Part shown: positions 1 to 64,000 of the stretch, in pieces
How positions within the stretch are numbered: the stretch's first letter is position 1
Layout of the letters: each line of letters starts with the position of its first letter
Source of the DNA: a phage
Direction: 5' to 3' (one strand)
DNA length: 64,000 bases
NCBI GenBank assembly: GCA_038314665.1
Contig: GCA_038314665.1_3677.1
The notes under the pieces: generated by a model
Seen by the model: the letters and a program-made list of their open reading frames with translations, nothing else
Databases searched by the model: none
Told to the model about the DNA's origin: nothing
Position numbers and translations under genes: made by a program

Positions 1-37
1 TGTTGCTTTTGATGTATCTTTGTGGTAAAATACATTA

Positions 38-508
38 GTGAGGGATATAATGCTAAAGGTTAAATGTCAAACAAGGTTCAACCTAAAGCGTTTAGACAGC
101 TTCTACAAAGAACTTGTGAGACTTGAAAGTAAAACAATAACCTACGGCTTTTATGATGAACCTCACCCGTCAGGCTTAAATATGGCAACATTGGCAGCCA
201 TTCACAACTTCGGTTGGAACGGGCTGCCTGTTCGCAATTTCATGGAGACAGCCTTTGCATTTCACAGCACTCAACTACAGACCTTGACAGAAAAATTGTT
301 GAGAGCTATGGCTAGAGGATCAAGTGCAGAGGCTATTCTTAAGCAGATGGGGGACACAGGGGCCAAAGCTATCCAGTTTGTTATTGAGGCTGGTCAGTTT
401 AGTAATCCTACTGTTAGTGAGCAGTGGGCACAAGAAAAGGGCTTCAACGAGGCTATGCGGCATTACGATGTGCTGCTTGAATCTGCAACCTTTAAAATCG
501 GACAGTAA
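38..508 (+). CDS. hypothetical virion morphogenesis/neck protein
   Basis: 156-aa ORF directly upstream of the sheath operon; no diagnostic motif, function inferred from position only. Confidence 0.4.
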   Translation: MRDIMLKVKCQTRFNLKRLDSFYKELVRLESKTITYGFYDEPHPSGLNMATLAAIHNFGWNGLPVRNFMETAFAFHSTQLQTLTEKLLRAMARGSSAEAILKQMGDTGAKAIQFVIEAGQFSNPTVSEQWAQEKGFNEAMRHYDVLLESATFKIGQ

Positions 509-523
509 AAATAAGGGGGTTGA

Positions 524-949
524 GTGGCAGCAGGTTATAAGCTGATAGGAAAGAACAGACTAATACCTCGTAAAACATTCAAAGGTCGCCACAGAGTGTA
601 TAACAAAACAGTTGGTGGTCCTTTTGTCAACGAGGGGTTAGAGCTTGAGTATGAAGAGTTTGATGTCTTAGAGTGTGTTGTGCAGCCGTTGACAGGAAGG
701 GCAGCTAAAGATTACTCCTCTCAAATAAACCCTGAAGGTGACAGACAGTACGAGGCTTTTACAGTGTACTCCTCAACCAAGTTGTATAGTCCGGACGAAG
801 GAACATATGCAATGGCTGACCAAATTCAGCTGCCTGACATCCGTGGTGACTTGAAATGGTTTACCGTTTTAAAATGCGATGCATATGTTACCTCTGGTGG
901 TGGGAGATATAGATTTTTTGTGGTAGAAGAGCCTGAAGGAGAGAACTGA
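524..949 (+). CDS. hypothetical structural protein (neck or tail completion)
   Basis: 141-aa ORF, GTG start preceded by AAGGGGG RBS; position-based call. Confidence 0.4.
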   Translation: MAAGYKLIGKNRLIPRKTFKGRHRVYNKTVGGPFVNEGLELEYEEFDVLECVVQPLTGRAAKDYSSQINPEGDRQYEAFTVYSSTKLYSPDEGTYAMADQIQLPDIRGDLKWFTVLKCDAYVTSGGGRYRFFVVEEPEGEN

Positions 950-1500
950 TGGAAGCTTTCGAAAAAGTTTTTTCTGATCTTGAAACAACCATTGCTAAGC
1001 TCGTCAAGGTTGCCACAGGAAGAACTGTAGTTCTGGCAGAAAGCTCTACCATACCGAAGCCGGAAGGTGAGTTTGTACTTTTACAAACCTTGGCGATCAA
1101 TCCCACCACTTGGGAAGATAATGAGTTTCAAGATGCGGAGGGTAATGCTTACGTCACCCACAGCTACACTGTTACTTATCTATTAACAGCTTATCGTGGC
1201 AGGGCATATGCTGCACTTAGCAGAGTATTGCAAGCAATAAACCTTCCAATGTTTTATGACAAGTATTTCCCTCTGGGATCGTGCTTTGCCTACTCTAACA
1301 ATTCAACAATCTCACCTCAAAGAGTGCCGTTGAATAAGCAGACGTATGAAAATAGAGCCACTGTGATGCTGACATTTAACGTAAGGTTTGTTGAAACAGA
1401 CATTGGGGCTTTTGAGGATCTTCAGGGAATTAAGGCTGAAATAACCACACACTTCCCTTCACCCAATTCTGGTAAAGCGGTTACAGACAGTGGTCAGTAA
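949..1500 (+). CDS. hypothetical structural protein (tail completion)
   Basis: 183-aa ORF whose start overlaps the upstream stop (translational coupling); position-based call. Confidence 0.4.
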   Translation: MEAFEKVFSDLETTIAKLVKVATGRTVVLAESSTIPKPEGEFVLLQTLAINPTTWEDNEFQDAEGNAYVTHSYTVTYLLTAYRGRAYAALSRVLQAINLPMFYDKYFPLGSCFAYSNNSTISPQRVPLNKQTYENRATVMLTFNVRFVETDIGAFEDLQGIKAEITTHFPSPNSGKAVTDSGQ

Positions 1501-1510
1501 TCGTTATAAT
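1482..1510 (+). promoter_or_regulatory. sigma70-like promoter candidate (TTACAG-N17-TATAAT) upstream of sheath gene
   Basis: -35 TTACAG 1482-1487, 17-nt spacer, -10 TATAAT 1505-1510, in the 72-nt gap before the sheath ORF. Confidence 0.35.
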
Positions 1511-1516
1511 TGTGTA

Positions 1517-1531
1517 GTGTAATGATTACAC
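1517..1531. promoter_or_regulatory. 15-bp perfect palindrome GTGTAAT-G-ATTACAC (candidate operator)
   Basis: Read directly: 7-bp inverted arms around a single central base, 7 nt downstream of the candidate -10. Confidence 0.4.
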
Positions 1532-1572
1532 TGCGTGTTTGATATCCGTGCACAGATATTAAGAGGAAACAA

Positions 1573-2949
1573 ATGCCATATTTAGATAAAGTGGTAGATG
1601 TTACAGTTAACCTCGGAACCCAGCCTATTGACACTGTAGGTTTCGAAACTCCCCTGTTCATCGCTATCCACAATAACTTTACTGAGCGAGCTCGCGTATA
1701 TGCGGAGCTGGATCAGATGGTGGAAGATGGTTTCGCACAAGGCTCTGCAGCGTATGAGTTTGCAGCAAAAGCTTTTGGTGGTGTATTCCCTCCACAATAC
1801 GTTATGATCGGCAGACAGGCCAAAGAAAAGACCACTGTAGATTTTAAAGGTATTGCTGCCGCAGCTGATACCGATGTCGTAATGACTATTGCAAAAGGTG
1901 ACTACAATACTGCCTTGATAGTCCCTATCTCTGGTGGAACAGGGGCAACTCAGATCGCAGAGGCAATGAAGGAAAAAATTGAGGCTGATGATAGCTTAGA
2001 CGGTATCACCGTGCAGGCCGACGAAGGTGTTATCACCATCACTGGTGATTGTACTGTTGGTTATCATACTGGTAATTATACGATCAAAAACATTGCCAAT
2101 AGTGAAAAACCTTCTACCGTGATCGACAAGATCAACGCTGAGCAGGATAATTGGTACTTCTTGTGCCATGAAGACCACACAGATATTGAAGCATGTGCTA
2201 AGTGGGCTCAGGCTAACTACAAACTGCATGTCTACTCTACTGCAGAAGATGTTACTGGTAAAGACAGCAACATTGCCACTAAACTGAAAGCTGCAAAATA
2301 TGACAGTGTTGGTATGTACGATCCTCGCGCCGACAAAGACTTCCCAGAGGGCGGTATTATCGGAGCTATGGCATCCAACGATCCGTCTTACGGCGACAGC
2401 TTACACTTAAAACAGATGCCTGGTGTTCTTGCACCATCCCTGACCTTGACCCAGCGCATGGCGATTTGGGAGAACAATATTAACTTCTACAGAACAATCA
2501 ACGGTGTTGGTGCTTTCTGGGAAGGTAAATGTGCCTCTGGTCAGTATGCAGATGCTATCCGATTCGCTCACTGGGTTAAGTTTAGATCTGAAGAGTCCAT
2601 GTTTGGATATATGCACCGCCGATCTAATATGGGCCTGAGCATGAAGATGTCTGATGATGATCTTCCGGTTATTAAGTCTGTCCTGATGAACAACCCAATC
2701 AACACTGGCATTAAGAATGGTGCGATCCTGACAGGTTTCGACGAAGACAATAATGTATTCTACGACCCGATCATCACAGTTCCTAAACGTGCAGAAATTC
2801 CAACTAATCAGTTGGCTGCTCGTGTTCTGGAAGGTGTGAAAGTAGAACTGGTGTATAATAACGCCCTGCACTTCGTTCGTATCCGGATCAACGTCCTTCT
2901 GGACAAAGTTGGTTCTAAATCCACCAATGCTGTTGCAATGACTGAATAA
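1573..2949 (+). CDS. tail sheath protein
   Basis: 458-aa ORF with AGAGGAAACAA RBS; N-terminal region resembles contractile sheath proteins; followed by tube, chaperone pair and tape measure in canonical order. Confidence 0.6.
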   Translation: MPYLDKVVDVTVNLGTQPIDTVGFETPLFIAIHNNFTERARVYAELDQMVEDGFAQGSAAYEFAAKAFGGVFPPQYVMIGRQAKEKTTVDFKGIAAAADTDVVMTIAKGDYNTALIVPISGGTGATQIAEAMKEKIEADDSLDGITVQADEGVITITGDCTVGYHTGNYTIKNIANSEKPSTVIDKINAEQDNWYFLCHEDHTDIEACAKWAQANYKLHVYSTAEDVTGKDSNIATKLKAAKYDSVGMYDPRADKDFPEGGIIGAMASNDPSYGDSLHLKQMPGVLAPSLTLTQRMAIWENNINFYRTINGVGAFWEGKCASGQYADAIRFAHWVKFRSEESMFGYMHRRSNMGLSMKMSDDDLPVIKSVLMNNPINTGIKNGAILTGFDEDNNVFYDPIITVPKRAEIPTNQLAARVLEGVKVELVYNNALHFVRIRINVLLDKVGSKSTNAVAMTE

Positions 2950-2959
2950 GGAAGCCTAG

Positions 2960-3433
2960 ATGGAAACTCAAATTTTAACTCCTTATGCGTATGACCCTAA
3001 AAAGGTCAAACTGTATCTGATGCAGCAGCGTGTCACTGGCTTCGCTGCTGACACCAAGATTGTTGTTTCAAGAAACGAAGACAACATTTATCCTCACGTC
3101 GGTGTGGATGGTGAAATGTCTGCGGCTCTGTCCCGTAACCAATCTGGTGTTATGACTGTGTCTTTGCAGAACACTTCTGTATGGAACGCTTACCTCTCTG
3201 ACTGGCAGAAACAGGCATCGATTACTGGCCTGGTATTCTTCCCGGTTCTGCTGGAAGGTAGCCAGGGCCCCGGTATTTCCACAATAGGTTGGATCCAGAA
3301 ACAGCCTGACCTGACTTACGGAACAGAAGTAGGTCAACTGGACTGGGATATCGGTATTCTGGATGCATGGCTCAACCGTGATAACATCACTGGTGCTCTC
3401 ACTGGCCTCGCAGGTCTTGCAGGTATTATCTAA
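2960..3433 (+). CDS. tail tube protein
   Basis: 157-aa ORF immediately after sheath gene, followed by a strong terminator; size and position typical of myovirus tube proteins. Confidence 0.55.
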   Translation: METQILTPYAYDPKKVKLYLMQQRVTGFAADTKIVVSRNEDNIYPHVGVDGEMSAALSRNQSGVMTVSLQNTSVWNAYLSDWQKQASITGLVFFPVLLEGSQGPGISTIGWIQKQPDLTYGTEVGQLDWDIGILDAWLNRDNITGALTGLAGLAGII

Positions 3434-3450
3434 GGGCACACTTTAGCATA

Positions 3451-3480
3451 AGCCTCACCTTAGGGTGGGGCTTTTTGCTT
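3451..3480 (+). terminator. rho-independent terminator
   Basis: GC-rich hairpin CCTCACC-TTAG-GGTGGGG followed by TTTTTGCTTTTTATT. Confidence 0.7.
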
Positions 3481-3524
3481 TTTATTGTTTTGACACACGT
3501 TCTTGAATTGCTTGAAAGGTTAAA

Positions 3525-3553
3525 TTGACAATGCATCATAATCATGGTAAAAT
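3525..3553 (+). promoter_or_regulatory. sigma70-like promoter with extended -10 (TTGACA-N17-TGgTAAAAT)
   Basis: -35 TTGACA 3525-3530, 17-nt spacer, -10 TAAAAT 3548-3553 preceded by TGG. Confidence 0.55.
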
Positions 3554-3596
3554 ACACAAATATGGTGCACAACATGACTAATAAGGATGCTATAAA

Positions 3597-4070
3597 ATGG
3601 CTATAAACTTTAGACCTACAACAGAGATTGATTTAGCAGGGCACAACTTTGTGATCACCCACTGGGGACCGATGAAAGCAATGAAAAACATGCCTAAAAT
3701 CGGTAAGATTGTGGCTGTTCCGCTAGGTGCTATCGGTGGATCTATTATCTCTGGCGGTCAGAATATGGCAGAGGTCCTTCCTACTGCCCTGGCTTACCTG
3801 TTCCAAGAACTTGATGATAACTCTATTGAAGAGTTATTTAAAATCTTGTTCGAAGATGTTACCGTGGATGGTGTAGATAAGCTTAACCCAGATGTTGTGT
3901 TTGCAGGGCATCTTCTGGAGATGATTAAGCTGGCAGGTAAGGTTCTGGAGGTTAACTACGGCTGTTTTTTCACACAAGACGGTTTAGGAAGCCTTCTGGA
4001 GATGTTACAGCAGATGGGTATGATTCAGCAGGTGAACAACCTGGATCAGACTCCGGAAGAGCAGGAATAA
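3597..4070 (+). CDS. tail assembly chaperone (G-like)
   Basis: 157-aa ORF between tube and tape-measure genes; contains slippery heptamer near its 3' end. Confidence 0.55.
   Translation: MAINFRPTTEIDLAGHNFVITHWGPMKAMKNMPKIGKIVAVPLGAIGGSIISGGQNMAEVLPTALAYLFQELDDNSIEELFKILFEDVTVDGVDKLNPDVVFAGHLLEMIKLAGKVLEVNYGCFFTQDGLGSLLEMLQQMGMIQQVNNLDQTPEEQE
3965..3971 (+). other. candidate -1 programmed ribosomal frameshift site (T TTT TTC)
   Basis: Heptamer in X XXY YYZ register of the 3597 ORF; the -1 frame is open from here with no stop through 4330, joining the 4082..4330 ORF. Confidence 0.45.
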
Positions 4071-4081
4071 GCAAGGTTGTT

Positions 4082-4330
4082 GTGAGGGCCAGTGAGTGGG
4101 CAGCCAAGAACAGTTCACTTAACTGGTTCGACTTTCTTTGGTGCAGGGTGCTCAAGAATTTCAAAGGGGAAAATTTTGAATCGCTAAATCTTGCAGATAT
4201 GGCGTATTTCCTGAAGCTCTGTGAGTATCTTGATATTGAAGAATTCCTAGATACCGTCCAAAACAGGGAAATGGAGCGGGAGCAGAAGGCTGCCGCAGCT
4301 GCTGCGAAAGCTAAGCGCAGGAGAGGATAA
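4082..4330 (+). CDS. C-terminal extension of tail assembly chaperone (GT-like, reached by -1 frameshift)
   Basis: Open frame with GTG pseudo-start and no convincing independent RBS; same frame as the -1 shift from 3965-3971; Lys/Ala-rich C-terminus. Confidence 0.45.
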   Translation: MRASEWAAKNSSLNWFDFLWCRVLKNFKGENFESLNLADMAYFLKLCEYLDIEEFLDTVQNREMEREQKAAAAAAKAKRRRG

Positions 4331-4334
4331 TCTA

Positions 4335-4372
4335 AGGGCCGGATTCCTTTTCTGGGATCTGGCCCTTTTTAT
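4335..4372 (+). terminator. hairpin plus U-tract between chaperone and tape-measure genes (possible attenuator)
   Basis: 10-bp stem AGGGCCGGAT/ATCTGGCCCT with one G-T wobble, followed by TTTTTATTATG. Confidence 0.45.
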
Positions 4373-4384
4373 TATGAGGAAACC

Positions 4385-6724
4385 ATGGCTACAAACAAAA
4401 TAGTTGCCACAACAGTCAACAAGATTGGCTTTGAGATAGAGAACTCCTCCTACAAAAAAGCTGTAGAGAAAATTCGCAGTATTGGGAGGGAGTTCAGGAA
4501 ACTAGGTGAGGATTTTAACTCAGCCAACCCCATGGGGAGATGGCAGGCGGTAGCTGTTAAAACCCAGCAGACAATGCAGAGGGTTGCCAGACAGCAATCT
4601 CAGGCAAATGCTAAACTGCACAGGGAGAGCGTAACACAGGCTAAGAAAGAGGCTGCAGTAAGGGCTGCAATAGAACGTAGGGAGAATGCGAGACGTAAAC
4701 AAGCTGTAGGTAATCTTACCGCTAAAAATCCAGAAATGGCTAGGATGCGTAAGTTCTACCAGCAGCAAGCTAAAGAGGCCAAAAAGGCTGCCAAATCTGC
4801 ACCAGTGTCTTACGGTGGTTATAAGGCACCTAAGGCAAGAGTTTTGGCTAATGCCAAATCTTTCAAATATATCCCCGGTAACCCTAATATGGGTGGTGTG
4901 GCTTCCGACCCTAACCTTGTGAAAGCTCAGACAGCCGCTATGAATCGTTATCATAGACAGCTAAGAAGAGACAGTAAAGCTGGTATGGATAATAAGCTTA
5001 TGTCGGATCGTGAGGCAAGGAGAACCCACCTCTACAACTCCGCGATAAGACTTTCTGCCAAGTATGGGGCCGGATTCCGTGGAAGCTTGCCAGGATACTC
5101 AGAGTTAGAGTCCAGGTTTGCTCGTGGGGAGATGAAAAAGTCAACATTTAATGCCCACTTGTCAGCGCTGCAGTCTGGATTTAAAAGCGCCACCAGTCAA
5201 ACGCTTACACTAGGCGATGCCATGAGAGACCTACGTAGATCTGTTATTAATGCAACAGCTGCGTATACGGCTTTTTCTGGATTTACTGCTGTTAACAGAT
5301 CCGGTCACATGATGGAGGGTGCAAGTGCTGCTCTTACTGCTGTTACTGGAGATCCAAACAAAGCCAACAGTGAGGTTGCGTTTGTCCAGCAAGAGGCTAT
5401 GCGTCTTGGTTTTGATCTCAAATCTGGTCTTCAAGGTTACGCCCAGATGGCGGTAAACGCCAAAAACCAGATGACAAATCAGGAGGTTCATGAGCTGTTC
5501 TCTGCATACTCCCAGTATGCTGCTGCTTATGGTGCTGATGAGGTAAAATATCAGCGCGGTATCATGGCAATACAACAAATGCTAGGCAAGGGACAAGTAA
5601 TGTCCGAAGAACTGAAGCAACAACTTGCTGAAGCGTTGCCTGGTGCATACGAACCTTTTATCAAGGCCACCAAAGAGGCTTTTGGTCTTTCTGAACTATC
5701 CATGGATCAGTTCATGGACATGATGAAGAAAGGTGAGGTTAAAACAGCCAAGATCATGAAGTATGTGGCTAAGTACATGAACGAGGCATCTGCAGCTGGT
5801 TATGAAAGAATGCAGAAGTCTAACGTACTGGCAGAAAACAGACTGAAAACCTTCATCGAACTGTCTCGTCAGAAACTGTTCACCCGTTGGGCAGATGAAT
5901 TGACAGAGTTCTACTACACCCTGATCCGCACAGGTGAGACTCTGCAATTTGTGTGGGATGCCTCAGGTGATTTTGTTAGCGGATTTATTAGAGGCCTTAA
6001 CTGGGTTGTTGGTGAGCTAAACAACACTATAGTTAAGATCCGCCTGTTTTTCCTTGAGTGGGGCATCAAATGGGGGTTCATAACAGCTAAGACGAAGGAG
6101 TATTCCGAAGAGCTGCATGACACCTTCAGCACTGCCAAATGGGCAGGGTATGCTGCTGCCATTATGCTGGTAGTGCACGCTCTTACAAAAGGGTTTGTCA
6201 TGGCATCCATGCTTGTAAAAACTTTTAAGTTCCTTAGCACCCTGAAAGGTGCAGCTGGAGCTGCTGGCGCTGGTGCCATCACCACAGGGGGTTCTGTAGG
6301 TGGCGCAGCAGGAAAAGGTGGTGGAATAAAAGCACCAGGCATCAAAGGTACCGGTATGTTAGGCAAGTTGGGGATACTTGGGACATTATTGAGTGCTGGG
6401 GCTATGGTTAATGATCGTTTCAACCCTTTCAGTGAGAGAAATCAACAGCTGGATACTATTAGTGACATGATCCGCAAAGATATAGTATCGGGTGGCAACG
6501 GGTTTGTTAATCCTCTAGACACTTTACCTGGTGGAACCCTTCCGCTACCCGGTGGTCCTGGTTTTGCCTCTCAACTGAGAACCATGGAAATGTTACCTTT
6601 GGAGATCAGCGATGGTAAAATCACCATTTCGATAGATGAAGGTGAGTTTAGCAAAATACTTGATGCAAAACTTGAGTGGGAGAATAACAAAGATATTAAC
6701 TTTATGTCAACAGATCTTTGGTAA
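4385..6724 (+). CDS. tail tape measure protein
   Basis: 779-aa ORF after the chaperone pair; long predicted helical N-terminal part, Gly/Ala-rich hydrophobic segment (GAAGAAGAGAITTGGSVGGAAGKGGG), GGAAACC RBS. Confidence 0.7.
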   Translation: MATNKIVATTVNKIGFEIENSSYKKAVEKIRSIGREFRKLGEDFNSANPMGRWQAVAVKTQQTMQRVARQQSQANAKLHRESVTQAKKEAAVRAAIERRENARRKQAVGNLTAKNPEMARMRKFYQQQAKEAKKAAKSAPVSYGGYKAPKARVLANAKSFKYIPGNPNMGGVASDPNLVKAQTAAMNRYHRQLRRDSKAGMDNKLMSDREARRTHLYNSAIRLSAKYGAGFRGSLPGYSELESRFARGEMKKSTFNAHLSALQSGFKSATSQTLTLGDAMRDLRRSVINATAAYTAFSGFTAVNRSGHMMEGASAALTAVTGDPNKANSEVAFVQQEAMRLGFDLKSGLQGYAQMAVNAKNQMTNQEVHELFSAYSQYAAAYGADEVKYQRGIMAIQQMLGKGQVMSEELKQQLAEALPGAYEPFIKATKEAFGLSELSMDQFMDMMKKGEVKTAKIMKYVAKYMNEASAAGYERMQKSNVLAENRLKTFIELSRQKLFTRWADELTEFYYTLIRTGETLQFVWDASGDFVSGFIRGLNWVVGELNNTIVKIRLFFLEWGIKWGFITAKTKEYSEELHDTFSTAKWAGYAAAIMLVVHALTKGFVMASMLVKTFKFLSTLKGAAGAAGAGAITTGGSVGGAAGKGGGIKAPGIKGTGMLGKLGILGTLLSAGAMVNDRFNPFSERNQQLDTISDMIRKDIVSGGNGFVNPLDTLPGGTLPLPGGPGFASQLRTMEMLPLEISDGKITISIDEGEFSKILDAKLEWENNKDINFMSTDLW

Positions 6725-6732
6725 TAAACTGC

Positions 6733-6760
6733 GGGGGGCTCCGGCCCCCTTTATTTTTAT
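6733..6760 (+). terminator. rho-independent terminator
   Basis: GGGGGC-TCCG-GCCCCC hairpin followed by TTTATTTTTAT. Confidence 0.8.
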
Positions 6761-6765
6761 CGGTG

Positions 6766-6794
6766 TTGTAAAAACAGCTATTTTATGATACAAT
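6766..6794 (+). promoter_or_regulatory. sigma70-like promoter candidate (TTGTAA-N17-TGaTACAAT)
   Basis: -35 TTGTAA 6766-6771, 17-nt spacer, -10 TACAAT 6789-6794 preceded by TG. Confidence 0.4.
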
Positions 6795-6827
6795 ATCTAA
6801 ATGGTATCGGAGTGTCCTGGAGAGGTT

Positions 6828-7712
6828 ATGCCAAATAATATAGTTGATGAAAAAGATCTGTACAAGCCTCAAGAGGTTAAGTCTCCAAAGGCTGAAAAGG
6901 CTGAGCAGCAAACTGAAGGTGATGTAAAGTACACTATGTTTGTCAGCGGTCTTAACTATGGTGGTCGCAATACGGAGATGAAGGGTAAAAACTTTACTAA
7001 CGATCTTGCTATTATCTTCGACCAGGTTGAGAACTATTCTTTCAAACATTCTGTTGATAAAACTGGTTTTGCAGTGGAAGATAAATCTACCATGTCAGAC
7101 CACGCTGTAATTAAAGATGGTGTATTTTCTTTTACTGGTAGGGTAAATACATCCCCACATATAATTTATGAGCAAAACTACATTGATAGGAATACTGACT
7201 CTAAAAACCCTGCAGCATCTATGAGACCAGGCGCTGCATTGGAGGCTTTGACTGAGATTATCAATAAGCGACAGTTGGTTTCCTTGGTTACCGAGGAGAG
7301 ACTCCTTGAGAACTATATCATAACCAGCCTTTCTGCCAACAAGTCTGTTGGTGAAGGGGCTGCAATGGTGTTTGATGTAGAACTTACAGAATTTCGCACA
7401 TTTTACTTGAACAAAGTTGTTAATGCAACAGTGTACAGCAATCCTAAAAAAGTTGGGAAGACCCAGCAAAAAGGTGCTGTCAACGATTGCAAGAATGGTA
7501 GTAATGTAGGTAACAAGAGAGATACAGGGGCATTTGCAGACACTGCATCCACAAATGCTGCAGAAGAGTGGCAGCCATACAAGTCTATGATGTGGACAGA
7601 TGAAAACGGTGTTACCCAGTCCGCTGCCGATTGGTACTATCAGGAATATGGAAGACCTTCCACTATAGTTCCGTCAGAGCAGGGAAACTACGACAAAGTT
7701 AACGGAAAATAA
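6828..7712 (+). CDS. hypothetical tail/baseplate protein
   Basis: ORF in six-frame track from 6801; ATG at 6828 preferred because of GGAG RBS and because the promoter -10 sits at 6789-6794. Confidence 0.4.
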   Translation: MPNNIVDEKDLYKPQEVKSPKAEKAEQQTEGDVKYTMFVSGLNYGGRNTEMKGKNFTNDLAIIFDQVENYSFKHSVDKTGFAVEDKSTMSDHAVIKDGVFSFTGRVNTSPHIIYEQNYIDRNTDSKNPAASMRPGAALEALTEIINKRQLVSLVTEERLLENYIITSLSANKSVGEGAAMVFDVELTEFRTFYLNKVVNATVYSNPKKVGKTQQKGAVNDCKNGSNVGNKRDTGAFADTASTNAAEEWQPYKSMMWTDENGVTQSAADWYYQEYGRPSTIVPSEQGNYDKVNGK

Positions 7713-7723
7713 GGGGAACAGTA

Positions 7724-8104
7724 ATGGAGCTTAAAGATTGGTGTGTAATCACTTTTGTGTGGGACATTGATGGCTTTCCTGATCAAACCATGCGTGTTGT
7801 TTTAGATAACGAAACGTATGAAATGCGTATGCAGTGGAATGAAAGAGATGAGTCCTGGTGGCTATCCCTTGGTCCGGTAGGGGATAGTCCTCTAGTAACC
7901 AGAAAGGTAACAGCTTGCCAAGATATTTTAGACGGTCTGCATTACAGAGACGATTTACCGAAAGGTAGATTGATGGCTTTGTCGTTTAAAGACGATCAAT
8001 ATTGGGGCAGGGTTGGAAGGTACAACCTTGGTGCGAGATCTGAGTTACAACTTGTGTACGGCACCCCAGTTGATCTTTACAAGGAACAGCAAGGGTTAGA
8101 CTAA
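7724..8104 (+). CDS. hypothetical tail/baseplate protein
   Basis: 126-aa ORF with GGGGAACAG RBS, tightly packed in the baseplate region. Confidence 0.4.
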   Translation: MELKDWCVITFVWDIDGFPDQTMRVVLDNETYEMRMQWNERDESWWLSLGPVGDSPLVTRKVTACQDILDGLHYRDDLPKGRLMALSFKDDQYWGRVGRYNLGARSELQLVYGTPVDLYKEQQGLD

Positions 8105-9108
8105 TGGCAGAGTACAGACGTAGAACATGGCGATTATTGTTTGGTCGTCCTGTAGAGCACGGTGGAAAATCAAAAACCAATATTCCGAAATCTGTTGAAA
8201 AGAAAGGTGAGAGTGATTCTGGAGTCTATGAGATTAGCTCAGACACAGGCGCTGCCAACATAGAGTTCGACATACAAAAGGATAATACAAAAGAGCCAAA
8301 CAAAGGTTATGTGACAGTTTACAACCTGTCTGACGATACAGTTAACTATTTGGATATGCATCAGGCTGATGCCCTTGCAGTTATGTTTGAAGCTGGCTAT
8401 GATAATGAGAACCAGTTGATATTCTCCGGAACTGTGGAGTTTGTTGAAGACAGATGGGAAGGTCCGACCAGAAAAACTAAGTTCATCTTTGGGGATGGCA
8501 CTGAGAACATCATTAAGTGCCAAAGCACAAGATCGTATCAGAAAGGCACACCTCTGAACTCTGTGCTTAATGACCTACTGAAGGATATGAACTTGCCAAA
8601 GGGTAGGGTTGTTGGTTTTGGAAACCAGACTTTGCAATACTCTATGGCTTTCTCTGGAAACACTGCAGAGAACCTCCGCAGGTTTGCAAGGCTGACCAAC
8701 TCAACATTCAGCGTTCAGGATGGGGCTTTGTATTGGACCAAGGTTGGAAAAAGGTTCAAGGACTCTGTGTTTGAAATAAGTGCAGAGTCTGGGATGCACG
8801 GATCTCCTACCCCTAAAAACCCAGAACCTGCTAAAAAACGAAAAGCTAAAGCTGCTGCCAAAGGTGGTTCGACATCTAAAAAGAAAAAGAAAAACCCGAG
8901 AGAGGATGTTGGCCTTACTGTAACCACATGCCTTAACGGGGCCATTCTTCCAGAATCCACCATTTACCTTAAAAGCAGGCAATACACAGGTTTCTATAAG
9001 GTGATCACGGTGCATCATAAAGGTACCATAGAAGGTGGTGATTACACTACAGAGCTTGGCCTTGGGGAAACAGTGGGTGGAGTTGTTGACAAAACTGAGG
9101 AGGTATAA
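8104..9108 (+). CDS. hypothetical baseplate protein (possible hub component) with Lys-rich segment
   Basis: 334-aa ORF with start overlapping upstream stop; contains PAKKRKAKAAAKGGSTSKKKKK basic stretch. Confidence 0.3.
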   Translation: MAEYRRRTWRLLFGRPVEHGGKSKTNIPKSVEKKGESDSGVYEISSDTGAANIEFDIQKDNTKEPNKGYVTVYNLSDDTVNYLDMHQADALAVMFEAGYDNENQLIFSGTVEFVEDRWEGPTRKTKFIFGDGTENIIKCQSTRSYQKGTPLNSVLNDLLKDMNLPKGRVVGFGNQTLQYSMAFSGNTAENLRRFARLTNSTFSVQDGALYWTKVGKRFKDSVFEISAESGMHGSPTPKNPEPAKKRKAKAAAKGGSTSKKKKKNPREDVGLTVTTCLNGAILPESTIYLKSRQYTGFYKVITVHHKGTIEGGDYTTELGLGETVGGVVDKTEEV

Positions 9109-9785
9109 TGGCAATAAACAGGAAAGATGCTGCTGTAAGATCCTTTATAGAAAAAATAATGAGGGACTACCACACCAGCATCAGGGCCAGAGTTGTCAGC
9201 GTAGATTACAGTATCCCCTCTGCAGCCGTGCAGCCAATAGCTGAAACCACGTTTGATGACGGAGATGTGGAGAGATACCCGCTTATCTATGACGTTCCAA
9301 TTCAGGTGATGTCTGCAAACAGTGGGAAGGCAAGGTTAACACTTCCTATTAAGGCTGGAGATGTTGTAGGGCTGCAGTTTTCAGAGAGAAATGAAAACAA
9401 TAACGATGATCAACAAACTCACGGCCTGTTTCCTGGGTGGGCAATCACCTCTGTTCATTCAGACTCAAACGCTTTACAGATCGATCCTGATAACGTAGAG
9501 TTATGGAATGATAGGGTTTATTTTAAACTGACACCTTCTGGCGATTTTGAGCTTCAAACCCCGGGTGGGACATTACGGTGCGACAGCAGCGGGGAGTTTT
9601 CTTTCACTAACGGTGCTGCCAATTTGCGAGCCGCTGTGGATGGAAATATCAGAATGAATGGTGCCACAATAGACCCATCTGGTAGAATTATAACTGCTGC
9701 TGGTGTGGATTTGGATTCATTCTATGCAGAATATAAAGGTCATACCCACTCTTGCCCTGATGGCGAGACAAGTGGACCGCACTAA
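9108..9785 (+). CDS. hypothetical baseplate protein (possible central spike, gpV-like)
   Basis: 225-aa ORF, ATGA start/stop overlap; position before W-like gene; no firm motif. Confidence 0.3.
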   Translation: MAINRKDAAVRSFIEKIMRDYHTSIRARVVSVDYSIPSAAVQPIAETTFDDGDVERYPLIYDVPIQVMSANSGKARLTLPIKAGDVVGLQFSERNENNNDDQQTHGLFPGWAITSVHSDSNALQIDPDNVELWNDRVYFKLTPSGDFELQTPGGTLRCDSSGEFSFTNGAANLRAAVDGNIRMNGATIDPSGRIITAAGVDLDSFYAEYKGHTHSCPDGETSGPH

Positions 9786-9797
9786 TAGAGGGCTTTC

Positions 9798-10514
9798 ATG
9801 GCTACGCTTTATAGTGATATATTAATGGACCCACAGACAGGCGATTTGGCGATAGACAAAGGTCTTGAGTTGATAGATTCAAACCAGGTAAGTCTGCGCC
9901 AGCGCTTGTGGATGAGGTTTAATACGTGGAAGGGGAGCTGGTACTTTGACGAGTTGTTTGGCTTCCCTTATATGGACTTTCTCAGTAAGAAGGTCATGAA
10001 GACTGTTCTTGATAACAAGATTATGGAAGTGGCAAGACAAGAGCCGGATGTGCTAAACATCATAAACTTCCAGTCTACCATGGATCGAAGATCGAGAACA
10101 TACCAAGCGTTCTTTGAAGTTGTTACCAAAGAGAACGAGATTGTAAGGCTGGCTTTCGTAGGTCTTGATCAGTTTACCTACCCACAGCCTGATTCTGGGA
10201 CAACCTCTCTCTGTGATGATGAAGGTTGGATTAAGTGGGCTAATAAACTGTACTATCTGATCAACTTCAGATTGCCTAGAACCGGAGATGCCACATGGTG
10301 GAACCAGTATGCTGGTCCTGAGATGGAAAACCCGATCCCTGTAGGCTCTCTGTTGACTCAGGATAAAGATCTGCTGATGACTGAGGCAGAACAAACCATT
10401 AACCGCAATACCTGGACGCTTGCTCCAGATGAGCGCGAATACTCTGGTGTTATTGCTACCTCCAATGATGAGGCTATTGCCAACCAGTCTGGTCGTGCTA
10501 TTGATGTTAACTAA
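9798..10514 (+). CDS. baseplate wedge protein with gpW/gp25-like motif
   Basis: 238 aa; segment SLRQRLWMRFNTWKGSWYFDELFGFPY resembles the conserved core of gp25/W-family baseplate proteins (recalled consensus, not searched). Confidence 0.4.
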   Translation: MATLYSDILMDPQTGDLAIDKGLELIDSNQVSLRQRLWMRFNTWKGSWYFDELFGFPYMDFLSKKVMKTVLDNKIMEVARQEPDVLNIINFQSTMDRRSRTYQAFFEVVTKENEIVRLAFVGLDQFTYPQPDSGTTSLCDDEGWIKWANKLYYLINFRLPRTGDATWWNQYAGPEMENPIPVGSLLTQDKDLLMTEAEQTINRNTWTLAPDEREYSGVIATSNDEAIANQSGRAIDVN

Positions 10515-10523
10515 GGAGAAATC

Positions 10524-11192
10524 ATGGCTGTAGCTTATCCTACAATACCAATTCCAGATCTTGAAGATGCAGAAACAGTCCTGAGTGATGACTTCTTGGT
10601 TGTCAACCAGACTGATGGGACAAGAAAGGCGAAGATTGATGATGTTGTCAACGATCTCAGTATTACTAAAATAATCTATTTCACAGAGGGTGGTTATCTT
10701 AAGAGCAAGAAGGACTTTGCTTATGATCCAGAGACCAAGCGCTACTACACGTGGAACGGGGATTATCCTAAAATAATCCTCCCAGACTCCACTGTAGAGG
10801 GTGCTGGGGGTGTGTCTGCAAAAGCATGGTCTGTTTTTGGTGAGCTTGCTGCAACTTCTTCTGGCAGGATAGTTGATTACGGATCTATCGGTGGTCAGCT
10901 TGATATGGATCTTGAAGTTGCAGACACCTTTAAAGTTCGACTAACTTCAAATACCACAATCTCTTTTGAAAATCAAACAGAAGGTCTTGAAGGGGTGGCG
11001 AGAACTATAACCGTATGCATTACTCAGACCGCTGGCGGCAACAAAGTCTATTGGCCTGATAATGTTAAATGGGCCTACGGAAGAGATCCTATCCTAACAT
11101 TTACAGCTGGTGCAACAGACATTTTCAAGTTGGAAACCTACGACAACGGGTTAACTTGGTACGGAGCACTGATTATCGCAGGAGCTATCTAA
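10524..11192 (+). CDS. tail fibre/spike-related protein sharing N-terminal domain with the 13827 fibre
   Basis: 222 aa; N-terminus alignable with that of the 1268-aa fibre (shared positions L.V.Q.D.TR..KI.DVV and F.EGG.L....DFAY). Confidence 0.45.
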   Translation: MAVAYPTIPIPDLEDAETVLSDDFLVVNQTDGTRKAKIDDVVNDLSITKIIYFTEGGYLKSKKDFAYDPETKRYYTWNGDYPKIILPDSTVEGAGGVSAKAWSVFGELAATSSGRIVDYGSIGGQLDMDLEVADTFKVRLTSNTTISFENQTEGLEGVARTITVCITQTAGGNKVYWPDNVKWAYGRDPILTFTAGATDIFKLETYDNGLTWYGALIIAGAI

Positions 11193-11193
11193 G

Positions 11194-13791
11194 ATGCGTA
11201 TTCAACACAACATTGATAACGTATTTCAGATGATTGAGGGGCACAGGAAGTGCCTCGATAACAACACAGGTATTACCAACACCCCTACACAAAATAAGTT
11301 AGTGAACCCTGATGGTCTTATAGCTGCAGGGTGGGCAGGTAATAAGATAAATAATGATTGGGCAATGCATGAGGCCCAAGCTGTGTTGATTCTGGGGTAC
11401 ATTGAAGCATACAGGGCATCGAAAAGCGATTTCTACCTGGATAGGGCAAAAGATGCTTGGGAAGCTTACAATAGTCATCTTCTGGGTGCATATGCAGTAG
11501 AAAGTAAAATGCAAAGATTGTCCCACTACCCTCTATCCACAGACGGGGTTCCATCGCATGGTGGGTTTAAAGATGTAGTGGTGTCTTTTACCAATGGTAG
11601 AGGAAAAATCCCAGCTGGATCTCCGACATGGGGGGAATATCTGGACAAGGCATTCCAAGCGTATAACGGCGTGTTAGGAAGAAACACTGTAGACTCTGAT
11701 GTTTACGGTGGCACAGATGATAACCCAGATTGGACAACATCCGGATTAAGTTGGTGGGTTGAGTGGTATATAGCATGGGATGGTAATCGCTATTGGGCTA
11801 ACGGTAGCATAGCTGATAGTGGTCATACGTCTGTAGAGTTTGGCACAATCCAATTACAAGACAAGGGTGTTACAGGCAACCACAAAGTGACCTATTGTGT
11901 AAGATTACCTCAAGAGCAGGGTGGATCGGTGATCCCTGCTGGATCCCCTGTAATTGTGAATCCTATAAACGTGGTTGCAGACAATCAAGCCCCAGAGTTG
12001 GATGGGGAAGAAATGTGGTGTGACGCTTGTTATCAACTCTACACCTTGACAGGTGAGGAAAAGTATTACACCGCGTTTAAACAGTCTTACAACAAGTTGC
12101 TTAATTTCAGTGATATAAACGCTTACGACAAACTGTTTAGAAAGACCACGTTGATTAAGGCACCATTTACAGATGGTACTTGTCTTGTTGCAGGAACAGT
12201 TCCTGTCACGAGCAGAGACAGTGACGGGTATATCAATTTTAGAATGAACGCACGCCAGCCTTGCGAAATAATTCAAAAAGGTACCACCTACAAAATAGGC
12301 AGAGATGCTGAAATTGTCATGAATTTCGGAGGAGAGGGGGTTCTGTTCCAGCCACATTTCATCCTTAATGATGGCAACAATAACAAAAAACAGTACAGGA
12401 TAGGTGTCCCTTTTGGAGGTGCAGAGGTAACAGAAATAGTTGCCAAGGTTACCGATTTCGTAGAGGTAGTTGGTAAAGACGGTAATCCGTACCTCTTACC
12501 TAAAGAGGAAAACATTGCCGTGAGCGGTGGTGCCAGTGTTAGTATGCAGTACGATACTGACATTTACAACCACTCTGACAACTTCACCCGTTGTAATATA
12601 GCAAGAGGCAAAGTAACTTTCAATTTTGGAAGAGAGATTTCTTTAAACTCAGTAACTTATCGATCAGATGATGAGATGGTAAGGGTCAAATTTCTTGACA
12701 AAGATAGGTGGTTATGGTATGCTGATCTATATGCCACTAATGGACAATGGATAACAGAAACTCTTACTCTAGGAGATTTCAAACTAGATCCGACACAACC
12801 TCATCACACTGAAGAAGAGATTAAACCTTTCTTTGCTAATCCTAAGGGACTCACCTCTGTAGATTTCAGCCTAAGCGACAGACAGATAGGTAATGGCTTG
12901 TTTGATCTATATTGCGTCAACACACTGCCGCAATTCTATATTGCAGATAGGGATGCTTATCTAATCTGGTTTAGCGTATGGATGGCAAGCAAGACAGAAT
13001 CAACCGCTAAGGTTGGTGATTGCTATGTCAGAAACTACAAGCAAGGTGCATACAGGCACACTCCTGGTGTGTTCCCTGCCGGAAAGGTGATAGATAAGGA
13101 AAATTACCTCTTGGAGGAAAAGCCAAATTGGCCATATCCAGGTATGCAATACCCAGCAGTCTACTGTATGGGTGCAGAAAACATAGATCGCTATAGGTTG
13201 TCAAATACAATAGGCTTTCTGTATGACGCTCAAGTCTGGTATAATAACACATTTAAGACAGAGGGTCCAGTCGCCTCACGTTATGTATGGCAGAGAGGTA
13301 ATGAAGGATTAACTGGTTGGTGGGAGATGGTAGATAACTCTAAGCTCCAGTCAAGATCTTTTGTTGCTGCGTGCCGCACAATCTATGAGCTCAAGAAACA
13401 TAAAGAACCTGTTGATGAAAGATTATTCCTGTTCTGCCAGAAATGGGCATGGTTCCTCAACAGATTCCAGTCATCTCATTCAGGAAATCTACCTACAGAC
13501 TTTAACACCTCTGGGGGATATTCTTATCAAGACAGAGGAGACAGGATGTGGGTGGTAGGTGAATGGCTTGCAGGCTGCTGCTGGCTAGGTCTGTGCGGGT
13601 ATTCAGAGACAATACCACAAATAGATATTGTTGTAGAAGCCTGTGTGAAGCTACTGCAAAAGCACCACTTCATTAATGGTGATAATGTTTTAAACGGCTG
13701 CTGGGCAGTTTCTGATCCGGTGGGCTATCACTCTGGCGAAATCCTTCGCGGTCTGGGACTTTATGCTCAATACCGTGGATTGTACCTTTAA
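11194..13791 (+). CDS. large tail spike/fibre protein (possible enzymatic domain)
   Basis: 865-aa ORF with GGAG RBS; Trp/Tyr-rich, in the fibre cluster; no catalytic motif confirmed. Confidence 0.4.
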   Translation: MRIQHNIDNVFQMIEGHRKCLDNNTGITNTPTQNKLVNPDGLIAAGWAGNKINNDWAMHEAQAVLILGYIEAYRASKSDFYLDRAKDAWEAYNSHLLGAYAVESKMQRLSHYPLSTDGVPSHGGFKDVVVSFTNGRGKIPAGSPTWGEYLDKAFQAYNGVLGRNTVDSDVYGGTDDNPDWTTSGLSWWVEWYIAWDGNRYWANGSIADSGHTSVEFGTIQLQDKGVTGNHKVTYCVRLPQEQGGSVIPAGSPVIVNPINVVADNQAPELDGEEMWCDACYQLYTLTGEEKYYTAFKQSYNKLLNFSDINAYDKLFRKTTLIKAPFTDGTCLVAGTVPVTSRDSDGYINFRMNARQPCEIIQKGTTYKIGRDAEIVMNFGGEGVLFQPHFILNDGNNNKKQYRIGVPFGGAEVTEIVAKVTDFVEVVGKDGNPYLLPKEENIAVSGGASVSMQYDTDIYNHSDNFTRCNIARGKVTFNFGREISLNSVTYRSDDEMVRVKFLDKDRWLWYADLYATNGQWITETLTLGDFKLDPTQPHHTEEEIKPFFANPKGLTSVDFSLSDRQIGNGLFDLYCVNTLPQFYIADRDAYLIWFSVWMASKTESTAKVGDCYVRNYKQGAYRHTPGVFPAGKVIDKENYLLEEKPNWPYPGMQYPAVYCMGAENIDRYRLSNTIGFLYDAQVWYNNTFKTEGPVASRYVWQRGNEGLTGWWEMVDNSKLQSRSFVAACRTIYELKKHKEPVDERLFLFCQKWAWFLNRFQSSHSGNLPTDFNTSGGYSYQDRGDRMWVVGEWLAGCCWLGLCGYSETIPQIDIVVEACVKLLQKHHFINGDNVLNGCWAVSDPVGYHSGEILRGLGLYAQYRGLYL

Positions 13792-13795
13792 CATA

Positions 13796-13822
13796 GGGGG
13801 CTGTTTGCCCCCTTTCAGGAGA
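13796..13822 (+). terminator. weak hairpin terminator candidate
   Basis: GGGGGC-TGTTT-GCCCCC followed by only TTTC. Confidence 0.35.
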
Positions 13823-13826
13823 AAGA

Positions 13827-16800
13827 ATGGCTGATATTAAAGTTGTCAGAATTGAATCTCTTCCTGCCACTACCGCAGTGACAGAGGATGATTACCTGGT
13901 TGTTCAACAACCAGACCTGACCCGTCGTGTAAAAATTGGCGATGTTGTCCATGTGGATGGGACTGTTTCTCATGTAATCTCCTTTAAGGAAGGTGGTAAG
14001 TTAAACGGCCCAATGGATTTTGCCTACTTCGAAGAGGAAGACCTCTACCTGCGTTGGAAAGGCGAATTTCCACACACTGTTCCTGCACTGTCTTCACCGT
14101 ACTCCGATGGTGGGATTACTGACGCTGCATGGATGGTATATACTGATCCGTCCTTAAGGGAGGAGCTGGAATCTACCATTGGCGCATCCATGATTATGAC
14201 AGCTGAAGGTCAGTCTGTCCAGGATGTAATGGATGTTACAGTTAAGACCGCCAACGATGCTAAAGCACTTGCACAGCGGGTAGATTTTGGTACCGTGCAC
14301 ACTGTAGGCGATGTTATTCACCTTGTCAATTTTGTTGGCCCTGCAGTTATTGAAGAGGGAAGAACTACTAACTACCCTTCTGTAGCAGCTGGTGAAAAAT
14401 TCCTGAACGGTGTGGTATCTCGTCGTGATACTACAACTGTTGATGGTATTTTCCGTGGCGCTACCTCCGGAGCTATGTACACCATTGCAGTAACCAACGG
14501 TGTAGCAACAACAAAAAGAATAGCACTTCGTGATGAATTTAAACGCCTAGAGGCAAACAACCCAACAAGAACCATTATTCGTGCTGGTGATGATGTAAAC
14601 ACAGCCGGGTACTTGCAGCTTGATGCAACAGGTCGTTGGGGCATGTGGAACCAACAGACATCTTCATGGCAACCTCTTGCTGTAGAGCAAGGTGGTACAG
14701 GTGCCAGAGATGCCGCAGGTGCACGTATTAATTTAGGAACTTTTTATAAACAACGTGCAGCCCTTGAGGCAAATTTCAATATCAATAATTTGACGGGTAA
14801 TCAGGATGGTGTATACTACCAGCCGATGACTGCTAATGCAACTGAGGAAAATGGCTACCCTGCAGGTTCTGGTGCTGGTCACTTAATTGTTTGGCAGAAC
14901 AATGCTAACGGCGGTGCAGGTTGTCGTCAGGAATACTATCCATTCTCTAACGTAGATGTTTGGTATTTGAGAACCTATCAGGCCAACACAAATCAGTGGA
15001 CTGCATGGCAGCCTATGGTCAGACCTCGTAACGATGACACCTTCAGATCTCATATCGGCCTTGGTAAAAACAACTCACCAGCATTCGGGCACCTTTACTT
15101 AGCTCAATACTCTGGAGATGTTAAATCGGCCTCAGGTATTGTACACGGTGACAAGTATAATCGAGAAGGTACTCTTGAGCATGGATATCGTATCTACTCT
15201 GAAGTAAGAAACGATAATAAAGCTTGGTTAACAATACACCTCCATAAGGGAGCTACTGGTGCAGAAACACATAGATACCTCGGATTCAGAGAGGATGGTG
15301 TTTTAGATTGTCCTAAATATATGCAGGTTGGCGATCTAAATGGTCAGCTGGCAAACTGGGGACTGGCAGAGTGGATCCGTAGTTCAGGCGCTGAAAGAGG
15401 TTTCTGGGGTTCCAAGAAAGCAGCCAAAATGGTTATCTGGGACGGAGGCATGGATGAGTCTGGTAACGGCACTCTGGAATGGGGTGTTTATAACAACCGG
15501 AAGGCCAAGTGGGAACCTTTACCTCAAGCCGCAGGTGGTACTGGAGCTACAACTCTGGCAGAAGCTCAAAACCTGTTTAGAATACCTATGGCAGCAGGTG
15601 TAAAAGATTTCTTAACACTGCCAAGAACAGCAGCCATGGTGGATGGTAAATATTACCCTGTTATTGTAAGAACAGATCCGTACTATGCACCAGCTGTTGG
15701 GACAGATATTACAATAGTTACAAGATCCTCTTCTGGCAACGATCCTATGAACTGCGCAACACTCCAGTGTCATTACAGAACTGGTGGTTGGACAGACCGT
15801 GGAGACTCTTTTACTGGTGTTATAAACTTCTACCAGAACGAAAGAGCAATACTTGGTTGTGTTGCTCCTACTCGCGGAAAACAAGAGTATGTTGCTTTTT
15901 ATGTAGAGGCCAGAGCTTTCCCAGTAAGCGTATATACAAGCCGAAACGTGCTTGAGGTATTTACCAGGGAAAATGACTGGCAGGTAGGGAATGTAACTGA
16001 CAATCAGGACGGTGTTAAGTTTTGTGCTCCGTTAGAGTCAGCAGACTTAAATCTTGCGATAAAGGGTGATAATGTAACTAACACCAGATCTCTTGCGGAG
16101 TTTAAAGGAACATCAGGTTTTTACACAGGCGGTGGTACTCAGTGGCACTACATCGGCACACCTGAACGCTATGCGGTCATGAGTAAAATGACCATGCCTA
16201 AAGTTGAGCTGTGGGCAGATGGTATCGACTACCTATGCCCTGGTAGCCAGACCACAAGGAAAGCACTGTTCTCTAATGCTGGATTCCAGGCAGCATCTGA
16301 AGGTACAGAGGACTTAATTAACAACACATTTACTTCCAAATGCGGCAAGGGTGCAGGTCTGAAAGGCCAGTCAGAGTTCAGGTCTACCCCAGAGGCTGGA
16401 CAGGTAATTGTCAGAGATGTTGTTGGTTCTGCACATAAATTCTTTAACTTCAACAAAGACGGCACATTCTACCCTCCTGGAGGTTATGTTTGCCAGACAG
16501 GTGCGGATTGGAACAATCAGTTTGGTAACACGAACCCGTCAAAAATAATGGCTGGTAATGTTAACGGACCTGAAGGTTCCATGGTTGTAGCAGGGTTGTC
16601 GGTCGGTTTTTCTGGAAATTATGCATTCCAGATGGCTGGTCGTCTTGATCAGTTATACACTAGGTCTATTGAGGGTGGCAATCACAGAGCGTGGAACAAG
16701 GTAATCCAACACCGTGGTCAGGGCCTAGGGACAAACGATCTTAATGACTACAAGGGCGATAGAGAGGGTTTTTATCATCAAGAGGCCAACTCTCAAGCCA

Positions 16801-17633
16801 CACCTGAGAGAAACTACCCATGCGGACAGGCAGGTACTCTCCTTGTCTATAGAAACTATGCTAACGTTCCAGAGAGTTGCGTACAGGAATATACAACATA
16901 TCTTGGAGAAAAATTCCTGCGTTATGGAACAACGATAGGTGGTGTTTTCACATGGGGCCATTGGCAGCAGCTTGGTGGTAAGGGTATCACTTTAAAAACT
17001 CAAGGGTCCAATCTTGAACCTGAGTTCACAATACACACAGGTGGCGGTACTGATGTTACCAACACTTCAAACATGCCTTCTAATACAGGCAGGTTGTACT
17101 ATTGGGGTAATGGCGCGGATAGGAAGAATGTGCTGGAGTTCCAGATAAGTGATGACTCAACAGCCGCCAGCTGGGTATTCCACTGTGGAGCTAAGACAGA
17201 TGAGGCTAAATCAAGATATTTTGCTGTCAACGGCACGGTAGAATGTACCACTGTTAGCCAAAGTTCCGATAGAGACCTGAAGGATAATATAGAGGTCATA
17301 CCTAACGCTCTGGAAGCAATTAGAAAGATGAAAGGCTATACCTACACCTTGAAAGAGAATGGTATGCCTTATGCAGGCGTGATTGCTCAAGAGGTTATGG
17401 AAGCATTGCCAGAGGCAGTAGGATCTTTCGTGAAAAGGAAGGAAATAGAAGGTCCTACTCAAGACGGTACTCCTCTGATGACCGAGGAAAGGTTCTATAA
17501 CGTTGACTACGCAGCCGTAACAGGCTTGCTTGTCCAGGTTTGCAGGGAGCAGGATGATAAAATAACTGCCCTTGAGGAGCAGGTTAAAAAATTAACGGAG
17601 GTTGTTACTGGGTTGCAAGAGAAACTGAAGTAA
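13827..17633 (+). CDS. tail fibre/spike with C-terminal intramolecular chaperone (peptidase S74-like) domain
   Basis: 1268 aa; C-terminus SDRDLKDNIEVIPNALEAIRKMKGYTYTL...AGVIAQEVMEALPEAV matches the self-cleaving chaperone domain known from endosialidases and L-shaped tail fibres; terminal coiled coil. Confidence 0.65.
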   Translation: MADIKVVRIESLPATTAVTEDDYLVVQQPDLTRRVKIGDVVHVDGTVSHVISFKEGGKLNGPMDFAYFEEEDLYLRWKGEFPHTVPALSSPYSDGGITDAAWMVYTDPSLREELESTIGASMIMTAEGQSVQDVMDVTVKTANDAKALAQRVDFGTVHTVGDVIHLVNFVGPAVIEEGRTTNYPSVAAGEKFLNGVVSRRDTTTVDGIFRGATSGAMYTIAVTNGVATTKRIALRDEFKRLEANNPTRTIIRAGDDVNTAGYLQLDATGRWGMWNQQTSSWQPLAVEQGGTGARDAAGARINLGTFYKQRAALEANFNINNLTGNQDGVYYQPMTANATEENGYPAGSGAGHLIVWQNNANGGAGCRQEYYPFSNVDVWYLRTYQANTNQWTAWQPMVRPRNDDTFRSHIGLGKNNSPAFGHLYLAQYSGDVKSASGIVHGDKYNREGTLEHGYRIYSEVRNDNKAWLTIHLHKGATGAETHRYLGFREDGVLDCPKYMQVGDLNGQLANWGLAEWIRSSGAERGFWGSKKAAKMVIWDGGMDESGNGTLEWGVYNNRKAKWEPLPQAAGGTGATTLAEAQNLFRIPMAAGVKDFLTLPRTAAMVDGKYYPVIVRTDPYYAPAVGTDITIVTRSSSGNDPMNCATLQCHYRTGGWTDRGDSFTGVINFYQNERAILGCVAPTRGKQEYVAFYVEARAFPVSVYTSRNVLEVFTRENDWQVGNVTDNQDGVKFCAPLESADLNLAIKGDNVTNTRSLAEFKGTSGFYTGGGTQWHYIGTPERYAVMSKMTMPKVELWADGIDYLCPGSQTTRKALFSNAGFQAASEGTEDLINNTFTSKCGKGAGLKGQSEFRSTPEAGQVIVRDVVGSAHKFFNFNKDGTFYPPGGYVCQTGADWNNQFGNTNPSKIMAGNVNGPEGSMVVAGLSVGFSGNYAFQMAGRLDQLYTRSIEGGNHRAWNKVIQHRGQGLGTNDLNDYKGDREGFYHQEANSQATPERNYPCGQAGTLLVYRNYANVPESCVQEYTTYLGEKFLRYGTTIGGVFTWGHWQQLGGKGITLKTQGSNLEPEFTIHTGGGTDVTNTSNMPSNTGRLYYWGNGADRKNVLEFQISDDSTAASWVFHCGAKTDEAKSRYFAVNGTVECTTVSQSSDRDLKDNIEVIPNALEAIRKMKGYTYTLKENGMPYAGVIAQEVMEALPEAVGSFVKRKEIEGPTQDGTPLMTEERFYNVDYAAVTGLLVQVCREQDDKITALEEQVKKLTEVVTGLQEKLK

Positions 17634-17640
17634 CTGTTTT

Positions 17641-17670
17641 GCCCTCGCTTCGGCGGGGGCTTTTTGTTTG
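17641..17670 (+). terminator. rho-independent terminator
   Basis: GCCCTCGC-TTCG-GCGGGGGC hairpin followed by TTTTTGTTTG. Confidence 0.8.
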
Positions 17671-17672
17671 TA

Positions 17673-17701
17673 TTGCGTATTAACTCAAAATCTGGTAAAA
17701 T
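17673..17701 (+). promoter_or_regulatory. sigma70-like promoter with extended -10 (TTGCGT-N17-TGgTAAAAT)
   Basis: -35 TTGCGT 17673-17678, 17-nt spacer, -10 TAAAAT 17696-17701 preceded by TGG; same TGGTAAAATA motif as at 3548 and 22967. Confidence 0.5.
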
Positions 17702-17732
17702 AACTATCATGATTGTTTAACCTGGAGGCACA

Positions 17733-18323
17733 ATGTTTTTATGGGAAAGGCCTAGATACCTTCCAGATATTAGATTGGAGCTGCTGGCAGATATTGTTAC
17801 GTTTAAAAGTCCGTTTACAGGTAAAACGCAAAAAGTAACCTATGCCACACCTAACTGGAAAGGCACTTTGACGGTTTCCAATATCAGCGAGTCACAGTTG
17901 CTAGAGCTTAAGAGCTTTGTTGATCAGGTGTATAAAGATGGGAACATATTTCTCATTAAAACTTACGGTCACTCAGTAACAGCTAATGAGCCAATCGCCC
18001 TTGGGCCTACTGGTAACGACGATTTTTTGAAGACGGTTGGGTGGGAGCCAAACAGAGACATAGCTAGAGCTGGGGATAAAATATCTGTCAATGATGAATT
18101 GAAAGTGGTAACAGCTCCAGTACGCAGCGATGGTGTTGGGTCTGCTGTTATAAGCATATCTCCAAGACTTAGAAAACCTATTGCCGCAGGGGATACTATG
18201 AAGATAATAACTCAATCCCCAAAGGGTAGGTTTCATATCAGAGATATTTATAAAATTAAGCAAAAAGTCGATGCTATGCAAAAAGGTGATAATATAGTTA
18301 TCAACTTCTTTGAGGATTTCTAA
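17733..18323 (+). CDS. hypothetical tail-tip protein
   Basis: 196-aa ORF with GGAGG RBS; first gene of a tail-tip-like operon; no motif. Confidence 0.4.
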   Translation: MFLWERPRYLPDIRLELLADIVTFKSPFTGKTQKVTYATPNWKGTLTVSNISESQLLELKSFVDQVYKDGNIFLIKTYGHSVTANEPIALGPTGNDDFLKTVGWEPNRDIARAGDKISVNDELKVVTAPVRSDGVGSAVISISPRLRKPIAAGDTMKIITQSPKGRFHIRDIYKIKQKVDAMQKGDNIVINFFEDF

Positions 18324-18324
18324 G

Positions 18325-18876
18325 ATGATTAGAGCGCCATTAGATAATTTATTTCTTGAGAAGCTGGAGCTTGATGGTGTTGAGATCTTAATTGCTGCAA
18401 AGCTAGAGCTACCGACAGGGACTGTCAGGGTGTGCTCAGGCACTGGTGTTGTAGTAATTGAGGGTCAACATTTTATAGGGATAGGTGGATCAGCAACATT
18501 AACTGCTGTGTCTGAGAAAGATGCCACCAACTTCGGATCTGTGGTAGCAACATTGAACGGGTTTGATCCTAAGTATGTTGGTGATCTACTGAAGACGGAG
18601 TATTCTGGTTGTCGTGCCACGTTGTACATTACCGCTATGGAGAATGGTCTGCCTGTTACAACTAATGGTTTGTTTGACGGCCTTATAACAGATATGGCTA
18701 TTCAGACAGGTGAGAACAGTGCTTTGTCCATATCCATCTCTTCCATCTTCAACAGTTGGTTAAGAGGTTTTCCTTATCGGTACACGGAGGAAAGCCACAG
18801 CTCAAGAAACGATAATGACAGATTTTTTAAATATGTGGATCAGGTGGCGAGCCGCCCGATCATTTGGGAGGTTTAA
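18325..18876 (+). CDS. hypothetical tail-tip protein
   Basis: Track ORF begins at a TTG (18310); ATG 18325 with GAGGA RBS preferred. Confidence 0.4.
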   Translation: MIRAPLDNLFLEKLELDGVEILIAAKLELPTGTVRVCSGTGVVVIEGQHFIGIGGSATLTAVSEKDATNFGSVVATLNGFDPKYVGDLLKTEYSGCRATLYITAMENGLPVTTNGLFDGLITDMAIQTGENSALSISISSIFNSWLRGFPYRYTEESHSSRNDNDRFFKYVDQVASRPIIWEV

Positions 18877-19301
18877 TGAGCACACATCCTCGTTTAGTAG
18901 ATTGGCAAGAAAGATTGTGGAAAGTGTTTGACGAAGAGGCCACCATACCTTTTGAATGGGGATTCCACGATTGTTGCACCTTTGCAGCCAAGTGCGTTGA
19001 TGCCCAGTACGGAACAGATTTTCTTTCTAACTTCGAAGGAACGTATAAAACAGAGTTGGAAAGCAAAAGATGGTGCATGCTCCGTTTCAAAACCACACAC
19101 CTGCCTACTATTTTTGATCTCTTTATGACTCGGCTGGATACTCATAAACAGGTTCAGCGTGGAGATATTGTCATTTTCGAAGGTCTGAACGGGCTCACCG
19201 CTGGTGTGTTCTGGAACAACCAGATTTGGGCGAAAGGTGATAAAGGGGTCTTTATGTTCGACATGAAAGATTCTATCGTTGTTGATGTCTGGAGGTATTA
19301 A
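18876..19301 (+). CDS. NlpC/P60-like putative tail-associated peptidase (gpK-like)
   Basis: Motifs WGFHDCCTF (Cys-containing) and RGDIVIFEG resemble NlpC/P60 peptidase cores; ATG 18876 chosen over the TTG at 18864. Confidence 0.4.
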   Translation: MSTHPRLVDWQERLWKVFDEEATIPFEWGFHDCCTFAAKCVDAQYGTDFLSNFEGTYKTELESKRWCMLRFKTTHLPTIFDLFMTRLDTHKQVQRGDIVIFEGLNGLTAGVFWNNQIWAKGDKGVFMFDMKDSIVVDVWRY

Positions 19302-22300
19302 TGCCAATTGCAATGATTGATAACATCGTTGCTTCTGCAAGATCTTCAAGTTATGACTGGAACGCATCCAAGGCAGCTCTGGCTGACAGCCTGAACACTG
19401 TTACCACCAGAACTCTGGATAAGATTTTTGAGGGCAACAAATCTTACAGAAGTCAGCAAGATAGACAAAAGCTTCTCAGATCTTCTGCTGCACCCTGCTC
19501 TGTAGTGTATGGGAAGACACGCACGTCTGGGCTGCTTGCGTTTTTGGAGCAGGACAGAGACAGAACCCTCCATTGTGCCATTGTTCTTGCTAATCATCCT
19601 CTGGAAGGTATAGAAGACATACTCATCGACGGTAATCCTATTTCCTCGTATGGAGATCTGGTATCGTGGGAGCTACATAACGACAGAAAAACATCTGATC
19701 CTTTCATGGGTACACACTGCCCATCGTGGTCACCAGATATGATAGGCAGAGGTATCAGTTGGCTGCGTGCCAGCTTCAAGTTTGACCCCAGTAAGTTTCC
19801 TTTTGGGTTGCCAAACGTTACACTGGTCAAGGTTGGTAAAAAATGCTATGACCCCCGCATCAGTAAAGAGGTGTATACCAATAACGCGGCCTTGGTGATC
19901 CTGGACTATTTAAGAACGTACCTTAAATGTCCTGACGAAACCATCAACTGGGAGTCCTTTAGGGAGGCTGCCAATATATGCGACGAGGCGGTAAAAAACG
20001 CTGACGGAACCAGTGAGCGACGTTACACCATTAACGGTGAGTTTGACATGGATGAGGCCCCAGCAAGTATTATGGCAGAAATGCTGAAAGCTTGCGGTGC
20101 AGACCTTAGTTATGTTGCTGGTAAGTATGGTTTGCTGGTTGGTGCATACTATGGCCCAGCAACAATGACACTGAGTGAGGATTGTGTCTGTGGTGAGGTC
20201 AAGATCTATCCGGAAGCCTCCTTTGACAAGAGATCCAACACAATAACTGGCAGATTCACTAGTCCGACCAAAGGGTATTCTGAAACAGATTTTCCATCAG
20301 TGTTTGTCCCAGAGTGGATAGAGAAGGATGGAGAAAGAAAGATAATTGATATAGACTATCGCTTTGTTACCAGTCCTTATCAAGCTCAGCGTGTTTCTGC
20401 AATCTTCTTAAGACGTGCTAGAGCTGGCAGGATTATTGAAGTCACCTGCAATATGCGAGGTTTTAAATTTAAACCTGGCCGTTACGTTACAATGGACCTT
20501 CCAAGTATTGGTATAGTAGGCCAAGAAATGAGGGTTCTTGAATGGGAGTTCACCAAAAAGGGCGGTGTCAAGGTAAAACTTCGTCAAGATGCTAAAGAGT
20601 GGAATGATGCCACAGGGCAACTTCCGGATTCTGGTGATGTAGATATTCCGATATCTCCATCTGGTGTAGCTCAACCGCAAAACTTCAGATATTCCGTTCT
20701 CCAAGCCGGGGAAGTAACTCACGGTGTTTTGGCTTGGGACAACGTTGGAACTTACGCTCAAAATATTGTGCAGGTAAGAAAGAACGGAGAGATTGTTTGG
20801 ACAGCACAGACAGTTGAGCAGTTTGTCCGAGTAGAAGGCTTGACCAAAGGATCATACACAGCAACCGTGGTTGCAACATCTTATAAAGGTGGTGTATCTC
20901 CAGAAGCGTACTGCGAGTTCAACATTCAGGCACCTGAAGCTCCTGTTTCTGTGGAAGTTAAGCAGGGATACTTTGCTATTACCCTGATCCCGCACAGCAG
21001 AGACTTGGCTAGTGTAAGCACCCAGTACGACTTTTGGACATCTGGGATGACAAGATTGCCAGATACCAGTGATGTAACAGTTACTTCAAAAGCCACTCGT
21101 ATGGGTGTTGGTTCAACTTGGACATCTGAAGGTCTGCAGAACGATAAGATTTATTACTGGTATATCAGGACAACAAATGCTTTTGGTTCATCTGCTTTTG
21201 TGGAGTGTGCAGCCCACTGTTACACATCCATAGAAGATCTTATGCCACAGATTGATGCTGAGTTCAAAAAGACAGAGACTTATAAAGAGCTTACCGCCAA
21301 TCTTGATAATGCAGTCAAGGAAATGGATAAAAATGTTGGTGCAGTCAATGACCGTGTTACTAGCATTTTTGAAGAGCTTGGGGATACAATAGAGGGTGTT
21401 GTCAGAGAGACGACAGAAAAATTTACAGGGGTTAATGGAGAAATTTCTGCCCTTAACAGTAAGCTGGTAGCAGCTCAGCAATCCTTTGACGATAAACTTG
21501 CAGCAGAGTCTGGTAGGCTTGGGTCACTAATCGAGACAACAAATAGATCAACCGTTGATCTTGTTAATCGTAAAACTCAAGCATTGAGTGAGCAAATAAC
21601 TGCAACTCAAGGTACTCTGCGGGAAGAGTTGAAGAACACTGAGAGCAAACTTAACTCCTCTATTCAAGAAACCAACAAGGCAACAACCGATCTGCTAAGT
21701 AAGACAACGGAAGCTATTAAGCAGGATCTGGTGGCAGCTACAGGGAAGATCACCAAGCTGGAAGATGATGTGCAGAAAGAGGTTGCCAATCTGCAAGCAT
21801 CTATTCAAGAAACTAATAGTACAACAGTTGATCTTGTTAATAATACAGCCACAGCGATCCGTCAAGAACTTACCTCTGCAAAACAAGAAATTGTTGACGA
21901 AATGGGTAATATTGATGAGCTCAGGGCTACAGTATCTAATACCTCTAAAGCTGTAACAACACTTGAGGGTAAAATAGATGCTCAGTGGGGAGCTAAGATT
22001 CAGGTTGACAGCCATGGTAATAAATATGTGGCAGGTATCCAGCTGGGCATGGAGGGGTCTGGAGGACAAGTTCAATCATACTTCATGGTTAGTGCAAACA
22101 ACTTTGCGGTATATAACCCCGGAAATGGAACAGCAACCCTTGCTTTCGCAATCAAGAACAACCAAGCGTTCTTGAAAGACGCTTTTATAGAGAATGGCAC
22201 GATCTCCTCTGCCAAGATCGCACAAGAAATTTCGTCAAACAACTACGATGGCAACGGGTACCATAAATACGGTTGGTATATTAACAAGAACGGGCATGCC

Positions 22301-22900
22301 CAATTTATGGATGTGTGGGTGAAAGGCAACATCAACGCCAGTTCTGGTAACTTCACAGGGGCAGTTAATGCCACTAGTGGTACCTTCCGTGGAGATGTTT
22401 ATGCCAATAATGGTAGCTTTAGAGGCACCATAGATGCAACCGGAGGTACATTCCGTGGTCGTGTAGAAGCTTCTGTTATCCGTGCTAACCAGTTCGAAGG
22501 TGCAATTGTTGCACACAGGACTTACGGAGATTGTGCTCCAGTGCATAACTCCCAGCAGAGGGTTTGCCGTTGGAGGTGGAGATACGTAGATAACGTTTCA
22601 GGTCAAGGTAAGAACGTAACATTCTTCTTTAAACTGAACGGTACTCGTGCCAACTCCCAACTAAATGCGTGGATAGCTGGTCATCAACTCCTTGCTGGCA
22701 AGAAGTACGGGAACGACAACGATGGCATGTGTGCAATTGGGATAACAGGTCTAGGTGAACAAACTATAGACATTATTATTGAAATCTACACCCCGTGGTC
22801 AACGTCAAACGTGACAGGTGTCACAATCTCCTGTCCCACTGTGATCGTTAGTCGTTCTAACTCAAGCTTCCAGGGACCTTGGAACGAGTCTCACGACTAA
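19301..22900 (+). CDS. large tail tip/host-specificity protein (gpJ-like) with coiled-coil repeats and C-terminal fibre repeats
   Basis: 1199 aa; central region resembles J-type tail tip proteins; internal repeats (IQETN..TVDLVN), GTFRG-type C-terminal repeats. Confidence 0.5.
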   Translation: MPIAMIDNIVASARSSSYDWNASKAALADSLNTVTTRTLDKIFEGNKSYRSQQDRQKLLRSSAAPCSVVYGKTRTSGLLAFLEQDRDRTLHCAIVLANHPLEGIEDILIDGNPISSYGDLVSWELHNDRKTSDPFMGTHCPSWSPDMIGRGISWLRASFKFDPSKFPFGLPNVTLVKVGKKCYDPRISKEVYTNNAALVILDYLRTYLKCPDETINWESFREAANICDEAVKNADGTSERRYTINGEFDMDEAPASIMAEMLKACGADLSYVAGKYGLLVGAYYGPATMTLSEDCVCGEVKIYPEASFDKRSNTITGRFTSPTKGYSETDFPSVFVPEWIEKDGERKIIDIDYRFVTSPYQAQRVSAIFLRRARAGRIIEVTCNMRGFKFKPGRYVTMDLPSIGIVGQEMRVLEWEFTKKGGVKVKLRQDAKEWNDATGQLPDSGDVDIPISPSGVAQPQNFRYSVLQAGEVTHGVLAWDNVGTYAQNIVQVRKNGEIVWTAQTVEQFVRVEGLTKGSYTATVVATSYKGGVSPEAYCEFNIQAPEAPVSVEVKQGYFAITLIPHSRDLASVSTQYDFWTSGMTRLPDTSDVTVTSKATRMGVGSTWTSEGLQNDKIYYWYIRTTNAFGSSAFVECAAHCYTSIEDLMPQIDAEFKKTETYKELTANLDNAVKEMDKNVGAVNDRVTSIFEELGDTIEGVVRETTEKFTGVNGEISALNSKLVAAQQSFDDKLAAESGRLGSLIETTNRSTVDLVNRKTQALSEQITATQGTLREELKNTESKLNSSIQETNKATTDLLSKTTEAIKQDLVAATGKITKLEDDVQKEVANLQASIQETNSTTVDLVNNTATAIRQELTSAKQEIVDEMGNIDELRATVSNTSKAVTTLEGKIDAQWGAKIQVDSHGNKYVAGIQLGMEGSGGQVQSYFMVSANNFAVYNPGNGTATLAFAIKNNQAFLKDAFIENGTISSAKIAQEISSNNYDGNGYHKYGWYINKNGHAQFMDVWVKGNINASSGNFTGAVNATSGTFRGDVYANNGSFRGTIDATGGTFRGRVEASVIRANQFEGAIVAHRTYGDCAPVHNSQQRVCRWRWRYVDNVSGQGKNVTFFFKLNGTRANSQLNAWIAGHQLLAGKKYGNDNDGMCAIGITGLGEQTIDIIIEIYTPWSTSNVTGVTISCPTVIVSRSNSSFQGPWNESHD

Positions 22901-22908
22901 CCTTTAAA

Positions 22909-22935
22909 GCCCCGCTTCGGCGGGGTTTATTTTTA
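22909..22935 (+). terminator. rho-independent terminator
   Basis: GCCCCGC-TTCG-GCGGGG hairpin followed by TTTATTTTTAT. Confidence 0.8.
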
Positions 22936-22943
22936 TGCTCAGA

Positions 22944-22972
22944 TTGACTATTGTTACAAAATTTGGTAAAAT
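22944..22972 (+). promoter_or_regulatory. sigma70-like promoter with extended -10 (TTGACT-N17-TGgTAAAAT)
   Basis: -35 TTGACT 22944-22949, 17-nt spacer, -10 TAAAAT 22967-22972. Confidence 0.55.
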
Positions 22973-23005
22973 ACCTTGTAGAGATTTTCATACCGGAGGA
23001 GTGAC

Positions 23006-24496
23006 GTGGCTAAGTATGGATTGACAGAGGCTGGTTTCGTTATACCAACCCTAAATGACCTAATCGTTGAAACTAAGCAAAGCCTGATCCGTGCTTTTGG
23101 CGAAAACTTCAACGTACAGAGTAACTCCGTTGCAGATAAGCTGACCACTATCTTCAACGAGCGAGAGTATCAACTTATTCTTATGGCAGCATCTGTATAC
23201 GCATCACAGACGCTGTATGGGGCAGAAGGTATTTACCTAGACGAACTTCTTGGAAGACGGGGTATTTACCGAAGAGGCCGTTCTAAATCATCAGGTACCT
23301 GCCAGTTGACGATCAACACAACTGTTCCGTACAATATGATTTACGATTCCAAAACTTATACGTTGGATAGTGGCAACTTTGTTCTTAGCAATGATGTGCA
23401 AGTAGCAGGGAATCTTATTGCTCACAGAATAAATGCTCCAGACCTAAGGATTGGTAAATACAACTTTCAAATTACCAACCAGACAGATGGAAGTATCAAA
23501 ACAAAAAGTCTGGTTTTAACAGATAAGGCTCTGGACTCTTCTGATCTGCCAAGCTTTTACGGAGAGATTAAGCAATTCATTGTCGATAATACAACTCTGT
23601 TGAACGACGATTTGATTCAGATCGATATGTTGACAGGAACGTTGTGGATAGGGTACAATTCGAATCTTGACCAAGTTGGACTTAATAGTAGGGTAGATTT
23701 CAGAGTATCCCCGATTGTAGGGGAAAGAACTATCACCCTAGATGTTATCGCTAACGAGGCTGGTGAGCTGTCAAGAGAGGCAGAAACCGTGACAACAATG
23801 TCACCTACTCCCAGTGGATTTATCAAGCTTACCAACCGAGAAAGATTCAATGAGGGAAGGGATGTTGAGAAAGACTCAGAGTACCGCTTAAGAGCTTCCA
23901 GCACAAAACAGTTAACATCTAAGGCTACCCGTCCTGCAATCCTTAGCGCTGTAAGCGAGGTGAAAGGTGTTGAGAAAGTGAGAGTGTTCTCTAACAATAC
24001 CGATAAAACTGATGCTAAAGGTATACCTCCTTACAAGTTCCAAGTGGTTGTGTTTGGTGGTGCAACAGAGGACATTTGCCAAGCACTTTACCAAACTATA
24101 GCCTGTACGAACAGGACTTATGGTAATATTTTCTACGATGTAACTACATCTGACGGTCAAACTGAAAGAATTTATTATTCCAAGGCAAATACCTACCGCC
24201 TGGATGTAAGAATTACCTACTCCGGTGCTGCGCTTTCCACAACCGAAAAAGATGCCATTGTAGAGGCTCTTTTGCAGGTTGTTAACGGACTGGATGTTGC
24301 AGATACGTTGTACAATATCCAATTGGTCGGTGCTGCATCTGCTGCTGTGTCGATAGGCAGATTTAATAGACTGGTAATTCAAGTTAAACCTGTAGGGGCT
24401 TCTGATGAAGCTTACACTGCAAACGATATTGTTGCAAACATGACCGAGGTGTTTGACCTCGATGAAAGTAATATAACTTTCCAACAAACTATTTAA
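23006..24496 (+). CDS. baseplate wedge protein (gpJ/gp6-like)
   Basis: 496 aa; N-terminal and central segments resemble baseplate J family proteins; GTG start with GGAGGA RBS. Confidence 0.55.
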   Translation: MAKYGLTEAGFVIPTLNDLIVETKQSLIRAFGENFNVQSNSVADKLTTIFNEREYQLILMAASVYASQTLYGAEGIYLDELLGRRGIYRRGRSKSSGTCQLTINTTVPYNMIYDSKTYTLDSGNFVLSNDVQVAGNLIAHRINAPDLRIGKYNFQITNQTDGSIKTKSLVLTDKALDSSDLPSFYGEIKQFIVDNTTLLNDDLIQIDMLTGTLWIGYNSNLDQVGLNSRVDFRVSPIVGERTITLDVIANEAGELSREAETVTTMSPTPSGFIKLTNRERFNEGRDVEKDSEYRLRASSTKQLTSKATRPAILSAVSEVKGVEKVRVFSNNTDKTDAKGIPPYKFQVVVFGGATEDICQALYQTIACTNRTYGNIFYDVTTSDGQTERIYYSKANTYRLDVRITYSGAALSTTEKDAIVEALLQVVNGLDVADTLYNIQLVGAASAAVSIGRFNRLVIQVKPVGASDEAYTANDIVANMTEVFDLDESNITFQQTI

Positions 24497-24507
24497 GGCG
24501 GCGAGAT

Positions 24508-25194
24508 ATGGCAGAGATTAAGTCGGATGTTAACCACATCCACACTCTGCCAGATTTTGTTCAGGGGGGTCTTGACTACCTGCCTGGAGATTTTCTGGCT
24601 GAGAAGGTTAATTTAGTCACATTCTTAACCGTGTACCTTAAAAGGTTGGAGGATGTTGATAAGATGCTGGTAGGTTTGGCTGAAGGAAGATTGCTTAACA
24701 ATGCCAGCGGAAGATACCTTGACGAAGTTGGTAATCAACTCGGTATTCTTAGGAATGGACTTTCAGATGCTGATTTTCGTGCCACACTAATTATTCAGCA
24801 GGCCGCAGCATCAAGGGGCGGGACTCGCGAAGATGTCATCTCCACCTTGCGACAATTGTTCGGAAGAGACAATTTCGATACGTGGAAAGGAGACAACTTC
24901 AGGTTTGACATAAATATTAGAAAAACTTGCTTTGACATATTGCAGTCTATTGATCAGATCTTAGACATGCTACCACTGCCTTGTCATTTGCGTCTTACAG
25001 AATCGCAAGGGCAAGCTTTTGGTTTTGAAGGTGACTCTACAGCTCTTGGCTTCGGATCAGTGTGGGAAGAAAGCCAATTCGGAGTTGGTGGGCTGGCTAC
25101 TTTGCTGTATGTTCCTGACGTAAGACCTGATTGGGACACCACAACCATTTATTGTGAAAGTATTACAGTAAACGCAACTAGACAGGAGGGTTAA
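24508..25194 (+). CDS. baseplate protein (tail protein I-like)
   Basis: 228-aa ORF directly after the J-like gene, the usual position of gpI-type wedge proteins. Confidence 0.4.
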   Translation: MAEIKSDVNHIHTLPDFVQGGLDYLPGDFLAEKVNLVTFLTVYLKRLEDVDKMLVGLAEGRLLNNASGRYLDEVGNQLGILRNGLSDADFRATLIIQQAAASRGGTREDVISTLRQLFGRDNFDTWKGDNFRFDINIRKTCFDILQSIDQILDMLPLPCHLRLTESQGQAFGFEGDSTALGFGSVWEESQFGVGGLATLLYVPDVRPDWDTTTIYCESITVNATRQEG

Positions 25195-27266
25195 TGGCAA
25201 CAGCTGTTTTTAAACCTTACCGTGATTACTCTACAATGGCTGCACGGTTTCATTACCGCACAGTTCAGGATACTGCCGTTCCTGGTAGGGATTATGATCA
25301 TGTTGAGGGCGATATAACTATCCCAGTTGGGGCAACCAGTATTGAGATCCCAGTGGAAATTGTTGACAAATTACCCAACAGGTTACCAAGAAGCTTCTTT
25401 ATGGAGTTTTCATCAAAATCCCAAGGGGTGATGATTGGGACACAAAGGGCGAAATGTACAATAGTTTCAGATGAGAATCTTGACAGGATATCTTGGGATA
25501 CTGTCGAGGAGAGAATGTTTCACCCAAGATACTGGGTTACAACCACCCAGCAGACTGAAAGTACCTGTATTGTTGCAGATGACAACTGTTGTATTAACCG
25601 TTTAGTGTCAAGAACATATGGAGGTATGGCTGGGTGCATTTGGGAAACAGTTGACAAGTATGACCATTTCGGTATTGGGTTTGATGATCACTATGAGATG
25701 AGAAACACCAAGCTTTGGTTCAGAATGTCAATAACCAATGCCAGCAACTTCTCCACTCCTGAAAAGATGATTATGACTGTAGACCTTGTTGATGGTACAA
25801 TCATCTATGTTCCTTTAGCTCAATATGCTGTCAGCATCTCAGAGGATAAGAATGTTGCAGAGATTCATATTGATTTCGAGGACTGCGTCGGGATGGATCA
25901 GAACAACAACATGATGGGTGTTGATCCTCGACAGGTGAGAAGAATTTTAATACCGCTCATGCCTAAAGACTGGGTAAGTAATAGCACAGACCCGAGAACG
26001 GAAAATGTAGAGTGTGAGTTGCGCCTAGATCTGCTTCAGCCAGACACGGGCTGGAAAATGATGCAACTTAACAATATTCAGGTTAAAGAGCACGACGTTG
26101 GGATCTGCACCGCATATGACGATATGTGGAACGTATCTCCTTTAAGGGTGTTGAACAATATCAAGCGTCTGGGCTATACCGGAACCATAAACCATTATGT
26201 TGGTATGAGTCATTATTATGACTACACATGGTCAGGAACCCAATGGTCTATAAACAGAACAGGAGCGCTAAACGCTGCAGCTTATAAATGGCATGATGAT
26301 TTTATGTACAATGCCAAACGACATAACTTCGACGTTATGCAGTCTGTAAGTTTTGAGCTTTACAGCGATGCCTGCCCGTTGGAATGGACCCAAAGAGACT
26401 GGAATGATAACTACGCTAAAACAGGATATACACCTTGTAGCTACCTCCTGTCTCCAACCATTGAAGAGGGTATGAATTTCCTTACTGCAGTATTTAAGAA
26501 TTTTGCATCAGCCGCTATGAGAAACAACCTGCCAGTGATTATGCAGGTTGGTGAACCGTGGTGGTGGTACAATACCGATACTCGCAGACCTTGCATTTAT
26601 GATTACCCTACAAAACAGGCGTTTTATGATGAGACAGGCGAGTATGCCTTAGATATTGGGACTATTGACGATCCTAAAACTGGCGGTGTTTACGACAAGT
26701 ATGTAGCATTTTGTCGTGGTAAGCTTGGCGCTCGTATTGCGGCTATTTCAAAGGCAATAAAGGCACACGCTGCATCAGCTCAGATGACAGCTCTGCTGTT
26801 TTTCCCAACCATTATGGAAACCGAGCTTACGCAAAAGCTGAACCTTGCTGACCAATATAAAAAAGAAGCAGGTACTCTTGATTTCTTCTGCACTGAGTGC
26901 TACGATTGGGTGATGCAGGGAGGTATTGAAAAGGCAAAAGAGTCTGTAAACATACCTATCGTTAAGTTAGGTTGGCAACCGTCTGAAATACAATACCTTG
27001 CAGGGTTCGTTCCTAGTAAAGAGCTTGCTCCGGTATATGGATACGACCCAACTAGGAATTACCAAGAATTTTTATGGAGATGTATTTGCGGAAACATGGC
27101 AACTATAGAGTATAGATACCCTGAGGTAAAACAGTATGTGTGGGCATACCCGCAAGTAATGTCTGACAGCATCACTGTTACCGCTAGAGATTCTACCGTG
27201 CTTCATATGGGGCAGGTTGCTCTGAAAGGGTATGTAGAAGATGTTGTCCCGCCAGACTTCTCATAA
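25194..27266 (+). CDS. large baseplate/tail-associated protein, possible enzymatic domain
   Basis: 690-aa ORF, start overlaps upstream stop; Trp-rich C-terminal half (GEPWWWY); no catalytic motif confirmed. Confidence 0.35.
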   Translation: MATAVFKPYRDYSTMAARFHYRTVQDTAVPGRDYDHVEGDITIPVGATSIEIPVEIVDKLPNRLPRSFFMEFSSKSQGVMIGTQRAKCTIVSDENLDRISWDTVEERMFHPRYWVTTTQQTESTCIVADDNCCINRLVSRTYGGMAGCIWETVDKYDHFGIGFDDHYEMRNTKLWFRMSITNASNFSTPEKMIMTVDLVDGTIIYVPLAQYAVSISEDKNVAEIHIDFEDCVGMDQNNNMMGVDPRQVRRILIPLMPKDWVSNSTDPRTENVECELRLDLLQPDTGWKMMQLNNIQVKEHDVGICTAYDDMWNVSPLRVLNNIKRLGYTGTINHYVGMSHYYDYTWSGTQWSINRTGALNAAAYKWHDDFMYNAKRHNFDVMQSVSFELYSDACPLEWTQRDWNDNYAKTGYTPCSYLLSPTIEEGMNFLTAVFKNFASAAMRNNLPVIMQVGEPWWWYNTDTRRPCIYDYPTKQAFYDETGEYALDIGTIDDPKTGGVYDKYVAFCRGKLGARIAAISKAIKAHAASAQMTALLFFPTIMETELTQKLNLADQYKKEAGTLDFFCTECYDWVMQGGIEKAKESVNIPIVKLGWQPSEIQYLAGFVPSKELAPVYGYDPTRNYQEFLWRCICGNMATIEYRYPEVKQYVWAYPQVMSDSITVTARDSTVLHMGQVALKGYVEDVVPPDFS

Positions 27267-27278
27267 TCAGGAGATAAA

Positions 27279-28319
27279 ATGTCAAAACCTAGTTTTCCAT
27301 TAGAGATTTGGGCAGAGGAGGATCAGGTTCTGCCTAACACCCACAGACAGAACAGGCTACGCCCGATTGATGATTTGTGGAGAAAAGGTTGGGATCTTGG
27401 TCAAAAGCCCTCATGTGAAGAACTTAACTATATTTTCAATATGCTCGGAACTTGGGCAAAATACATTGCTGACGAGCAGATCCCCGCTCAAGAAGGTCGT
27501 TATCTGGTACGTGATAATAACTTGAGTGATCTTTTGAACATCCCTGTTGCCCGTAGAAACCTTGGGATTATTACTAAGGAAGAGGCAGACGCCAGGTATG
27601 TAAAAGTTACAGGTGATACAATGACAGGCCCCTTGGGTTTGCAACGTATCAACTTTAAAGCTGCCGAGACAGATAAGGCTTGGATAGAGACAACTATTGG
27701 CCCAGATAAGACAACTCTCGACTTTGGGTTAAGTGATAATACCGGGTCGTTTGATGATGGTGGTACATCTACAGTAGATGCGTTCCGTTGGAGATTCCAG
27801 CCAACTCAGCCGGATATTAATCCAGAGTTCACTTTGATGTACCTTAACGCGATCACGGCTAACCGTGCGATGTTGAAAGTGGTAGGCAATGTTGAAGTTG
27901 TCGATAACATGAGGTGCAATAACCTTACTATCAGCAATACAGCAACATTCACCAACTGTAATGTGGCCAGTCAGTTGACGGCTGGGTCAGTATATGTTAA
28001 TGGTGGTGCAAGTTGTGACAGTATGGTTGTAAGAAGCCAGCACTGTGTTGTCGGTAACAGAAATGTGGTGCGCTCTGTGAATGGGGTGACGGCTAACGGT
28101 AACGGTGATGTAACAATCACTATCCCGCAGACAGGTGTGCAAGACATCAGAATCGGTGCAAGACTTGTTGACGGCGTTTCTGAATCTCCAATTCGCAACG
28201 GCTACGTTGTCACAGGTTGGCATTTCGGTGACAAAAAAGAGATGCGTGGTTCAACCTACTGGGCAGGACCTTTACAAAAACTTGTAAATGGTCAATGGAT
28301 CACTGTTAATTATGCATAG
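27279..28319 (+). CDS. tail fibre protein (copy 1 of a duplicated pair)
   Basis: 346 aa; fibre motifs LSDLLNIPVARRNLG and GDTMTGPLGLQRI; C-terminus QKLVNGQWITVNYA shared with the 29334 ORF. Confidence 0.6.
   Translation: MSKPSFPLEIWAEEDQVLPNTHRQNRLRPIDDLWRKGWDLGQKPSCEELNYIFNMLGTWAKYIADEQIPAQEGRYLVRDNNLSDLLNIPVARRNLGIITKEEADARYVKVTGDTMTGPLGLQRINFKAAETDKAWIETTIGPDKTTLDFGLSDNTGSFDDGGTSTVDAFRWRFQPTQPDINPEFTLMYLNAITANRAMLKVVGNVEVVDNMRCNNLTISNTATFTNCNVASQLTAGSVYVNGGASCDSMVVRSQHCVVGNRNVVRSVNGVTANGNGDVTITIPQTGVQDIRIGARLVDGVSESPIRNGYVVTGWHFGDKKEMRGSTYWAGPLQKLVNGQWITVNYA
28275..28304 (+). repeat. 30-nt direct repeat (copy 1), identical to 30333-30362
   Basis: caaaaacttgtaaatggtcaatggatcact read at both positions, at the 3' ends of the two paralogous fibre genes. 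Confidence 0.8.
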
Positions 28320-28333
28320 ATCGGAGGACTAGC

Positions 28334-28918
28334 ATGAAAATACTTCAAGAGTTTAAACTTTACCAACCGGGATCTGGCGAATACCTCCCCAACAAGGGAA
28401 CCAAGGAGCTGACCCCTCAAGAGGTTGAGGATTACACTGCATACACTGGGTATTTTTTACGTAATGATGATGGCGATTGGTATGTGCAGTCACGAACATT
28501 ACGACAAGAAAATCCTGGTTGTATCTTCCTACTTGTTGACGAGAAGGGAATTCTTAAGACATCTACAGAAGAACCTGATGCCCTATGGCCTGCTCCAGGT
28601 CTTCGTGTGGTTATCGCCAAAAAAGAAGAGGTACCAGAAAACATTATGCTTCACCACGACGCTTTGCGTTTAGTTGGTGATGAATTTGTCACAGACAATG
28701 AATTCTTTGTTCAACAGGCAGAGGGTGTCATAGAGACAGAACTTGCTTGGGCTACTGCTAGAATTGGTGCCTATCAAGACATGATTGACCTTGAATATGA
28801 TCTTACTGATGACCAGAAACGTAACATCAGAGATTTGAAAATGTACAGGGTAAAACTTCTTGAAATAGATACATCTAAAGCCCCTGACATTTTCTTCCCG
28901 GAGCGACCTACCCTCTAA
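28334..28918 (+). CDS. tail fibre assembly protein (Tfa-like chaperone)
   Basis: 194 aa; C-terminal RDLKMYRVKLLEIDTSKAPDIFFPERP resembles the conserved C-terminus of tail fibre assembly proteins; directly downstream of a fibre gene. Confidence 0.6.
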   Translation: MKILQEFKLYQPGSGEYLPNKGTKELTPQEVEDYTAYTGYFLRNDDGDWYVQSRTLRQENPGCIFLLVDEKGILKTSTEEPDALWPAPGLRVVIAKKEEVPENIMLHHDALRLVGDEFVTDNEFFVQQAEGVIETELAWATARIGAYQDMIDLEYDLTDDQKRNIRDLKMYRVKLLEIDTSKAPDIFFPERPTL

Positions 28919-28929
28919 GAGGAGGTGTT

Positions 28930-29244
28930 GTGGAGTTGGATTTGGCGGCATTGTACGGTATCTGCATGGGTACCGTTGTCCCGATCTGTGTATGGGCTTT
29001 CAACCAGTGGCACACCAAATGGAAAGGCATTTCCAAGAGGTTGGATGAACTGGAGAAAGACCTCATCTTAGTGAAAAACAGTATGGTTACAAAAGATAAA
29101 CTTGATTCTATTATCGAGACCCGGTTAAGCAAGCTAGAGGCCGATATTAACGACCTTAAGCAGGATGTTAGGACAGATGTCTCCGGCATCAGAGCTGATG
29201 TACAAAAGATTTTGCACATGCTTGTAGAGCATAGTAAAAGGTAA
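28930..29244 (+). CDS. small membrane protein with N-terminal TM helix and C-terminal coiled coil
   Basis: 104 aa; hydrophobic LAALYGICMGTVVPICVWAF followed by heptad-like charged region; GTG start with GAGGAGG RBS. Confidence 0.4.
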   Translation: MELDLAALYGICMGTVVPICVWAFNQWHTKWKGISKRLDELEKDLILVKNSMVTKDKLDSIIETRLSKLEADINDLKQDVRTDVSGIRADVQKILHMLVEHSKR

Positions 29245-29249
29245 ACAAA

Positions 29250-29285
29250 GGTCAGGACGGAAAGGACTCCGTTCTTGCATTTTGT
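29250..29285 (+). terminator. weak hairpin terminator candidate
   Basis: GGACGGA/TCCGTTC stem with one wobble followed by TTGCATTTTGTT. Confidence 0.3.
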
Positions 29286-29333
29286 TCACTAAAGTGTTAA
29301 AATAGTCCTAAGGAATTTTCTCAGGAGAACGTG

Positions 29334-30377
29334 ATGACTAAACCAGTTATCTCTCTTGATATTTGGGCCAATCAGGATGTTGTGCTTGAAAATACGGGAG
29401 AATTGAATAAGTCCCAACCAAAAAAAGAAGAGAGACTGAAAGGTTGGGATATGACACAAAGAGTGGCATGTGAAGTTGTTAACTTTGAACTTCACATGCT
29501 TTCTGCGTGGTTAAAGCATTTAACAGAAGATGTTGTCCCAGGATGGGATAATAGATTCTTAAGGGTCACTAATAATCTGGCAGACGTTCCAGACAAAGCT
29601 GCTGCACGTCAAGTTCTCAATGTATACTCGCCTGAAGAAATGGATGACCTTTATGTTGACAAGGCTGGAGACACAATGATCCAGACTCAAACTTTAGGTC
29701 TTCAAAGAATCGAGTTTGCATCCGCGTCAACAGACAATGCGGCGATATACACCACCATAACTTCAGACAAGACGATGATGGATTTCTGGATTATGGACAA
29801 CATCGGTGGTGCTGACGGCACAGACCTTGATGATCCCTCTCACCAAATAGACGGTTTCCGTTGGAGATTTCAACCTTCTGGTGGGCAGCCTGTGTTTTCA
29901 GCTATGAAGCTCAATGCTATAACTGCCAACCGTGCAAGACTGGCTATCCAAGGAAATCTTGAATGCAACGACGCAAAAAGTTCCTCTACAAATGCCAATG
30001 CAGCTACTATACCAAGAGCCACTGTTAATGGACAACAATCCTGTGGAAGCGCTCAAATAGGTGGAAGAGTTGATTGTAACGATGAAACCGTCAGGGGCCA
30101 ATATGCAACAGTTGGTGGAAGAAACGTGGTCCGCAGGGTAAATGGTAACAGCGCAGACGGTATTGGTAACCTTACTATCCCTATGCCCAGCAGAGGGGTT
30201 GATGATGTGAGGATAGCAAACCGTTTCAAAACCACCTACAGAGAGTCAAGAGTCTACCCTGGACATGTGATGTGCTCGGGTAACTACGCTTATAAACACC
30301 CTTATCAAGGTGATTACTGGACAGGTGCTATCCAAAAACTTGTAAATGGTCAATGGATCACTATATCTTATGCTTAA
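29334..30377 (+). CDS. tail fibre protein (copy 2 of the duplicated pair)
   Basis: Paralogue of 27279..28319 (shared GDTM..LGLQRI, FRWRFQP and C-terminal QKLVNGQWITISYA); ATG 29334 with AGGAGA RBS. Confidence 0.6.
   Translation: MTKPVISLDIWANQDVVLENTGELNKSQPKKEERLKGWDMTQRVACEVVNFELHMLSAWLKHLTEDVVPGWDNRFLRVTNNLADVPDKAAARQVLNVYSPEEMDDLYVDKAGDTMIQTQTLGLQRIEFASASTDNAAIYTTITSDKTMMDFWIMDNIGGADGTDLDDPSHQIDGFRWRFQPSGGQPVFSAMKLNAITANRARLAIQGNLECNDAKSSSTNANAATIPRATVNGQQSCGSAQIGGRVDCNDETVRGQYATVGGRNVVRRVNGNSADGIGNLTIPMPSRGVDDVRIANRFKTTYRESRVYPGHVMCSGNYAYKHPYQGDYWTGAIQKLVNGQWITISYA
30333..30362 (+). repeat. 30-nt direct repeat (copy 2), identical to 28275-28304
   Basis: Same 30-mer as copy 1, read directly. 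Confidence 0.8.
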
Positions 30378-30388
30378 AAAGAGGGTAA

Positions 30389-30655
30389 ATGAAACTAACT
30401 CAGTTTTTATGGGGACTGGTTGCGGCATCTGATGACCCTACGAAAGTGTCCCAATCTAAGCTATGGTCAAACATAGGTATGGCGGTGATGACTGGGGTGT
30501 TTATTCATATGGGGTATAATGATACGCTTCCTGAATGGTATGCGTGGATATATGCGCCTTCGGTAGCTTGCCCCCAGCTTATTAGCAAATTCATCTCGCT
30601 CCGGTGGGGTTGCCAGCACCCTGACCACGTTAAAAACGAAGAGCAAAAAGCTTAA
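30389..30655 (+). CDS. small putative membrane protein
   Basis: 88 aa with one hydrophobic segment (IGMAVMTGVFIHMGY); GAGGG RBS; sits between fibre genes. Confidence 0.35.
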   Translation: MKLTQFLWGLVAASDDPTKVSQSKLWSNIGMAVMTGVFIHMGYNDTLPEWYAWIYAPSVACPQLISKFISLRWGCQHPDHVKNEEQKA

Positions 30656-30664
30656 GGAGAAATC

Positions 30665-32410
30665 ATGGCGCAAGACATGACAAGCTTTGAGCAGGCGGTA
30701 GATCAAGTAATTGTTGATTCTGAACGTTTGCACTTGATTGTCAACGGTAACGCTGTGGATGAAGTTGTCGTAGAGGATGGGACCACCATCCCTACGGTAC
30801 GAAAAGCCATGCTTGACACCCTTTATTTTAAAACGCCACCAATCCCTTGGGCGTATGGTGCATCCACAACAGTTTTTAACCAGTTGTATGAGTTTAAAGG
30901 GGATACAGGCACTCAGTGGTGGTACGCTCCAGCAGCATCAAAATCTAACCCGGTTAGGATGCCAGCAGATCCTTCACAATCTCCGAACTGGAGATTATAT
31001 ACCGATTCTGCAGTAATGGCAAAATACTACGCAAAACTTAACAGTCCAAGGTTCGAAGGTGACCCGAGAGCACCTACACCTCCAATGGACGATAAGTCTG
31101 AGTCTATAGCAAACACAGAGTTTGTTGTTGACTATGTTGATAGTATATTTAAAGCCATGGAGGGGATGAAAGTTACTGTAGGATCTTTGGTGGTAAAAGG
31201 TCTTACAGAACTCGCTAACACCATAGTTGGTGGTACCCTTACCTTACATGGACCTGTTAATGGGGCAGATTCTACTGCACGCTTTAGGAATCTAATCCTT
31301 ACGGCAAATACTTCTACACTTACTTTTGCGTGGAGCGATCCTAAGCATGCAGACTGGAGGAGTACAGAGCTGCAACCTCATGAAGTGTCCACCCACAGGG
31401 TTATAGCCGACACTATAACTTCTGGGAAACCAGTGGCTAATAACAACGATGTACATTTTGATGGTCTTGGTAATAACTTTTTTGACTACGTGTACATTCG
31501 TGGTAATGCCATGAAGGCAGCAACCGAACCGACATTGCAGGTCGATGGGACCACCAGGGTTAAGAACCTTGAGGTGACAGGTACCGTTACAGGGATAACC
31601 TACTCTGTCGATGGCACCATGATCTACCCTAGCTATATCGAAAGCACGGGTGATGCATTGATAAATGGCGATTTGGAGGTTGGCGGGTCTGTAGTTATTC
31701 GAGGAACAGCCTCTATCCAAAATATAGCTCTGAATACTCTAAGAGTCAATGAGCGTGCAACTTTTGAAGGGGAAGGGCTTACAGCTAATAAAGGTACAAT
31801 TACCGAGCTGACAACCACCACTTTAACTGCAACAACTGCAAACTCTGAAAACTGCAACGTTACCAGAAACTTGCAGGTAAATGGAGATGTTAGTTTAAAC
31901 GCAGCAGGGACGGGCACCACCTACCTTCACAATCTTGAAATATCCGGCACAGTGACCGGATGGCTGCCAGACTTCTCTAATGTCAATTTTGTCTGTAATG
32001 GCATTAACTCCAGTGGTAAGATAACCACCTCTCAAGAAATTGAGGCTGGTAAAACCATCACTGCACCTACTTTCCACGCAGGGAAGGTAGATTTCGATTT
32101 AGAGGAGGTTGACGCGTCCAGTGGGACATGGACACCTAACGGGCAGGCCAGTATGTATGTTGTCCACGCGAAAGGGGATTTTACAATAGGGCAGTGGCCT
32201 GGGACATCAGCGGAAGATAAACCTTATCCATTCACTGCGGTTATCTATGTAATTCAGGATGCTGTAGGTCACAACGTGACTTTGCACGATAAGTATGCTA
32301 TCCTGTCGGCAACACCTGTTATTAACAACAAGGCTAACAGTGTTACCTTGCTGCAATTAACGTATTGTGGTGTTGGTGATATCGTAGATGTAGTAATTGC
32401 ACAACGTTAA
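30665..32410 (+). CDS. tail fibre protein (P2 gpH/Mu S-like N-terminal motif)
   Basis: 581 aa; N-terminal SPRFEGDPRAPTPPMDDKSESIANTEFV matches the conserved N-terminal motif of myovirus tail fibres. Confidence 0.6.
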   Translation: MAQDMTSFEQAVDQVIVDSERLHLIVNGNAVDEVVVEDGTTIPTVRKAMLDTLYFKTPPIPWAYGASTTVFNQLYEFKGDTGTQWWYAPAASKSNPVRMPADPSQSPNWRLYTDSAVMAKYYAKLNSPRFEGDPRAPTPPMDDKSESIANTEFVVDYVDSIFKAMEGMKVTVGSLVVKGLTELANTIVGGTLTLHGPVNGADSTARFRNLILTANTSTLTFAWSDPKHADWRSTELQPHEVSTHRVIADTITSGKPVANNNDVHFDGLGNNFFDYVYIRGNAMKAATEPTLQVDGTTRVKNLEVTGTVTGITYSVDGTMIYPSYIESTGDALINGDLEVGGSVVIRGTASIQNIALNTLRVNERATFEGEGLTANKGTITELTTTTLTATTANSENCNVTRNLQVNGDVSLNAAGTGTTYLHNLEISGTVTGWLPDFSNVNFVCNGINSSGKITTSQEIEAGKTITAPTFHAGKVDFDLEEVDASSGTWTPNGQASMYVVHAKGDFTIGQWPGTSAEDKPYPFTAVIYVIQDAVGHNVTLHDKYAILSATPVINNKANSVTLLQLTYCGVGDIVDVVIAQR

Positions 32411-32418
32411 TATATCTA

Positions 32419-32446
32419 ACCGCTCCTGACGGGGCGGTTTTCTTAT
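32419..32446 (+). terminator. rho-independent terminator
   Basis: ACCGCTCC-TGAC-GGGGCGGT hairpin followed by TTTCTTATC. Confidence 0.65.
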
Positions 32447-32458
32447 CTGGAGAACACA

Positions 32459-35400
32459 ATGCTTCCAATCCCTTTGCTAAAACTTGGTCGTCATTTCCTC
32501 GATAAGAGGGGTGGAATTAAGGAACTTGCTGTTCTGTCATACCCAATAGACAACAGTGATGGTACAAGCAATACAGTATCCTATGTAAATAGCTTAGCTA
32601 TACTTTTTGATGATGGTCAGCTTAATATTACTGGCTATAATAGGTTCGGAGAGTGTCGGACTGGAGATCTTGATACAATAAACTATCCTAATGAGGCAGC
32701 TTGGAACGTAGACCATGTTTGGAGAGCTGACCGTGCATTTGTAATCCGCACATTCGATAATAAATTTTTCTATATTGGTTGCACAGCTGGTCTTATCGGA
32801 TCTGAGGCAGCAGGTGGAAACGATGTTTGTGTCAGGGAGTGGACACCTTTGCCGGAACAGATCGTAACAGGGTTGCATTTGGACACCCATCCTGAGAGAC
32901 TTGTTGAAGTAATGGGTGGCGTAAACAATACAGTGTGGGTAATTGCCGCACCGGAGGCTGATGGTATGCTTCACCTGTACGGCTCTGGCAATAATACTTA
33001 CGGCTCTCTTCATGTTGACAAAAATCAACACGCTACTCCAGTTAAGATTGGTGAAACATCTGAAAGTCCAGAGACAGGTCCTTGGAAAAATCCAAGAATT
33101 AATTGTGAAGTTCATGACAACTCGGTTATTTTTGGTGGTCCTAACGGATTCTGGATTGCAGGTTACGATTTCTTAAGAAATAACAGCAAAAACGCACTAG
33201 TTTATCCAGCCGAGCATGTGACTCTTGACCAGTTTAAAGGCATCCCGGTAGGCGAGACATGGAAAGGGTTCATGTGTGGACCTAATGGTGCAATTATAGC
33301 CACAGAAAGGATGCACAAACCTGATGACCAACAGCTTGTTAATGTGTTTTATGGTCAGGATGTTTGGGGTGACGACACGTGGAGAAGCCTTAACATCACC
33401 TATACCCATGAAGTAATTATGTCTCGCGGGTACGGGACTAGTGGAATTTTCTTCAATAATGGTACAAAACAGTACCGTGGTTTCTCCAGAAACCTGTGTA
33501 ACGATATTGGTGCTCAATCTGCTAATAATAATCCTAGGGCCAATTTTATTCATTACAGAGCGCTGGCAACAGCTAAGTTTGTTGAACAGACAGAGCCAGT
33601 AAGCTGGACAGAAAGCGTTTATTTTCAAGGGATCCACAGGGAAGGTTTCTTAGGCACATTTTGTGTGGTAAATGGAAAGCTTTGGTGGTCAGGAATACCA
33701 CGTGGTAGTTTTTCAGGATCTAATAACCTCTTTGGCGGCAGACTTAACAGCCAAGGGTTCACAGAGATTCCGGAGAATTGGTATAAAAATGTCCCGGTAG
33801 ATAGCTGGGGTATCGAAGACATCTTTGATGTCAATGGTGTAAGCAATGCTAGCAACATTTACATTGGAGATACTGTCAAGATGAAATTGAAACCTCAGCC
33901 GGAGGGTGCTACGTTCATTATTGACAAGATTGAGTTGGTAAATGCTGCAGGCACTGTTGTTACAGATGCAAACTATCAGTTTTCCACTAACTGGAACCAT
34001 GGTGGTGCTAACGAAGTTGTGGTTACCCAGTATAACCGTAACATCAACAGACGTGGTTTGTATTCTATCAAGATCACCTACCATGACAAGCATGGCACTG
34101 GAAGAACCTATACGACAAGGACTTTGAACTGGAACACTATAGTTCCTGCGTATCCGTCCGACGGCAAGTGGCATACCGTTGGTAGAAACAAGCAGTTCCA
34201 TATTAACGATACTGTATACTTTGGGCTGAATGGGACCCAGCCTGCAGTAGAAGGGGATACATCGTATATGGTCAGACTCCACAGAATGGATGCTGGATCG
34301 GTCACTTATGATGTGACCCAAGAGATCTACGATCAAAGACGCGCCACGTATGACAATATTGTGAAAACACAAGCCTTGTGGGAGTTCAATCCTAATGGCA
34401 AGGGTGGTAAAATGTTGCAGGTTAATGAGCAGAACGGAACGTCGTTGACTGTTCACGAACACCCAGATCCTTGGCCTGACCCTGGAAAACCTCACCCTGG
34501 AGCTCGTACGCTGAAAGTTGTCAGCCATGATGCAGGATATTTCGGAATACGCTGGGAAGCCACAGTAAGATATGCCGACGGGACAACAAACAACATAGGG
34601 ATCACCCTTGGTGGCACTAGTGAAGATAACTCACTGAAAATTGCCTATACCCCTAGAGGCATCTCTATTGATAATATGGATGTTGTTCGCAACGGTTACG
34701 GCGATGTAAATGTCAAAGTTACTCTTGGTGAACATCTCGGTGGGGAAAGGATCATCATGTATGCCTTTGATCATGATCCTCGCACCAACGGAACCTATGC
34801 AAATCAGGCGTGGAGTTACCTGATAAATGCACCTGAGCCGAATACTAAAGAGTTTTATTACGGTATGAAGCGGGATGTGTGCAAGAAAACAGGGACACAT
34901 GATTGGATTGCTATCTGCGTTAAAGATGAACGAACCGCTTGGGACGAGCCTGTTAACCGATGGTTCATAGGGATTCCCACCAGAAGTGATAAGTATGTCG
35001 CAGAATATATTGTGTGCATGGGCGGCACCAACCTGAACTTGTGTTGGAACGAGGATGCAAATAAATACTCTGATTATGACTATATGAGGGATATCTCTTG
35101 CAATCAGTGGTTTAGCCAATCAACAGGTTACCCTCCAAGACAGGCGAGAGTAAACCCTGCAATCTTCACAGACACGCAGGTTTTCTTGACAAAACAGGCC
35201 AACGAGGTTCAGACCTTCAAGAATAAATACGATCCTAACAAGTGGTTCTACAACTGTTACGGCGCATTTTTCTGGGGACCTGGTGAGTTACCTGGTGGAG
35301 GATCTTGCTTGAATGAGGCAACTTACGCCAGTGACTACATCATGGGGCAGGTCAAGAAGTATAAGATAATCCCCGGTCCTGAGACTTTGGGCAATGCCGT

Positions 35401-38086
35401 TGACCCTTATATCATCATGACTGCACTGAGATCAAACATGGATGGGACATCCATGTCCATGCAAATTCCGGTAACAAACGGATACAAACGTGTTGTGATG
35501 ATCATTAAGTGCGACCTGATAGGTAAACAAGTTCTTGCAGAAAACGGGACATCCACACATCCTTTTGAGATCGCTCTACACTATCAGTTTGCTGACTCAC
35601 CTTTTGCAGGGGATAAGAGAATATCTGATACAGACGCACAGCGTTGTAAGAAAGTATTGTTGGGTGCAGGTTGGTGGTGGTATGAGTTTGATTTAACAGA
35701 TAAATTCACCGACACGTCTAAAGTTGTAACAGGACTTCGTCTAGACCTTGGCGAGAACATGCACAAAGCTGTTTGTGATGGCACCTATGGTGACCCTACA
35801 ATATACCTAAAATATGTTTCTTTTGAGCATCCGGAAGATGTTGTCTACGGTCCAAAACTGAGATTGTTTGGCAGCTGGATTGCAAAAGATAGGGTAGGTA
35901 TGGGTAAGAAGGTAAGAGGGTTCTTGGTTGATGCAGGAACAGAAGACATGCTGGTTAATGCAGTATGGCCTGAATTACCTGGGACTCAGTGGGACAACTC
36001 AGCCAAATCTGTAAACTGGTTTAACATTCATAGGGCCATGTGGACCACTAACTGCTACTTGTGGAGAGAGCTTAACGATCAGGCCTTTGGCTTCAGCGAT
36101 GGTAGAAGGATGGCGATCATTTGCTGGACAACACTGCAAAGATGTTATGACCATAACTATGAGATTGGAGGCAGGGAATGGAAAAATATCAGGGACAGAA
36201 TCATAACCAATTTTGCAGACGACAACGGTGGCGGAGCACATAACTTTGGCACAAGCCGACTCATCCATTTGAACGGATCCTCAGCCTACAAGAAAGAAGG
36301 ATACTCTGGGTCCATGATTGAGTGGGGTCTGGTAAAAGATGCTCGTGTGTTGATGGGTCAGCAACTTGCTGCTGCAATAGGGCCGAACGCAGTACAATCT
36401 GTTAAACCAGCGTGGTTCGATATCCCATTATGGTCATCTGGAACACCAGGAACTGCTGCAATCAACCCTACCACTGGGGATTTGGAAATCTCCTGGGAAG
36501 ACTTGAAGCAGGTCGGTGGTTGGGACAAAACAGGGTATCAGGTTCAGTGGTGGAGAGCTGACGGATCTTTAGCCGCTGATGAGTTTGTTAAGGACAATTT
36601 CTACACCATGTCCTCTGCAAAAGCACAGGAATTGTTCGGTCAGGCAACTCCGTCAACGATCACCATGTCTATGTGCTGTAAAGACAACAGGACTGGAGCT
36701 TTGGGGCCAAGGGTTGCTAAGGTTTTCTCAGGTATTAAATGGAATCCCTCTGTTCAAAGTGTTTCATGGAAGCAAATAGGTGATAACAAGCTGCTAGTTA
36801 CCCCCGCCTGTCAGTTCAACGCAACTCTTAACGTTGATCCTGCTGCTGCGGCAAACTCAGCTAAAGCTTCTGACTTCTCTGTGTCTAACACTGCTATGGC
36901 AGATGTGAGGAAGATTGACACGCTGAACGCCAGAATTACCTGTAAAAACACTTATGGCACATTCCAGATCATCAACAACTTCACAGATGCTGATTCTAAG
37001 GTAGTGAGGACAGCAAGCCAGACTCTGAGTTTAGGAACTCTGGCCTATGCAGCCCTGATCACTGAACAGTCGGCAACACTCCAAGGAGGTGGTGTAGGCA
37101 AGTCTATTACAACACCTGTGTGGAAGCCAAATGAGTGGGTTGTGTTTGATTTGACTGTGGACTTCTCTAGTGATAATAACTGGACATGGGTAAGGGATTG
37201 CTTGTCACAACTGATGGGTGGTCCAAGCTCCGTTAGTGATAGCCACGACTCCACTGACCCGAGTGTGTTTCAGGTGGGTAAAACTCACCCGGAGACTGGA
37301 GCAACTTTGCCTGACAGGAAGTATGCTTTGGTTTGCATCTCTAACGGCAAGGCAGATGTCACATTCTCAGGAACACACACTTATAACGGTACATATAACT
37401 TCTCAAGGAAGTATAGTCTTAAGGCAGGGAACATTATAGATGAGGTTGGTCCGTTATATAACCCTGGTAACGGTATAGGTATTGTTGGCGGTTGGTTGCA
37501 AATGCAAGAGCCATCCATAACACCTTCTAATGTTCCTGGCATTATCAAAAAGTGGAAGAGTAATAACGAAACTGTTGCAACAGTCGATCCTAAGACTGGC
37601 AAGGTGACTTTTAAAGCACCCGGTAACGTAGAGATTACCTTCATGGTTATTGACGATGCAGGAACAAAAAGGTCAACAACGTCATTTACTGTTAAACAGA
37701 TGACCCCTCAGTGGTTTATTTGGGAAGGAAATCCTCTTGACGGGGCCTACCCTAGACCTTCAGGAACGTCTAATATGAGGGTATTTACTGGTCCGGTCAT
37801 GGACAATCCGACCACAACCACCAACCCTGCATTTTTTGGTGCTTACATACCTGAAATTATTGGCCTACCAAGGAACCAGATACAACTGCTTTTAGGAACA
37901 GGTGTTGATGGTCTGGCTACTTTTGGGTACAGTGACAACATTGATGCAGCCAGAAGCTCTGGTTGGATTGGATTTAAGTTCCAGTGGAACCCTGGTGGTA
38001 GAACATTAGGCCTCGCAAGTATAGGTGTTATGCTGCCTGGCAACCAGCAATACCATCTCGAAGCTTATACAAACTTCCCTAGTTAA
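32459..38086 (+). CDS. giant virion/fibre-like protein with Ig-like (Big_2-type) domain near C-terminus
   Basis: 1875-aa uninterrupted ORF with GGAGAA RBS; Ig-like segment NETVATVDPKTGKVTFKAPGNVEITFMVIDDAGTKRSTTSFTVK; last gene of the plus-strand structural block. Confidence 0.5.
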   Translation: MLPIPLLKLGRHFLDKRGGIKELAVLSYPIDNSDGTSNTVSYVNSLAILFDDGQLNITGYNRFGECRTGDLDTINYPNEAAWNVDHVWRADRAFVIRTFDNKFFYIGCTAGLIGSEAAGGNDVCVREWTPLPEQIVTGLHLDTHPERLVEVMGGVNNTVWVIAAPEADGMLHLYGSGNNTYGSLHVDKNQHATPVKIGETSESPETGPWKNPRINCEVHDNSVIFGGPNGFWIAGYDFLRNNSKNALVYPAEHVTLDQFKGIPVGETWKGFMCGPNGAIIATERMHKPDDQQLVNVFYGQDVWGDDTWRSLNITYTHEVIMSRGYGTSGIFFNNGTKQYRGFSRNLCNDIGAQSANNNPRANFIHYRALATAKFVEQTEPVSWTESVYFQGIHREGFLGTFCVVNGKLWWSGIPRGSFSGSNNLFGGRLNSQGFTEIPENWYKNVPVDSWGIEDIFDVNGVSNASNIYIGDTVKMKLKPQPEGATFIIDKIELVNAAGTVVTDANYQFSTNWNHGGANEVVVTQYNRNINRRGLYSIKITYHDKHGTGRTYTTRTLNWNTIVPAYPSDGKWHTVGRNKQFHINDTVYFGLNGTQPAVEGDTSYMVRLHRMDAGSVTYDVTQEIYDQRRATYDNIVKTQALWEFNPNGKGGKMLQVNEQNGTSLTVHEHPDPWPDPGKPHPGARTLKVVSHDAGYFGIRWEATVRYADGTTNNIGITLGGTSEDNSLKIAYTPRGISIDNMDVVRNGYGDVNVKVTLGEHLGGERIIMYAFDHDPRTNGTYANQAWSYLINAPEPNTKEFYYGMKRDVCKKTGTHDWIAICVKDERTAWDEPVNRWFIGIPTRSDKYVAEYIVCMGGTNLNLCWNEDANKYSDYDYMRDISCNQWFSQSTGYPPRQARVNPAIFTDTQVFLTKQANEVQTFKNKYDPNKWFYNCYGAFFWGPGELPGGGSCLNEATYASDYIMGQVKKYKIIPGPETLGNAVDPYIIMTALRSNMDGTSMSMQIPVTNGYKRVVMIIKCDLIGKQVLAENGTSTHPFEIALHYQFADSPFAGDKRISDTDAQRCKKVLLGAGWWWYEFDLTDKFTDTSKVVTGLRLDLGENMHKAVCDGTYGDPTIYLKYVSFEHPEDVVYGPKLRLFGSWIAKDRVGMGKKVRGFLVDAGTEDMLVNAVWPELPGTQWDNSAKSVNWFNIHRAMWTTNCYLWRELNDQAFGFSDGRRMAIICWTTLQRCYDHNYEIGGREWKNIRDRIITNFADDNGGGAHNFGTSRLIHLNGSSAYKKEGYSGSMIEWGLVKDARVLMGQQLAAAIGPNAVQSVKPAWFDIPLWSSGTPGTAAINPTTGDLEISWEDLKQVGGWDKTGYQVQWWRADGSLAADEFVKDNFYTMSSAKAQELFGQATPSTITMSMCCKDNRTGALGPRVAKVFSGIKWNPSVQSVSWKQIGDNKLLVTPACQFNATLNVDPAAAANSAKASDFSVSNTAMADVRKIDTLNARITCKNTYGTFQIINNFTDADSKVVRTASQTLSLGTLAYAALITEQSATLQGGGVGKSITTPVWKPNEWVVFDLTVDFSSDNNWTWVRDCLSQLMGGPSSVSDSHDSTDPSVFQVGKTHPETGATLPDRKYALVCISNGKADVTFSGTHTYNGTYNFSRKYSLKAGNIIDEVGPLYNPGNGIGIVGGWLQMQEPSITPSNVPGIIKKWKSNNETVATVDPKTGKVTFKAPGNVEITFMVIDDAGTKRSTTSFTVKQMTPQWFIWEGNPLDGAYPRPSGTSNMRVFTGPVMDNPTTTTNPAFFGAYIPEIIGLPRNQIQLLLGTGVDGLATFGYSDNIDAARSSGWIGFKFQWNPGGRTLGLASIGVMLPGNQQYHLEAYTNFPS

Positions 38087-38094
38087 CAGGAGGC

Positions 38095-38130
38095 AAATAA
38101 AAAAGGGGCCGTTTGGCCCCTTTCTTTTTA
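38095..38130. terminator. bidirectional rho-independent terminator between convergent genes
   Basis: AGGGGCC-GTTT-GGCCCCT hairpin flanked by an A-run upstream and T-run downstream. Confidence 0.8.
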
Positions 38131-38133
38131 TAA

Positions 38134-38334
38134 TTAGTAATATTCCCAACACGACCCATCTTCAGACGGCTGGACACGCCTACCTTCATGATCGACATAG
38201 GTGTAACCACAGCCTTCACAGATAACAGGTGCCGCGTAACCTTCCTTCCACTGGTCTTCTGTGATCAGTCCTTTCAGATCTCCGCAGTCACGACCAAACA
38301 ACTCTTCAGAACAATCTTTGCAAAAATCAGCCAT
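38134..38334 (-). CDS. small Cys4 zinc-ribbon-like protein
   Basis: 66 aa with CxxC (FCKDC) and CxxC (CEGC) pairs. Confidence 0.45.
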   Translation of the reverse strand: MADFCKDCSEELFGRDCGDLKGLITEDQWKEGYAAPVICEGCGYTYVDHEGRRVQPSEDGSCWEYY

Positions 38335-38337
38335 TTC

Positions 38338-38784
38338 TCAGTCCTCGCATTTAACAAATTTTTCTACAGATCCACCAAGCACAGCTTGCTGTTTTATGGC
38401 ACTTTCTTCATCATAGTGGATAGACTTATGTTCCGTACCTCCAAACTTACCTGTGTGGAAGGTGTGCACCCAAATCTCTTTAGGAAGGGATTTATTCTCT
38501 TCCTCCACCAACTCCCACATACCCCACAAGTGATCTGTGATATCTTTGATGAAATATCCCTCTCCTAGGTTTGTATTCACACTATAGGCCGATTCGTGAT
38601 TTCCGCAAATATAACGGAAGGCAGTGTACTCTTTTCCTGGTGTGAAGTGGGTATCCATTAGTATAGCTGTTAAAGAATAAGGGTCTCGAAAGCCCAAGAA
38701 CTTTAGTTTAACAATTTCGACATTTACATCTGCAAGATTGTCCATGACGATCTCCTCTGTTTGGTTGGTGAGATAATCATACAT
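38338..38784 (-). CDS. phosphoesterase-like protein (partial calcineurin-like motif GNHE)
   Basis: 148 aa containing ICGNHES, reminiscent of metallophosphoesterase motif; other canonical motifs not evident. Confidence 0.35.
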   Translation of the reverse strand: MYDYLTNQTEEIVMDNLADVNVEIVKLKFLGFRDPYSLTAILMDTHFTPGKEYTAFRYICGNHESAYSVNTNLGEGYFIKDITDHLWGMWELVEEENKSLPKEIWVHTFHTGKFGGTEHKSIHYDEESAIKQQAVLGGSVEKFVKCED

Positions 38785-38909
38785 AGATCTGATGTTAGGG
38801 TCAAGCTTAATTTTAAACTATTTTGGAGAGGTATTTTGTTCAGGAGGGTAATCACATAGGATAGGGCAATTTATGAAGGCACAGGCCTCTTTTGAGGCCT
38901 TAAAATCGA

Positions 38910-39293
38910 TTATGACACTTTGACGTAGCGCTCCGACAGAGCTGGAAAGCCAAAAGCAGTACCTATACTACCGTATGCTACCCACCATTGAAGTTCATCG
39001 TGACACCATTTTCCGATCAGGAAGGTGCTGGGGTAGCGGGTCAGTATTTTGGCATAAGCTTTAGGGTCTGCATCCTCTGGGATAATGATGCTTGGAACAT
39101 CTTTGTTATGACCGCAGCAGCAGTTTAGAGTTTTCAGTCCTGCCGCCCATAGACTTATGATAGGCTTAGCCATGCACTTATCAAGGCACACACGTTTTTT
39201 GCCGTCTCGAAGTTTTTTAGGCACATCAACGATAACATTTGGATGCTTGGCACCTTTCACTTTCCAATTATAGGATTTACACTTGCACATCAT
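38910..39293 (-). CDS. hypothetical Cys-rich protein
   Basis: 127 aa with CKCK and NCCCGH clusters; GGAG RBS on minus strand. Confidence 0.4.
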   Translation of the reverse strand: MMCKCKSYNWKVKGAKHPNVIVDVPKKLRDGKKRVCLDKCMAKPIISLWAAGLKTLNCCCGHNKDVPSIIIPEDADPKAYAKILTRYPSTFLIGKWCHDELQWWVAYGSIGTAFGFPALSERYVKVS

Positions 39294-39324
39294 TTAATCA
39301 GTCTCCATCTAGAAAGCAATACTT

Positions 39325-39495
39325 TACTTAAAATCTTTGTCACCTATTACGATTGCACGAATCCACTCATTGTGATGTTTAATGGCGGTAAGGTGCAACA
39401 TAATGCAGCGATTGTCATTACTAAACACGGTACGGTAAGCTTTAGCAGCACCATGATATAACTTCCACATCAGGTAATGATATCTTCGCCTCATA
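39325..39495 (-). CDS. small hypothetical protein (56 aa, not in six-frame track)
   Basis: Translated by hand from minus strand: ATG at 39495 four nt after the HAD gene stop, GGAG RBS, TAA at 39325-39327; fills a 200-nt gap. Confidence 0.3.
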
Positions 39496-39499
39496 GCTC

Positions 39500-39970
39500 T
39501 TACTCCGGTTCAGGATCTGGGTAATCTTCAATAATAAAGGGCCATCCGTTCCGCTTAGCCTCCGACTTATACTCAATCTCCTTCATTGCAAACTCTAACT
39601 GATTCTTAGCCGGAATACATGCCGGAGAATCATCAATCCAGATATCTGGGTAGATATCAAACTGCGCCAGATAGGCTGCCTTCTGAATACCCCCAGTATA
39701 AAACACTCCAACATCAAGCTCCTTGCGCCAATATTCAATGTCCACGTTGTCTTGAGTGATGAACCGAGAAGTCACAAGATAGACTGTCCACCCTTCCTTC
39801 TTCAGGTCCTTAATCAGACGGGAGAAGATGAAAGGGCTCGCATTAAACGTTCCATCAAAGTCAATGGCAATGATATGTGTGCCGTGGCGAGTCTCATATG
39901 GATTGCTCGTGGTAAGATTGCTATAGTTAAAAGGTACTTCTTCCCCGCAGTAGCTATAGTCCATATTCAC
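39500..39970 (-). CDS. HAD-superfamily phosphatase (5'-nucleotidase-like)
   Basis: 156 aa with HAD motif I IAIDFDGT, motif II-like VTSR, and acidic IWIDDSP motif. Confidence 0.55.
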   Translation of the reverse strand: MNMDYSYCGEEVPFNYSNLTTSNPYETRHGTHIIAIDFDGTFNASPFIFSRLIKDLKKEGWTVYLVTSRFITQDNVDIEYWRKELDVGVFYTGGIQKAAYLAQFDIYPDIWIDDSPACIPAKNQLEFAMKEIEYKSEAKRNGWPFIIEDYPDPEPE

Positions 39971-40242
39971 ACCTTCTCGTTGATAAATTTACGGGCGGTT
40001 TGGTGAGTTGTTTCTGCTGTCTTCAGAATGATATTGATTTTGTTGTCAAGATCATTCATCTCAGCAGTTAATTCAGGAATCTCTCCAGCATGCATGGTGA
40101 AATCATACATGGACATGCCTAGAATCTCATTGATGCGGCGGTTGCATTCTGCAGCACGCTGGTTCATTTTCCAAGCTAACACCAAAGCCTCCTGCGTAGC
40201 CTCTAGTGCAAAATCTAATACGTCGGCTTCTTCTTTCGTCAT
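39967..40242 (-). CDS. hypothetical protein
   Basis: 91-aa ORF overlapping neighbour by 4 nt. Confidence 0.4.
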   Translation of the reverse strand: MTKEEADVLDFALEATQEALVLAWKMNQRAAECNRRINEILGMSMYDFTMHAGEIPELTAEMNDLDNKINIILKTAETTHQTARKFINEKV

Positions 40243-40300
40243 CTCAGTCTCTCCTGTTGTATTGTTGGTAGGTGTATGAATACCTTATAACTAACCTTTT

Positions 40301-40867
40301 TTATTCAAACTGCAATAGTAAGTCCACTACCGCGCTAGGTCTGTCGACAAATTCCCCAGGTCCACATGCCCACAGAGGGTATCCGTCCACATACCGCCAA
40401 ATCCAACCTGCAGTGTGTAGCTCAAGCAGGGCAGTACCGTCCTTACTGTCAACCACCCTTTCCCACAGTGTTGGGCAGCGAAGCTTGAGAATCGGATCAC
40501 CCCCCTTATACCCATCCATGTAGATACCCATTGCAAAATTCAGCATCATCTTTTTGTGCACTGATCTCTTATTGAGAGTGCTCATCACTTCCTCTTTGTG
40601 AATATTTGTAAGCTTCTCCCTGGCTACCCGCAGATCGTTGCAACCATTGTTCAGCAGATCTTCCAGACACTTGATCCGGAGGTCGTGAATGTCTTTGTCG
40701 TGTACCGTTGGCACAGGGTCGTAGCGGTATAGCACTGTTGATACAAGGTTGCTCGGGTGTGGGTCTGACAGCAACCCATAACCCCAATACTCTTCTGTAT
40801 CTGAAAGGACAAGACATCCAATGTCTCTGTCAAGCTTTCCTGTGTTGTAAGCCACATTGACCGCCAT
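40301..40867 (-). CDS. hypothetical protein
   Basis: 188-aa ORF, no recognisable motif. Confidence 0.45.
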   Translation of the reverse strand: MAVNVAYNTGKLDRDIGCLVLSDTEEYWGYGLLSDPHPSNLVSTVLYRYDPVPTVHDKDIHDLRIKCLEDLLNNGCNDLRVAREKLTNIHKEEVMSTLNKRSVHKKMMLNFAMGIYMDGYKGGDPILKLRCPTLWERVVDSKDGTALLELHTAGWIWRYVDGYPLWACGPGEFVDRPSAVVDLLLQFE

Positions 40868-40869
40868 GA

Positions 40870-41115
40870 CTATAGTTCCACTAGCAAAGTGCTTTCAAAG
40901 TGCCGTTCATGCAGACCGCTGTAAGGGACCACTTCCACAACACCATCACGGACATACGGGGCCATCATAGTGGTATACTCTCCAAACGGGTTGGTATTGT
41001 CACTAACCACAACCACCTTCTGCCCTTCCTTGGCAGAGTGCCAAATAGATCTACACTTCATCAGGTGTTCGAGAGCTCCAGGTAAAATTTTGTTACGTTC
41101 TTTACGGGTCTTCAT
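40870..41115 (-). CDS. hypothetical protein
   Basis: 81-aa ORF, coupled to neighbours. Confidence 0.4.
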   Translation of the reverse strand: MKTRKERNKILPGALEHLMKCRSIWHSAKEGQKVVVVSDNTNPFGEYTTMMAPYVRDGVVEVVPYSGLHERHFESTLLVEL

Positions 41116-41561
41116 AACAGATATAGCTCCTTATGAAAGTGGTCTTTTAATTTCTCACTGAGAAACTTCTTGATACCTTCCTCTAAAGTGTTTTCGATGT
41201 AGTCCAGCTTAACTGCTTCGATGGACATATCATAGATTGCCAGCTCTAAGCTGTCAAGTCCCATCATAGCATGAACCATAAGATTTTCATCTTCAGATAC
41301 ATTCAGGGGACTTCCTATAACATCTGGAGGCAGAATAGTTTCCCAATTATTCTGGGTGGTAGTTCTCCCGCCATCTACTTTACGGCGCAGTTCGAATGTG
41401 TTCTTAGTGTAGAACACTTCATAAGAAACGATACGACTGTCACTCTCATAATAAACGAAGTTCAGGTAGGAGCCTAGCCGCAGTCGGCAAACTTCCACCC
41501 CAAACCATTGTTTCTTATAAGAATTCAGGCTAATGCTGTCGCATTCACGTTTGCTCAACAC
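41112..41561 (-). CDS. hypothetical protein
   Basis: 149-aa ORF, no motif. Confidence 0.45.
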   Translation of the reverse strand: MLSKRECDSISLNSYKKQWFGVEVCRLRLGSYLNFVYYESDSRIVSYEVFYTKNTFELRRKVDGGRTTTQNNWETILPPDVIGSPLNVSEDENLMVHAMMGLDSLELAIYDMSIEAVKLDYIENTLEEGIKKFLSEKLKDHFHKELYLL

Positions 41562-41577
41562 GGCTATCTCCTTTTTG

Positions 41578-41811
41578 TTAATCTTCGTAAATCAGGATTT
41601 CTGCTTTAGGTTTTCGTGCTTTCAGGTCCAGCTCTATCCAGTGCACCATAGCTGTTTCAAGAAAAACAGCTTGGATGCATCCGTCCTCAGCGTGCCCCAC
41701 CAACATAACAAGATCTTCACATTCGTCATCTGCATCACGAACATACAGAATCTCTCCAGATTCAAAGTCTTTCACAACCTGATTGCTGGATAATTTACGA
41801 ATTTTTGCCAT
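41578..41811 (-). CDS. small paralogue family A, member 4
   Basis: 77 aa; shares G(E/T)(I/V)(L/V)..V and C-terminal (E/K)I.I(L/Y) features with the three upstream 87-aa ORFs. Confidence 0.45.
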   Translation of the reverse strand: MAKIRKLSSNQVVKDFESGEILYVRDADDECEDLVMLVGHAEDGCIQAVFLETAMVHWIELDLKARKPKAEILIYED

Positions 41812-41812
41812 A

Positions 41813-42076
41813 TCAGAAACCCTCTAAAAAGCTCTTGTAGAAAACAATCTCAGTATCCACACCAGTCACGATCTTGTCGTTCCTGATTTCGTCGGTAAGA
41901 TAGGTGTCAAAACGCAGAACCTGTGTGGTGTTGTCACACATCCACTCAGCTGTGACCATTGCGAAAATCTTAGCATCTTCATTGTCTGGTGTGAATGTTA
42001 CCACCTCACCGCACTTAAACTTTTCGATAGGTTGAGTGTTGGCTTTCGGTTCTGCGATAGTGATTTTTGTGGTCAT
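41813..42076 (-). CDS. small paralogue family A, member 3
   Basis: 87 aa; CGEVVTF and TGVDTEIVFY segments alignable with neighbours. Confidence 0.5.
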   Translation of the reverse strand: MTTKITIAEPKANTQPIEKFKCGEVVTFTPDNEDAKIFAMVTAEWMCDNTTQVLRFDTYLTDEIRNDKIVTGVDTEIVFYKSFLEGF

Positions 42077-42339
42077 TATTCTCCTCCTTCTTTTGAATAG
42101 CTTGTCTCTCCAAGGATGGTAATTTTGGTGTCAAGCTCTGTAACTTTCATGTTTGGCGGCAGATCGTACAACTCATTATTTTCTAAATCGAAACCCCACA
42201 CACAATGTTCTCCTGTTTTGACAATCATAACTATGTTTTGAATGCCGTCTCCGTCGCAACTTACCACGGTCCCACACGGAAAACTGTCTGCACGCTTTTT
42301 GTTCTTCACCTTAGAATTGAATACAATGCTAGTAGCCAT
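42076..42339 (-). CDS. small paralogue family A, member 2
   Basis: 87 aa; MAT..F.S..K.KK N-terminus, CGTVV and VTELDTKITILGE shared with member 1. Confidence 0.5.
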   Translation of the reverse strand: MATSIVFNSKVKNKKRADSFPCGTVVSCDGDGIQNIVMIVKTGEHCVWGFDLENNELYDLPPNMKVTELDTKITILGETSYSKEGGE

Positions 42340-42602
42340 TATTGTTCCTCCACCATAACTTCGCCAAGAATTTCTATGCAGGCATCCATTTCTGTAACAA
42401 CCGAACTGTGAGGTAGTTCTACAAACACCTTTCTGAACAGGTCAAATACCCCAACATATATGTTTGCAGGATGTGATTTTACAACAAGTGCTGTATTCAC
42501 ATCCCCAAGTTCATCAACAAACATCACCACAGTGCCTGGAGCTACTGAGGACAGATACTTCTTAGTTTTACGGTTTGATGCAAATTTTAACTCTGTTGCC
42601 AT
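42339..42602 (-). CDS. small paralogue family A, member 1
   Basis: 87 aa; PGTVV and VTEMDACIEILGE; 1-nt overlap with member 2. Confidence 0.5.
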   Translation of the reverse strand: MATELKFASNRKTKKYLSSVAPGTVVMFVDELGDVNTALVVKSHPANIYVGVFDLFRKVFVELPHSSVVTEMDACIEILGEVMVEEQ

Positions 42603-42617
42603 AAATAACCTCCTCTC

Positions 42618-44099
42618 TTACTTAGCGTACTCGATTAATTCCACAGTTTTCCCAAAGCTCGGGATATAATTTTTATTATACCCATCAGTGAGGACCCATA
42701 GAGTATCGTACTTTTTCCACTTGTTGTCAATAGCCTTTTGTTCAAAGTTATGCTCAAAGTATAGGTCGGTCAGGACGATGACATCTTTTGCATTCGGTAT
42801 GTTGGCATCCAGATACTCGAACACGCAAGCAGCTGTTGTTCCCCATGTTGAGTGGACCTCATAGTTGATTATCTCGTCTATGTTGCCACGAGTGTATACT
42901 TTAACCTCTCCAACCTCAGTTGACCAACAGAACATTGTAACCTTAAACTCTTTATACAGATTGCACAATCCGGTGATTTCATTGAACATTTTCTTTAAAG
43001 TTCTTTGAGAGATCGAGCCAGAAACGTCTAAAGCCACCACAATATCTATAGTGTTTTCCGGATTACGACCAGGAACAATAACGTGCTGGTTCTTGTTTAT
43101 AGCCCCAACTTTTCGCATTGTGCTGGTCAAAGACCCAGATCGGCGACCAGGTTTTCTGTAGGTCAGTTCGGCCTTTCTTTTAGACAACATGCGTTGCTTA
43201 ATGATGTCTATATAATTGATTACGGGCTTACCTCTGTTCTTGACAAACTCGCGCACCGCCTCAGGGCAACGACCTCCGGAAGCTTGCATTGCTGCCTCCA
43301 GCATGTCACCAGAGTCCTGCATGGCCTGATCTTTATCAGATTGGCTGATTACAGGTTGTGGCTGATCATACCCCATAGCCTTTCCAAGATTATCACTGGT
43401 GCCACCATTCCCACTCATGTGATCATCGGTTTGTCGCTTATCGCCTTGAGAGTTCTCACCTTTACCGCTCTTACTTTTACCGTTATTCTGATCTCTTTGC
43501 TTATCAAGAACTGCATAGACGTTCTCAGCAATCCATCCATGAAACTTCATGTCGCAGTAGCAGCTGGCTAAGAAGCCAAAAGGCTTACCTTTCACGAACG
43601 TAGTGCTTTTCCCCTTCGGGAAGAAAACACAAGGAGGTTTGCTAAAGTCAACCACAAGGCCTGTGTTGATAACGTGATCACAAGCAATATTGAACAGTTC
43701 CGGCTCAAAGCTTTTACCACGGACCAGGTGATCACAGATAATATGCCCCACCTCATGTGACAAAAGAAAGGCCACCTCTTTCACAGATTTGGGGGAATAG
43801 AAAACCTCAGCCATCTCAAACTGCTCGTCAGTTAGAGAAGCCTTAAGAATAGCCCTGCGTTCGTCAGCCAACCCCACAATGAACTCAGGACTGTAATAGA
43901 TGCGTTTATGGTCGGTTGCCATGGTGGAGCACCATGTGTGGTTTTCTACGAACTGCAACCCTGACAGTAGTGTGCCATAAAAAGGCAGCTTTTCAAGAAG
44001 ATACATACGTGCAGCTTGCAACATTCTCAGGGCATCATCTTTCTGTGAGGTAATGATTTCTGAACTTCTGCTATCCATTAAAACTCCAGAAGGGGCCAT
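42618..44099 (-). CDS. VWA-domain protein with N-terminal HExxH metallopeptidase-like domain
   Basis: 493 aa; HEVGH zinc-binding motif near N-terminus, long Gly/Ser/Asp/Lys-rich low-complexity linker, C-terminal MIDAS motif DVSGS. Confidence 0.65.
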   Translation of the reverse strand: MAPSGVLMDSRSSEIITSQKDDALRMLQAARMYLLEKLPFYGTLLSGLQFVENHTWCSTMATDHKRIYYSPEFIVGLADERRAILKASLTDEQFEMAEVFYSPKSVKEVAFLLSHEVGHIICDHLVRGKSFEPELFNIACDHVINTGLVVDFSKPPCVFFPKGKSTTFVKGKPFGFLASCYCDMKFHGWIAENVYAVLDKQRDQNNGKSKSGKGENSQGDKRQTDDHMSGNGGTSDNLGKAMGYDQPQPVISQSDKDQAMQDSGDMLEAAMQASGGRCPEAVREFVKNRGKPVINYIDIIKQRMLSKRKAELTYRKPGRRSGSLTSTMRKVGAINKNQHVIVPGRNPENTIDIVVALDVSGSISQRTLKKMFNEITGLCNLYKEFKVTMFCWSTEVGEVKVYTRGNIDEIINYEVHSTWGTTAACVFEYLDANIPNAKDVIVLTDLYFEHNFEQKAIDNKWKKYDTLWVLTDGYNKNYIPSFGKTVELIEYAK

Positions 44100-44111
44100 T
44101 GGCCCCTGTCA

Positions 44112-45155
44112 TTATTTAACGTGTTTGAAAATACCTGCCAACTCGGTCATTGTCATGCGAGTGGTCTTCATAAGGTCTGTCATAGCTTTCTCCATAATTG
44201 GAGATACTACCATAAAGTTTCCTTTAGTGAAACCTTTATTCCAGTCGGTCACCAACAGGGGTTTAAGTCCAGCTCCAAGACGTTCACCAGTTAAAGCACA
44301 GCATTTGCGAATATACGAACTCTTAAATTGGCTGAACGACAGATCAACTTTCATACCTGCATCGTAGAACGTTTGACAATAGAAAGTGTAAGCCTTAGCA
44401 ATCTCAACATCATCAGGCAGTGCAGGAACCTCTTCTGCAATCCCCTCTTCGACCTCCTGAGGCTCTTTTTCCTCTTCAGAGTTCTGTTCTTCAACTTCTT
44501 CTGTCACAGTCTCGTTTACGATGTCTGAAATGTGTTTGTTGGCTGCACGATCAGCCATGAAATTTTTAAAGTCCTGCATTGGTGACATATCTTCTTCCTC
44601 TTCGTCAAAGAGTGCCAGTTTATCCTCTTCCGTTCCATATTGCAAGATGAAATCTTCAAAAGTATAATCACCTTTCAATTTCTCCATACGCTCTTCGCTC
44701 AGGTGGAGCATCATCTGCTGGACAATTTTTCGATCAGTTTCGTCTTTAATCAAGACTGCAGTCTTTTTATCTACCAGACAGTCCTTTAGAGAGTTGCATC
44801 TCAATCCCACCACACAACAGTTATCAACCGCATAAGGACCTTCATCATCTATCCGCTCCAGAGATGGGTAGAAAGGATTTCCCAGCCCGTTTTCATCTGT
44901 GTGCATGTCAAAAGGTATAAGGGTATAGTCGCATACTCCATCTCCTAAAAGTTTTTTACCAAATAGGAGGTATTCTTCCCATGACAGGTCGAACTCTATA
45001 TCTCGTTTCCGTGCATTATTCTGTTTGCGTCTATATTTTTTGAGCAGGCGCTCTAACTCTTCTGGTGTATAATATTTTTCAAGATTCATGAGTTGTCTCT
45101 CGTGCTCTGTAAGTGAAGAAATCGTATCAATTGTCTCAACAGATGTCAACATCAA
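44112..45155 (-). CDS. hypothetical protein with internally duplicated degenerate HNH/AP2-like motif and poly-acidic linker
   Basis: 347 aa; N-terminal DLSWEEY...PSLERID...YAVDNCCVV...CN..K echoed near the C-terminus (DLSFSQF...PLLVTDWNKGFTKGNFMVV); central EEEED/EEVEEQNSEEEKE run. Confidence 0.4.
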   Translation of the reverse strand: MMLTSVETIDTISSLTEHERQLMNLEKYYTPEELERLLKKYRRKQNNARKRDIEFDLSWEEYLLFGKKLLGDGVCDYTLIPFDMHTDENGLGNPFYPSLERIDDEGPYAVDNCCVVGLRCNSLKDCLVDKKTAVLIKDETDRKIVQQMMLHLSEERMEKLKGDYTFEDFILQYGTEEDKLALFDEEEEDMSPMQDFKNFMADRAANKHISDIVNETVTEEVEEQNSEEEKEPQEVEEGIAEEVPALPDDVEIAKAYTFYCQTFYDAGMKVDLSFSQFKSSYIRKCCALTGERLGAGLKPLLVTDWNKGFTKGNFMVVSPIMEKAMTDLMKTTRMTMTELAGIFKHVK

Positions 45156-45162
45156 AAATGTG

Positions 45163-45191
45163 TTGACTTTACTCTAACTCCATAATATAGT
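45163..45191 (+). promoter_or_regulatory. sigma70-like promoter (TTGACT-N17-TATAGT) in divergent intergenic region
   Basis: -35 TTGACT 45163-45168, 17-nt spacer, -10 TATAGT 45186-45191, upstream of 45232 ORF. Confidence 0.5.
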
Positions 45192-45231
45192 GCACCCATT
45201 CGAAAGAAAACTAACATAGGAGCACTTACTT

Positions 45232-46131
45232 ATGGCAAATCTTAACAGTTTTAGTACGCGGTGGAAACAGGACATAACAACCAATCTTTCAGCTGGGGAC
45301 ATCCTTTCTGCAATTTACGAGGCTTTAGATGATAAAGCTACTTCAAAAGCGGTTTGTACCAACCCACTAATTCCTGTAGTGATGAAGGTTATTGAGCGTA
45401 GATTGGTATCTGGGTCTGATAAGTGGACATATTTAGATAATGAAGGACACACCTATTCCAATGGGTATGTCGATATAAAAGTAGAATACGCGGTATCATA
45501 CCGCCGAAGCGGTTCTGTGACTTTCAACTTTTCTGGAGGTTTCAGATCTCTGGCAACTTCACCTTTTGTTTCCTCAGAAGAGAAGTATGAGCTGCCATTT
45601 CTTTGGATGATGGCTAACGCGACAGGAAAAACCCCCGTTAGCATCCGAGTAAAATACAATTACAACGGATCTAGTAAGATCTATGCCGAAAGTGTCTCAG
45701 CAAGTTTTTATTTTGTGATGGGGGATGGAATCCTCAAACATATAAAGATGTGCGATATGCATGATGTTATAAATGAAGTGACTGATAAGAATGTTCTAGT
45801 GAAAGACCTCAACAATTTTTATACACCCGGAGACTATTACGTCAACCGTCCACTGTGCATCTTTAATGCCGCACACCCTCTAGGTGAGTATTTGATCGCC
45901 AATAGCGATATTGCCAATAACCGCTTCGAGGTAGCAAGAGTTCAGAATGAGGTATTGACATCTTGCAAGAGCGGTGATAAGTTTACCGAAGAAGAGATGG
46001 GTGTTTTAGAAATGATGGGATATAAGTGTAGCCTTTGGGTAGATGAGGTGTTTAATGATTGCATCTATGGACAGGATATTCACCCACTAAAGAAGTATAC
46101 TGATTCCAGTTTAATTTACGCGGAGATTTGA
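45232..46131 (+). CDS. hypothetical early protein
   Basis: 299-aa ORF with AGGAG RBS. Confidence 0.5.
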   Translation: MANLNSFSTRWKQDITTNLSAGDILSAIYEALDDKATSKAVCTNPLIPVVMKVIERRLVSGSDKWTYLDNEGHTYSNGYVDIKVEYAVSYRRSGSVTFNFSGGFRSLATSPFVSSEEKYELPFLWMMANATGKTPVSIRVKYNYNGSSKIYAESVSASFYFVMGDGILKHIKMCDMHDVINEVTDKNVLVKDLNNFYTPGDYYVNRPLCIFNAAHPLGEYLIANSDIANNRFEVARVQNEVLTSCKSGDKFTEEEMGVLEMMGYKCSLWVDEVFNDCIYGQDIHPLKKYTDSSLIYAEI

Positions 46132-46406
46132 CTATGATGAAGTCATGTGGTAGTGTATATTATGTTGGTGAGAATGTTCAGGCAGATAGTGTGTGGAAAT
46201 CCATTAAGTCCACCACCGATGATGCCTTTCTGAGCGGGTTATGTTTTCCCAATCCGGGAGACATCCTCCCTCATCCTGGAGATTTTGTTGTCAACAAGAT
46301 GGACGGTTATACCGTGTGCCTGATGGTTGAAAAAATCTTTTTAGACACTAGACACAATCACCGTCTTGTGTTAAAATTTCAAGAATGTAAAATGACAATT
46401 TCCTAA
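46128..46406 (+). CDS. hypothetical protein
   Basis: 92-aa ORF overlapping upstream stop. Confidence 0.4.
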   Translation: MTMMKSCGSVYYVGENVQADSVWKSIKSTTDDAFLSGLCFPNPGDILPHPGDFVVNKMDGYTVCLMVEKIFLDTRHNHRLVLKFQECKMTIS

Positions 46407-46419
46407 GGAGACCTTACCG

Positions 46420-46776
46420 ATGTCTAAAGTTACTTATCGTGCAGCTATTTACTGCAATGAACACCCAATCAATAATGATGGTCACTGCCTTTTCAAAGAA
46501 AATCAGTTGGGATGTATTGTCCTCCCTGATGAAGGGGAAGGTTATCTGATTGCATTAACAGGGTTTGAGCCTGAAGCTTTGGAAGCCAATCTGGACTACC
46601 TGGTAGAAGAGGGTGCTGCAGACCTGGTTGCCAATGGCTTCCCCGTAAGCCTTGACGAAGTGGAGCGCTTCATGGGCAATTACCGTGTAGTGCGTGAGTT
46701 TACTATCGAGGTGGAAACTCCAGAGTGGGGCAGCCATGAAACTAATGCCGAAGAAAAAGAAGAGGGGGTAGAATAA
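46420..46776 (+). CDS. hypothetical acidic protein
   Basis: 118-aa ORF with AAGGAGA RBS; Glu-rich C-terminus. Confidence 0.45.
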   Translation: MSKVTYRAAIYCNEHPINNDGHCLFKENQLGCIVLPDEGEGYLIALTGFEPEALEANLDYLVEEGAADLVANGFPVSLDEVERFMGNYRVVREFTIEVETPEWGSHETNAEEKEEGVE

Positions 46777-47033
46777 TGAAAGTGCAGATCTTGACTAATG
46801 CCGAGAAGATGTTTATCGAAGATACACCTTTTGAAGCTGGTGAGCTACAGTTCGTTTATTTTGTTGACTTAGATAAGGTGTTCCCTGCACTGAATCTGGG
46901 TCTGGATGAAGTTCCTCATAAGGTTTTGTGCCAAGTTGTTCGTGCATTAGCGGCAGATGGAGAGTTCCACACCCTTCAAGATGTCCAGACCTACGGGTAC
47001 CTTGAACTACAACGAGAAGAAGAGGTGGACTGA
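46776..47033 (+). CDS. hypothetical protein
   Basis: 85-aa ORF, coupled start. Confidence 0.4.
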   Translation: MKVQILTNAEKMFIEDTPFEAGELQFVYFVDLDKVFPALNLGLDEVPHKVLCQVVRALAADGEFHTLQDVQTYGYLELQREEEVD

Positions 47034-47035
47034 TA

Positions 47036-47416
47036 ATGGCTCAGTGGAAGACAACAGTTGACCTTCATGATCAGTGGTTAGGACGCATCACTGAAGACGG
47101 GAAGCTAGTGGAGTGGGACAATAAGCATGTTAGCGAGTTGGCAAGTATTGTGGCTGGTAAGCTACGCTCCAAGTTCCCTGAACAACTGGATCCTGATAGT
47201 TCAAAGTTCGATCCTGAGTTGGAGGATGTTGTATACTACTTCGACACCGTTGATGACTACGATGCGTGGTTTGCAGCACGGGAGCTTTACCCACAAGGCT
47301 CTGCTATGCGCCAGATGGAAGAAGATTATCCTCCGTGCGAGCAATTTAATAGCGCAATGACTTGCCTCTACGATTGGGCAGATAAGAACCTTGTCTGGAT
47401 TCGGACTGCATTTTAG
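47036..47416 (+). CDS. hypothetical protein
   Basis: 126-aa ORF. Confidence 0.45.
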   Translation: MAQWKTTVDLHDQWLGRITEDGKLVEWDNKHVSELASIVAGKLRSKFPEQLDPDSSKFDPELEDVVYYFDTVDDYDAWFAARELYPQGSAMRQMEEDYPPCEQFNSAMTCLYDWADKNLVWIRTAF

Positions 47417-47460
47417 TGGGCAGGAATGGCGGCAAGGATGCTGCTTAAGGAGTAGTAGAG

Positions 47461-47730
47461 ATGTTATACCAGCAATATGAACTTCGTGCAGAAAAAGAGT
47501 TAAATTTTGACAAAGATATTCACAGATATTATTATGGGAAAGTTAGAGGGCAAGCAAGAAAGTGTACTCCAACACTCTTTTATGCCAGCAGACGACTAGC
47601 GCCAGAAGAGGCAACAGCAGAAAGGGTTGCGTACAACTGGAGAGTCACGTATGATATTGACAGATCCGATGTGATATCTGTTTTGGAAAACTTTGAAAAC
47701 ACTTACACACAAGTAGAGGACTTTTACTAA
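47461..47730 (+). CDS. hypothetical protein
   Basis: 89-aa ORF with AAGGAG RBS. Confidence 0.45.
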   Translation: MLYQQYELRAEKELNFDKDIHRYYYGKVRGQARKCTPTLFYASRRLAPEEATAERVAYNWRVTYDIDRSDVISVLENFENTYTQVEDFY

Positions 47731-48914
47731 TGTCAAGAAACGTATTTGAAAGTGGTCAAATCACTGTCCGTGAGTTGCCAGCTATCATTCAGTTTGCCCA
47801 GCGTCATAACCGATCTGTCCTGATTTTAGGACCAATGGGCGTGGGAAAGAGCCAAGTGATGAAGCAGATCGCCGATAATATGTTCGGTGAGCGAGATGAT
47901 AACTTGGTTGACGTGCGACTGTCAGATAAAGATCCTGCCGACTTATCTGGGCTACCTATCCCTGTAGAAGCGGATGGAACTACACGTACAGTATTTGCAA
48001 TTCCAGAATTTTGGCCTGCGGATCCTGACTGGAGCGGAATTATCTTTCTGGATGAGCTCACTCATGCAGATAACTACCTGCAAAAGGTTGCAATGCAAAT
48101 TATGCTCGACCACAAGTGCGGTACCTATGCATTCCCTAAGGGTTCTGTTTTTGTGGCTGCTGGTAACCGTTCTACAGATGGTGCGGTTCTTTCGGCGCTC
48201 GAAGCCCCTCTGGCTAACCGTTTTATCATTGTAGAAGTTACAAGCAATGCAGAGGTGTTTATTGAGGACTACGCATTCCTTAATGGGGTGCACTCCTCTG
48301 TAATTGGATATCTGAAAAGAGTTCCATCAGCTATCGATAATTATGAGGCCATGGCTGAGATTAATTGTCCATCTTTTGCCACACCACGATCTTGGGTTGC
48401 TGCATCTGATATCTTGCACGATTTTGACAGCGGTATTATTTCTGACGCTATGGCCCGTGTTCTTCTGCAAGGTGCTATCGGTCACACTGCAGCGGTAGAG
48501 ATCTGGACTTACCACACCAAGAAACGCAACTTACCGGAAATCGGTCGGATTATGGCAGGAGGTTGCAAAGAATACGTAGGTCCTAAACAGCCGGACATCT
48601 TGTGGATTCTTGGATCTGAAGGTTGTATCGCTATTCGTAATATGATGGAAAATGCAAGTATCTCCGACGAAGATCTTGTTAGCTGTGTGGCAAACTTCCT
48701 CGATTTCCTTTGGGAAAACTTCAAGGACGAGAACCGAGATTTTGTATTCTCAGTCTTTATGGCGATGATGAAACCTAATGCCTTAGGAAATGCCTTGCTT
48801 ATCGGTAAAGGTCGTGACAAGATCGTTGCTCAGCTGATCAAAGCATACCCAAACCTGATGAAGATTGTAAAGGAGTTTGGTGAAGAGTTTAGCGCCATTT
48901 TGGCTAAAGCTTAA
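47730..48914 (+). CDS. MoxR-like AAA+ ATPase (CobS-like)
   Basis: 394 aa; Walker A GPMGVGKS, Walker B IIFLDELTHAD, single AAA module of MoxR/AAA_5 size. Confidence 0.65.
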   Translation: MSRNVFESGQITVRELPAIIQFAQRHNRSVLILGPMGVGKSQVMKQIADNMFGERDDNLVDVRLSDKDPADLSGLPIPVEADGTTRTVFAIPEFWPADPDWSGIIFLDELTHADNYLQKVAMQIMLDHKCGTYAFPKGSVFVAAGNRSTDGAVLSALEAPLANRFIIVEVTSNAEVFIEDYAFLNGVHSSVIGYLKRVPSAIDNYEAMAEINCPSFATPRSWVAASDILHDFDSGIISDAMARVLLQGAIGHTAAVEIWTYHTKKRNLPEIGRIMAGGCKEYVGPKQPDILWILGSEGCIAIRNMMENASISDEDLVSCVANFLDFLWENFKDENRDFVFSVFMAMMKPNALGNALLIGKGRDKIVAQLIKAYPNLMKIVKEFGEEFSAILAKA

Positions 48915-48923
48915 GGAGGTTGT

Positions 48924-49304
48924 ATGGCTAAAGTAGGTAAGCGGGGAAACTACCTGGTGGTATTAACTGAGGAGCCGGAGAAGGAGTACGAATGCAGCTC
49001 CACTTGCGTGATCGATATCCGAGAAAAAGATGTAGATGAAATCTGGTTTAAAATATTGGACGCTTGCGATAGCAGTGATTATTTCTTCATCTATGTCAAC
49101 GATAAGGCTGGGTTCTTCCATGACGACGGAGAGTTACCGTATGAAATTTATGAACTTGTAGAGGCTTGCCATCGTGGAGATGCGGAGTTATTTGGCTTAC
49201 GGCTGAAAAGCGGTAAATTCTTCTATCAAGATGAGTGCATGAATCTTCATAACTTTGTAGAGGGAACTTGCAACGATGGAGAAATTTTGGCACACTACGA
49301 TTAA
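48924..49304 (+). CDS. hypothetical protein
   Basis: 126-aa ORF with AAGGAGG RBS. Confidence 0.45.
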   Translation: MAKVGKRGNYLVVLTEEPEKEYECSSTCVIDIREKDVDEIWFKILDACDSSDYFFIYVNDKAGFFHDDGELPYEIYELVEACHRGDAELFGLRLKSGKFFYQDECMNLHNFVEGTCNDGEILAHYD

Positions 49305-49314
49305 TTTCTAAGAC

Positions 49315-49345
49315 CACCCCGCTTCGGCGGGGATTTTCTATTTGG
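49315..49345 (+). terminator. rho-independent terminator
   Basis: CCCCGC-TTCG-GCGGGG hairpin followed by ATTTTCTATTT. Confidence 0.7.
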
Positions 49346-49352
49346 AGTTATT

Positions 49353-49853
49353 GTGAAAATTAAGATCTTTGCTATTATTTTGAGCGCATTTTTATCGCTG
49401 CCTGTTGTTGCAGCACCAAAACAAAAAGTATACCATACTTGCAAGCCATCAGATACTAAGGAAAACATTCTAGCATGCAATATCTACAGGGAAGCTAGAG
49501 GTGATGGCACGATGGGTATGCTGGCATCTGGGTTTGCCACCCTAAACAGGAAATCTCACCCCAAATACCCAGACACTATAAGAAAGATTGTCTACCAACC
49601 TAACCAGTTTTCGTGGACAAACCACGGCAAAACTTTTAAGGTGACAGAAAAAGATTCATGGGATCACGCTAAAAGTCTTGCAAAGATGCTTCTAAAGGTC
49701 TATAATAACAACCATGTTGCATACATGGCTATGGATATAACAGGTGGAGCAACACACTACCATACAACCAAAGTACGACCGAAATGGGCAAAAAAGATGC
49801 AGAGGACAGCTCAATTCGGGAGCCATATCTACTACAAGGAGTGCAATAAATGA
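49353..49853 (+). CDS. cell wall hydrolase (SleB/Hydrolase_2-like) with N-terminal signal peptide
   Basis: 166 aa; hydrophobic N-terminus MKIKIFAIILSAFLSLPVVAAP; motifs YREARGDG, NQFSWTNHG and GATHYHT resemble the SleB-type hydrolase fold. Confidence 0.55.
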   Translation: MKIKIFAIILSAFLSLPVVAAPKQKVYHTCKPSDTKENILACNIYREARGDGTMGMLASGFATLNRKSHPKYPDTIRKIVYQPNQFSWTNHGKTFKVTEKDSWDHAKSLAKMLLKVYNNNHVAYMAMDITGGATHYHTTKVRPKWAKKMQRTAQFGSHIYYKECNK

Positions 49854-51832
49854 TCGTAAACAGTAATGAAACTAAAGCGGTACTAACCGGGAATATGGAG
49901 GTCACCAGGGGCTCAATTTCTCTGAACAAAGAGACTTTTGGGCTAATTATTAAAGGGATTTACGAAGATAAGGTGCTGGCAAGCTGCCGTGAACCAATCT
50001 TCAATGCCGTGGACTCCCATGTTGAGTCTGGACGGGGGGATGTACCGATCATTATTCACTCTCCTACAGACCTTGAACCATACTTCTTTGTACAGGACGT
50101 TGGATTGGGTATGTCAGAAGAGATGGTCCGCAACACTTTTATGAACCTCGGGGAGTCAACCAAGCGCAACAGCAACGCTCTGGTAGGTAATAAAGGTGTT
50201 GGTTCAAAGGCTCCGTTCAGCATGGTGGACACTTTCGATGTGATCAGTGTGCATAATGGTGTTGAAAGCACATATCTATTGTTCTTGGATCAGGGTATCC
50301 CAAACGTTACCAAGATCCGCGAGCGGAAGACTGAAGAGCACAACGGGGTAAAAGTTCAGTTCCATGTTAAGAAAGAGCATGTACTGAAATATCGCACTGC
50401 TATTGCATCGTGCTTACGCTATGCGAAGTTTCCGTTCACCGTCACCGATCCCATGACCAGTAAGATGTTAGAAGGTGACAAGGTTGAGGCACAGTATCAT
50501 TACGAGAAGGATGGTTGGAAGATGACCATTCTGAAGGGCTATACCAGCTCAGACGAGAGCCGTGTTGTGATGGGTCACCAACCTTACCGCTCTAAGTTCC
50601 TGGAGACATTGACCGATTACCCTGCAATCTGCGTGGAAATTCCTATCGGAGATTGCAATATTAACCCAGGACGTGAATGGACTATAGAGGGCCATGACGA
50701 CGGTGGATTCCAGGATCGCCTGGAGGCCTTTGTCAAAGAAGGTATACGTCTTCGTGGGGCAGAAGTTGTTGCAGAACTGGAGACGGCAAAAACCTCCGCA
50801 GAAGCACGTGAAATGATGAAGAATAGTGGAGTGTTCGGACACATCTTCGGCAAAAACTTTATGTGGAACCGTTGGGAAGAAACAGGGCTTGGCGACTTAG
50901 GCGATTGTGAAATTTTCGCTGGCGGCTTAAATAAAGGCCGCATAGGTTATGCTCGTTACGGAAAGTCGGAGTTCTTACGAGGTGTATACCTTGTATTTAA
51001 CGACGGAGACGGCAAATATAACCGAAATAAGTGTAACTACTTAAGCGAGATCACCGGACGCAACGTTTTCTATTGCCGGGACACGGATCTGGTGAAAGAG
51101 TTTAAAGAGGTGGCACACCATCCGTTCTTTGCAGATACGGTCAAATTGTTATCTGAGCTTCCACGCCGACCTGCGAAGAAAGGTGAAACCAAAACTCATT
51201 ATGAGCCAGGTTATTGGGTTAAAAAACTTGAGAAGGATGGTTACTTCCGTCGTGAACGTATTACTAAGGCAGAGTTCAAGAAGATTAAGCACTGCATTCC
51301 TTATGAGGGTGATATCCAACGTGGAAGTTGTTGGCTGGGGCAGCTGAGTAACATCTACCAGCAAGATTATGACCGCGTGCGTGCGGCACTCCAGATTCCT
51401 GAAGGGGAAGATCTGTACCTGGTATCGGAATCCCGTCTGCTTTGGACTGATCCTGATTGCCAGTATGTTACAGAGAAGAATGTGGAACATTTGTTGAAAG
51501 AGGACGCTTGGAAATTCTTACTGACTCGCGCAGCAAATGAAACTTCATATGACAGCCTGTATAAACAATTAGGGAAAATTATCCCCATGCAAGATTTTGG
51601 AAATTATCGGCCACATTTCCACAAGTGGGAAGGCAACACCGCGTGGAAGCACAGTGAGCTAAATCATCGTGCCAAAATCTTAATCGCCAACCGAGTCAAG
51701 TGCGGGAAGGCCTATATTGCAAGATTGGAAAAGAAATATCCACTTTTGGAGCATGTAGGCTTGAAATATTGGGACACTCCTGCTATGATTGAATACCGTG
51801 AGCTGATTGATACAAAGAATAACACCAAATAA
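49850..51832 (+). CDS. rIIA: rIIA-like protein (GHKL ATPase-like N-terminal domain)
   Basis: 660 aa; N-terminal GHKL-type boxes REPIFNAVDS, DVGLGM, GNKGVGSKA; followed by a second large gene as in rIIA-rIIB pairs. Confidence 0.55.
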   Translation: MIVNSNETKAVLTGNMEVTRGSISLNKETFGLIIKGIYEDKVLASCREPIFNAVDSHVESGRGDVPIIIHSPTDLEPYFFVQDVGLGMSEEMVRNTFMNLGESTKRNSNALVGNKGVGSKAPFSMVDTFDVISVHNGVESTYLLFLDQGIPNVTKIRERKTEEHNGVKVQFHVKKEHVLKYRTAIASCLRYAKFPFTVTDPMTSKMLEGDKVEAQYHYEKDGWKMTILKGYTSSDESRVVMGHQPYRSKFLETLTDYPAICVEIPIGDCNINPGREWTIEGHDDGGFQDRLEAFVKEGIRLRGAEVVAELETAKTSAEAREMMKNSGVFGHIFGKNFMWNRWEETGLGDLGDCEIFAGGLNKGRIGYARYGKSEFLRGVYLVFNDGDGKYNRNKCNYLSEITGRNVFYCRDTDLVKEFKEVAHHPFFADTVKLLSELPRRPAKKGETKTHYEPGYWVKKLEKDGYFRRERITKAEFKKIKHCIPYEGDIQRGSCWLGQLSNIYQQDYDRVRAALQIPEGEDLYLVSESRLLWTDPDCQYVTEKNVEHLLKEDAWKFLLTRAANETSYDSLYKQLGKIIPMQDFGNYRPHFHKWEGNTAWKHSELNHRAKILIANRVKCGKAYIARLEKKYPLLEHVGLKYWDTPAMIEYRELIDTKNNTK

Positions 51833-51842
51833 GGAGACAGTT

Positions 51843-53048
51843 ATGATTTTCATCTACGAACACTTCAAAACTCGTAAAGAAGCACGCGACCGCCGTGCAG
51901 AGCTTGAGAAGAAGGGTTTCACATGTGCCATTGAGAAAGGCGACACAACCTGGACACTGGCAGTTGGTGCCCCAGAGTTGTTCGATCCTGACCGTGACAG
52001 CGTCTGCTACACCCGTGAGGATTTTGAAACCCGCGAAGAGGCCCGTTTATTTCGATACGGTCTGGAAGATAACGGTAAGTACGCCATGATCTTAGATTTA
52101 GGCGAAGGTTCCGTTAAACGTTGGGGCGTGGTATACCCACTGTGTGTTGTTCACGGTGTAGGGTTCACTGGGGTAGCAATCAAGTCAGAAGAACCTTTAG
52201 TAGAAGTAAAAGATCCGGTGTTGGAGGTGGTGAGCAGTGTGTCTCAGCAACAGACTCGAAGCATCGAGCCTTTGGTAGTTATTTGCGGAGAACTCCTCCA
52301 GATCACCTGCAACGAAGGTATTTTTGAAATTCGCCGCAGTGAAAGTGAGGAAGTTTACCAGAAAGTCTTCGACCATATCTCTGTTCAGGAATATGATGAG
52401 GCAATTGGTGAAATCCTTGTCTGGCTGGAACGCAAGAACGAGTTCACTACACTTGCAGACAACCTGATCATGAAAGATGGTAAGCTCTACTACTACGGCG
52501 TAGAGATGCGATCCACCATTGCAAAGAAAATTGAGAAAGACTACGCAGACGGAACATTGGATGACCGCTATGTGAAATTCCTCGTTCGCCTGCTACGCAA
52601 TCCATCTGCAAAATCTGTAAACATGCTTTACGATTTTATGCAGGCCAACGATATCCAGATTGCAGAAGATGGTCGAATCATTTGCTATAAGGGGGTTCAG
52701 TTTAACGGAAGCAAGTGGGTGGATTGGCACAGCGGTAAAGTTCCACAATACCAGGGTGCTTTTGTATCCATGCCTCGTAACTTTGTAGAAGATGATCCGG
52801 AAGCTGCGTGTTCTTATGGCCTGCACTGCGCCAGCAAAGAGTATGCAAAGAGCTACGGCACTGTAATGACTGTTATGGTTGACCCTGCAGATGTGGTTAG
52901 TGTGCCATACCAACACAATAGCGCTAAGTGCCGTGCATGCCGCTATGAGATTGTGGTAGCTCCGGAAGCACGCAAAGATGGAGACCCTATCGAATACGTA
53001 GTTGACCGCGACGGTAACACTATCGACATTCTTTACGAGGAGGCGTAA
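51843..53048 (+). CDS. rIIB: rIIB-like protein (position-based)
   Basis: ORF immediately downstream of rIIA-like gene; ATG 51843 with AAGGAG RBS preferred over track start 51807. Confidence 0.35.
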   Translation: MIFIYEHFKTRKEARDRRAELEKKGFTCAIEKGDTTWTLAVGAPELFDPDRDSVCYTREDFETREEARLFRYGLEDNGKYAMILDLGEGSVKRWGVVYPLCVVHGVGFTGVAIKSEEPLVEVKDPVLEVVSSVSQQQTRSIEPLVVICGELLQITCNEGIFEIRRSESEEVYQKVFDHISVQEYDEAIGEILVWLERKNEFTTLADNLIMKDGKLYYYGVEMRSTIAKKIEKDYADGTLDDRYVKFLVRLLRNPSAKSVNMLYDFMQANDIQIAEDGRIICYKGVQFNGSKWVDWHSGKVPQYQGAFVSMPRNFVEDDPEAACSYGLHCASKEYAKSYGTVMTVMVDPADVVSVPYQHNSAKCRACRYEIVVAPEARKDGDPIEYVVDRDGNTIDILYEEA

Positions 53049-54418
53049 TGGAAAAAGGGCAGTATGATGTAGGCACAGATGCTGCCCTCGTTGCAATCAT
53101 GAGCGGTGAGAATGTCTTCGTCTCAGGACCTGCAGGTTGTGGGAAGACGTACCTCATCAACATGATCCAGTCAATGTATGGAGACTCTTGCATAACGGTT
53201 GCCCCGACAGGGGTAGCCGCTTTAAACGTTAATGGAGCAACAGCACACCGAACCTTCGATCTTGCAGCAGGTGTGAGCATGGAGTCAGACTGGACCGCAA
53301 TAAGGGCAAAAACAGCAAAGCCTTTGAAAAGCAAGGCATTTACCATCCTAATTATCGATGAAATCTCTATGATCCGTGCTGATAAGTTTATAGAGATGGA
53401 TAGGAAACTCCGCTTCCTTCGAAAAAATGACAAACCTTTCGGAGGCATACAGGTCATATTGTTTGGCGATTTTTACCAGGCACCTCCTGTTGTCTCTTCT
53501 ATGGAGAAGGAAGCCTACTTCAACTTCTACCATACGGACCTGTGTTGCTATACCGAATCTTGGAAAGAGCTTGACCTCCACAACATAGCCCTAGTAGATC
53601 AGTTCCGACAGGAGTCTATTCGATTTGCCACAATGCTCAACTGTGTTCGTGAGGGTCGTCGCATAAAAGAAGTTGTAGCAGAACTTAATGCTCGCTGTTA
53701 CAAAGGAGGTGTACCAACAGACGCTCTCACAATTTGCGCCACCAACAAACAAGCGGAGGAAGTGAACAGAAGGTTCTATGATGCCATCAACGCCCCAGAG
53801 AAGGTATACACTGGTGAAATGAAAGGTAAGTTTCCCTCCACCCTGCCAGTTGAGCAGGAGATGAAGTTGAAAATTGGCATGAAGGTTATGATAACCGCCA
53901 ACGATGTTGACCCGACGCACAAAGTACCTTATTATGTTAACGGAACACGTGCCACGATTGTTAAATTTAAGAACAAGGCGGTGGTGGTGGAGCTTGAAGA
54001 TGGAACACAGGTTGACATAGAGCAAAGGTTGTGGGAGAATAACGAGTATAAGCCATCTCAAAGATACAACATTGCAGAAAGGAAGATGGAGAAGTTTATA
54101 GAGAGGGTAGTGATTGGATCATACAGGCAACTTCCTCTGAAATCTGGATACGCCGTAACATCTCATAAAAGTCAAGGACTTACGCTAGATTGTTACAACC
54201 TGGACCTTGGAAAGAACGGAGCTTTCTCTCCTGGGATGACGTATGTTGCTTTGAGTCGAGTTAAGACAATACAAGGAATAAACTTGTTGCGTCCACTAAG
54301 AGAAGTTGACATTATTGTTGACCCGCGAGTCGTAGAGTTTTACAATACAACATTCCCTGACTTAGACAAAATTGTCAGGAAAGATTTTGAAACCAGAGCA
54401 GAAGAGGGGGACGTATGA
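53048..54418 (+). CDS. SF1B DNA helicase (Dda/PIF1/RecD-like)
   Basis: 456 aa; Walker A GPAGCGKT, Walker B LIIDEISM, and GGIQVILFGDFYQ motif typical of Dda/RecD-like helicases. Confidence 0.65.
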   Translation: MEKGQYDVGTDAALVAIMSGENVFVSGPAGCGKTYLINMIQSMYGDSCITVAPTGVAALNVNGATAHRTFDLAAGVSMESDWTAIRAKTAKPLKSKAFTILIIDEISMIRADKFIEMDRKLRFLRKNDKPFGGIQVILFGDFYQAPPVVSSMEKEAYFNFYHTDLCCYTESWKELDLHNIALVDQFRQESIRFATMLNCVREGRRIKEVVAELNARCYKGGVPTDALTICATNKQAEEVNRRFYDAINAPEKVYTGEMKGKFPSTLPVEQEMKLKIGMKVMITANDVDPTHKVPYYVNGTRATIVKFKNKAVVVELEDGTQVDIEQRLWENNEYKPSQRYNIAERKMEKFIERVVIGSYRQLPLKSGYAVTSHKSQGLTLDCYNLDLGKNGAFSPGMTYVALSRVKTIQGINLLRPLREVDIIVDPRVVEFYNTTFPDLDKIVRKDFETRAEEGDV

Positions 54419-54756
54419 GTTTGTGGAGAAATATAGTTAACTACGTGTGTGGCAATCCAACTCCTGAAGAGAAGGATGTTGTGATTCACGATTTTACTAA
54501 AAGATCTCGTGAAAAAGACCTGCTGCTAACAAAGGTGGTTGATAAAGATCCTGCAGTCGGGGACTGGGCAGGTTTTGCGTTTACATCGGACAAATACACC
54601 TTTAACAAAGGTGACTATCTTGTTGTAGATTTTAACGAAGACATTGAGGGTGCTGAACCTTACTATCAGACCCTTATTATTGCAGGGTGCGTTGATCTCT
54701 CTGCAGGAATGCACAGTTTGATTCTTTTTGAGCTTGACTCTGAAGACCTTCAGTAG
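54415..54756 (+). CDS. hypothetical protein
   Basis: 113-aa ORF with overlapping start. Confidence 0.4.
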   Translation: MSLWRNIVNYVCGNPTPEEKDVVIHDFTKRSREKDLLLTKVVDKDPAVGDWAGFAFTSDKYTFNKGDYLVVDFNEDIEGAEPYYQTLIIAGCVDLSAGMHSLILFELDSEDLQ

Positions 54757-54815
54757 TAAGATGTTAGTCTAAAGGGGAGGCACTCCTCCCCACAAAACTA
54801 AGGAAGCACTAAACG

Positions 54816-55118
54816 ATGAAACGTTATAAACCATACACTTTTGAAATCGATTTCGAACTTGACGATATGTTTACTGTGGAAGCTCAAGCAGTTGTCCAGT
54901 TGCCAGACTCGGCGTGCCGTGACTCTGATGTTGACTATTACGGATTTAGACAAATTACCGATGTGCGTGTTTACCACAACGGTAAAGAGGTGGACTTCCA
55001 CCAACTACCAAACGATATGCGCCACTCAATTTACAAACGTGCAGCCCGTGAACTAGAGTCCTATCTGGATGCAGCGACGACAGCAGCTGCATTTGCTGAA
55101 GAAGTTGGAGGTTTCTGA
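54816..55118 (+). CDS. hypothetical protein
   Basis: 100-aa ORF with AAGGAAG RBS. Confidence 0.45.
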   Translation: MKRYKPYTFEIDFELDDMFTVEAQAVVQLPDSACRDSDVDYYGFRQITDVRVYHNGKEVDFHQLPNDMRHSIYKRAARELESYLDAATTAAAFAEEVGGF

Positions 55119-55513
55119 TGATTACAAGTGTGAAGATTATCCAATACCACTTAACCAAATTGGGAGATGCTGAAAAAGAGCTTGCAGAAGTTCTGAATAG
55201 TGGATATACTTTGCTATCATGCGCCTGCTCAGATACCTACGCTGTGTGGACACTTACCCGGAAGGAAGAGCCTGCATGGGTCTTGGTGCCAAACCCTAAG
55301 ATTATTAGTGAGGTGGATGACTACCCTCAGGACGGCGTGCCGGAAGACTGGGTAGTATGGGAAGGTGGTGAAAACCCTGCACCAGGTAAGTGGGTAAAAT
55401 ATAAACTACGTAGTGGTGCACAGTACGCTGACTACTCTGATAACCTAGACTGGAGTCATTCTTCACTAGGATCGTCTGCAAGTTCATATGATATCGTTGC
55501 TTTTCAGGAATAA
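55118..55513 (+). CDS. hypothetical protein
   Basis: 131-aa ORF, ATGA coupling. Confidence 0.45.
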   Translation: MITSVKIIQYHLTKLGDAEKELAEVLNSGYTLLSCACSDTYAVWTLTRKEEPAWVLVPNPKIISEVDDYPQDGVPEDWVVWEGGENPAPGKWVKYKLRSGAQYADYSDNLDWSHSSLGSSASSYDIVAFQE

Positions 55514-55524
55514 GGAGAAGGTGG

Positions 55525-56007
55525 ATGTCAGATTTTATGTGGAAAGTTGGTTATTCCTCCCCTGAAATGTGTAAGGCCTGTTTTGTGAAAATAGGTCGCG
55601 AAGATATCGACAAAGTGATCCTTAAGTTTCGTGATGTGGCTGTGATCGGCAACCGAGTGCTTAAGCACTTAAAGAATCTGAAGCTCACCAAAAAGAAATT
55701 CTTCGGACTTTTCGAAGAGAAAGTTGATGCTTGGACCCATTGCATTCAGGAAGCTAAATCTCACTACAGTGCTATCGTTACCCCAGAACGGGTAGCCAAG
55801 ATGGAAGGACTCATCAACAGCACAGAGTTTGAGTGTCTGAAAGCTGCACTCGATAGTTATCCGAAATGCCTCAAGCACTTGGACAAGTATGTAGAAAAGG
55901 ATGGGGAAATGTATCTCACCCTGGACGCATACTATGAGATGCAAGAAATTTTAAATTTAGATTTGACATTGGTATCCACCGAGTATACAATAGGTATCCG
56001 GGTTTAA
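55525..56007 (+). CDS. hypothetical protein
   Basis: 160-aa ORF with AAGGAGAAGG RBS. Confidence 0.45.
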   Translation: MSDFMWKVGYSSPEMCKACFVKIGREDIDKVILKFRDVAVIGNRVLKHLKNLKLTKKKFFGLFEEKVDAWTHCIQEAKSHYSAIVTPERVAKMEGLINSTEFECLKAALDSYPKCLKHLDKYVEKDGEMYLTLDAYYEMQEILNLDLTLVSTEYTIGIRV

Positions 56008-56012
56008 CACTA

Positions 56013-56041
56013 GGCCCTGCCCGAAAGGGTGGGGCTTTTTG
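56013..56041 (+). terminator. rho-independent terminator
   Basis: GCCCTGCCC-GAAA-GGGTGGGGC hairpin followed by TTTTTG; overlaps the track start of the next ORF, so the real start lies downstream. Confidence 0.65.
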
Positions 56042-56058
56042 CATTAGGAGACAGCAAA

Positions 56059-56823
56059 TTGAAATTTATCTACAAAGAACACTACCACAAAGGTGTTGTG
56101 TGGAGTCTATTTGACGGGTCTGGTGGTGCAGTCATTGACTGGGCAAAAGCTGGGTACCTGTGCCTGTGCTTTAATGCAGAAGGTGCTGATCACGGCAGTT
56201 ATGCAGAGGTGATAACCGATCATCCCAACATTCACTATGTGGATTATTGGATTGACCCATGGTTCCCTCAGGAAACTTTTTGCATGTACCCAGCTCCAGA
56301 CTTTATTCTTGCATTTCCTCCGTGCACGCATTTAGCGGTATCAGGTGCTGCACATTTTAAGAAAAAGCTGGCTAAGGACCCTATGATCCAAATTAATGCT
56401 GTAAAGGATGCTCGGGTTGCGGAAGAGCTGGGAGAGATTTACGATTGCCCGTGGCATGTAGAGAATCCTGTAGGTGTTATGTCCACACTGTGGCGCAAAC
56501 CTGATTACCGTTTTCATCCTTCTGACTATGGCGGGTATTTACCGGAGGATGATGTAAACCCTTGGTTTCCTGAATTTATAGCTCCACGCGATGCCTATCC
56601 AAAAATAACTTGCGGCTGGATAGGTAATGGATTTATAATCCCGGTCACAAAACCTGTCCCGCAAATAGTTGACGCGGTTAGCGGGTATTCCATGCAACAC
56701 GCTAAGCTAGGTGGAAAAAGTGCAAGGACGAAGATGATTCGAAGCCTCACGCCCCGTGGCTGGGCAAAAGCCGTATTCTTAGCAAACGAGCCTGTGGTAA
56801 GGAGCAGAATTAATGGGAAGTAA
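56059..56823 (+). CDS. DNA (cytosine-5)-methyltransferase-like protein
   Basis: Motif I-like LFDGSGG, motif IV-like FPPCTHLAVSG (Pro-Cys), ENV-like HVENPVG; TTG start at 56059 with AGGAGA RBS (start uncertain). Confidence 0.5.
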   Translation: MKFIYKEHYHKGVVWSLFDGSGGAVIDWAKAGYLCLCFNAEGADHGSYAEVITDHPNIHYVDYWIDPWFPQETFCMYPAPDFILAFPPCTHLAVSGAAHFKKKLAKDPMIQINAVKDARVAEELGEIYDCPWHVENPVGVMSTLWRKPDYRFHPSDYGGYLPEDDVNPWFPEFIAPRDAYPKITCGWIGNGFIIPVTKPVPQIVDAVSGYSMQHAKLGGKSARTKMIRSLTPRGWAKAVFLANEPVVRSRINGK

Positions 56824-58891
56824 ATTTATGGCATCTGCATATAACCGTTTCGGTGAGCCAAACCCGAAAGCAACTAAGTATAAAAGTGGGGGAAGTGTGA
56901 AACGAGACTATCGTGATGAAAAAGAGGTTGAAACTGTAGAGACTGTTTTAGAAAATACTAAAATCGTCCCTGTCCCACAACAAAATATCGGTCTGATGGC
57001 TGCACAATATTTTGGTGTGCGATCAGCATTGTCCCAAGAAGACGGTGTGACAGTTACTGCAACATATTTCCCATATTACGACCGCTACGGGAATCTGTCC
57101 GGTTTCAAAAAGCGTGACTGGACGATCCCCAAAGAGCAACGTGGGCACTTTACGACGGTTGGGATCGTAAAGGCTAACTCCCAAATGTTTGGGCAAAAGC
57201 TGTGTGCATCTTCTAACAACCGTAAGCAGATTAACGTTTGTGAGGGGGAAGGCGATGTTATTGCAGCATGGCAGGCTGCATATCAGATACAAGTAAAAGG
57301 GATTCTCACCAACGCTAAAGCCCCGGCAAAGGTGAAACAGTGGGCTAAAGAGGTCCAGGACGGGATCGATGCAGTTATCAACGGGGGTGATCTGGCAGGA
57401 AAACCCTGCCTGCCTTTTGTTGGAATTAACTGTGGATGTGCAAACGCAGTAGATACTTTTGCAAACAATGAGAAATTTATCCGTAGCTACGGAACAGTGG
57501 TCCTTGCAATGGACAACGATGCAGCTAACGAGGTAGAGAAGCAAAAACACGTTATCAAAGGTGTTGAAGCCACACATAATATCGCGGCATTTTTGATGGC
57601 TGATAACGTTTACCACGTGGAATACCCAAGTGAGGTAAACGACCCTGACGGTGTAAAAGATATCCGTGACATGCTGAAGGCTAAAAAGCTGGAAGATATT
57701 GTCAACATGTTCCGTCACCCAGTCAAATATGTGCCTGATGCTGTATCTGATTTAGAAGACTTCTCCATTGAATCTCTTCGTAAGAAGACTTCTAATGGCG
57801 TAGATATCAGCGCGGAGTTCCCTAAATTGCAGAAGATGCTGAAAGGACTTCACAAAGGCACCTTGATGATGCTGACAGGCCCATCTGGTGGTGGTAAAAC
57901 AACTGTAGCCAAGAAACTAGAGCACTGTATTGCAAAATACTTGATGGATCCGACATGCCCTAAAGCCGATGATTATGAAGAGGATGATCGCCTGTGTCTG
58001 ATTCACCTTGAAGAGGACCCTGAGGAAGCAATTAACTCTCTATACGCCAACCAGTTGGGGTTTGATGTTAAAGAGTTTGTTGAAGACCCTAGTCAGTTCC
58101 TGACTGATCAGGAGCATGCTGAGATTCACCAATCTTGGGCCAAGGCGGGAAAAATCAAAGTGTTCAAGCATTTTGGGTCTATTCCTGTAGATGAGTTGAT
58201 CACTAAGCTTAAACAAATGGTGTGTCTGTATCACTGCCGTTATATTGTGCTGGATCACCTGTCCATGGTAATTTCAGGGCTTAATGTTAAGGATGAGCGA
58301 AAAGAGCTGGACATGGCTATGACCCAACTAGCCGCGTTCTGTAAGCAGTTTAATGTGTTTATCTTGGTGATCGCTCACCTGAAACGCACAGAGATTGTGC
58401 CTCCAAAGGACAAGGATGGGAATCCGTTACCTTTCTGGTATCCTGTACGAAAAGAGAACCTTCGGGGTAGTGCCGGATTGGAGCAACTTAGCTGGGTAGT
58501 TGTTGGGGTGGAGGCAGAAGAGATGGTGGATCGTTCCCGTGGACGTGTCCGACTGGTAGGTCTTAAAAACCGCCCAGCAAAAACGTTAGGCATTGCGGAT
58601 ACCTTAGTTATGGATCCTCACACAGGTAAGTTCCATGATGCCAGCAACTGGTACTGGGACAAAGAAATGCAGATGTTCACAGACGGAGAAGGTGGGGAGG
58701 TTGTTTGGAGACCTCAAGCTATGTTTGAGGATCAAGAGCACGCAGTTGTAGAAACACCTGTAGGTAGGGTTGTGGCTGATAAGGTTGTAACTCCTACTGT
58801 TAACCATGTTGACACACAAGAAGACCTTCCGTATGATGATCCGTCCTCTGACCCTGTTCCCGGTTTTGAAGACGATGAAACACCTTTTTAA
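56813..58891 (+). CDS. primase-helicase (TOPRIM-like N-terminal region plus DnaB/gp4-like helicase)
   Basis: 692 aa; acidic VCEGEGDVIAA and AMDNDAANE in N-terminal half; helicase Walker A LTGPSGGGKT, Walker B IVLDHLSMV, motif NLRGSAGLEQ in C-terminal half; no N-terminal Cys4 zinc domain. Confidence 0.6.
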   Translation: MGSKFMASAYNRFGEPNPKATKYKSGGSVKRDYRDEKEVETVETVLENTKIVPVPQQNIGLMAAQYFGVRSALSQEDGVTVTATYFPYYDRYGNLSGFKKRDWTIPKEQRGHFTTVGIVKANSQMFGQKLCASSNNRKQINVCEGEGDVIAAWQAAYQIQVKGILTNAKAPAKVKQWAKEVQDGIDAVINGGDLAGKPCLPFVGINCGCANAVDTFANNEKFIRSYGTVVLAMDNDAANEVEKQKHVIKGVEATHNIAAFLMADNVYHVEYPSEVNDPDGVKDIRDMLKAKKLEDIVNMFRHPVKYVPDAVSDLEDFSIESLRKKTSNGVDISAEFPKLQKMLKGLHKGTLMMLTGPSGGGKTTVAKKLEHCIAKYLMDPTCPKADDYEEDDRLCLIHLEEDPEEAINSLYANQLGFDVKEFVEDPSQFLTDQEHAEIHQSWAKAGKIKVFKHFGSIPVDELITKLKQMVCLYHCRYIVLDHLSMVISGLNVKDERKELDMAMTQLAAFCKQFNVFILVIAHLKRTEIVPPKDKDGNPLPFWYPVRKENLRGSAGLEQLSWVVVGVEAEEMVDRSRGRVRLVGLKNRPAKTLGIADTLVMDPHTGKFHDASNWYWDKEMQMFTDGEGGEVVWRPQAMFEDQEHAVVETPVGRVVADKVVTPTVNHVDTQEDLPYDDPSSDPVPGFEDDETPF

Positions 58892-58949
58892 TGTTTAACC
58901 AAGAGTGGGAGGGGTAGTACAACCGCCTCCCCTTTAAGGAGAACTGTAT

Positions 58950-61379
58950 ATGAGTATGTGGTCTTTCGACCTGGAGGCCTCTGGTTTACTAGAAGACCTA
59001 GATCTTTATTATCACTGCGGCTTGTTTAAAGAGCTGAATAAGAACCGTTTTATGCTGTTCCTTCCTCTAAATGACCGCACACACTACTCTGAAGAGGATA
59101 TAGAGAAGGCTAAGAACTTTATTCTGGCAAAGAAAACTCTTTATAAAGATTTTGAAGTTCGCATAGCAGATTTTTCAGAGTTGGAAGGTTGGCTTACAGG
59201 CAATTCTGACTGGTCACCCACAGCTTTGAACTGCCACAACTGCTACAGCTACGACTTTATGCTGATGGAGAGATTGTCCGGTATTCATTTTGATATGTTC
59301 CGTGATCCTAAGTGTATGGGGACTATCAACGACCACCAGGTTAATCTGTTTGATACATTGGCTATGAGCCGAATTTTGTGGCCTGACCGACCTTTGCCAA
59401 AAGGTTGTCCAGACTCAGTATTTAACCCGGTTACTAAGAAAATGCAGCCTGTTGGACCTCACGGTCTTATGGCATGGGGCTACGCCCTTGGTAACCAGAA
59501 AGTTCAAATTGATGACTGGCGCGATCTCCCGTTGTGGAAGTATGTGGATCGTGTATTCGAGGACGTTATCATCCAGGAGCTACTCTGGAAAGAGCTGGTA
59601 GCGGAATCAAAAGGTGTATTCTACGGCAAATCTGACATGCAGAACTTTATGTACGATCCAGCCAAAGAGAAGCCGAAAGGGTTCAAGAAGATCACCTGGA
59701 AGAACGCATTACGTCGAGGCATGCTGCAGCACTTCCTGATGGAGCTGCAGGCCCGTCAGGGTGTATACTTCGACATAGATGGAGCTATTGCTTTACGTGA
59801 CCGTTGCGATGCGTGGATGAAAGAAATAGCTGATCGTGTTGAACCACAACTGCCTTTAAAAGAGCTGTCAATGTCTCAGCGGCCCAAATTCCCTGAAAAG
59901 CCGTTTAACCAAGACGGGACAATCTCTAATAATGGTTGGAAATGGTTAAAAGATAAGCTTGGCTATCCTGTAGACATGAGCGCTTTAGAGTTCAAAGCCC
60001 CGCCTAAGAGAGCATTTACCTCTACAGGGGATGTCAGCAAGATGGGGATAAAATGGTGTGAAGAGATGGGCTGCAAAGACCCCGATAAGATGGCTGATTT
60101 CTTGAGAGGCTATATTAAGGGCACTTCCACACCACACCCTTTGCCTAAAGAGCTGATGGATCAGGCAATAAGTGATCTACAGCAGAAGCGAATGCCGGAC
60201 TGCAAGATACCTATGAAAATCAGCAATCAGGACGACATTAAGCGGTATCTGATCAGCGCTGGCTGGCTCCCGACAATGTGGAGAACTAAGGATGTAACTA
60301 AAGACAGCAAGAAGAAAGCTCTACCTGATGCAGATGTTGATGCACGAGTATATGCTTATATGGACGAGCTTTTAGAGTCAGAGTATTGTGACCTAATTAT
60401 CAACTTCTGGAACAAAACTGATGCTAAGTTCCAGACAACCGTGCACAAGTTCCGAAGCTTTCCTAACTCCGAAAGGATTAAAAAGGAAGTGTTCGGGAAA
60501 ATACGTAGAAAAGCCAGGGCACTTATTACTTCTCCGCAACTGAAAGATACGTTTGGACACCTGTGCCCGAATCTTGAAAAATTGAACGGAGAGATGGCTA
60601 AAGATATCGTCTTGTGGTTATCATTGCGAAACCGCAGATCGGTCCTTGACCCAATCAAGGAGGATAAGGTTGATACTGGTCTTCTTAATCACCCACGTTT
60701 GAAGATTGACCATAAGCTTCCTGCTAAAAGTTCTGGGCTAACAAACACTTCCAGACAGAAACACAGTATTTGTGCAAACATGCCTAAACCATCTCCTAAA
60801 GTGGTTATGGGTAAAGAGATGCGTAGTCTATGGGGTGTTCCTCCTGGATACTTTCAGATCGGTATTGACGGGTCCAACTTAGAGCAGCTTATCGGGGCTT
60901 GGGGTGCCTTTGAGTTCGACAACGGCCTGTATTATGATGTTGTAAGTAACGGAGACGCACACCAAAACAATGCTGAGGCATATACAAAAGTAGCAGGCAG
61001 AGAGGTGTCCCGTAACGACGGTAAACCTATCACGTATGGTGTTATGTACGGGGCACAAAAAGATAAAGTTGCAGATATGCTGGACATCTCTCCAGAGTTG
61101 GGGCAAAGGGTAATAGATGCACTTTGGGATGCCAACCCCGGTCTTAAGGGGCGCAAAGAGGATCTGGAGAAATTCTGGGAAGCAACAGGTAAGAAGTTTA
61201 TCTACTCTTTTGATGGTCATGCTATCTGGACCCGATCTAAACACTCTTTACTTAATGCATACCAACAAAATGGTGGTGCATCGCTGTGTGACTTAGTCGG
61301 GATACTCATGCACCACCAAATGGTGAAGCGTGGGTGGTACGATGAAGGTGTCCGTCGTATTATTTATTACCATAAATAA
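58950..61379 (+). CDS. family A DNA polymerase, exon 1 (exonuclease, motif A and motif B)
   Basis: 809-aa ORF; N-terminal FDLEASGL (Exo I DxE), motif A GIDGSNLEQL, motif B RNDGKPITYGVMYGA; ORF stops before a canonical motif C region is completed. Confidence 0.65.
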   Translation: MSMWSFDLEASGLLEDLDLYYHCGLFKELNKNRFMLFLPLNDRTHYSEEDIEKAKNFILAKKTLYKDFEVRIADFSELEGWLTGNSDWSPTALNCHNCYSYDFMLMERLSGIHFDMFRDPKCMGTINDHQVNLFDTLAMSRILWPDRPLPKGCPDSVFNPVTKKMQPVGPHGLMAWGYALGNQKVQIDDWRDLPLWKYVDRVFEDVIIQELLWKELVAESKGVFYGKSDMQNFMYDPAKEKPKGFKKITWKNALRRGMLQHFLMELQARQGVYFDIDGAIALRDRCDAWMKEIADRVEPQLPLKELSMSQRPKFPEKPFNQDGTISNNGWKWLKDKLGYPVDMSALEFKAPPKRAFTSTGDVSKMGIKWCEEMGCKDPDKMADFLRGYIKGTSTPHPLPKELMDQAISDLQQKRMPDCKIPMKISNQDDIKRYLISAGWLPTMWRTKDVTKDSKKKALPDADVDARVYAYMDELLESEYCDLIINFWNKTDAKFQTTVHKFRSFPNSERIKKEVFGKIRRKARALITSPQLKDTFGHLCPNLEKLNGEMAKDIVLWLSLRNRRSVLDPIKEDKVDTGLLNHPRLKIDHKLPAKSSGLTNTSRQKHSICANMPKPSPKVVMGKEMRSLWGVPPGYFQIGIDGSNLEQLIGAWGAFEFDNGLYYDVVSNGDAHQNNAEAYTKVAGREVSRNDGKPITYGVMYGAQKDKVADMLDISPELGQRVIDALWDANPGLKGRKEDLEKFWEATGKKFIYSFDGHAIWTRSKHSLLNAYQQNGGASLCDLVGILMHHQMVKRGWYDEGVRRIIYYHK

Positions 61380-61646
61380 CATTGTGGCTTCATAGAGTAA
61401 TCTATGTCGAATAACCTCTTTAACTGCGGGAAGCCTAAACCTTATGGCAAGGTAATCCGCAACGAAGCGCTCAAAAGAGCGAACGCTCAGAGGCCATTCC
61501 GAAAGGAAGTAGACCAGCAAGTGCGGTCGAAATGGGAGGATTCCTGTGGTTGCTTATCATAGGAATATGAGATGGTCCGATCCTACGTGAAAACGTATGG
61601 CTATGCACGTAATGGTGCGGGGTAGCTTAACGACCTACCTGAACTA
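61380..61646 (+). ncRNA. putative group I self-splicing intron core in the DNA polymerase gene
   Basis: Non-coding gap containing, in order, P-like CTGCGGGAAG, Q-like AATCCGCAAC, R-like GCTCAGAGGCCA and S-like GAGATGGTCC elements with short hairpins between; exact splice sites not determined, 5' site probably lies inside the last codons of exon 1. Confidence 0.5.
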
Positions 61647-62003
61647 TTGGATGAGTACCAACTTCAAGTGCCTGACACACCGAAGTATAAGACTGTGTAC
61701 ACCTTCGACACAATTGAAGAACTGGAAGCATTTAAGGCAGAGCAGGAGGCCAAACTTCATGTGTTCGACGGTCATAAGTACAAAAAGGCACGCAAGGATG
61801 AGGACGGAAACGAAGTGGTTGACAGAGACGGAAACACGGTGTACGATCCTATTCTGAACGATGACGGAAAGCTTGAACTTATCTGGAGCCCTGTGGGTGA
61901 AATGGTGGTGCATTGCTTCTGGCAAGCTTCTAAAATGATGGGAGTCCCGTTCCAGATCACAGGTGAATACTTGTGTGGTCGTAACTGGGGTGATTGTCAC
62001 TAA
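61647..62003 (+). CDS. family A DNA polymerase, candidate exon 2 (C-terminal segment)
   Basis: Frame opens at 61626 without ATG or RBS; ends ...GRNWGDCH, resembling the conserved pol A C-terminus ending in His (E. coli pol I ...GENWDQAH, T7 ...GPNWAICH, recalled). Confidence 0.45.
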   Translation: MDEYQLQVPDTPKYKTVYTFDTIEELEAFKAEQEAKLHVFDGHKYKKARKDEDGNEVVDRDGNTVYDPILNDDGKLELIWSPVGEMVVHCFWQASKMMGVPFQITGEYLCGRNWGDCH

Positions 62004-62052
62004 TGTAAACCATCAGCACAGGGAGGTGCTGTTGAGCAAAGAGGAGACTTTT

Positions 62053-62337
62053 ATGGTAGTAGAGCCAACAAAAACATTTACATCCATGACCATTCCTGTT
62101 ATTATGCAGGTGGAGTGTGTTCAGGTATCTCAAGTGTGGCCCGGCACCAAAATCCCAACAGGGCCTGATTTCTTTCAGGTTGGGAAAGTGTACAATGTCT
62201 GGAAGGCACCAGATTGTTACCCTTTCATTAAAGATGACCGTGGGATGCTGTGGTACCTTGGAAATGACTTGACACTGCACCTTGGGAATACTATTATTGC
62301 AGTATTCAGACTTAACAAGAAGGAGACCGATCAATGA
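62053..62337 (+). CDS. small paralogue family B, member 1
   Basis: ATG 62053 with GAGGAG RBS (track ORF starts earlier at 61963); motif FFQVGKVY...IKDDRGMLWYL. Confidence 0.45.
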   Translation: MVVEPTKTFTSMTIPVIMQVECVQVSQVWPGTKIPTGPDFFQVGKVYNVWKAPDCYPFIKDDRGMLWYLGNDLTLHLGNTIIAVFRLNKKETDQ

Positions 62338-62561
62338 CGACTTTGGTTAAAGCTACCTTTGTAGAAGAAAAGATGACAGACCTGTCATTCTTTAAAGAAG
62401 GAAAGACCTACGAGGTTTATTACGATAAAGCTCGTGCAAACAAAATGATTAAAGACGAGGAAGGGGTTGCCTGGTATATCTCTCACCTGGCAAACGGTGA
62501 GTATCATATCTACGGAACCACTTTGCTTGCCAAGTTTGTAGTTGTTGAAGAGGACCTATGA
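62334..62561 (+). CDS. small paralogue family B, member 2
   Basis: 75 aa; FFKEGKTY...IKDEEGVAWYI. Confidence 0.45.
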   Translation: MTTLVKATFVEEKMTDLSFFKEGKTYEVYYDKARANKMIKDEEGVAWYISHLANGEYHIYGTTLLAKFVVVEEDL

Positions 62562-62752
62562 AAGTAAAGTATCTTGCTGAAGGTATGAATAGGTATTTTA
62601 CCCTTGGTGAAGAATATTGGCCCTTTACAAACAACGGCGATGTCTACGTGAAAGATAATTTCGGCACGCCGTGGTTTCTGCACTCTAATGGGCTGGGATA
62701 CTCCATTTACTGCGGTGCAGTGAACAACACAACTCTTGCAGAGTTCGTTTAG
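62558..62752 (+). CDS. small paralogue family B, member 3
   Basis: 64 aa; YFTLGEEY...VKDNFGTPWFL. Confidence 0.45.
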   Translation: MKVKYLAEGMNRYFTLGEEYWPFTNNGDVYVKDNFGTPWFLHSNGLGYSIYCGAVNNTTLAEFV

Positions 62753-62762
62753 AGGAGGTAGG

Positions 62763-63134
62763 ATGTTAGTAAAAGGTACCCACACAGTTAAACAACGTAT
62801 TGAAGTTGAGATTGATGATTGTGAGCTGAAGCATATTTTACGGTCATGCTCCAACGTTTTGCTCCTTAGTATTCTTCAGGAGCGAGCGGAGAACGAGTTC
62901 TTAAATGCATTGGCAGGCCGTCCCGGTGACTTCTGTGTGCGTAAGCGTGGTGACAACAAGTCGTGGTTGTGGGAGATCGATGCCGACTGGGATTACCACA
63001 AAAATGAGGGTATAGATGAGCCTATTCGTGAACTGACTGAAAACGAAGTTCAGATGTACGAAGATGTTTGCCAGTGGGCAAAAAGTCAACAAACCTACCT
63101 TGATCCTTGGTGGATGATTGAAAATAGTCGTTGA
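62763..63134 (+). CDS. hypothetical protein
   Basis: ATG 62763 with GAGGAGG RBS (track start 62736). Confidence 0.45.
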   Translation: MLVKGTHTVKQRIEVEIDDCELKHILRSCSNVLLLSILQERAENEFLNALAGRPGDFCVRKRGDNKSWLWEIDADWDYHKNEGIDEPIRELTENEVQMYEDVCQWAKSQQTYLDPWWMIENSR

Positions 63135-63159
63135 CAAGAAGTAAAGTTAGATGTAAGAT
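63131..63159 (+). promoter_or_regulatory. sigma70-like promoter (TTGACA-N17-TAAGAT)
   Basis: -35 TTGACA 63131-63136, 17-nt spacer, -10 TAAGAT 63154-63159, upstream of 63211 ORF. Confidence 0.5.
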
Positions 63160-63210
63160 ACTCCCCACAAACAGAGTATTGATTGTTAAATAATTAAGGA
63201 GACCTCCAAG

Positions 63211-63465
63211 ATGAAAATCATGTTGAAACCAGAATGCGTTGCAAACGACCGAGCTTTTAAAGATTGCACACTTGGCACTATTTATGAAGCAGAGTTTTGT
63301 GAGAACCCTTTGGTAAAAGCCCTTTTGGAAGAAGGGGCCCCTTTATCACAAGAAGAGATTGATGAGCTGGAAAACTCAGTACAGTGCCTTACCTTTAAAG
63401 ATGATGAAGGAGACTCTGTCTGGTGCACTGTTAATGAAGTAGTTTTTGTAAAACCTGAACATTAA
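63211..63465 (+). CDS. small paralogue family B, member 4
   Basis: 84 aa; AFKDCTLGTIY...FKDDEGDSVWCT; AAGGAGA RBS. Confidence 0.5.
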   Translation: MKIMLKPECVANDRAFKDCTLGTIYEAEFCENPLVKALLEEGAPLSQEEIDELENSVQCLTFKDDEGDSVWCTVNEVVFVKPEH

Positions 63466-63468
63466 TAC

Positions 63469-63497
63469 TTGACAACAGTGATGGGGCCTAATATAAT
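63469..63497 (+). promoter_or_regulatory. consensus sigma70 promoter (TTGACA-N17-TATAAT) with flanking palindrome
   Basis: -35 TTGACA 63469-63474, 17-nt spacer, -10 TATAAT 63492-63497; GGGCC...GGCCC inverted repeat brackets the -10. Confidence 0.55.
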
Positions 63498-63528
63498 GGC
63501 CCTATCAAAACGAAAGGGGACCACAGCA

Positions 63529-63801
63529 ATGACCAAACAATATCAACGAATTAAAGCCAAGGTTAAGCCAGACTATCTGGAGAAAGACTCTGCTTTTCGG
63601 GACTGCACAGCTGACAAAGTTTACACAGGGGCCGTCCTGTTGAACGATGAACTTGAAGTAGATATTCTGGGTAAAGAGGCAACTATTAAGGACGACCAAG
63701 GCGATTATGTTTGCTGCACCACACGTGAGCTAGAAATCTTAGAATACTTCGGTGAAATCTTCACCTCTCTTGATGATTACTTAGATGATGAGGAAGCGTG
63801 A
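63529..63801 (+). CDS. small paralogue family B, member 5
   Basis: ATG 63529 downstream of the consensus promoter (track start 63469 would place the promoter inside the gene); SAFRDCTADKVY...IKDDQGDYVCCT. Confidence 0.5.
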   Translation: MTKQYQRIKAKVKPDYLEKDSAFRDCTADKVYTGAVLLNDELEVDILGKEATIKDDQGDYVCCTTRELEILEYFGEIFTSLDDYLDDEEA

Positions 63802-64000
63802 TGAAAAATATTTGGGATATTGATATCTTTAAAGCCTCTAAGCTTGATGGTGCTGATGGAGTGATTATGGTGTCTGATGGCAAGGCAACACTAACTTCCG
63901 GAGATATCATCTATGCATTGGACGAGCTGGCACTTCTGAAATCTACTGGTAACACTTTGGAGGAGCGTCTTCAAGGATTCGCTTTCAAAGAAGGTACAAA
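63801..64000 (+). CDS. hypothetical protein (5' part; continues beyond window)
   Basis: ATG overlapping upstream stop (ATGA); open to the window end. Confidence 0.4.
   Translation, partial: MKNIWDIDIFKASKLDGADGVIMVSDGKATLTSGDIIYALDELALLKSTGNTLEERLQGFAFKEGT

Follow-up and report, generated by a model that had tools for sequence, protein, structure and literature searches.

The stretch of DNA analysed here (the window, 64,000 nucleotides) belongs to a Vequintavirus and is 97 to 99% identical at the DNA level to more than 110 phages or genomes in GenBank. According to our analysis, the region under study is the short-tail-fibre locus of an rV5-like Vequintavirus, with two complete, separately translated paralogues of the Mu gpS type, here called copy A and copy B. 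Gene assignments at this locus are the same in the rV5 and BASEL annotations, the order being rV5 gp33 (copy A), gp32 (the tail fibre assembly chaperone Tfa), gp31, gp30 (copy B), and gp29. The gp33/gp32/gp30 locus of rV5 is the same locus, with 98% DNA identity and the same gene order, and it also carries the 30-nt tract described below. All features listed here lie on the plus strand. On the 5′ side, positions 23006 to 27266 hold the genes gp36 for a Baseplate_J-like wedge protein, gp35 for a baseplate protein of 228 aa, and gp34 for an NCTSP/TIM-barrel fibre protein of 690 aa. Copy A follows at 27279 to 28319 and encodes a protein of 346 aa, assigned from the open reading frame, the rV5 annotation, and its match to phrog_4465. 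Its codons 333 to 342, which encode QKLVNGQWIT, form the first copy of an exact 30-nt repeat (28275 to 28304).

Positions 28334 to 28918 encode the 194-aa chaperone gp32, which matches Pfam Caudo_TAP (E = 1.3e-11) and phrog_136 (E = 9e-36). It is followed by gp31 (28930 to 29244; 104 aa; phrog_5345), in which an N-terminal hydrophobic segment precedes a coiled-coil-like region, and whose 104-aa homologues lie after the Tfa gene in all relatives examined, including Av-05, Seunavirus, and the contigs of a metagenomic lineage referred to here as clade II. The 86-nt gap between gp31 and copy B holds a terminator-like hairpin followed by a T-rich run (29254 to 29275), as judged by a consensus scan only. 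Copy B (29334 to 30377; phrog_4465) encodes 347 aa from the ATG at 29334, located 7 nt after a GGAG, which is the start chosen in the public annotations; an alternative GTG at 29331 would give 348 aa. The second copy of the tract occupies its codons 334 to 343 (30333 to 30362). Downstream lie the 88-aa gp29 (30389 to 30655), which belongs to phrog_1322 and is homologous to 87- to 89-aa proteins of Av-05 and Seunavirus and to 117- to 126-aa proteins of clade II, and the 581-aa tail fibre protein gp28 (30665 to 32410), assigned from its open reading frame and annotation, with PF26208 and PF26209 recorded on its homologues. The initial annotation, made from the sequence of this region, had placed a chaperone gene after the first fibre only, and this is borne out, since the open reading frame at 28334 to 28918 is the only one that matches the Caudo_TAP and PHROG tail-fibre assembly families. 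Copy A alone thus has a Caudo_TAP chaperone immediately downstream. We rejected gp29, the gene downstream of copy B, as a second chaperone: it has no Pfam match and its PHROG family is labelled "membrane protein." By tblastn, Tfa has a single place in each genome (244 places in 242 records) and one in the window.

Much of this arrangement has been described before. The paralogy of gp30 and gp33, 42.3% identical, has been published, and gp30, gp32, and gp33 were detected in virions (PMC3606486). The paralogy, the single chaperone, and the idea of two LPS chemotypes are all in print (Kropinski 2013, PMC3606486; Maffei 2021, PMC8594841), and the short-tail-fibre locus is reported to show no considerable allelic variation within the genus (PMC8594841). 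The two-fibre locus is therefore already known for rV5-like E. coli phages, and the finding as first stated adds little. In the papers on the rV5 locus, and in a literature search for gene conversion combined with tail fibre paralogues, we found no mention of the identical 30-nt tract or of concerted evolution of the 3′ ends, and a 2026 receptor-prediction preprint contains nothing on the two fibres.

Both fibre open reading frames are real, and their products are true paralogues, with 152 of 352 aligned positions identical (43%; BLASTP, E = 1e-93) and with end-to-end matches to the phrog_4465 "tail fiber protein" family (E = 6e-171 for A and 9e-163 for B). The divergence ascribed by the initial annotation to central domains is present but is located elsewhere: identity amounts to 39% in the N-terminus and 47% in the shaft and is lowest in the distal tip (residues 291 to 332; 12 of 41 positions), directly upstream of the identical tract. 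The N-terminus of both proteins matches residues 1 to 111 of the phiTE short tail fibre (9cuy), with E = 1.4e-19 for A (residues 1 to 108) and 3.6e-8 for B. The tip of A (residues 286 to 343) matches residues 440 to 501 of Mu gpS (5yvq; E = 1.9e-6 with the full protein and 2.6e-4 with the tip alone) and resembles both Mu S and Mu S′ by sequence, while a sequence search with the tip of B returned no match to Mu gpS. We regard a weak likeness of the B tip to pneumococcal surface protein repeats (4cnl, E = 0.25) as chance. AlphaFold2 monomer models of the two proteins are poor (pLDDT 61 for A and 60 for B, pTM about 0.3) and were used only for the strand pattern of the tip and for the match to 5yvq; Foldseek with these low-confidence models gave the Mu fibre 5yvq_A as the only significant PDB match (E = 3e-7 and 9e-7), at TM-scores of about 0.2. 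Strands are predicted at residues 327 to 336 and 339 to 342 of A, in a block with pLDDT of about 87, and at residues 327 to 337 and 340 to 343 of B. According to these models, the 30-nt tract encodes the terminal beta-hairpin of the tip.

In a neighbor-joining tree, A groups with the single-copy short tail fibres of other Vequintavirinae and B forms a separate clade. Copy A is the ortholog-like copy: it corresponds to the one fibre that points downward in related phages (phi92 gp147, the phiTE short tail fibre). Copy B, the divergent additional copy, has a conserved N-terminal docking domain and shaft of its own. It occupies the site that in single-copy relatives is taken by a gene for a 157-aa membrane protein. 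The duplicated cassette of the initial annotation is a duplication of the fibre gene alone. A foreign origin of copy B was rejected: its GC content (0.439) is close to that of A (0.451) and of the window (0.444), and tblastn found no outside donor of the B tip, the next best match being 44.6% identical.

The closest fibre class is that of Mu, with its S/U and alternative S′/U′ proteins (PDB 5yvq and 8ju3). Mu S and Mu S′ both end in the same hairpin motif, RP(V/I)Q..INGTWYN, and in Mu, as after copy A, a Caudo_TAP chaperone is encoded directly downstream. The arrangements differ, as in Mu inversion by Gin determines which of two alternative C-termini is expressed, each of them having its own chaperone, whereas the window holds two complete genes in direct orientation with one chaperone gene, and both fibres are present in the virion (PMC3606486). 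An invertible switch like the Mu G or P1 C segment (Gin/Cin) was rejected on the grounds that the repeats are direct, that no reverse-complement copy exists, and that both genes are complete with their own starts; the nine neighbouring open reading frames contain no recombinase domain and no inverted repeat spans the locus. A diversity-generating retroelement was likewise rejected. The tract is only 30 nt long and identical, the differences within the 62-nt repeat that surrounds it are not adenine-specific, and no reverse transcriptase domain was found among the open reading frames of this neighbourhood.

phi92 gp147, which corresponds to "fiber III" (PMC13450770) and to which LL12 gp29 aligns (PMC7229145), and the phiTE short tail fibre (PDB 9cuy) are single-copy homologues, whose N-terminal domain docks on the baseplate wedge and whose downward-pointing fibre has been proposed to serve irreversible binding (PMC13450770, PMC11972413). 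In phiTE, residues 3 to 92 are modelled bound to wedge 1. Each of these phages has one such fibre, in contrast to the two found here, and the long coiled coil and Ig-like distal domains of the phiTE fibre contrast with the compact Mu-S-like tip of the present proteins. T4 gp12 is analogous in function, being a fibre on the baseplate that is believed to attach to the LPS core and trigger contraction, but it depends on the chaperone gp57A rather than on Tfa and is present in a single copy. A similarity to T4 gp12 by HHpred has been reported (Kropinski 2013, PMC3606486); a PDB sequence search with A and B gave no T4 gp12 chain at E ≤ 1.

The 30-nt tract itself, CAAAAACTTGTAAATGGTCAATGGATCACT, is exactly identical at 28275 to 28304 and 30333 to 30362, as the initial annotation had stated. 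The bases that flank it differ on both sides, and it is nested in a 62-nt repeat with 84% identity. Within three mismatches, neither strand of the window has a third copy, and none of 100 shuffled sequences produced a match. The other repeats are 76 to 82% identical over 21 to 28 nt, and no comparable tract lies upstream of the tip. At identical degenerate residues, the two genes use the same codon in 9 of 9 cases inside the tract, versus 44 of 133 (0.33) outside it. Given the same residues and the codon usage of this phage, the probability that all ten codons are identical is 1.25e-4, and when the identical-codon labels are permuted, the run seen here has P = 0.0025. The identity of the tract thus exceeds chance.

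Across the relatives, both exact copies are kept in 67 of 117 GenBank genomes, one exact copy is present in 41 records, and about 9 have none. Synonymous substitutions and one L-to-F change occur in either copy, and single-copy relatives encode the terminal motif with other codons, its amino acids being conserved in Av-05, Seunavirus, Phapecoctavirus, Rosemountvirus, phiTE, Mu S, and Mu S′. The sequence AATGGTCAATGG is also found in Av-05 and in the B genes of clade II. The tract is therefore neither a fixed element nor under strict constraint at the nucleotide level. A scan of IMG/VR with protein A yielded five loci, all of close relatives, and the divergent lineages discussed below were obtained from protein-cluster searches and contig look-ups. 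A tblastn search of GenBank with the A protein of clade II returned no cultured phage of that clade.

The suggestion that the identical segment marks recombination within the genome is upheld by concerted evolution in divergent two-copy lineages. In a lineage represented by six contigs (L022 to L027), the proteins are 88% (A) and 78% (B) identical to those of the window, and synonymous sites are close to saturation. The tract of this lineage carries three synonymous changes relative to the window that are common to both paralogues (CTT to CTG, GTA to GTC, and CAA to CAG), and the A and B copies agree at 29 of 30 positions in four of the six contigs and at 28 of 30 in L023 and L025. Identity between paralogues, 30/30 in the window and 29/30 in L026, is therefore to be set against 26/30 for A versus A and 27/30 for B versus B between those two lineages. 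In a further contig, L029, A and B share a perfect patch of 110 nt over codons 289 to 325 (permutation P < 5e-6), while elsewhere the genes are about 52% identical; 32 of the 36 codons of the tip are identical between the two genes, and their tip DNA identity of 90% compares with 81% between the A genes of L028 and L029. L028 and L020 carry older, partly decayed tip patches with 83% and 75% DNA identity. The position of the patch thus varies by lineage (codons 333 to 342 in the window and L026, codons 289 to 325 in L029), while in the neighbor-joining tree the N-terminus and shaft fall into an A clade and a B clade that share one internal topology.

Going by these comparisons of sequences, the probable explanation is that gene conversion over short tracts has recurred at the 3′ tip region of the two Mu-S-type fibres, and the 30-nt identity is best read as a footprint of such conversion and not as a special switch. 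The mechanism would be as follows. The terminal beta-hairpin, P-L/I-Q-K-L-V-N-G-Q-W-I-T, encoded by about the last ten codons, is conserved in amino acids across this whole class of fibre tips, and since the motif cannot change much, it would leave an island of similarity between the A and B DNA at their 3′ ends. The recombination or replication machinery of the phage may now and then overwrite a short stretch of one paralogue with the sequence of the other, and the identity seen in the window would be the trace of one such event. The molecular process of conversion outlined here is a presumption drawn from the pattern of identity. Several observations count against conversion. The permutation P value from the window (0.0025) is modest; better support is given by metagenomic contigs (L020, L028, and L029) together with phage contigs of public assemblies, of which one has a coverage of just 1.5x. 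Paralogue-specific residues flank the tract on both sides in two lineages (PL...TVN in A, AI...TIS in B), so that conversion would have to run over very short tracts, or longer tracts would have to be selected against. In clade II the terminal motif is not homogenised (70 to 77% DNA identity between A and B), and the island of similarity is therefore not universal.

The initial annotation had instead seen in the tract a ready-made recombination site for swapping receptor-binding domains. Tetart et al. in 1998 reportedly described conserved motifs as exchange points in the distal tail-fibre and adhesin genes of T-even phages, and Sandmeier in 1994 and Haggard-Ljungquist et al. in 1992 are said to have reported that fibre genes are mosaic in P2, Mu, P1, and lambda. 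In all these genes, short conserved segments within diverged sequence act as points of homologous exchange, as they do here, but there the exchange takes place between phages and changes specificity, whereas here it takes place between paralogues of one genome and makes the copies more alike. An adaptive swap of domains between the two fibres or with other phages would fit this principle and the recombination that demonstrably occurs between the 3′ regions of the paralogues, as well as the presence of the A tip module in unrelated phages (58.6% identity over residues 287 to 344 in Rosemountvirus fibres). We nevertheless consider it unlikely. The repeats run in the same direction and lie on the distal side of the tip, so that one crossover between them would not exchange domains but remove 2,058 bp, comprising the chaperone, gp31, and nearly all of B; about 117 genomes show no such loss. 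The lack of a second comparably identical tract upstream of the tip in the window, of a foreign donor of the B tip, and of considerable allelic variation at the locus (PMC8594841) also speaks against it, and phages of the same genus, being 97 to 99% identical throughout, need no special site to recombine. The site is not maintained everywhere either, as the 67 of 117 genomes with both exact copies attest, and the tip exchange observed in clade II made the two tips alike rather than diversifying them.

Coincidence under protein constraint, in which an essential hairpin and codon preference lead to the same codons in both genes, is very unlikely in our view. The motif is conserved in many fibre tips, several of its codons are common in this phage, and the recurrence of AATGGTCAATGG in Av-05 and in the B genes of clade II points in the same direction, but at five of the nine degenerate residues the codon used is not the commonest synonym, and both the codon-usage model and the permutation disfavour this account. 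It would also have to accommodate a second lineage with a different codon set, again common to both paralogues, and it leaves the perfect 110-nt patch of L029 unexplained.

A functional nucleic acid element present twice and selected at the DNA or RNA level, whether as the target of a trans-acting RNA or protein or as a signal for downstream expression, is highly improbable. Both copies do lie 30 to 60 nt upstream of the start of the next gene, and the covariation of the two copies in two lineages is what a shared trans-acting factor predicts. Against this stand the records with one exact copy or none, the synonymous changes tolerated at many positions of either copy, and the differences between A and B at 7 of 30 positions in clade II. 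The window has no third or antisense copy, the genes downstream are unrelated (Tfa and a membrane protein), and a promoter scan showed no enrichment (8 found versus 8.0 expected). As for an assembly artefact, i.e., a collapsed or duplicated repeat, which the initial annotation had named as the finding that would overturn it, this is already refuted, given that the two genes occur in about 117 independently sequenced GenBank genomes, including the Sanger-sequenced rV5, that A and B are only 52% identical in DNA, and that both proteins were found in virions by mass spectrometry (PMC3606486).

One chaperone presumably folds both fibres, and A and B would dock at different sites of the baseplate. 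In the clade of the window, the two fibres may bind different structures of the LPS core; with tips identical at only 12 of 41 positions, recognition of two receptors is plausible here. The proposal of two LPS receptors dates from 2013 (PMC3606486), and phage LL12 is known to need the LPS core up to Glc I (PMC7229145). We also put forward, as a tentative idea to which we give a small but real chance, that the patchy homogenisation is not neutral: a shared Tfa (gp32), or mixed trimers, might keep the C-terminal folding nuclei of both fibres compatible, conversion would then sustain a system of two fibres and one chaperone, and the N-terminal difference between A and B would reflect two baseplate sites. 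Compatible with this idea are the single Tfa per genome, the occurrence of both fibres and Tfa in virions (PMC3606486), the whole tip being the same on A and B in clade II, and the N-termini being consistently of A type or B type.

The occurrence of both fibres with the same tip in one uncultured clade implies that the duplication cannot be about two receptors only. In these phages, the baseplate-docking and shaft parts keep separate A and B identities, while the distal tips would be repeatedly overwritten between copies. The boundaries of the patches (codons about 289 to 325 and 333 to 342) may accordingly mark junctions at which tip exchange is naturally tolerated, and such junctions would be of practical use in redesigning the receptor-binding tips of these phages, which are used in therapy.

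The region from 27000 to 31000 shares 97 to 99% DNA identity with 117 GenBank phage records, 112 of them with near-complete cover, and all 117 belong to the rV5-like myoviruses (genus Vequintavirus). Numbered after the rV5 reference, the locus comprises gp33, a tail fibre (copy A, 27279-28319), gp32, the tail fibre assembly protein (Tfa, 28334-28918), gp31 (28930-29244), gp30, the second tail fibre (copy B, 29334-30377), gp29, a membrane protein (30389-30655), and gp28, a fibre protein (30665-32410), preceded, upstream of copy A, by the 690-aa gp34 and two baseplate genes, gp36 and gp35. The BASEL annotation names both copies "short tail fiber protein" and gp32 "tail fiber chaperone". Copy B can be read from a GTG at 29331 (348 aa) or, as in public annotations, from an ATG at 29334 (347 aa), the latter having the more favourable distance from a GGAG. 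A consensus scan located a terminator-like hairpin (29254-29275; 8 pairs, then a T-rich run) within the 86 nt that separate gp31 from copy B. This hairpin suggests that copy B and the genes downstream may form a separate transcription unit. The 690-aa protein (25194-27266) has a Calx-beta-like N-terminus together with the N-domain and TIM barrel of a "non-contractile tail sheath protein" (PF23844, PF23845), and is found in Vequintavirus and Av-05 while missing from the same position in Seunavirus. Between 16 and 21 "Campylobacter phage" records of the GenBank series MG0656xx, at least one flagged UNVERIFIED, are ~98% identical to this E. coli phage across the locus and are probably mislabelled or contaminating coliphages.

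Both fibre ORFs reported in the initial annotation are present and are indeed paralogues, with 43% identical proteins (E = 1e-93), and the identity of the 30-nt tract encoding QKLVNGQWIT near their 3' ends (28275-28304 and 30333-30362) is exact, with mismatches at both borders. The tract is embedded in a 62-nt repeat with 84% identity between A and B, and no further copy was detected on either strand of the 64-kb window. Divergence had been assigned to the central domains; instead, A/B protein identity is lowest in the distal tip directly before the tract (residues 291-332, 12/41), compared with 39% over the first 115 residues and 47% along the shaft. Outside the tract, A and B share the codon at 44 of the 133 identical residues that have synonymous codons (0.33), close to the random expectation, whereas inside it the codons agree at 9/9 degenerate positions, five of the nine not being the commonest synonym. 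A codon-usage model built from 37 long ORFs of the window gave P = 1.25e-4 for ten such residues being encoded identically, and permutation of the labels of identical and non-identical codons gave P = 0.0025 for a run at least as long as the observed one. The identity of the tract is therefore real and unusual.

Among relatives, a megablast search with the 30-mer returned 175 places in 108 records, and of ~117 genomes 67 carry both exact copies, 41 carry one, and about 9 carry none. In 12 sampled genomes, synonymous changes affect either tract copy (AAT>AAC, CAA>CAG, AAA>AAG, ACT>ACC, and ATC>ATT), and one sublineage has an L>F change in the copy B tract, while in single-copy relatives the protein motif is the same but its codons differ considerably. 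This polymorphism and codon choice are evidence against a nucleotide-level functional element, and we rejected the tract as a fixed functional or regulatory element, since it varies among genomes and is missing from clade II (the divergent contigs L020, L028, and L029).

Divergent two-copy lineages were recovered by protein-cluster searches and contig look-ups. Contigs L022 to L027 have the rV5 gene order, with protein identities to the window's copies of 88% (A) and 78% (B) and synonymous sites near saturation (identical codons relative to the window, 0.42 and 0.39). In both paralogues, their tract is CAAAAACTGGTCAATGGTCAGTGGATCAC(G/T), A and B agreeing at 29/30 positions in four contigs and at 28/30 in L023 and L025, where CTT is kept in copy A. 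Relative to the window's tract, it carries three synonymous changes that are common to both paralogues; that the same three sites changed to the same bases independently and in parallel is improbable (rough estimate, ~0.005). In clade II, copy A has 73% identity to its counterpart in the window, and the entire tip domain of B is A-type and co-varies with A in each genome; in the uncultured relative L029, for example, both copies have RCGS and NKEE. There, 2785-2894 and 4880-4989 form a perfect 110-nt A/B match (codons 289-325) against ~52% identity elsewhere, the copies agree in 32 of 36 tip codons (permutation P < 5e-6), and A/B identity in the terminal motif downstream of the patch is 73%. 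This patch is a clear and recent gene-conversion tract. The same tip patch is present, partly decayed, in L028 (83% A/B DNA identity) and L020 (75%), and the terminal motif shows no homogenisation across clade II (A/B, 70 to 77%).

In a neighbor-joining tree of the N-terminus and shaft, the A copies all cluster with the fibres of single-copy relatives, the B copies all fall in a clade of their own, and the two clades branch internally alike; thus, the gene bodies are evolving as orthologues. The N-terminal domains of A and B are identical at 45/115 residues in every lineage. The 3' tips, as far as sequence comparison can tell, have been overwritten within genomes by patches varying in position and age, and we read this pattern as concerted evolution via short-tract gene conversion, in which the 30 nt of the window would be one such patch. 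Their identity, statistically real, would yet be an ordinary footprint of gene conversion between A and B.

Exchange at this site could be favoured by constraint on the protein. The hairpin P-L/I-Q-K-L-V-N-G-Q-W-I-T, which is also found in Mu S and S', appears to be the most constrained part of this fibre-tip class; its strands lie at 327-336 and 339-342 in the predicted models, whose local confidence is highest there. Because the protein motif would be barred from drifting, the DNA would stay similar, never diverging far, and would be left as a substrate for homologous exchange, for which a recombinase, single-strand annealing, and template switching are candidate routes. The tip of A matches residues 440-501 of Mu S, and also Mu S', in sequence, and for the low-confidence structure models of A and B the sole significant PDB fold match is to the Mu fibre-chaperone complex 5yvq. 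The A tip module (28140-28310, residues 287-344) has 58.6% protein identity to tail fibres of Rosemountvirus phages (~53 kb; JEP7, CF2, renfri, and others), where a Tfa gene once more follows it, so that the Mu-S-like tip and its chaperone behave as a module moving between unrelated phages. The tip of copy B (30270-30362, residues ~313-343), unlike that of A, has no sequence match to Mu gpS; it has the pattern Y-x-x-x-W-Q-G-x-Y-(W/Y)...G-x-W-(I/V) in common with pneumococcal surface protein repeats (PDB 4cnl), a match at chance level (E = 0.25). The N-termini match the phiTE fibre with E values of 1.4e-19 (A) and 3.6e-8 (B), and the N-terminal 90 residues of the phiTE homologue have been modelled on wedge 1 (PMC11972413). 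Phage phi92 has a single homologue, gp147, the downward "fiber III" that is attached under the wedge protein and is proposed to mediate irreversible binding (PMC13450770). Given their differing N-terminal domains, A and B may dock at different sites; from the single Tfa per genome and the presence of the fibres and Tfa in virions, we infer that gp32 folds both.

The presence of copy B was described in the initial annotation as a duplicated cassette, but the fibre gene alone was added. A chaperone follows only the first fibre, as had been proposed, the Caudo_TAP and PHROG tail-fibre assembly matches being limited to the ORF 3' of A. By tblastn, the fibre occurs at 545 places in 428 records, i.e., ~117 records with two copies, which include essentially every Vequintavirus record, and Tfa occurs at 244 places in 242 records, i.e., one per genome. 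In Av-05, three Seunavirus genomes, and one metagenomic contig, the single-copy gene order is short tail fibre, Tfa, a 104-aa protein, a 157-aa polytopic membrane protein (PF26221), an 87- to 89-aa membrane protein, and fibre; Vequintavirus retains the homologous 104-aa and 88-aa genes, with copy B in place of the 157-aa gene. The slot of the latter (PF26221, Phage_phiTE_239) spans 29245-30388 in the window (compare 4949-5422 in contig L014 and 5958-6431 in contig L030), and the 104-aa, 157-aa, and 87- to 89-aa products make up a trio of small membrane proteins within a tail-fibre cluster. The gp29-like membrane protein of clade II (L020, 3265-3618; L028, 5076-5432; L029, 5067-5447) bears a C-terminal extension of 30 to 40 residues, rich in repeated (R/D)YS(D/E) motifs, which the 88-aa protein of the window lacks.

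The tract had been proposed as a ready-made site for swapping receptor-binding domains. It does mark recombination and is probably a substrate of it, but its geometry is wrong for such swaps: the two copies are in direct orientation, distal to the tip, and a single crossover between them would therefore remove 2,058 bp, among them the sole chaperone gene and almost all of B. No genome with this deletion was seen in the tblastn survey of fibre copies, and upstream of the tip the window has no A/B identity comparable to the tract. The tip conversion that we observed erased, rather than created, difference between the fibres, and same-genus phages, being 97 to 99% identical throughout, need no special site to recombine mutually. 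Dual specificity in this clade is plausible on sequence grounds because the tips are very different and that of B no longer matches Mu S; in clade II, the duplication is retained although both tips are alike. A foreign origin of B was rejected, its composition being normal and no donor having been found, as were a DGR (no adenine-specific differences, no RT) and an invertible switch (no inverted repeats, no invertase). The ~117 independent genomes, together with proteomics, rule out an assembly artefact.

Kropinski et al. (2013) put the identity between gp30 and gp33 at 42.3% and, using HHpred, noted a resemblance of both to T4 gp12; Maffei et al. found the short-tail-fibre genes to be without considerable allelic variation across the genus (PMC8594841), all tested members of which depend on the glucose that WaaG adds to the LPS core (PMC8594841; LL12 screen, PMC7229145). 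In light of the published rV5 work, with which our searches agree, neither the duplication nor the lone chaperone nor the idea of dual specificity is new; the locus is already known and is not a new kind of system. The searchable literature yielded no account of fibre tips evolving in concert, a modest new detail that merits a note for engineers of these fibres.

Follow-up and report, generated by a model that had tools for sequence, protein, structure and literature searches.

Two small predicted membrane proteins encoded in predicted late tail-fibre operons of rV5-like phages: candidates for a displaced part of the lysis system

Class II holins, for example, the phage 21 pinholin S68, contain two transmembrane domains (TMDs), with both termini in the cytoplasm (N-in/C-in). 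In T4, the holin gene t lies directly after the tail-fibre genes 37 and 38, far from the endolysin gene e. Llp of T5 and Imm of T4 are products of early genes; Llp is a lipoprotein with a signal peptide, and Imm belongs to the Pfam family Imm_superinfect. Mu gp25, the “releasin,” is the product of a late gene, a protein of about 100 aa with N-out/C-in topology, four periplasmic residues, and a cytoplasmic helical domain (PMC9239132). In the same study, S68 was used as a control, and the roles of DUF2730 proteins paired with soluble endolysins were described as unknown.

Coliphage isolates very often turn out to be rV5-like (Vequintavirus), PVP-SE1-like, or phi92-like, and such phages are used in biocontrol and therapy collections. 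The rV5 endolysin, ORF89, is a soluble, lambda-R-like enzyme without an N-terminal hydrophobic (TM or SAR) segment, and the spanin pair ORF66/67, which adjoins the terminase (PMC7344957), matches Rz-like PHROGs (E = 3e-22 and 1e-47). The sequence-only reading of this DNA had advised locating the true lysis cassette elsewhere in the genome; these rV5 lysis genes lie apart from gp31 and gp29. No established holin is part of this inventory. The two published guesses at the holin of rV5-like phages, ORF129 and bas54_0115, lack supporting homology; both belong to narrow PHROGs of unknown function, and their genes are surrounded by short ORFs and lie outside the structural-gene units. A pinholin/SAR-endolysin system was rejected because ORF89 lacks an N-terminal hydrophobic domain.

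The phage represented by the window (the whole stretch of 64,000 nucleotides that was analysed) is an rV5-like Vequintavirus. The two small ORFs that had been described as interleaved with fibre genes are present on the + strand, among short-fibre paralogues, the fibre assembly protein gene, and gp28, and no endolysin or spanin gene was found near them within the window. The features of the locus are as follows.

27279..28319, + strand: short tail-fibre paralogue 1 (rV5 gp33); phrog_4465 tail fiber, E = 6e-171, and rV5 annotation
28334..28918, + strand: tail-fibre assembly protein (rV5 gp32); Pfam Caudo_TAP, E = 1.3e-11, phrog_136, and synteny
28930..29244, + strand: 104-aa protein (rV5 gp31, phrog_5345); ORF with a strong Shine-Dalgarno (SD) sequence, phrog_5345, E = 8e-49
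28942..29001, + strand: predicted N-terminal membrane anchor of gp31, codons 5-24; hydropathy, flanking charges, and Kropinski Table S3
29254..29275, + strand: weak terminator-like hairpin directly 3' of the gp31 gene; pattern scan, 8 pairs, interrupted T tract
29282..29318, + strand: predicted late promoter P030, GTGTTAAAATAG motif, 5' of gp30-gp29-gp28; Kropinski Table S4
29334..30377, + strand: short tail-fibre paralogue 2 (rV5 gp30); phrog_4465, E = 9e-163, rV5 annotation, and cassette comparison
30389..30655, + strand: 88-aa protein (rV5 gp29, phrog_1322); phrog_1322, E = 2.7e-32, and AlphaFold2 (AF2) hairpin
30452..30517, + strand: gp29 helix 1, codons 22-43; AF2, alignments, and hydropathy
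30533..30607, + strand: gp29 helix 2, codons 49-73; AF2 and invariant columns
30665..32410, + strand: tail-fibre protein (rV5 gp28), last gene of the P030 unit; phrog_4549, E = 6e-251, and rV5 annotation
32418..32439, + strand: rho-independent terminator (rV5 t028), end of the gp30-gp29-gp28 unit; scan, 9 pairs, 6 GC, and Kropinski Table S4

The genes for gp33 and gp31 are the first and the last of one sub-operon, and the gp29 gene lies between fibre genes, 3' of P030 and 5' of t028. P030 is listed at rV5 positions 22274-22310 (Kropinski Table S4), and the copy in the window differs from it by one base. The hairpin at 29254-29275 is suggestive at most because the pattern scan found no more such hits in this region than expected from shuffled sequence. 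On these signals, the gp31 and gp29 genes are both predicted to reside within late fibre operons. The gp31 gene starts with GTG, with AGGAGG 4 nt upstream, and the gp29 gene starts with ATG, with GAGGG upstream. Relatives were detected in 224 and 369 phage records, respectively, so neither is a chance ORF.

The single N-terminal TM helix previously read from the 104-aa protein was borne out. Residues 5-24 of gp31 reach a Kyte-Doolittle (KD) value of 1.9 in a 19-residue window, rV5 gp31 is listed with “1 TMD” by Kropinski et al. (Table S3), and the hydrophobic character of the anchor is kept throughout the family. The AF2 model consists of two helices, 5-49 and 55-103, that form a helical hairpin (pLDDT 88.5). 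The anchor is preceded by the acidic MELD and followed by KWKGISKR (+4 C-flank), a charge distribution from which an N-out/C-in topology is predicted. The phrog_5345 HMM covers gp31 over its full length (positions 1-104 of 104); a Pfam scan returned only sub-threshold coiled-coil noise.

For the 88-aa protein, the sequence-only reading had proposed one hydrophobic segment; this was borne out only in part, as there are two helices of weak to moderate hydrophobicity. AF2 modelling of gp29 from a 60-sequence alignment yielded a hairpin of helices 22-43 and 49-73 (pLDDT 80.9). The best 19-residue KD value is just 1.05 (best values, 1.05-1.27), and the TMHMM/Phobius table published for rV5 (Kropinski) lists gp29 without a TMD. 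For 60 representatives of the family, the best 17-residue windows have median KD values of 1.35 and 1.26; many relatives are more hydrophobic than gp29 itself, and in 9 of the 60 a further, strongly hydrophobic helix at the N-terminus creates an arrangement that resembles the class I holin layout. Given the modelled hairpin, the weak hydropathy, and the absence of a published TMD, membrane insertion of gp29 is likely rather than proven, with a predicted N-in/C-in topology. Helix 1 is preceded by the family motif S-x-x-K-x-W-S-N-I-G; helix 2 is kinked at Cys61-Pro62 and ends in an invariant L-R-W-G. The C-terminal tail (residues 72-88) contains three K/R, three D/E, and three His residues, and the tails in the family (proteins of 70-125 aa) are variable, hydrophilic, and charged, with lengths from 5 to 78 aa.

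The phrog_1322 HMM covers gp29 over positions 1-87 of 87, and the relatives fall into 63 clusters (50% identity) among 1.8 billion representative proteins. In curated libraries, phrog_1322 is named only “membrane protein.” Four of the 60 representatives weakly match Pfam DUF2644 (best E = 6e-5), a domain of no known function, and one metagenomic homologue carries this name, but gp29 of the window matches neither DUF2644 nor any other Pfam family at E<=0.1; literature searches on DUF2644 and phrog_1322 retrieved no papers. NCBIfam searches gave no match, and a word-indexed protein search with the two sequences recovered close relatives only. When the two family profiles were compared with PDB sequences, only coiled-coil or chance matches were obtained, and Foldseek comparison of both AF2 models with BFVD retrieved only uncharacterised relatives, the “holin”-labelled matches having E>1 and being treated as noise.

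Relatives of both proteins occur in lysis cassettes of Mu-like phages. In the B3-like Pseudomonas phage Bise, genes for Mor, an M15 endolysin, a phrog_1322 member (E = 1e-19), and an i-spanin with an embedded lipobox o-spanin are followed by those for a TM and coiled-coil protein, a gp26-like protein, and the small terminase. The M15 endolysin of Bise contains no TM segment, and by gene content, the phrog_1322 protein is the sole remaining candidate for the holin position. An IMG/VR motif scan yielded 239 confirmed phrog_1322 relatives, and 80 loci were kept. The immediate upstream neighbour on the same strand is an endolysin in at least 21 of 54 loci (GH108, M15 peptidases of two kinds, or amidase), and the downstream neighbour is an Rz-like spanin with an N-terminal TM and a coiled coil in about 24 of 41, although these counts are not independent samples because the loci were picked by motif and include some near-duplicates. 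PHROG labels confirm both neighbour types, and the endolysins 5' of the phrog_1322 relatives are soluble and come from several unrelated enzyme families. Judged by its neighbours, the phrog_1322 slot, after the endolysin and before the Rz-like spanin, is a holin position. Some of these cassettes also encode a second small membrane protein (e.g., L085, 3755-3982), so the phrog_1322 protein could be an antiholin or accessory rather than the hole-former.

For gp31, HHalign comparison of a Vequintavirinae-only profile with a 22-sequence profile from the Mu-like cassettes gave a probability of 89% (E = 2e-6), with 74 aligned columns, anchor included, a single profile-profile score in coiled-coil-rich sequence; the controls scored 0.4% (i-spanins) and 0.7% (DUF2730). 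In 32 of the 80 loci, a gene of the gp31-related family lies 0.45-1.0 kb away from the phrog_1322 gene and has the same orientation. Its slot in Mu-like phages, after the spanins and before the gp26-like protein and small terminase, is the Mu gp25 position. A related-locus search with Mu gp25 itself found only 94-100% identical copies. Because the two families co-occur both in these cassettes and in rV5-like phages, they are linked in two unrelated genome contexts.

We conclude that gp31 and gp29 are most likely a displaced part of the lysis system within the predicted late tail-fibre operons. With somewhat more confidence than doubt, we assign gp29 as a holin candidate and gp31 as a putative membrane-tethered cytoplasmic lysis accessory. 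The sequence-only reading had offered lysis, by a holin or a spanin, as its second choice; the holin half gains ground for the 88-aa protein from the gene neighbourhood of distant relatives, and the spanin half fails for the 104-aa protein. The gp29 family resembles holins in its two helices, the first with a conserved basic residue ahead of it, and in its charged hydrophilic tail, and its 60 representatives matched no Pfam or NCBIfam holin family (E<=0.01). We take gp29 to be the best candidate for the holin of rV5-like phages.

Under this assignment, gp29 would be made late, insert into the inner membrane as a hairpin of two helices whose ends both face the cytoplasm, accumulate, and then open holes through which the soluble endolysin ORF89 would reach the murein. 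Because the endolysins are soluble, not SAR, these holes would need to be large. The separately encoded spanins ORF67/66 would then disrupt the outer membrane. Anchored N-out/C-in, gp31 would expose ~4 residues to the periplasm and an ~80-residue helical hairpin to the cytoplasm; from the cytoplasmic side of the membrane, it would most likely assist lysis or set its timing, and it may interact with gp29.

Both proteins are common to rV5-, PVP-SE1-, CR3-, and phi92-like phages (25-55% identity) despite their differing fibres, and the receptors of these genera also differ by published report. In every locus examined (rV5-, PVP-SE1-, CR3-, and phi92-like phages and Aeromonas phiA009), a Caudo_TAP gene is followed by a gp31-like gene. 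In phi92-like phages, the gp29 homologue is located four genes upstream, yet the gp31 gene strictly keeps its place next to that of the fibre assembly protein, an arrangement that also fits a fibre-related role of gp31. As judged by cassette comparison, gp30 fills the slot where relatives encode an ~150-aa four-TM protein, which is retained in PVP-SE1-, CR3-, and phiA009-like phages. In the T4-like phages Moby and ACP17, the gp29 homologue adjoins the DNA polymerase gene, at about the position of imm in T4, but the replication genes around it are encoded on the other strand.

The constant pairing of Caudo_TAP and gp31-like genes speaks for the alternative that the two proteins are fibre or baseplate morphogenesis factors. 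In particular, gp31 would be a coiled-coil chaperone or scaffold, tethered to the membrane and acting on the short tail fibres jointly with the fibre assembly protein, and gp29 would be an accessory of the same process. Co-transcription of both genes with fibre genes is predicted, and small coiled-coil fibre chaperones exist, T4 gp57A being an example. However, relatives of both families are found in Mu-like lysis cassettes, far from fibre genes, fibre folding is not known to involve a membrane anchor, and neither protein resembles known fibre chaperones (Pfam, PHROGs). We regard a role in morphogenesis as unlikely.

Blocking of the receptor or of DNA entry of like phages, in the manner of T5 Llp or T4 Imm, was the first choice of the sequence-only reading, and we now consider it improbable. 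Adjacency to receptor-binding genes, the imm-like site of the Moby and ACP17 homologues, and the PHROGs category of phrog_1322 (“moron, auxiliary metabolic gene and host takeover”) would agree with exclusion, but the operon is predicted to be late, not early, and both sequences stay conserved even between genera that differ in fibres and receptors. Neither protein contains a signal peptide or lipobox, and gp31, which starts with MELD, has no basic n-region. Elsewhere, the gp29 family sits in lysis cassettes, and even in Moby and ACP17 the gene runs against the neighbouring replication genes. A relationship of gp29 to T4 Imm was rejected on the basis of an hhalign probability of 0.7% between the family profile and Imm and of the absence of an Imm_superinfect match in any of the 60 representatives scanned.

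It is very unlikely that the two proteins are minor virion components, the finding that, according to the same reading, would speak against a masking or lysis function. The genes sit inside the structural module, and GenBank labels include “putative structural protein” (I29), “structural protein” (ESCO8), and “tail fiber protein” (HMD-6, inoa); gp31 also matches fibritin and gp58-like proteins (Pfam, PHROGs) through its coiled coil, but these matches are weak and fall far short of the family cut-offs. Virion mass spectrometry of CB7 did not detect CB7_32-35, compared with 19 peptides for each of the flanking fibres and 10-19 for neighbours, and the rV5 mass-spectrometry file contains no gp29 or gp31 peptides, although such absence is not conclusive because the method is insensitive to small hydrophobic proteins. 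The cryo-EM paper on phi92 does not mention gp144 or gp149. We would caution against annotating gp29 and gp31 ORFs as tail-fibre or structural proteins. Finally, an Rz-like i-spanin, with its N-terminal TM followed by a periplasmic coiled coil, shares its linear layout with gp31, but this identity is effectively refuted by flanking charges that predict the opposite of the i-spanin N-in/C-out topology, the absence of a lipobox ORF embedded in, overlapping, or adjoining 28930-29244, the lack of an Rz-like PHROG match, an hhalign probability of 0.4% against the i-spanin profile, and the existing Rz-like pair ORF67/66.

The assignment of gp29 as a holin candidate with gp31 as its conserved partner proposes a likely role for the uncharacterised phrog_1322. 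It also ties a second uncharacterised family to the Mu releasin position in soluble-endolysin cassettes, a question left open by PMC9239132. More speculatively, and with clearly less confidence than in the assignment itself, gp31 and gp29, along with the four-TM protein where it is kept, might constitute a previously unrecognised multi-component holin system shared by Mu-like temperate phages and rV5-like virulent myoviruses, in which a membrane-tethered cytoplasmic hairpin protein in the releasin position would control a two-helix holin serving soluble endolysins. If so, this would represent a new regulatory logic of lysis timing and would explain releasin-position proteins without a SAR endolysin.

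Among the described systems, Llp and Imm share with gp31 and gp29 their small size and (predicted) envelope association, and the Llp gene, too, adjoins a receptor-binding gene, but the signal peptide, Imm_superinfect membership, and early expression appear to be absent from gp31 and gp29. The architecture of gp31 equals that of Mu gp25: about 100 aa, predicted N-out/C-in, ~4 periplasmic residues, and a helical domain. Membership of gp31 in DUF2730 was nevertheless rejected: gp31 and five relatives did not match the DUF2730 HMM at E<=10, whereas the positive controls, Mu gp25 and L016, scored 2.5e-13 and 1.8e-14, and hhalign (about 1%) was negative as well. Mu gp25 frees a SAR endolysin, whereas the rV5 endolysin has no SAR domain. 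In Mu-like phages, the HHalign-related family is encoded at most about five genes after the endolysin, which is not so for gp31 in rV5-like phages.

In comparison with class II holins, gp29 resembles none of the Pfam or NCBIfam holin families in sequence, and no dual-start motif is present in it; pinholins serve SAR endolysins, whereas the rV5 endolysin and those neighbouring the gp29 relatives are soluble. Like S68, gp29 is small, with two helices, the first weakly hydrophobic, a basic residue before helix 1, and a charged C-terminal tail; its gene is predicted to be late, and its relatives are found in a cassette beside endolysin and spanins. The T4 holin T, with 218 aa, one TMD, and a large periplasmic domain, is not homologous to gp29. 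In genomic arrangement, rV5-like phages resemble T4: they are likewise virulent myoviruses whose lysis genes are scattered, the holin gene (here, a candidate) being placed where a tail-fibre gene cluster ends, and they also encode rIIA and rIIB.

The small membrane-protein genes of this region are interleaved with fibre genes, as the sequence-only reading had noticed, in the order gp33, gp32, gp31, gp30, gp29, gp28, gp27 (numbering of phage rV5). The 5.3 kb surrounding gp31 and gp29 are 97-98.5% identical to more than 100 rV5-like phages (Vequintavirus), in reversed orientation relative to the rV5 record.

Genes of the gp31/gp29 region, in window coordinates
27279-28319, short tail fibre gp33
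28334-28918, fibre assembly protein gp32 (Caudo_TAP)
28930-29244 (+), gp31, 104 aa, between gp32 and gp30
29334-30377, short tail fibre paralogue gp30
30389-30655 (+), gp29, 88 aa, between gp30 and gp28
30665-32410, fibre gp28
3' of gp28, gp27, 1875 aa

The 86-nt gap 3' of gp31 contains a weak terminator-like hairpin (29254-29275) and the sequence of P030 (29282-29318), a late promoter as predicted by Kropinski et al. in the rV5 genome paper, and terminator t028 (32418-32439) lies 3' of gp28; both small genes are therefore placed in fibre operons predicted to be late. A 690-aa protein encoded upstream of the short fibre gene (25194-27266; rV5 gp34) contains the TIM-barrel and N-terminal domains of a "non-contractile tail sheath protein" (E=4e-79 and 7e-13) plus Calx-beta, and is a lateral fibre with glycosidase/deacetylase domains in the BASEL annotation. 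The GC skew of the window is inverted between about 38 kb and about 46 kb, coinciding with a strong terminator (38102-38123) after gp27 and an opposite-strand gene block. Between 16 and 21 GenBank "Campylobacter phage" records (MG065635-MG065682) share 97-98% identity with E. coli rV5-like phages here; their host label looks doubtful, and they could be contaminating coliphages.

The gp31 gene starts with GTG, 4 nt downstream of a strong ribosome-binding site (AGGAGG). The N-terminal transmembrane (TM) helix ascribed to the 104-aa protein is borne out by a clear hydrophobic stretch at residues 5-24 (Kyte-Doolittle [KD] 1.9) and by the rV5 genome paper, where gp31 is a membrane protein with one TMD. 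AlphaFold2 modeling (pLDDT 88.5) gave two long helices, 5-49 and 55-103. Because the anchor is flanked by an acidic N-terminal MELD and a C-terminal KWKGISKR with four basic residues, the positive-inside rule predicts an N-out/C-in protein, its helical hairpin in the cytoplasm and only about four residues in the periplasm. This layout is retained in PVP-SE1 gp44, Certrevirus homologues, phi92 gp149, and Aeromonas phage phiA009. The 88-aa ORF of gp29 is also real, but the single hydrophobic segment attributed to it gives way, in the AlphaFold2 model (60-sequence alignment; pLDDT 80.9), to two helices (22-43 and 49-73) that form a hairpin, with short helices at the termini. These helices are weakly hydrophobic (top 19-residue KD 1.05; family median best 17-residue KD 1.35 and 1.26 for the two helices), and the published TMHMM/Phobius table for rV5 lists no TMD, so that membrane status is likely rather than proven.

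All 60 representatives of the gp29 family match phrog_1322, annotated "membrane protein"; four show a weak link to Pfam DUF2644, and none to NCBIfam. The family consensus consists of G-K-x-S-H-T-K-x-W-S-N-I-G, helix 1, a short loop, helix 2 terminating in S-K-F-L-S-x-K-Y-G, and a variable hydrophilic tail, with an extra N-terminal TM in 9/60 members. Homologues of both gp31 and gp29, at 25-55% identity, occur throughout Vequintavirinae (rV5, PVP-SE1/Seunavirus, and CR3/Certrevirus) and in phi92-like and Phapecoctavirus phages. PVP-SE1, DU_PP_IV, SSBI34, and A73 share the arrangement fibre, assembly protein, gp31-like, a four-TM protein of about 150 aa (phrog_7451), gp29-like, fibre; the trio is also present in phiA009, where the middle gene, a 146-aa multi-TM ORF (L011:4472-4912), is unannotated. 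No homologue of the four-TM protein was found in rV5-like genomes, where the slot is filled by the second short-fibre paralogue, preceded by a late promoter of its own.

Loci of the cassette gp31-like/four-TM/gp29-like
L003:6001-7070
L007:4001-5081
L008:4001-5089
L009:4001-5071
L011:4130-5264 (phiA009)
Window 28930-30655, equivalent in which the second short-fibre paralogue replaces the four-TM gene

In phi92, gp149 (the gp31 analogue) still follows the assembly protein, and gp144 (the gp29 homologue) lies upstream of the baseplate wedge genes. Given this homology and synteny across genera, gp31 and gp29 belong to the conserved core rather than to variable morons; their conservation persists though the neighbouring fibres differ, and receptors differ across these phages as well (CB7 paper, PMC7344957).

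The phrog_1322 family extends to Mu-like lysis cassettes. In the B3-like Pseudomonas phage Bise, Mor and a soluble M15 endolysin come first, then the phrog_1322 gene, whose start overlaps the stop of the endolysin gene, and then an i-spanin gene containing an embedded lipobox o-spanin; the latter (lipobox LAVSAC, proline-rich) is an unannotated ORF (L010:5511-5693). A motif scan of IMG/VR yielded 239 confirmed relatives, and 80 loci were analysed using our own ORF maps and neighbour clustering. Immediately upstream on the same strand, at least 21 of 54 loci have an endolysin gene (GH108, M15, or amidase), and the downstream gene encodes an Rz-like coiled-coil protein with an N-terminal TM in about 24 of 41; PHROG scans of cluster representatives recovered several families of endolysins/amidases on the upstream side and, downstream, many families of Rz-like spanins. 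None of the inspected upstream endolysin representatives has an N-terminal TM or SAR segment; thus, a hole-forming holin is needed. Location between unrelated soluble endolysins and spanins, two predicted helices, and a charged tail are together a classical holin signature, as judged from sequence and gene neighbourhood. The family may instead supply an antiholin or accessory protein, because some of these cassettes hold a second small membrane protein. In several Mu-like loci, an ORF of about 60-80 aa (L057:3741-3986, L080:3801-3983, L082:290-472), whose N-terminus is signal-like and whose tail is very basic (…KRGKSGVAAAKRAARRRKARRS), lies directly 5' of or overlaps the phrog_1322 gene and may be another lysis-cassette component.

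The context of phrog_1322 in two T4-like phages, where it is solitary and on the strand opposite to replication genes, is uninformative as to function. In Acidovorax phage ACP17, it is annotated as a membrane protein of 145 aa and lies between the genes for DNA polymerase and dUTPase. In Stenotrophomonas phage Moby (L012:4866-5249, +; HMM E=8e-18), it is followed by an annotated + strand terminator, and the record instead lists the overlapping hypothetical CPT_Moby_033 (L012:4880-5140, -), a probable wrong-strand call.

Relatives of gp31 were found in the same cassettes. At E ~1e-4, the gp31 HMM matches TM plus coiled-coil ORFs of two Mu-like loci, L057 and L082, and an independent profile-profile comparison of Vequintavirinae-only gp31 sequences with 22 Mu-like sequences, gp31-family members left out, aligned 74 columns, the anchor among them, at 89% probability (E=2e-6). 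This Mu-like family is encoded on the same strand as phrog_1322, 0.45-1.0 kb away, in 32/80 loci, and downstream of it in 30 of these 32, after the spanins and before gp26-like and small-terminase genes, the position of Mu gp25. It includes the 92-aa phrog_462 protein of Bise (L010:5734-6009), labeled "lipoprotein" in PHROGs, which really has an N-terminal anchor and a coiled coil. At L016, a true DUF2730 protein occupies the gp25 position alongside phrog_1322. That the gp31 and gp29 families are neighbours in two genome contexts unrelated to each other speaks for a common function.

Among the alternatives, a morphogenesis role for gp31 is less likely than lysis but is favoured by its strict pairing with the fibre assembly gene. 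Neither protein seems to be part of the virion: CB7_32-35 (the assembly protein and three small proteins) were not detected in a CB7 proteome that yielded wedge, baseplate, and both flanking fibre proteins with 10-19 peptides each, rV5 mass-spectrometry data contain zero gp29 or gp31 peptides, and the phi92 cryo-EM paper (2026) does not mention gp144 or gp149. The tail-fibre or structural annotations that these ORFs carry in some records (hypothetical or membrane protein in others) are, we think, wrong. The suggested spanin role fails for gp31, with its predicted N-out/C-in topology, no partner lipoprotein ORF, and no alignment to the i-spanin profile (0.4%); the rV5 spanins are ORF67/66, adjoining terminase (PMC7344957; same naming in RefSeq) and matching Rz-like PHROGs (E=1e-47 and 3e-22). 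The initially preferred Llp-type masking or exclusion, or an Imm-like role, is not supported, since neither protein has a lipoprotein signal and the profile of the gp29 family does not resemble T4 Imm (0.7%).

What stands of the earlier lysis alternative is the holin, predicted for gp29 from the position of its family in Mu-like cassettes. Other lysis genes do lie elsewhere in rV5: besides the spanins, the lambda-R-like endolysin ORF89 lacks a hydrophobic N-terminus. Directly 3' of it, behind a predicted sigma-70 promoter, ORF90 (L096:810-1016, outside the window) encodes 68 aa with a signal-peptide-like N-terminus (MKDFLLAILFMAACLACGVVFAG…), not of the two-TM holin type. Previous holin guesses are ORF129 (Kropinski et al., from TMHMM alone) and a different gene, bas54_0115 (BASEL annotation); both belong to narrow PHROGs of unknown function, among short ORFs outside structural-gene transcription units. 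As a late-operon gene whose family holds the holin position elsewhere, gp29 is the better candidate. It would insert N-in/C-in, accumulate, and form holes releasing ORF89; gp31, tethered via its N-terminal helix, would influence timing or efficiency from the cytoplasmic side. On balance, we lean toward such a lysis module; our confidence in a lysis-related role of gp29 exceeds that in gp29 as the hole-former itself, and it is lower for gp31. The literature searched contained no lysis assignment for either protein, and searches by family names, as well as fold, PDB, and curated HMM library searches on both families, were uninformative.

The closest parallel to gp31 is the Mu "releasin" gp25, a 99-aa N-out/C-in protein of the DUF2730 family that places four residues in the periplasm and a domain in the cytoplasm and is encoded a few genes 3' of the endolysin (PMC9239132). 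The predicted architecture of gp31 is exactly this one, although gp31 is not a DUF2730 member: the Pfam model did not match gp31 or five relatives at E<=10 (hhalign ~1%) and did match Mu gp25 and a metagenomic control (~1e-13 to 1e-14). If the lysis reading is correct, gp29 and gp31 would add to a known kind, holin plus accessory; a new regulatory arrangement common to rV5-like and Mu-like phages is a less likely possibility. T4 sets a precedent for scattered lysis genes with a holin beside fibre genes: its holin gene t follows genes 37/38.

Follow-up and report, generated by a model that had tools for sequence, protein, structure and literature searches.

The 1875-aa protein encoded at 32459..38086 (+) of the window, the whole 64-kb stretch of phage DNA analysed here, is best explained as a non-essential, probably low-copy and non-classical adhesin or accessory receptor-binding fibre of the rV5-like tail-fibre apparatus, a reading to which we assign about an even chance. 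Non-classical here refers to a predicted beads-on-a-string fibre lacking a coiled-coil or beta-helix shaft. Observed directly were the reality of the gene, its place in the operon, the domains that it encodes, the way it is conserved and varies, and the dispensability of its ortholog on E. coli K-12.

Megablast analysis placed the window in Vequintavirus (rV5-like E. coli myophages). The uninterrupted, ATG-initiated ORF encodes a protein of ~208 kDa with a pI of 6.1 and is the largest in the window, followed by one of 1268 aa; the coordinates and size given for it in the preliminary description were borne out. The gene and its flanking signals are as follows.

32418..32439, + strand: terminator-like GC hairpin with a T-run, found by scanning, in the 48-nt spacer directly 5' of the giant gene
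32450..32453, + strand: Shine-Dalgarno GGAG, seen in the sequence 6 nt 5' of the ATG
32459..38086, + strand: CDS of 1875 aa, ortholog of rV5 gp27 / Bas54 bas54_0041 (phrog_15684), identified by profile search and megablast
38102..38123, not assigned to one strand: bidirectional intrinsic terminator closing the operon, a hairpin flanked by an A-run and, on the opposite side, a T-run

In the record of phage Mangalyan, the same GGAG carries an RBS annotation. As the preliminary description had stated, the gene closes the virion module: it is the final + strand gene of the tail-fibre operon, followed by the terminator and a switch to - strand genes, and the GC skew reverses at ~38 kb, where the strand of the genes switches. 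Rho-independent terminators are annotated on both strands at the matching place in the rV5 record, and rV5 gp27 and Bas54 bas54_0041 are likewise last in the tail-fibre cluster, with the same flanking terminators. The last place in the cluster is also held by Phapecoctavirus nieznany gp214 (phrog_11922) and Seunavirus 4MG_038, each with a hairpin on its 5' side. This terminal position and the synteny with nieznany gp214 and 4MG_038 argue for the adhesin reading.

At the position equivalent to 32418..32439, a hairpin with a different stem sequence was found in a lineage of 54% identity as well as in Phapecoctavirus and Seunavirus. Four terminator-like hairpins lie between + strand genes 5' of the giant gene (at 17641, 22907, 29254 and 32418), and comparable hairpins were observed 3' of several other fibre genes of the operon, indicating that the 32418 hairpin is a property of the module and not specific to the giant gene; its candidacy as a gene-specific attenuator was dropped for this reason. 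A low copy number of the giant protein is plausible, as it fits both the four upstream hairpins and the weak MS signal in rV5.

The closest megablast match to the gene is phiWec193 (96.2% nt); in total, 122 phage records match it, 108 of them over no less than 80% of the gene. The phrog_15684 profile ('unknown function') aligned aa 1-1874 to positions 1-1877 of 1878 (E = 0, 4368 bits). Word-indexed homolog searches returned 15 full-length clusters, and the N-terminal part alone was unproductive as a query in such a search. The ortholog in rV5, gp27 (YP_002003529, 92.8% aa identity), is a 1878-aa 'conserved hypothetical protein' with Big_2, and the ortholog in Bas54 (MaxBurger), bas54_0041 (95.5% aa identity), is annotated as 'lateral tail fiber protein with intimin domain'. 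The gene family is therefore already catalogued: >100 genomes carry its annotation, and both the BASEL and the HIDEN-SEQ papers discuss it. What is added here is the cross-genus RCC1-like N-terminal module, how far the orphan core reaches and the occurrence of the C-terminal tip as two alleles.

Among 11 close orthologs, dN/dS was 0.08 at dS 0.50 over the full length and between 0.03 and 0.18 in each sub-region. A value of 0.08 across the whole length indicates that all 5.6 kb are kept by purifying selection, and the ORF is a real gene, not a chance one. The expectation that such a protein would be the most variable virion component did not hold: in the comparison with Bas54, the giant protein is 95.5% identical, the gp37-type fibre 83.6% and the other eight tail-module proteins 96.6-99.6%. 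The giant protein is moderately variable and not the most variable of the tail module, in agreement with the 'moderate' allelic variation described for the last large fibre gene in the BASEL study (PMC8594841). Between lineages that are 50-60% identical overall, the N-terminus is ~75% identical, and aa 1451-1600 and the C-terminal tip diverge. This combination of a conserved N-terminus with a divergent aa 1451-1600 and tip, together with the Ig/FN3 folds described below, likewise speaks for an adhesin.

Published data bear on the presence of the protein in virions and on its essentiality. MudPIT analysis of rV5 virions (PMC3606486) detected gp27 through three non-tryptic or semi-tryptic, low-quality peptides (9 spectra, 3.1% coverage), a level equal to that of the non-structural rIIA, and the authors' 'MS evidence' mark is absent for gp27. 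Cryo-EM of Bas54 and Bas49 gave density for only three of nine annotated fibres, with the giant protein not localised (PMC12143355), and no homolog of it was assigned in the phiTE and phi92 cryo-EM papers. HIDEN-SEQ transposon mapping of Bas54 demonstrated that bas54_0041 tolerates disruptive insertions on E. coli K-12, and differing sets of fibre genes were conditionally essential on clinical isolates (10.1101/2025.11.20.689424). Disrupted copies also occur in some isolates, with a 10-bp deletion at aa 1273 in EPFV3 and split CDSs in nomine, ime and naswa.

The marginal rV5 MS, the formation of infective virions without the gene and its disruption in some isolates would suit a protein that is not a virion component, such as a late intracellular or lysis-released protein with, for example, cell debris or the host surface as its target. 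We consider this improbable, given that no signal peptide or transmembrane segment was found in the 1875-aa protein, that the gene is co-transcribed with fibre genes, that its N-terminal module is common to annotated tail proteins while RCC1-like proteins occur in virions of phage W70, and that purifying selection on 5.6 kb favours a structural, interaction-rich role. Purifying selection on the full length despite dispensability on K-12, combined with fibre sets that are conditionally essential on clinical isolates, points to the adhesin reading.

The proposal in the preliminary description that the protein is an adhesin or a giant fibre stands only in part. Its beta-sandwich beads, its conserved N-terminus with a variable tip and the lateral-fibre annotation of its ortholog agree with it; less secure is its presence in the virion, which rests on three poor rV5 peptides, with cryo-EM giving no localisation and K-12 not needing the gene. 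Absence from virions and a non-structural enzyme, either of which had been named as overturning that proposal, were neither found nor excluded.

AF2 was run as two overlapping halves with a 16-sequence MSA, giving mean pLDDT values of 46 and 54; the putative N-terminal propeller and ~45% of the protein have no confident AF2 model. Combining these models with profile searches and alignments, the protein was divided as follows.

32459..33808, + strand: M-x-P-I-P peptide and putative RCC1-like beta-propeller module, aa 1-450, from PHROG matches and cross-genus homology
33809..34138, + strand: FN3/Ig-type beta-sandwich, aa 451-560, modelled reasonably by AF2
34139..34660, + strand: mostly beta region, aa 561-734, AF2 pLDDT <50, without family matches
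34661..34981, + strand: beta-sandwich, aa 735-841, AF2 pLDDT 75-83 (seg1 model) and 55-74 (seg2 model)
34982..36451, + strand: orphan core, aa 842-1331, from AF2, identity profile and phmmer
36452..36745, + strand: FN3-like beta-sandwich, aa 1332-1429, AF2 pLDDT 52-71
36746..37042, + strand: inter-lineage hypervariable segment with indels, aa 1430-1528, from alignment, AF2 pLDDT <50
37043..37735, + strand: tandem Ig-like beta-sandwiches with Big_2 in the last, aa 1529-1759, from Pfam and AF2
37736..38083, + strand: dimorphic C-terminal tip, aa 1760-1875 (final 116 aa), from allele counts and dN

The N-terminal module (aa 1-450) is the best-conserved part of the protein and is common to other genera. 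It matched phrog_11922 ('tail protein') with an E value of 3e-28 and phrog_4219 ('regulator of chromosome condensation') with an E value of 2.5e-8. Residues 1-207 are common to nieznany gp214 (39% identity) and 4MG_038 (30%), aa 392-483 are also shared according to tblastn, and M1, P3, I4 and P5 are invariant across Vequintavirus, Phapecoctavirus and Seunavirus; a three-genus alignment used as query recovered Seunavirus-type relatives. In three relatives, nieznany gp214, P0021 and P0027, the Pfam RCC1 family (PF00415) scored above its gathering threshold, and PF25390 matched aa 40-330 with E values of 1e-9 to 6e-11, which is under the model cut-off of 150 bits; this RCC1-like domain is followed by Big_2 domains. 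Weak PF25390 matches were obtained in 12 of 16 family members, and G-x-N-x-x-G-type motifs are present at aa 59, 175, 341 and 416 of the window protein, for which no Pfam RCC1 match was found at E<=1. The AF2 model of aa 1-450 is of low confidence and does not resolve a seven-bladed propeller. By transitive homology from sequence, the N-terminus is a putative RCC1-like propeller. Phage W70, a relative, has three RCC1-like proteins (phrog_4219) of ~40 kDa that are clear virion components (PMC11370258), which speaks for the adhesin reading.

In both nieznany gp214 and 4MG_038, the M-x-P-I-P N-terminus and the putative RCC1-like propeller are present as in the giant protein, and Big_2 domains come after them. 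They differ from the giant protein in length (891 and 567 aa, respectively), in lacking the ~1,140-aa FN3/orphan-core insertion and in their C-termini. According to the adhesin reading, the N-terminal peptide and the propeller would dock the protein onto the conserved fibre/baseplate network, possibly by binding the 581-aa protein encoded by the syntenic fibre gene on its 5' side; an extended arm would be built from the FN3/Ig-like modules together with the orphan core.

Along this arm, the confident AF2 domains are Ig/FN3 sandwiches, which resemble those of adhesins, S-layer proteins, the Ig-like C-terminal domain of lambda gpV and the N4 tail sheath protein. The FN3-like sandwich at aa 1332-1429 has the lowest dN among the regions, and the adjacent aa 1430-1528 share 12-18% identity with homologs that are 50-60% identical overall, with insertions of 22-30 aa. 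A search of aa 451-1592 against PHROG gave no family other than its own, and the orphan core (aa 842-1331) had no further PHROG, Pfam or PDB match. Phmmer analysis of aa 760-1440 against 1.84 billion (1.84e9) representative proteins recovered orthologs and one marginal FN3-like match, with no other relatives.

The orphan core displays a mosaic identity profile with many invariant polar and aromatic residues. Its AF2 model consists of low-confidence helical halves (aa 842-965 and 1125-1331; about 12 helices, split 4 + 8) flanking a better-modelled beta-domain (aa 966-1124), which falls into two allele groups among distant homologs. Clusters of acidic, His, Arg and aromatic residues (such as GTEDMLVN, NWFNxHRAMW, EIGG and EGYxGSMIEWG) are conserved across homologs of 40-90% identity, and E1162/D1163 and H1191/R1192 are among the invariant residues. 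The helix arrangement and these invariant clusters, as well as the glycosidase and deacetylase domains in neighbouring fibre proteins of this phage group, would be in keeping with a cryptic enzyme acting on a conserved surface glycan, e.g. an (alpha/alpha)6-type glycosidase/lyase with an inserted beta-domain, for which the Ig domains serve only as a means of presentation. Such an enzyme has a slim chance of being the correct explanation. Pfam, NCBIfam and PDB searches revealed no signature of a depolymerase (pectate-lyase-like beta-helix or other CAZy fold) or of any other enzyme; pectate-lyase-like folds had been named in the preliminary description among those to look for. Pfam analysis of 16 family members gave Ig-type and weak RCC1-type domains only, with no pectate lyase, glycosidase, peptidase or chaperone; PDB sequences searched by phmmer and profile gave nothing or matches at E values of about 0.2-0.3 confined to the Ig region, and the NCBIfam search gave noise only. 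If the conserved helical core were an enzyme, adhesion would become secondary.

A more far-reaching version, in which the protein is no classical tail fibre but the founding and hugely expanded member of a distinct class of phage host-interaction proteins, with an RCC1-like propeller anchoring a monomeric Ig/FN3 arm that carries a lineage-specific cryptic enzymatic core (aa 842-1331, (alpha/alpha)-barrel-like, with an inserted exchangeable beta-domain), is in our estimation rather unlikely. Were it true, the virion would deliver a new glycan-processing fold.

The Big_2-like Ig segment reported near the C-terminus was confirmed by Pfam (PF02368, aa 1698-1732, E 7e-7, 29.5 bits against a gathering score of 22.8), and AF2 modelled the region as beta-sandwiches with pLDDT values of 80-90. 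The tip beyond it (aa 1760-1875) has the highest dN among the regions (0.156) and is dimorphic: in 114 phage records, 38 tips are 90-99% identical to that of the window protein and 76 are ~62% identical, with none between, and in some phages the megablast match ends at nt 5256. The window protein carries the minority type A and rV5 gp27 type B (~62% identity); the two proteins otherwise show essentially no difference. In the adhesin reading, the Big_2 domains and the dimorphic tip would bind weakly, through glycan-type contacts, to particular host surfaces, and these contacts would improve adsorption in nature while being needless on E. coli K-12.

Ig-like (Big_2) domains are known as accessory domains on phage virion proteins; here, by contrast, they form a minor part of 1875 aa, in a protein that probably belongs to neither the tail tube nor the capsid. 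A Hoc- or gpV-Ig-type decoration protein, attached to the capsid, the neck or the tail tube and adhering to mucus or environmental glycans instead of a receptor, is a doubtful alternative. In four lineages, the gene is located within the tail-fibre cluster and not, as for Hoc-like capsid decoration, within the head module; a dimorphic tip would be more usual in a specificity determinant, and a 208-kDa protein at capsid stoichiometry would be prominent in MS, which it was not. Unlike intimin/invasin adhesins, which combine a barrel, an Ig array and a lectin-like tip, the giant protein has no outer-membrane beta-barrel anchor.

The giant protein resembles classical trimeric fibres and tailspikes in being encoded in the fibre operon and in pairing a conserved N-terminus with a C-terminal tip that varies. 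It may be a classical homotrimeric lateral tail fibre, one of the three Vequintavirinae fibre sets, serving as the primary receptor-binding protein on non-K-12 hosts. The BASEL study lists its ortholog, with the lateral-fibre annotation given above, among three large fibre genes with allelic variation, and the conditional essentiality of fibre-gene sets on clinical isolates also suits this explanation. We nevertheless judge it unlikely. No trimeric shaft (coiled coil, collagen, triple beta-helix or beta-helix) or Peptidase_S74 was found in Pfam, PHROG and NCBIfam; the longest Pro/Gly-free run is 38 aa, without a long stretch suggesting a coiled-coil shaft, and self-BLAST revealed no internal sequence repeats. 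The gene lacks shaft repeats and an intramolecular chaperone, the gene on its 3' side is on the opposite strand and no adjacent chaperone (Tfa) gene is present. Tblastn with the protein found no paralog or shared adaptor within the window. The predicted domains, Ig/FN3 beads and an N-terminal propeller, are of monomer type, and the giant protein has no assignment in cryo-EM. The literature states that the correspondence between genes and fibres is unclear, and, unlike a fibre required for adsorption or infection, bas54_0041 tolerates disruptive insertions on K-12.

Phages of the rV5-like group are used for biocontrol and therapy owing to their broad host range, which has been ascribed to a 'Swiss army knife' of several fibres. 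The giant gene makes up 4% of the genome, and its strict conservation under purifying selection, together with its dispensability on K-12, makes it a good candidate for a factor in host range or environmental adhesion that acts under specific conditions. The gene is worth pursuing experimentally, albeit unsurprising to specialists; the orphan-core region (~1,100 aa) represents a sizeable uncharacterised protein space, and for engineering the dimorphic C-terminal tip is the obvious choice.

Within the giant protein, the stretch with no assigned family, here called the orphan core (aa 842-1331, window 34982-36451), carries motifs with many Cys, Trp, His and acidic residues, which are invariant in homologues sharing 40-90% identity, such as YIxCxGGTN, DYxRD, KQANEVQ, GxEDMLVN, NWFNxHRAMW, CWxxLxRCY, EIGG and EGYxxSMIEWG. 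No family match was found for these motifs, which resemble an active or binding site.

Among the fibre genes, the one that is truly variable, as judged from sequence comparison with the rV5-like phage Bas54, is the following.

19301-22900, gene for a gp37-type 'central fibre J-like' protein

Its product consists of 1199 aa, compared to 1279 aa in Bas54, with an identity of only 83.6% between the two, and the blastn match between the window and Bas54 is broken inside this gene, at 21289-21845.

Five strong GC hairpins followed by T-runs were also observed on the + strand, punctuating the tail-fibre operon.

17641-17660, +, GC hairpin with T-run directly 3' of a fibre gene
22907-22928, +, GC hairpin with T-run directly 3' of a fibre gene
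29254-29275, +, GC hairpin with T-run directly 3' of a fibre gene
32418-32439, +, GC hairpin with T-run directly 3' of a fibre gene, before the giant gene
38102-38123, +, GC hairpin with T-run directly 3' of the giant gene, a putative fibre gene

The structure of the hairpin 5' of the giant gene, not its sequence, is kept in four lineages. These hairpins may either grade how strongly the genes of the operon are expressed from one to the next or stabilise the 3' ends of transcripts.

A sister lineage of rV5-like phages that is uncultured is seen in the IMG/VR contigs L006-L009 (117-140 kb) and in the proteins P0003-P0015; it has no representative among 50,697 deposited phage records. The tail-fibre cluster is syntenic in this lineage, with adjoining genes of 45-74% identity and a giant protein of 1930-1940 aa (~54% identity).

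Copies of this giant gene of E. coli Vequintavirus phages, with 90-95% identity, were present in 15 or 16 'Campylobacter phage' records (MG0656xx, host C. jejuni), which are probably mislabelled or contaminant coliphages. P0018, a protein deposited in NCBI as 'hypothetical protein, partial [Eggerthella lenta]', shares 95% identity with part of the giant protein N-terminus; its source contig measures 955 bp, and it probably stems from phage DNA contaminating the E. lenta assembly.

Two CDSs replace the single giant gene in L015 (EPFV3-03/2025), nomine, ime and naswa, reflecting either real loss in laboratory propagation or assembly error; the EPFV3 copy carries a 10-bp deletion at aa 1273.
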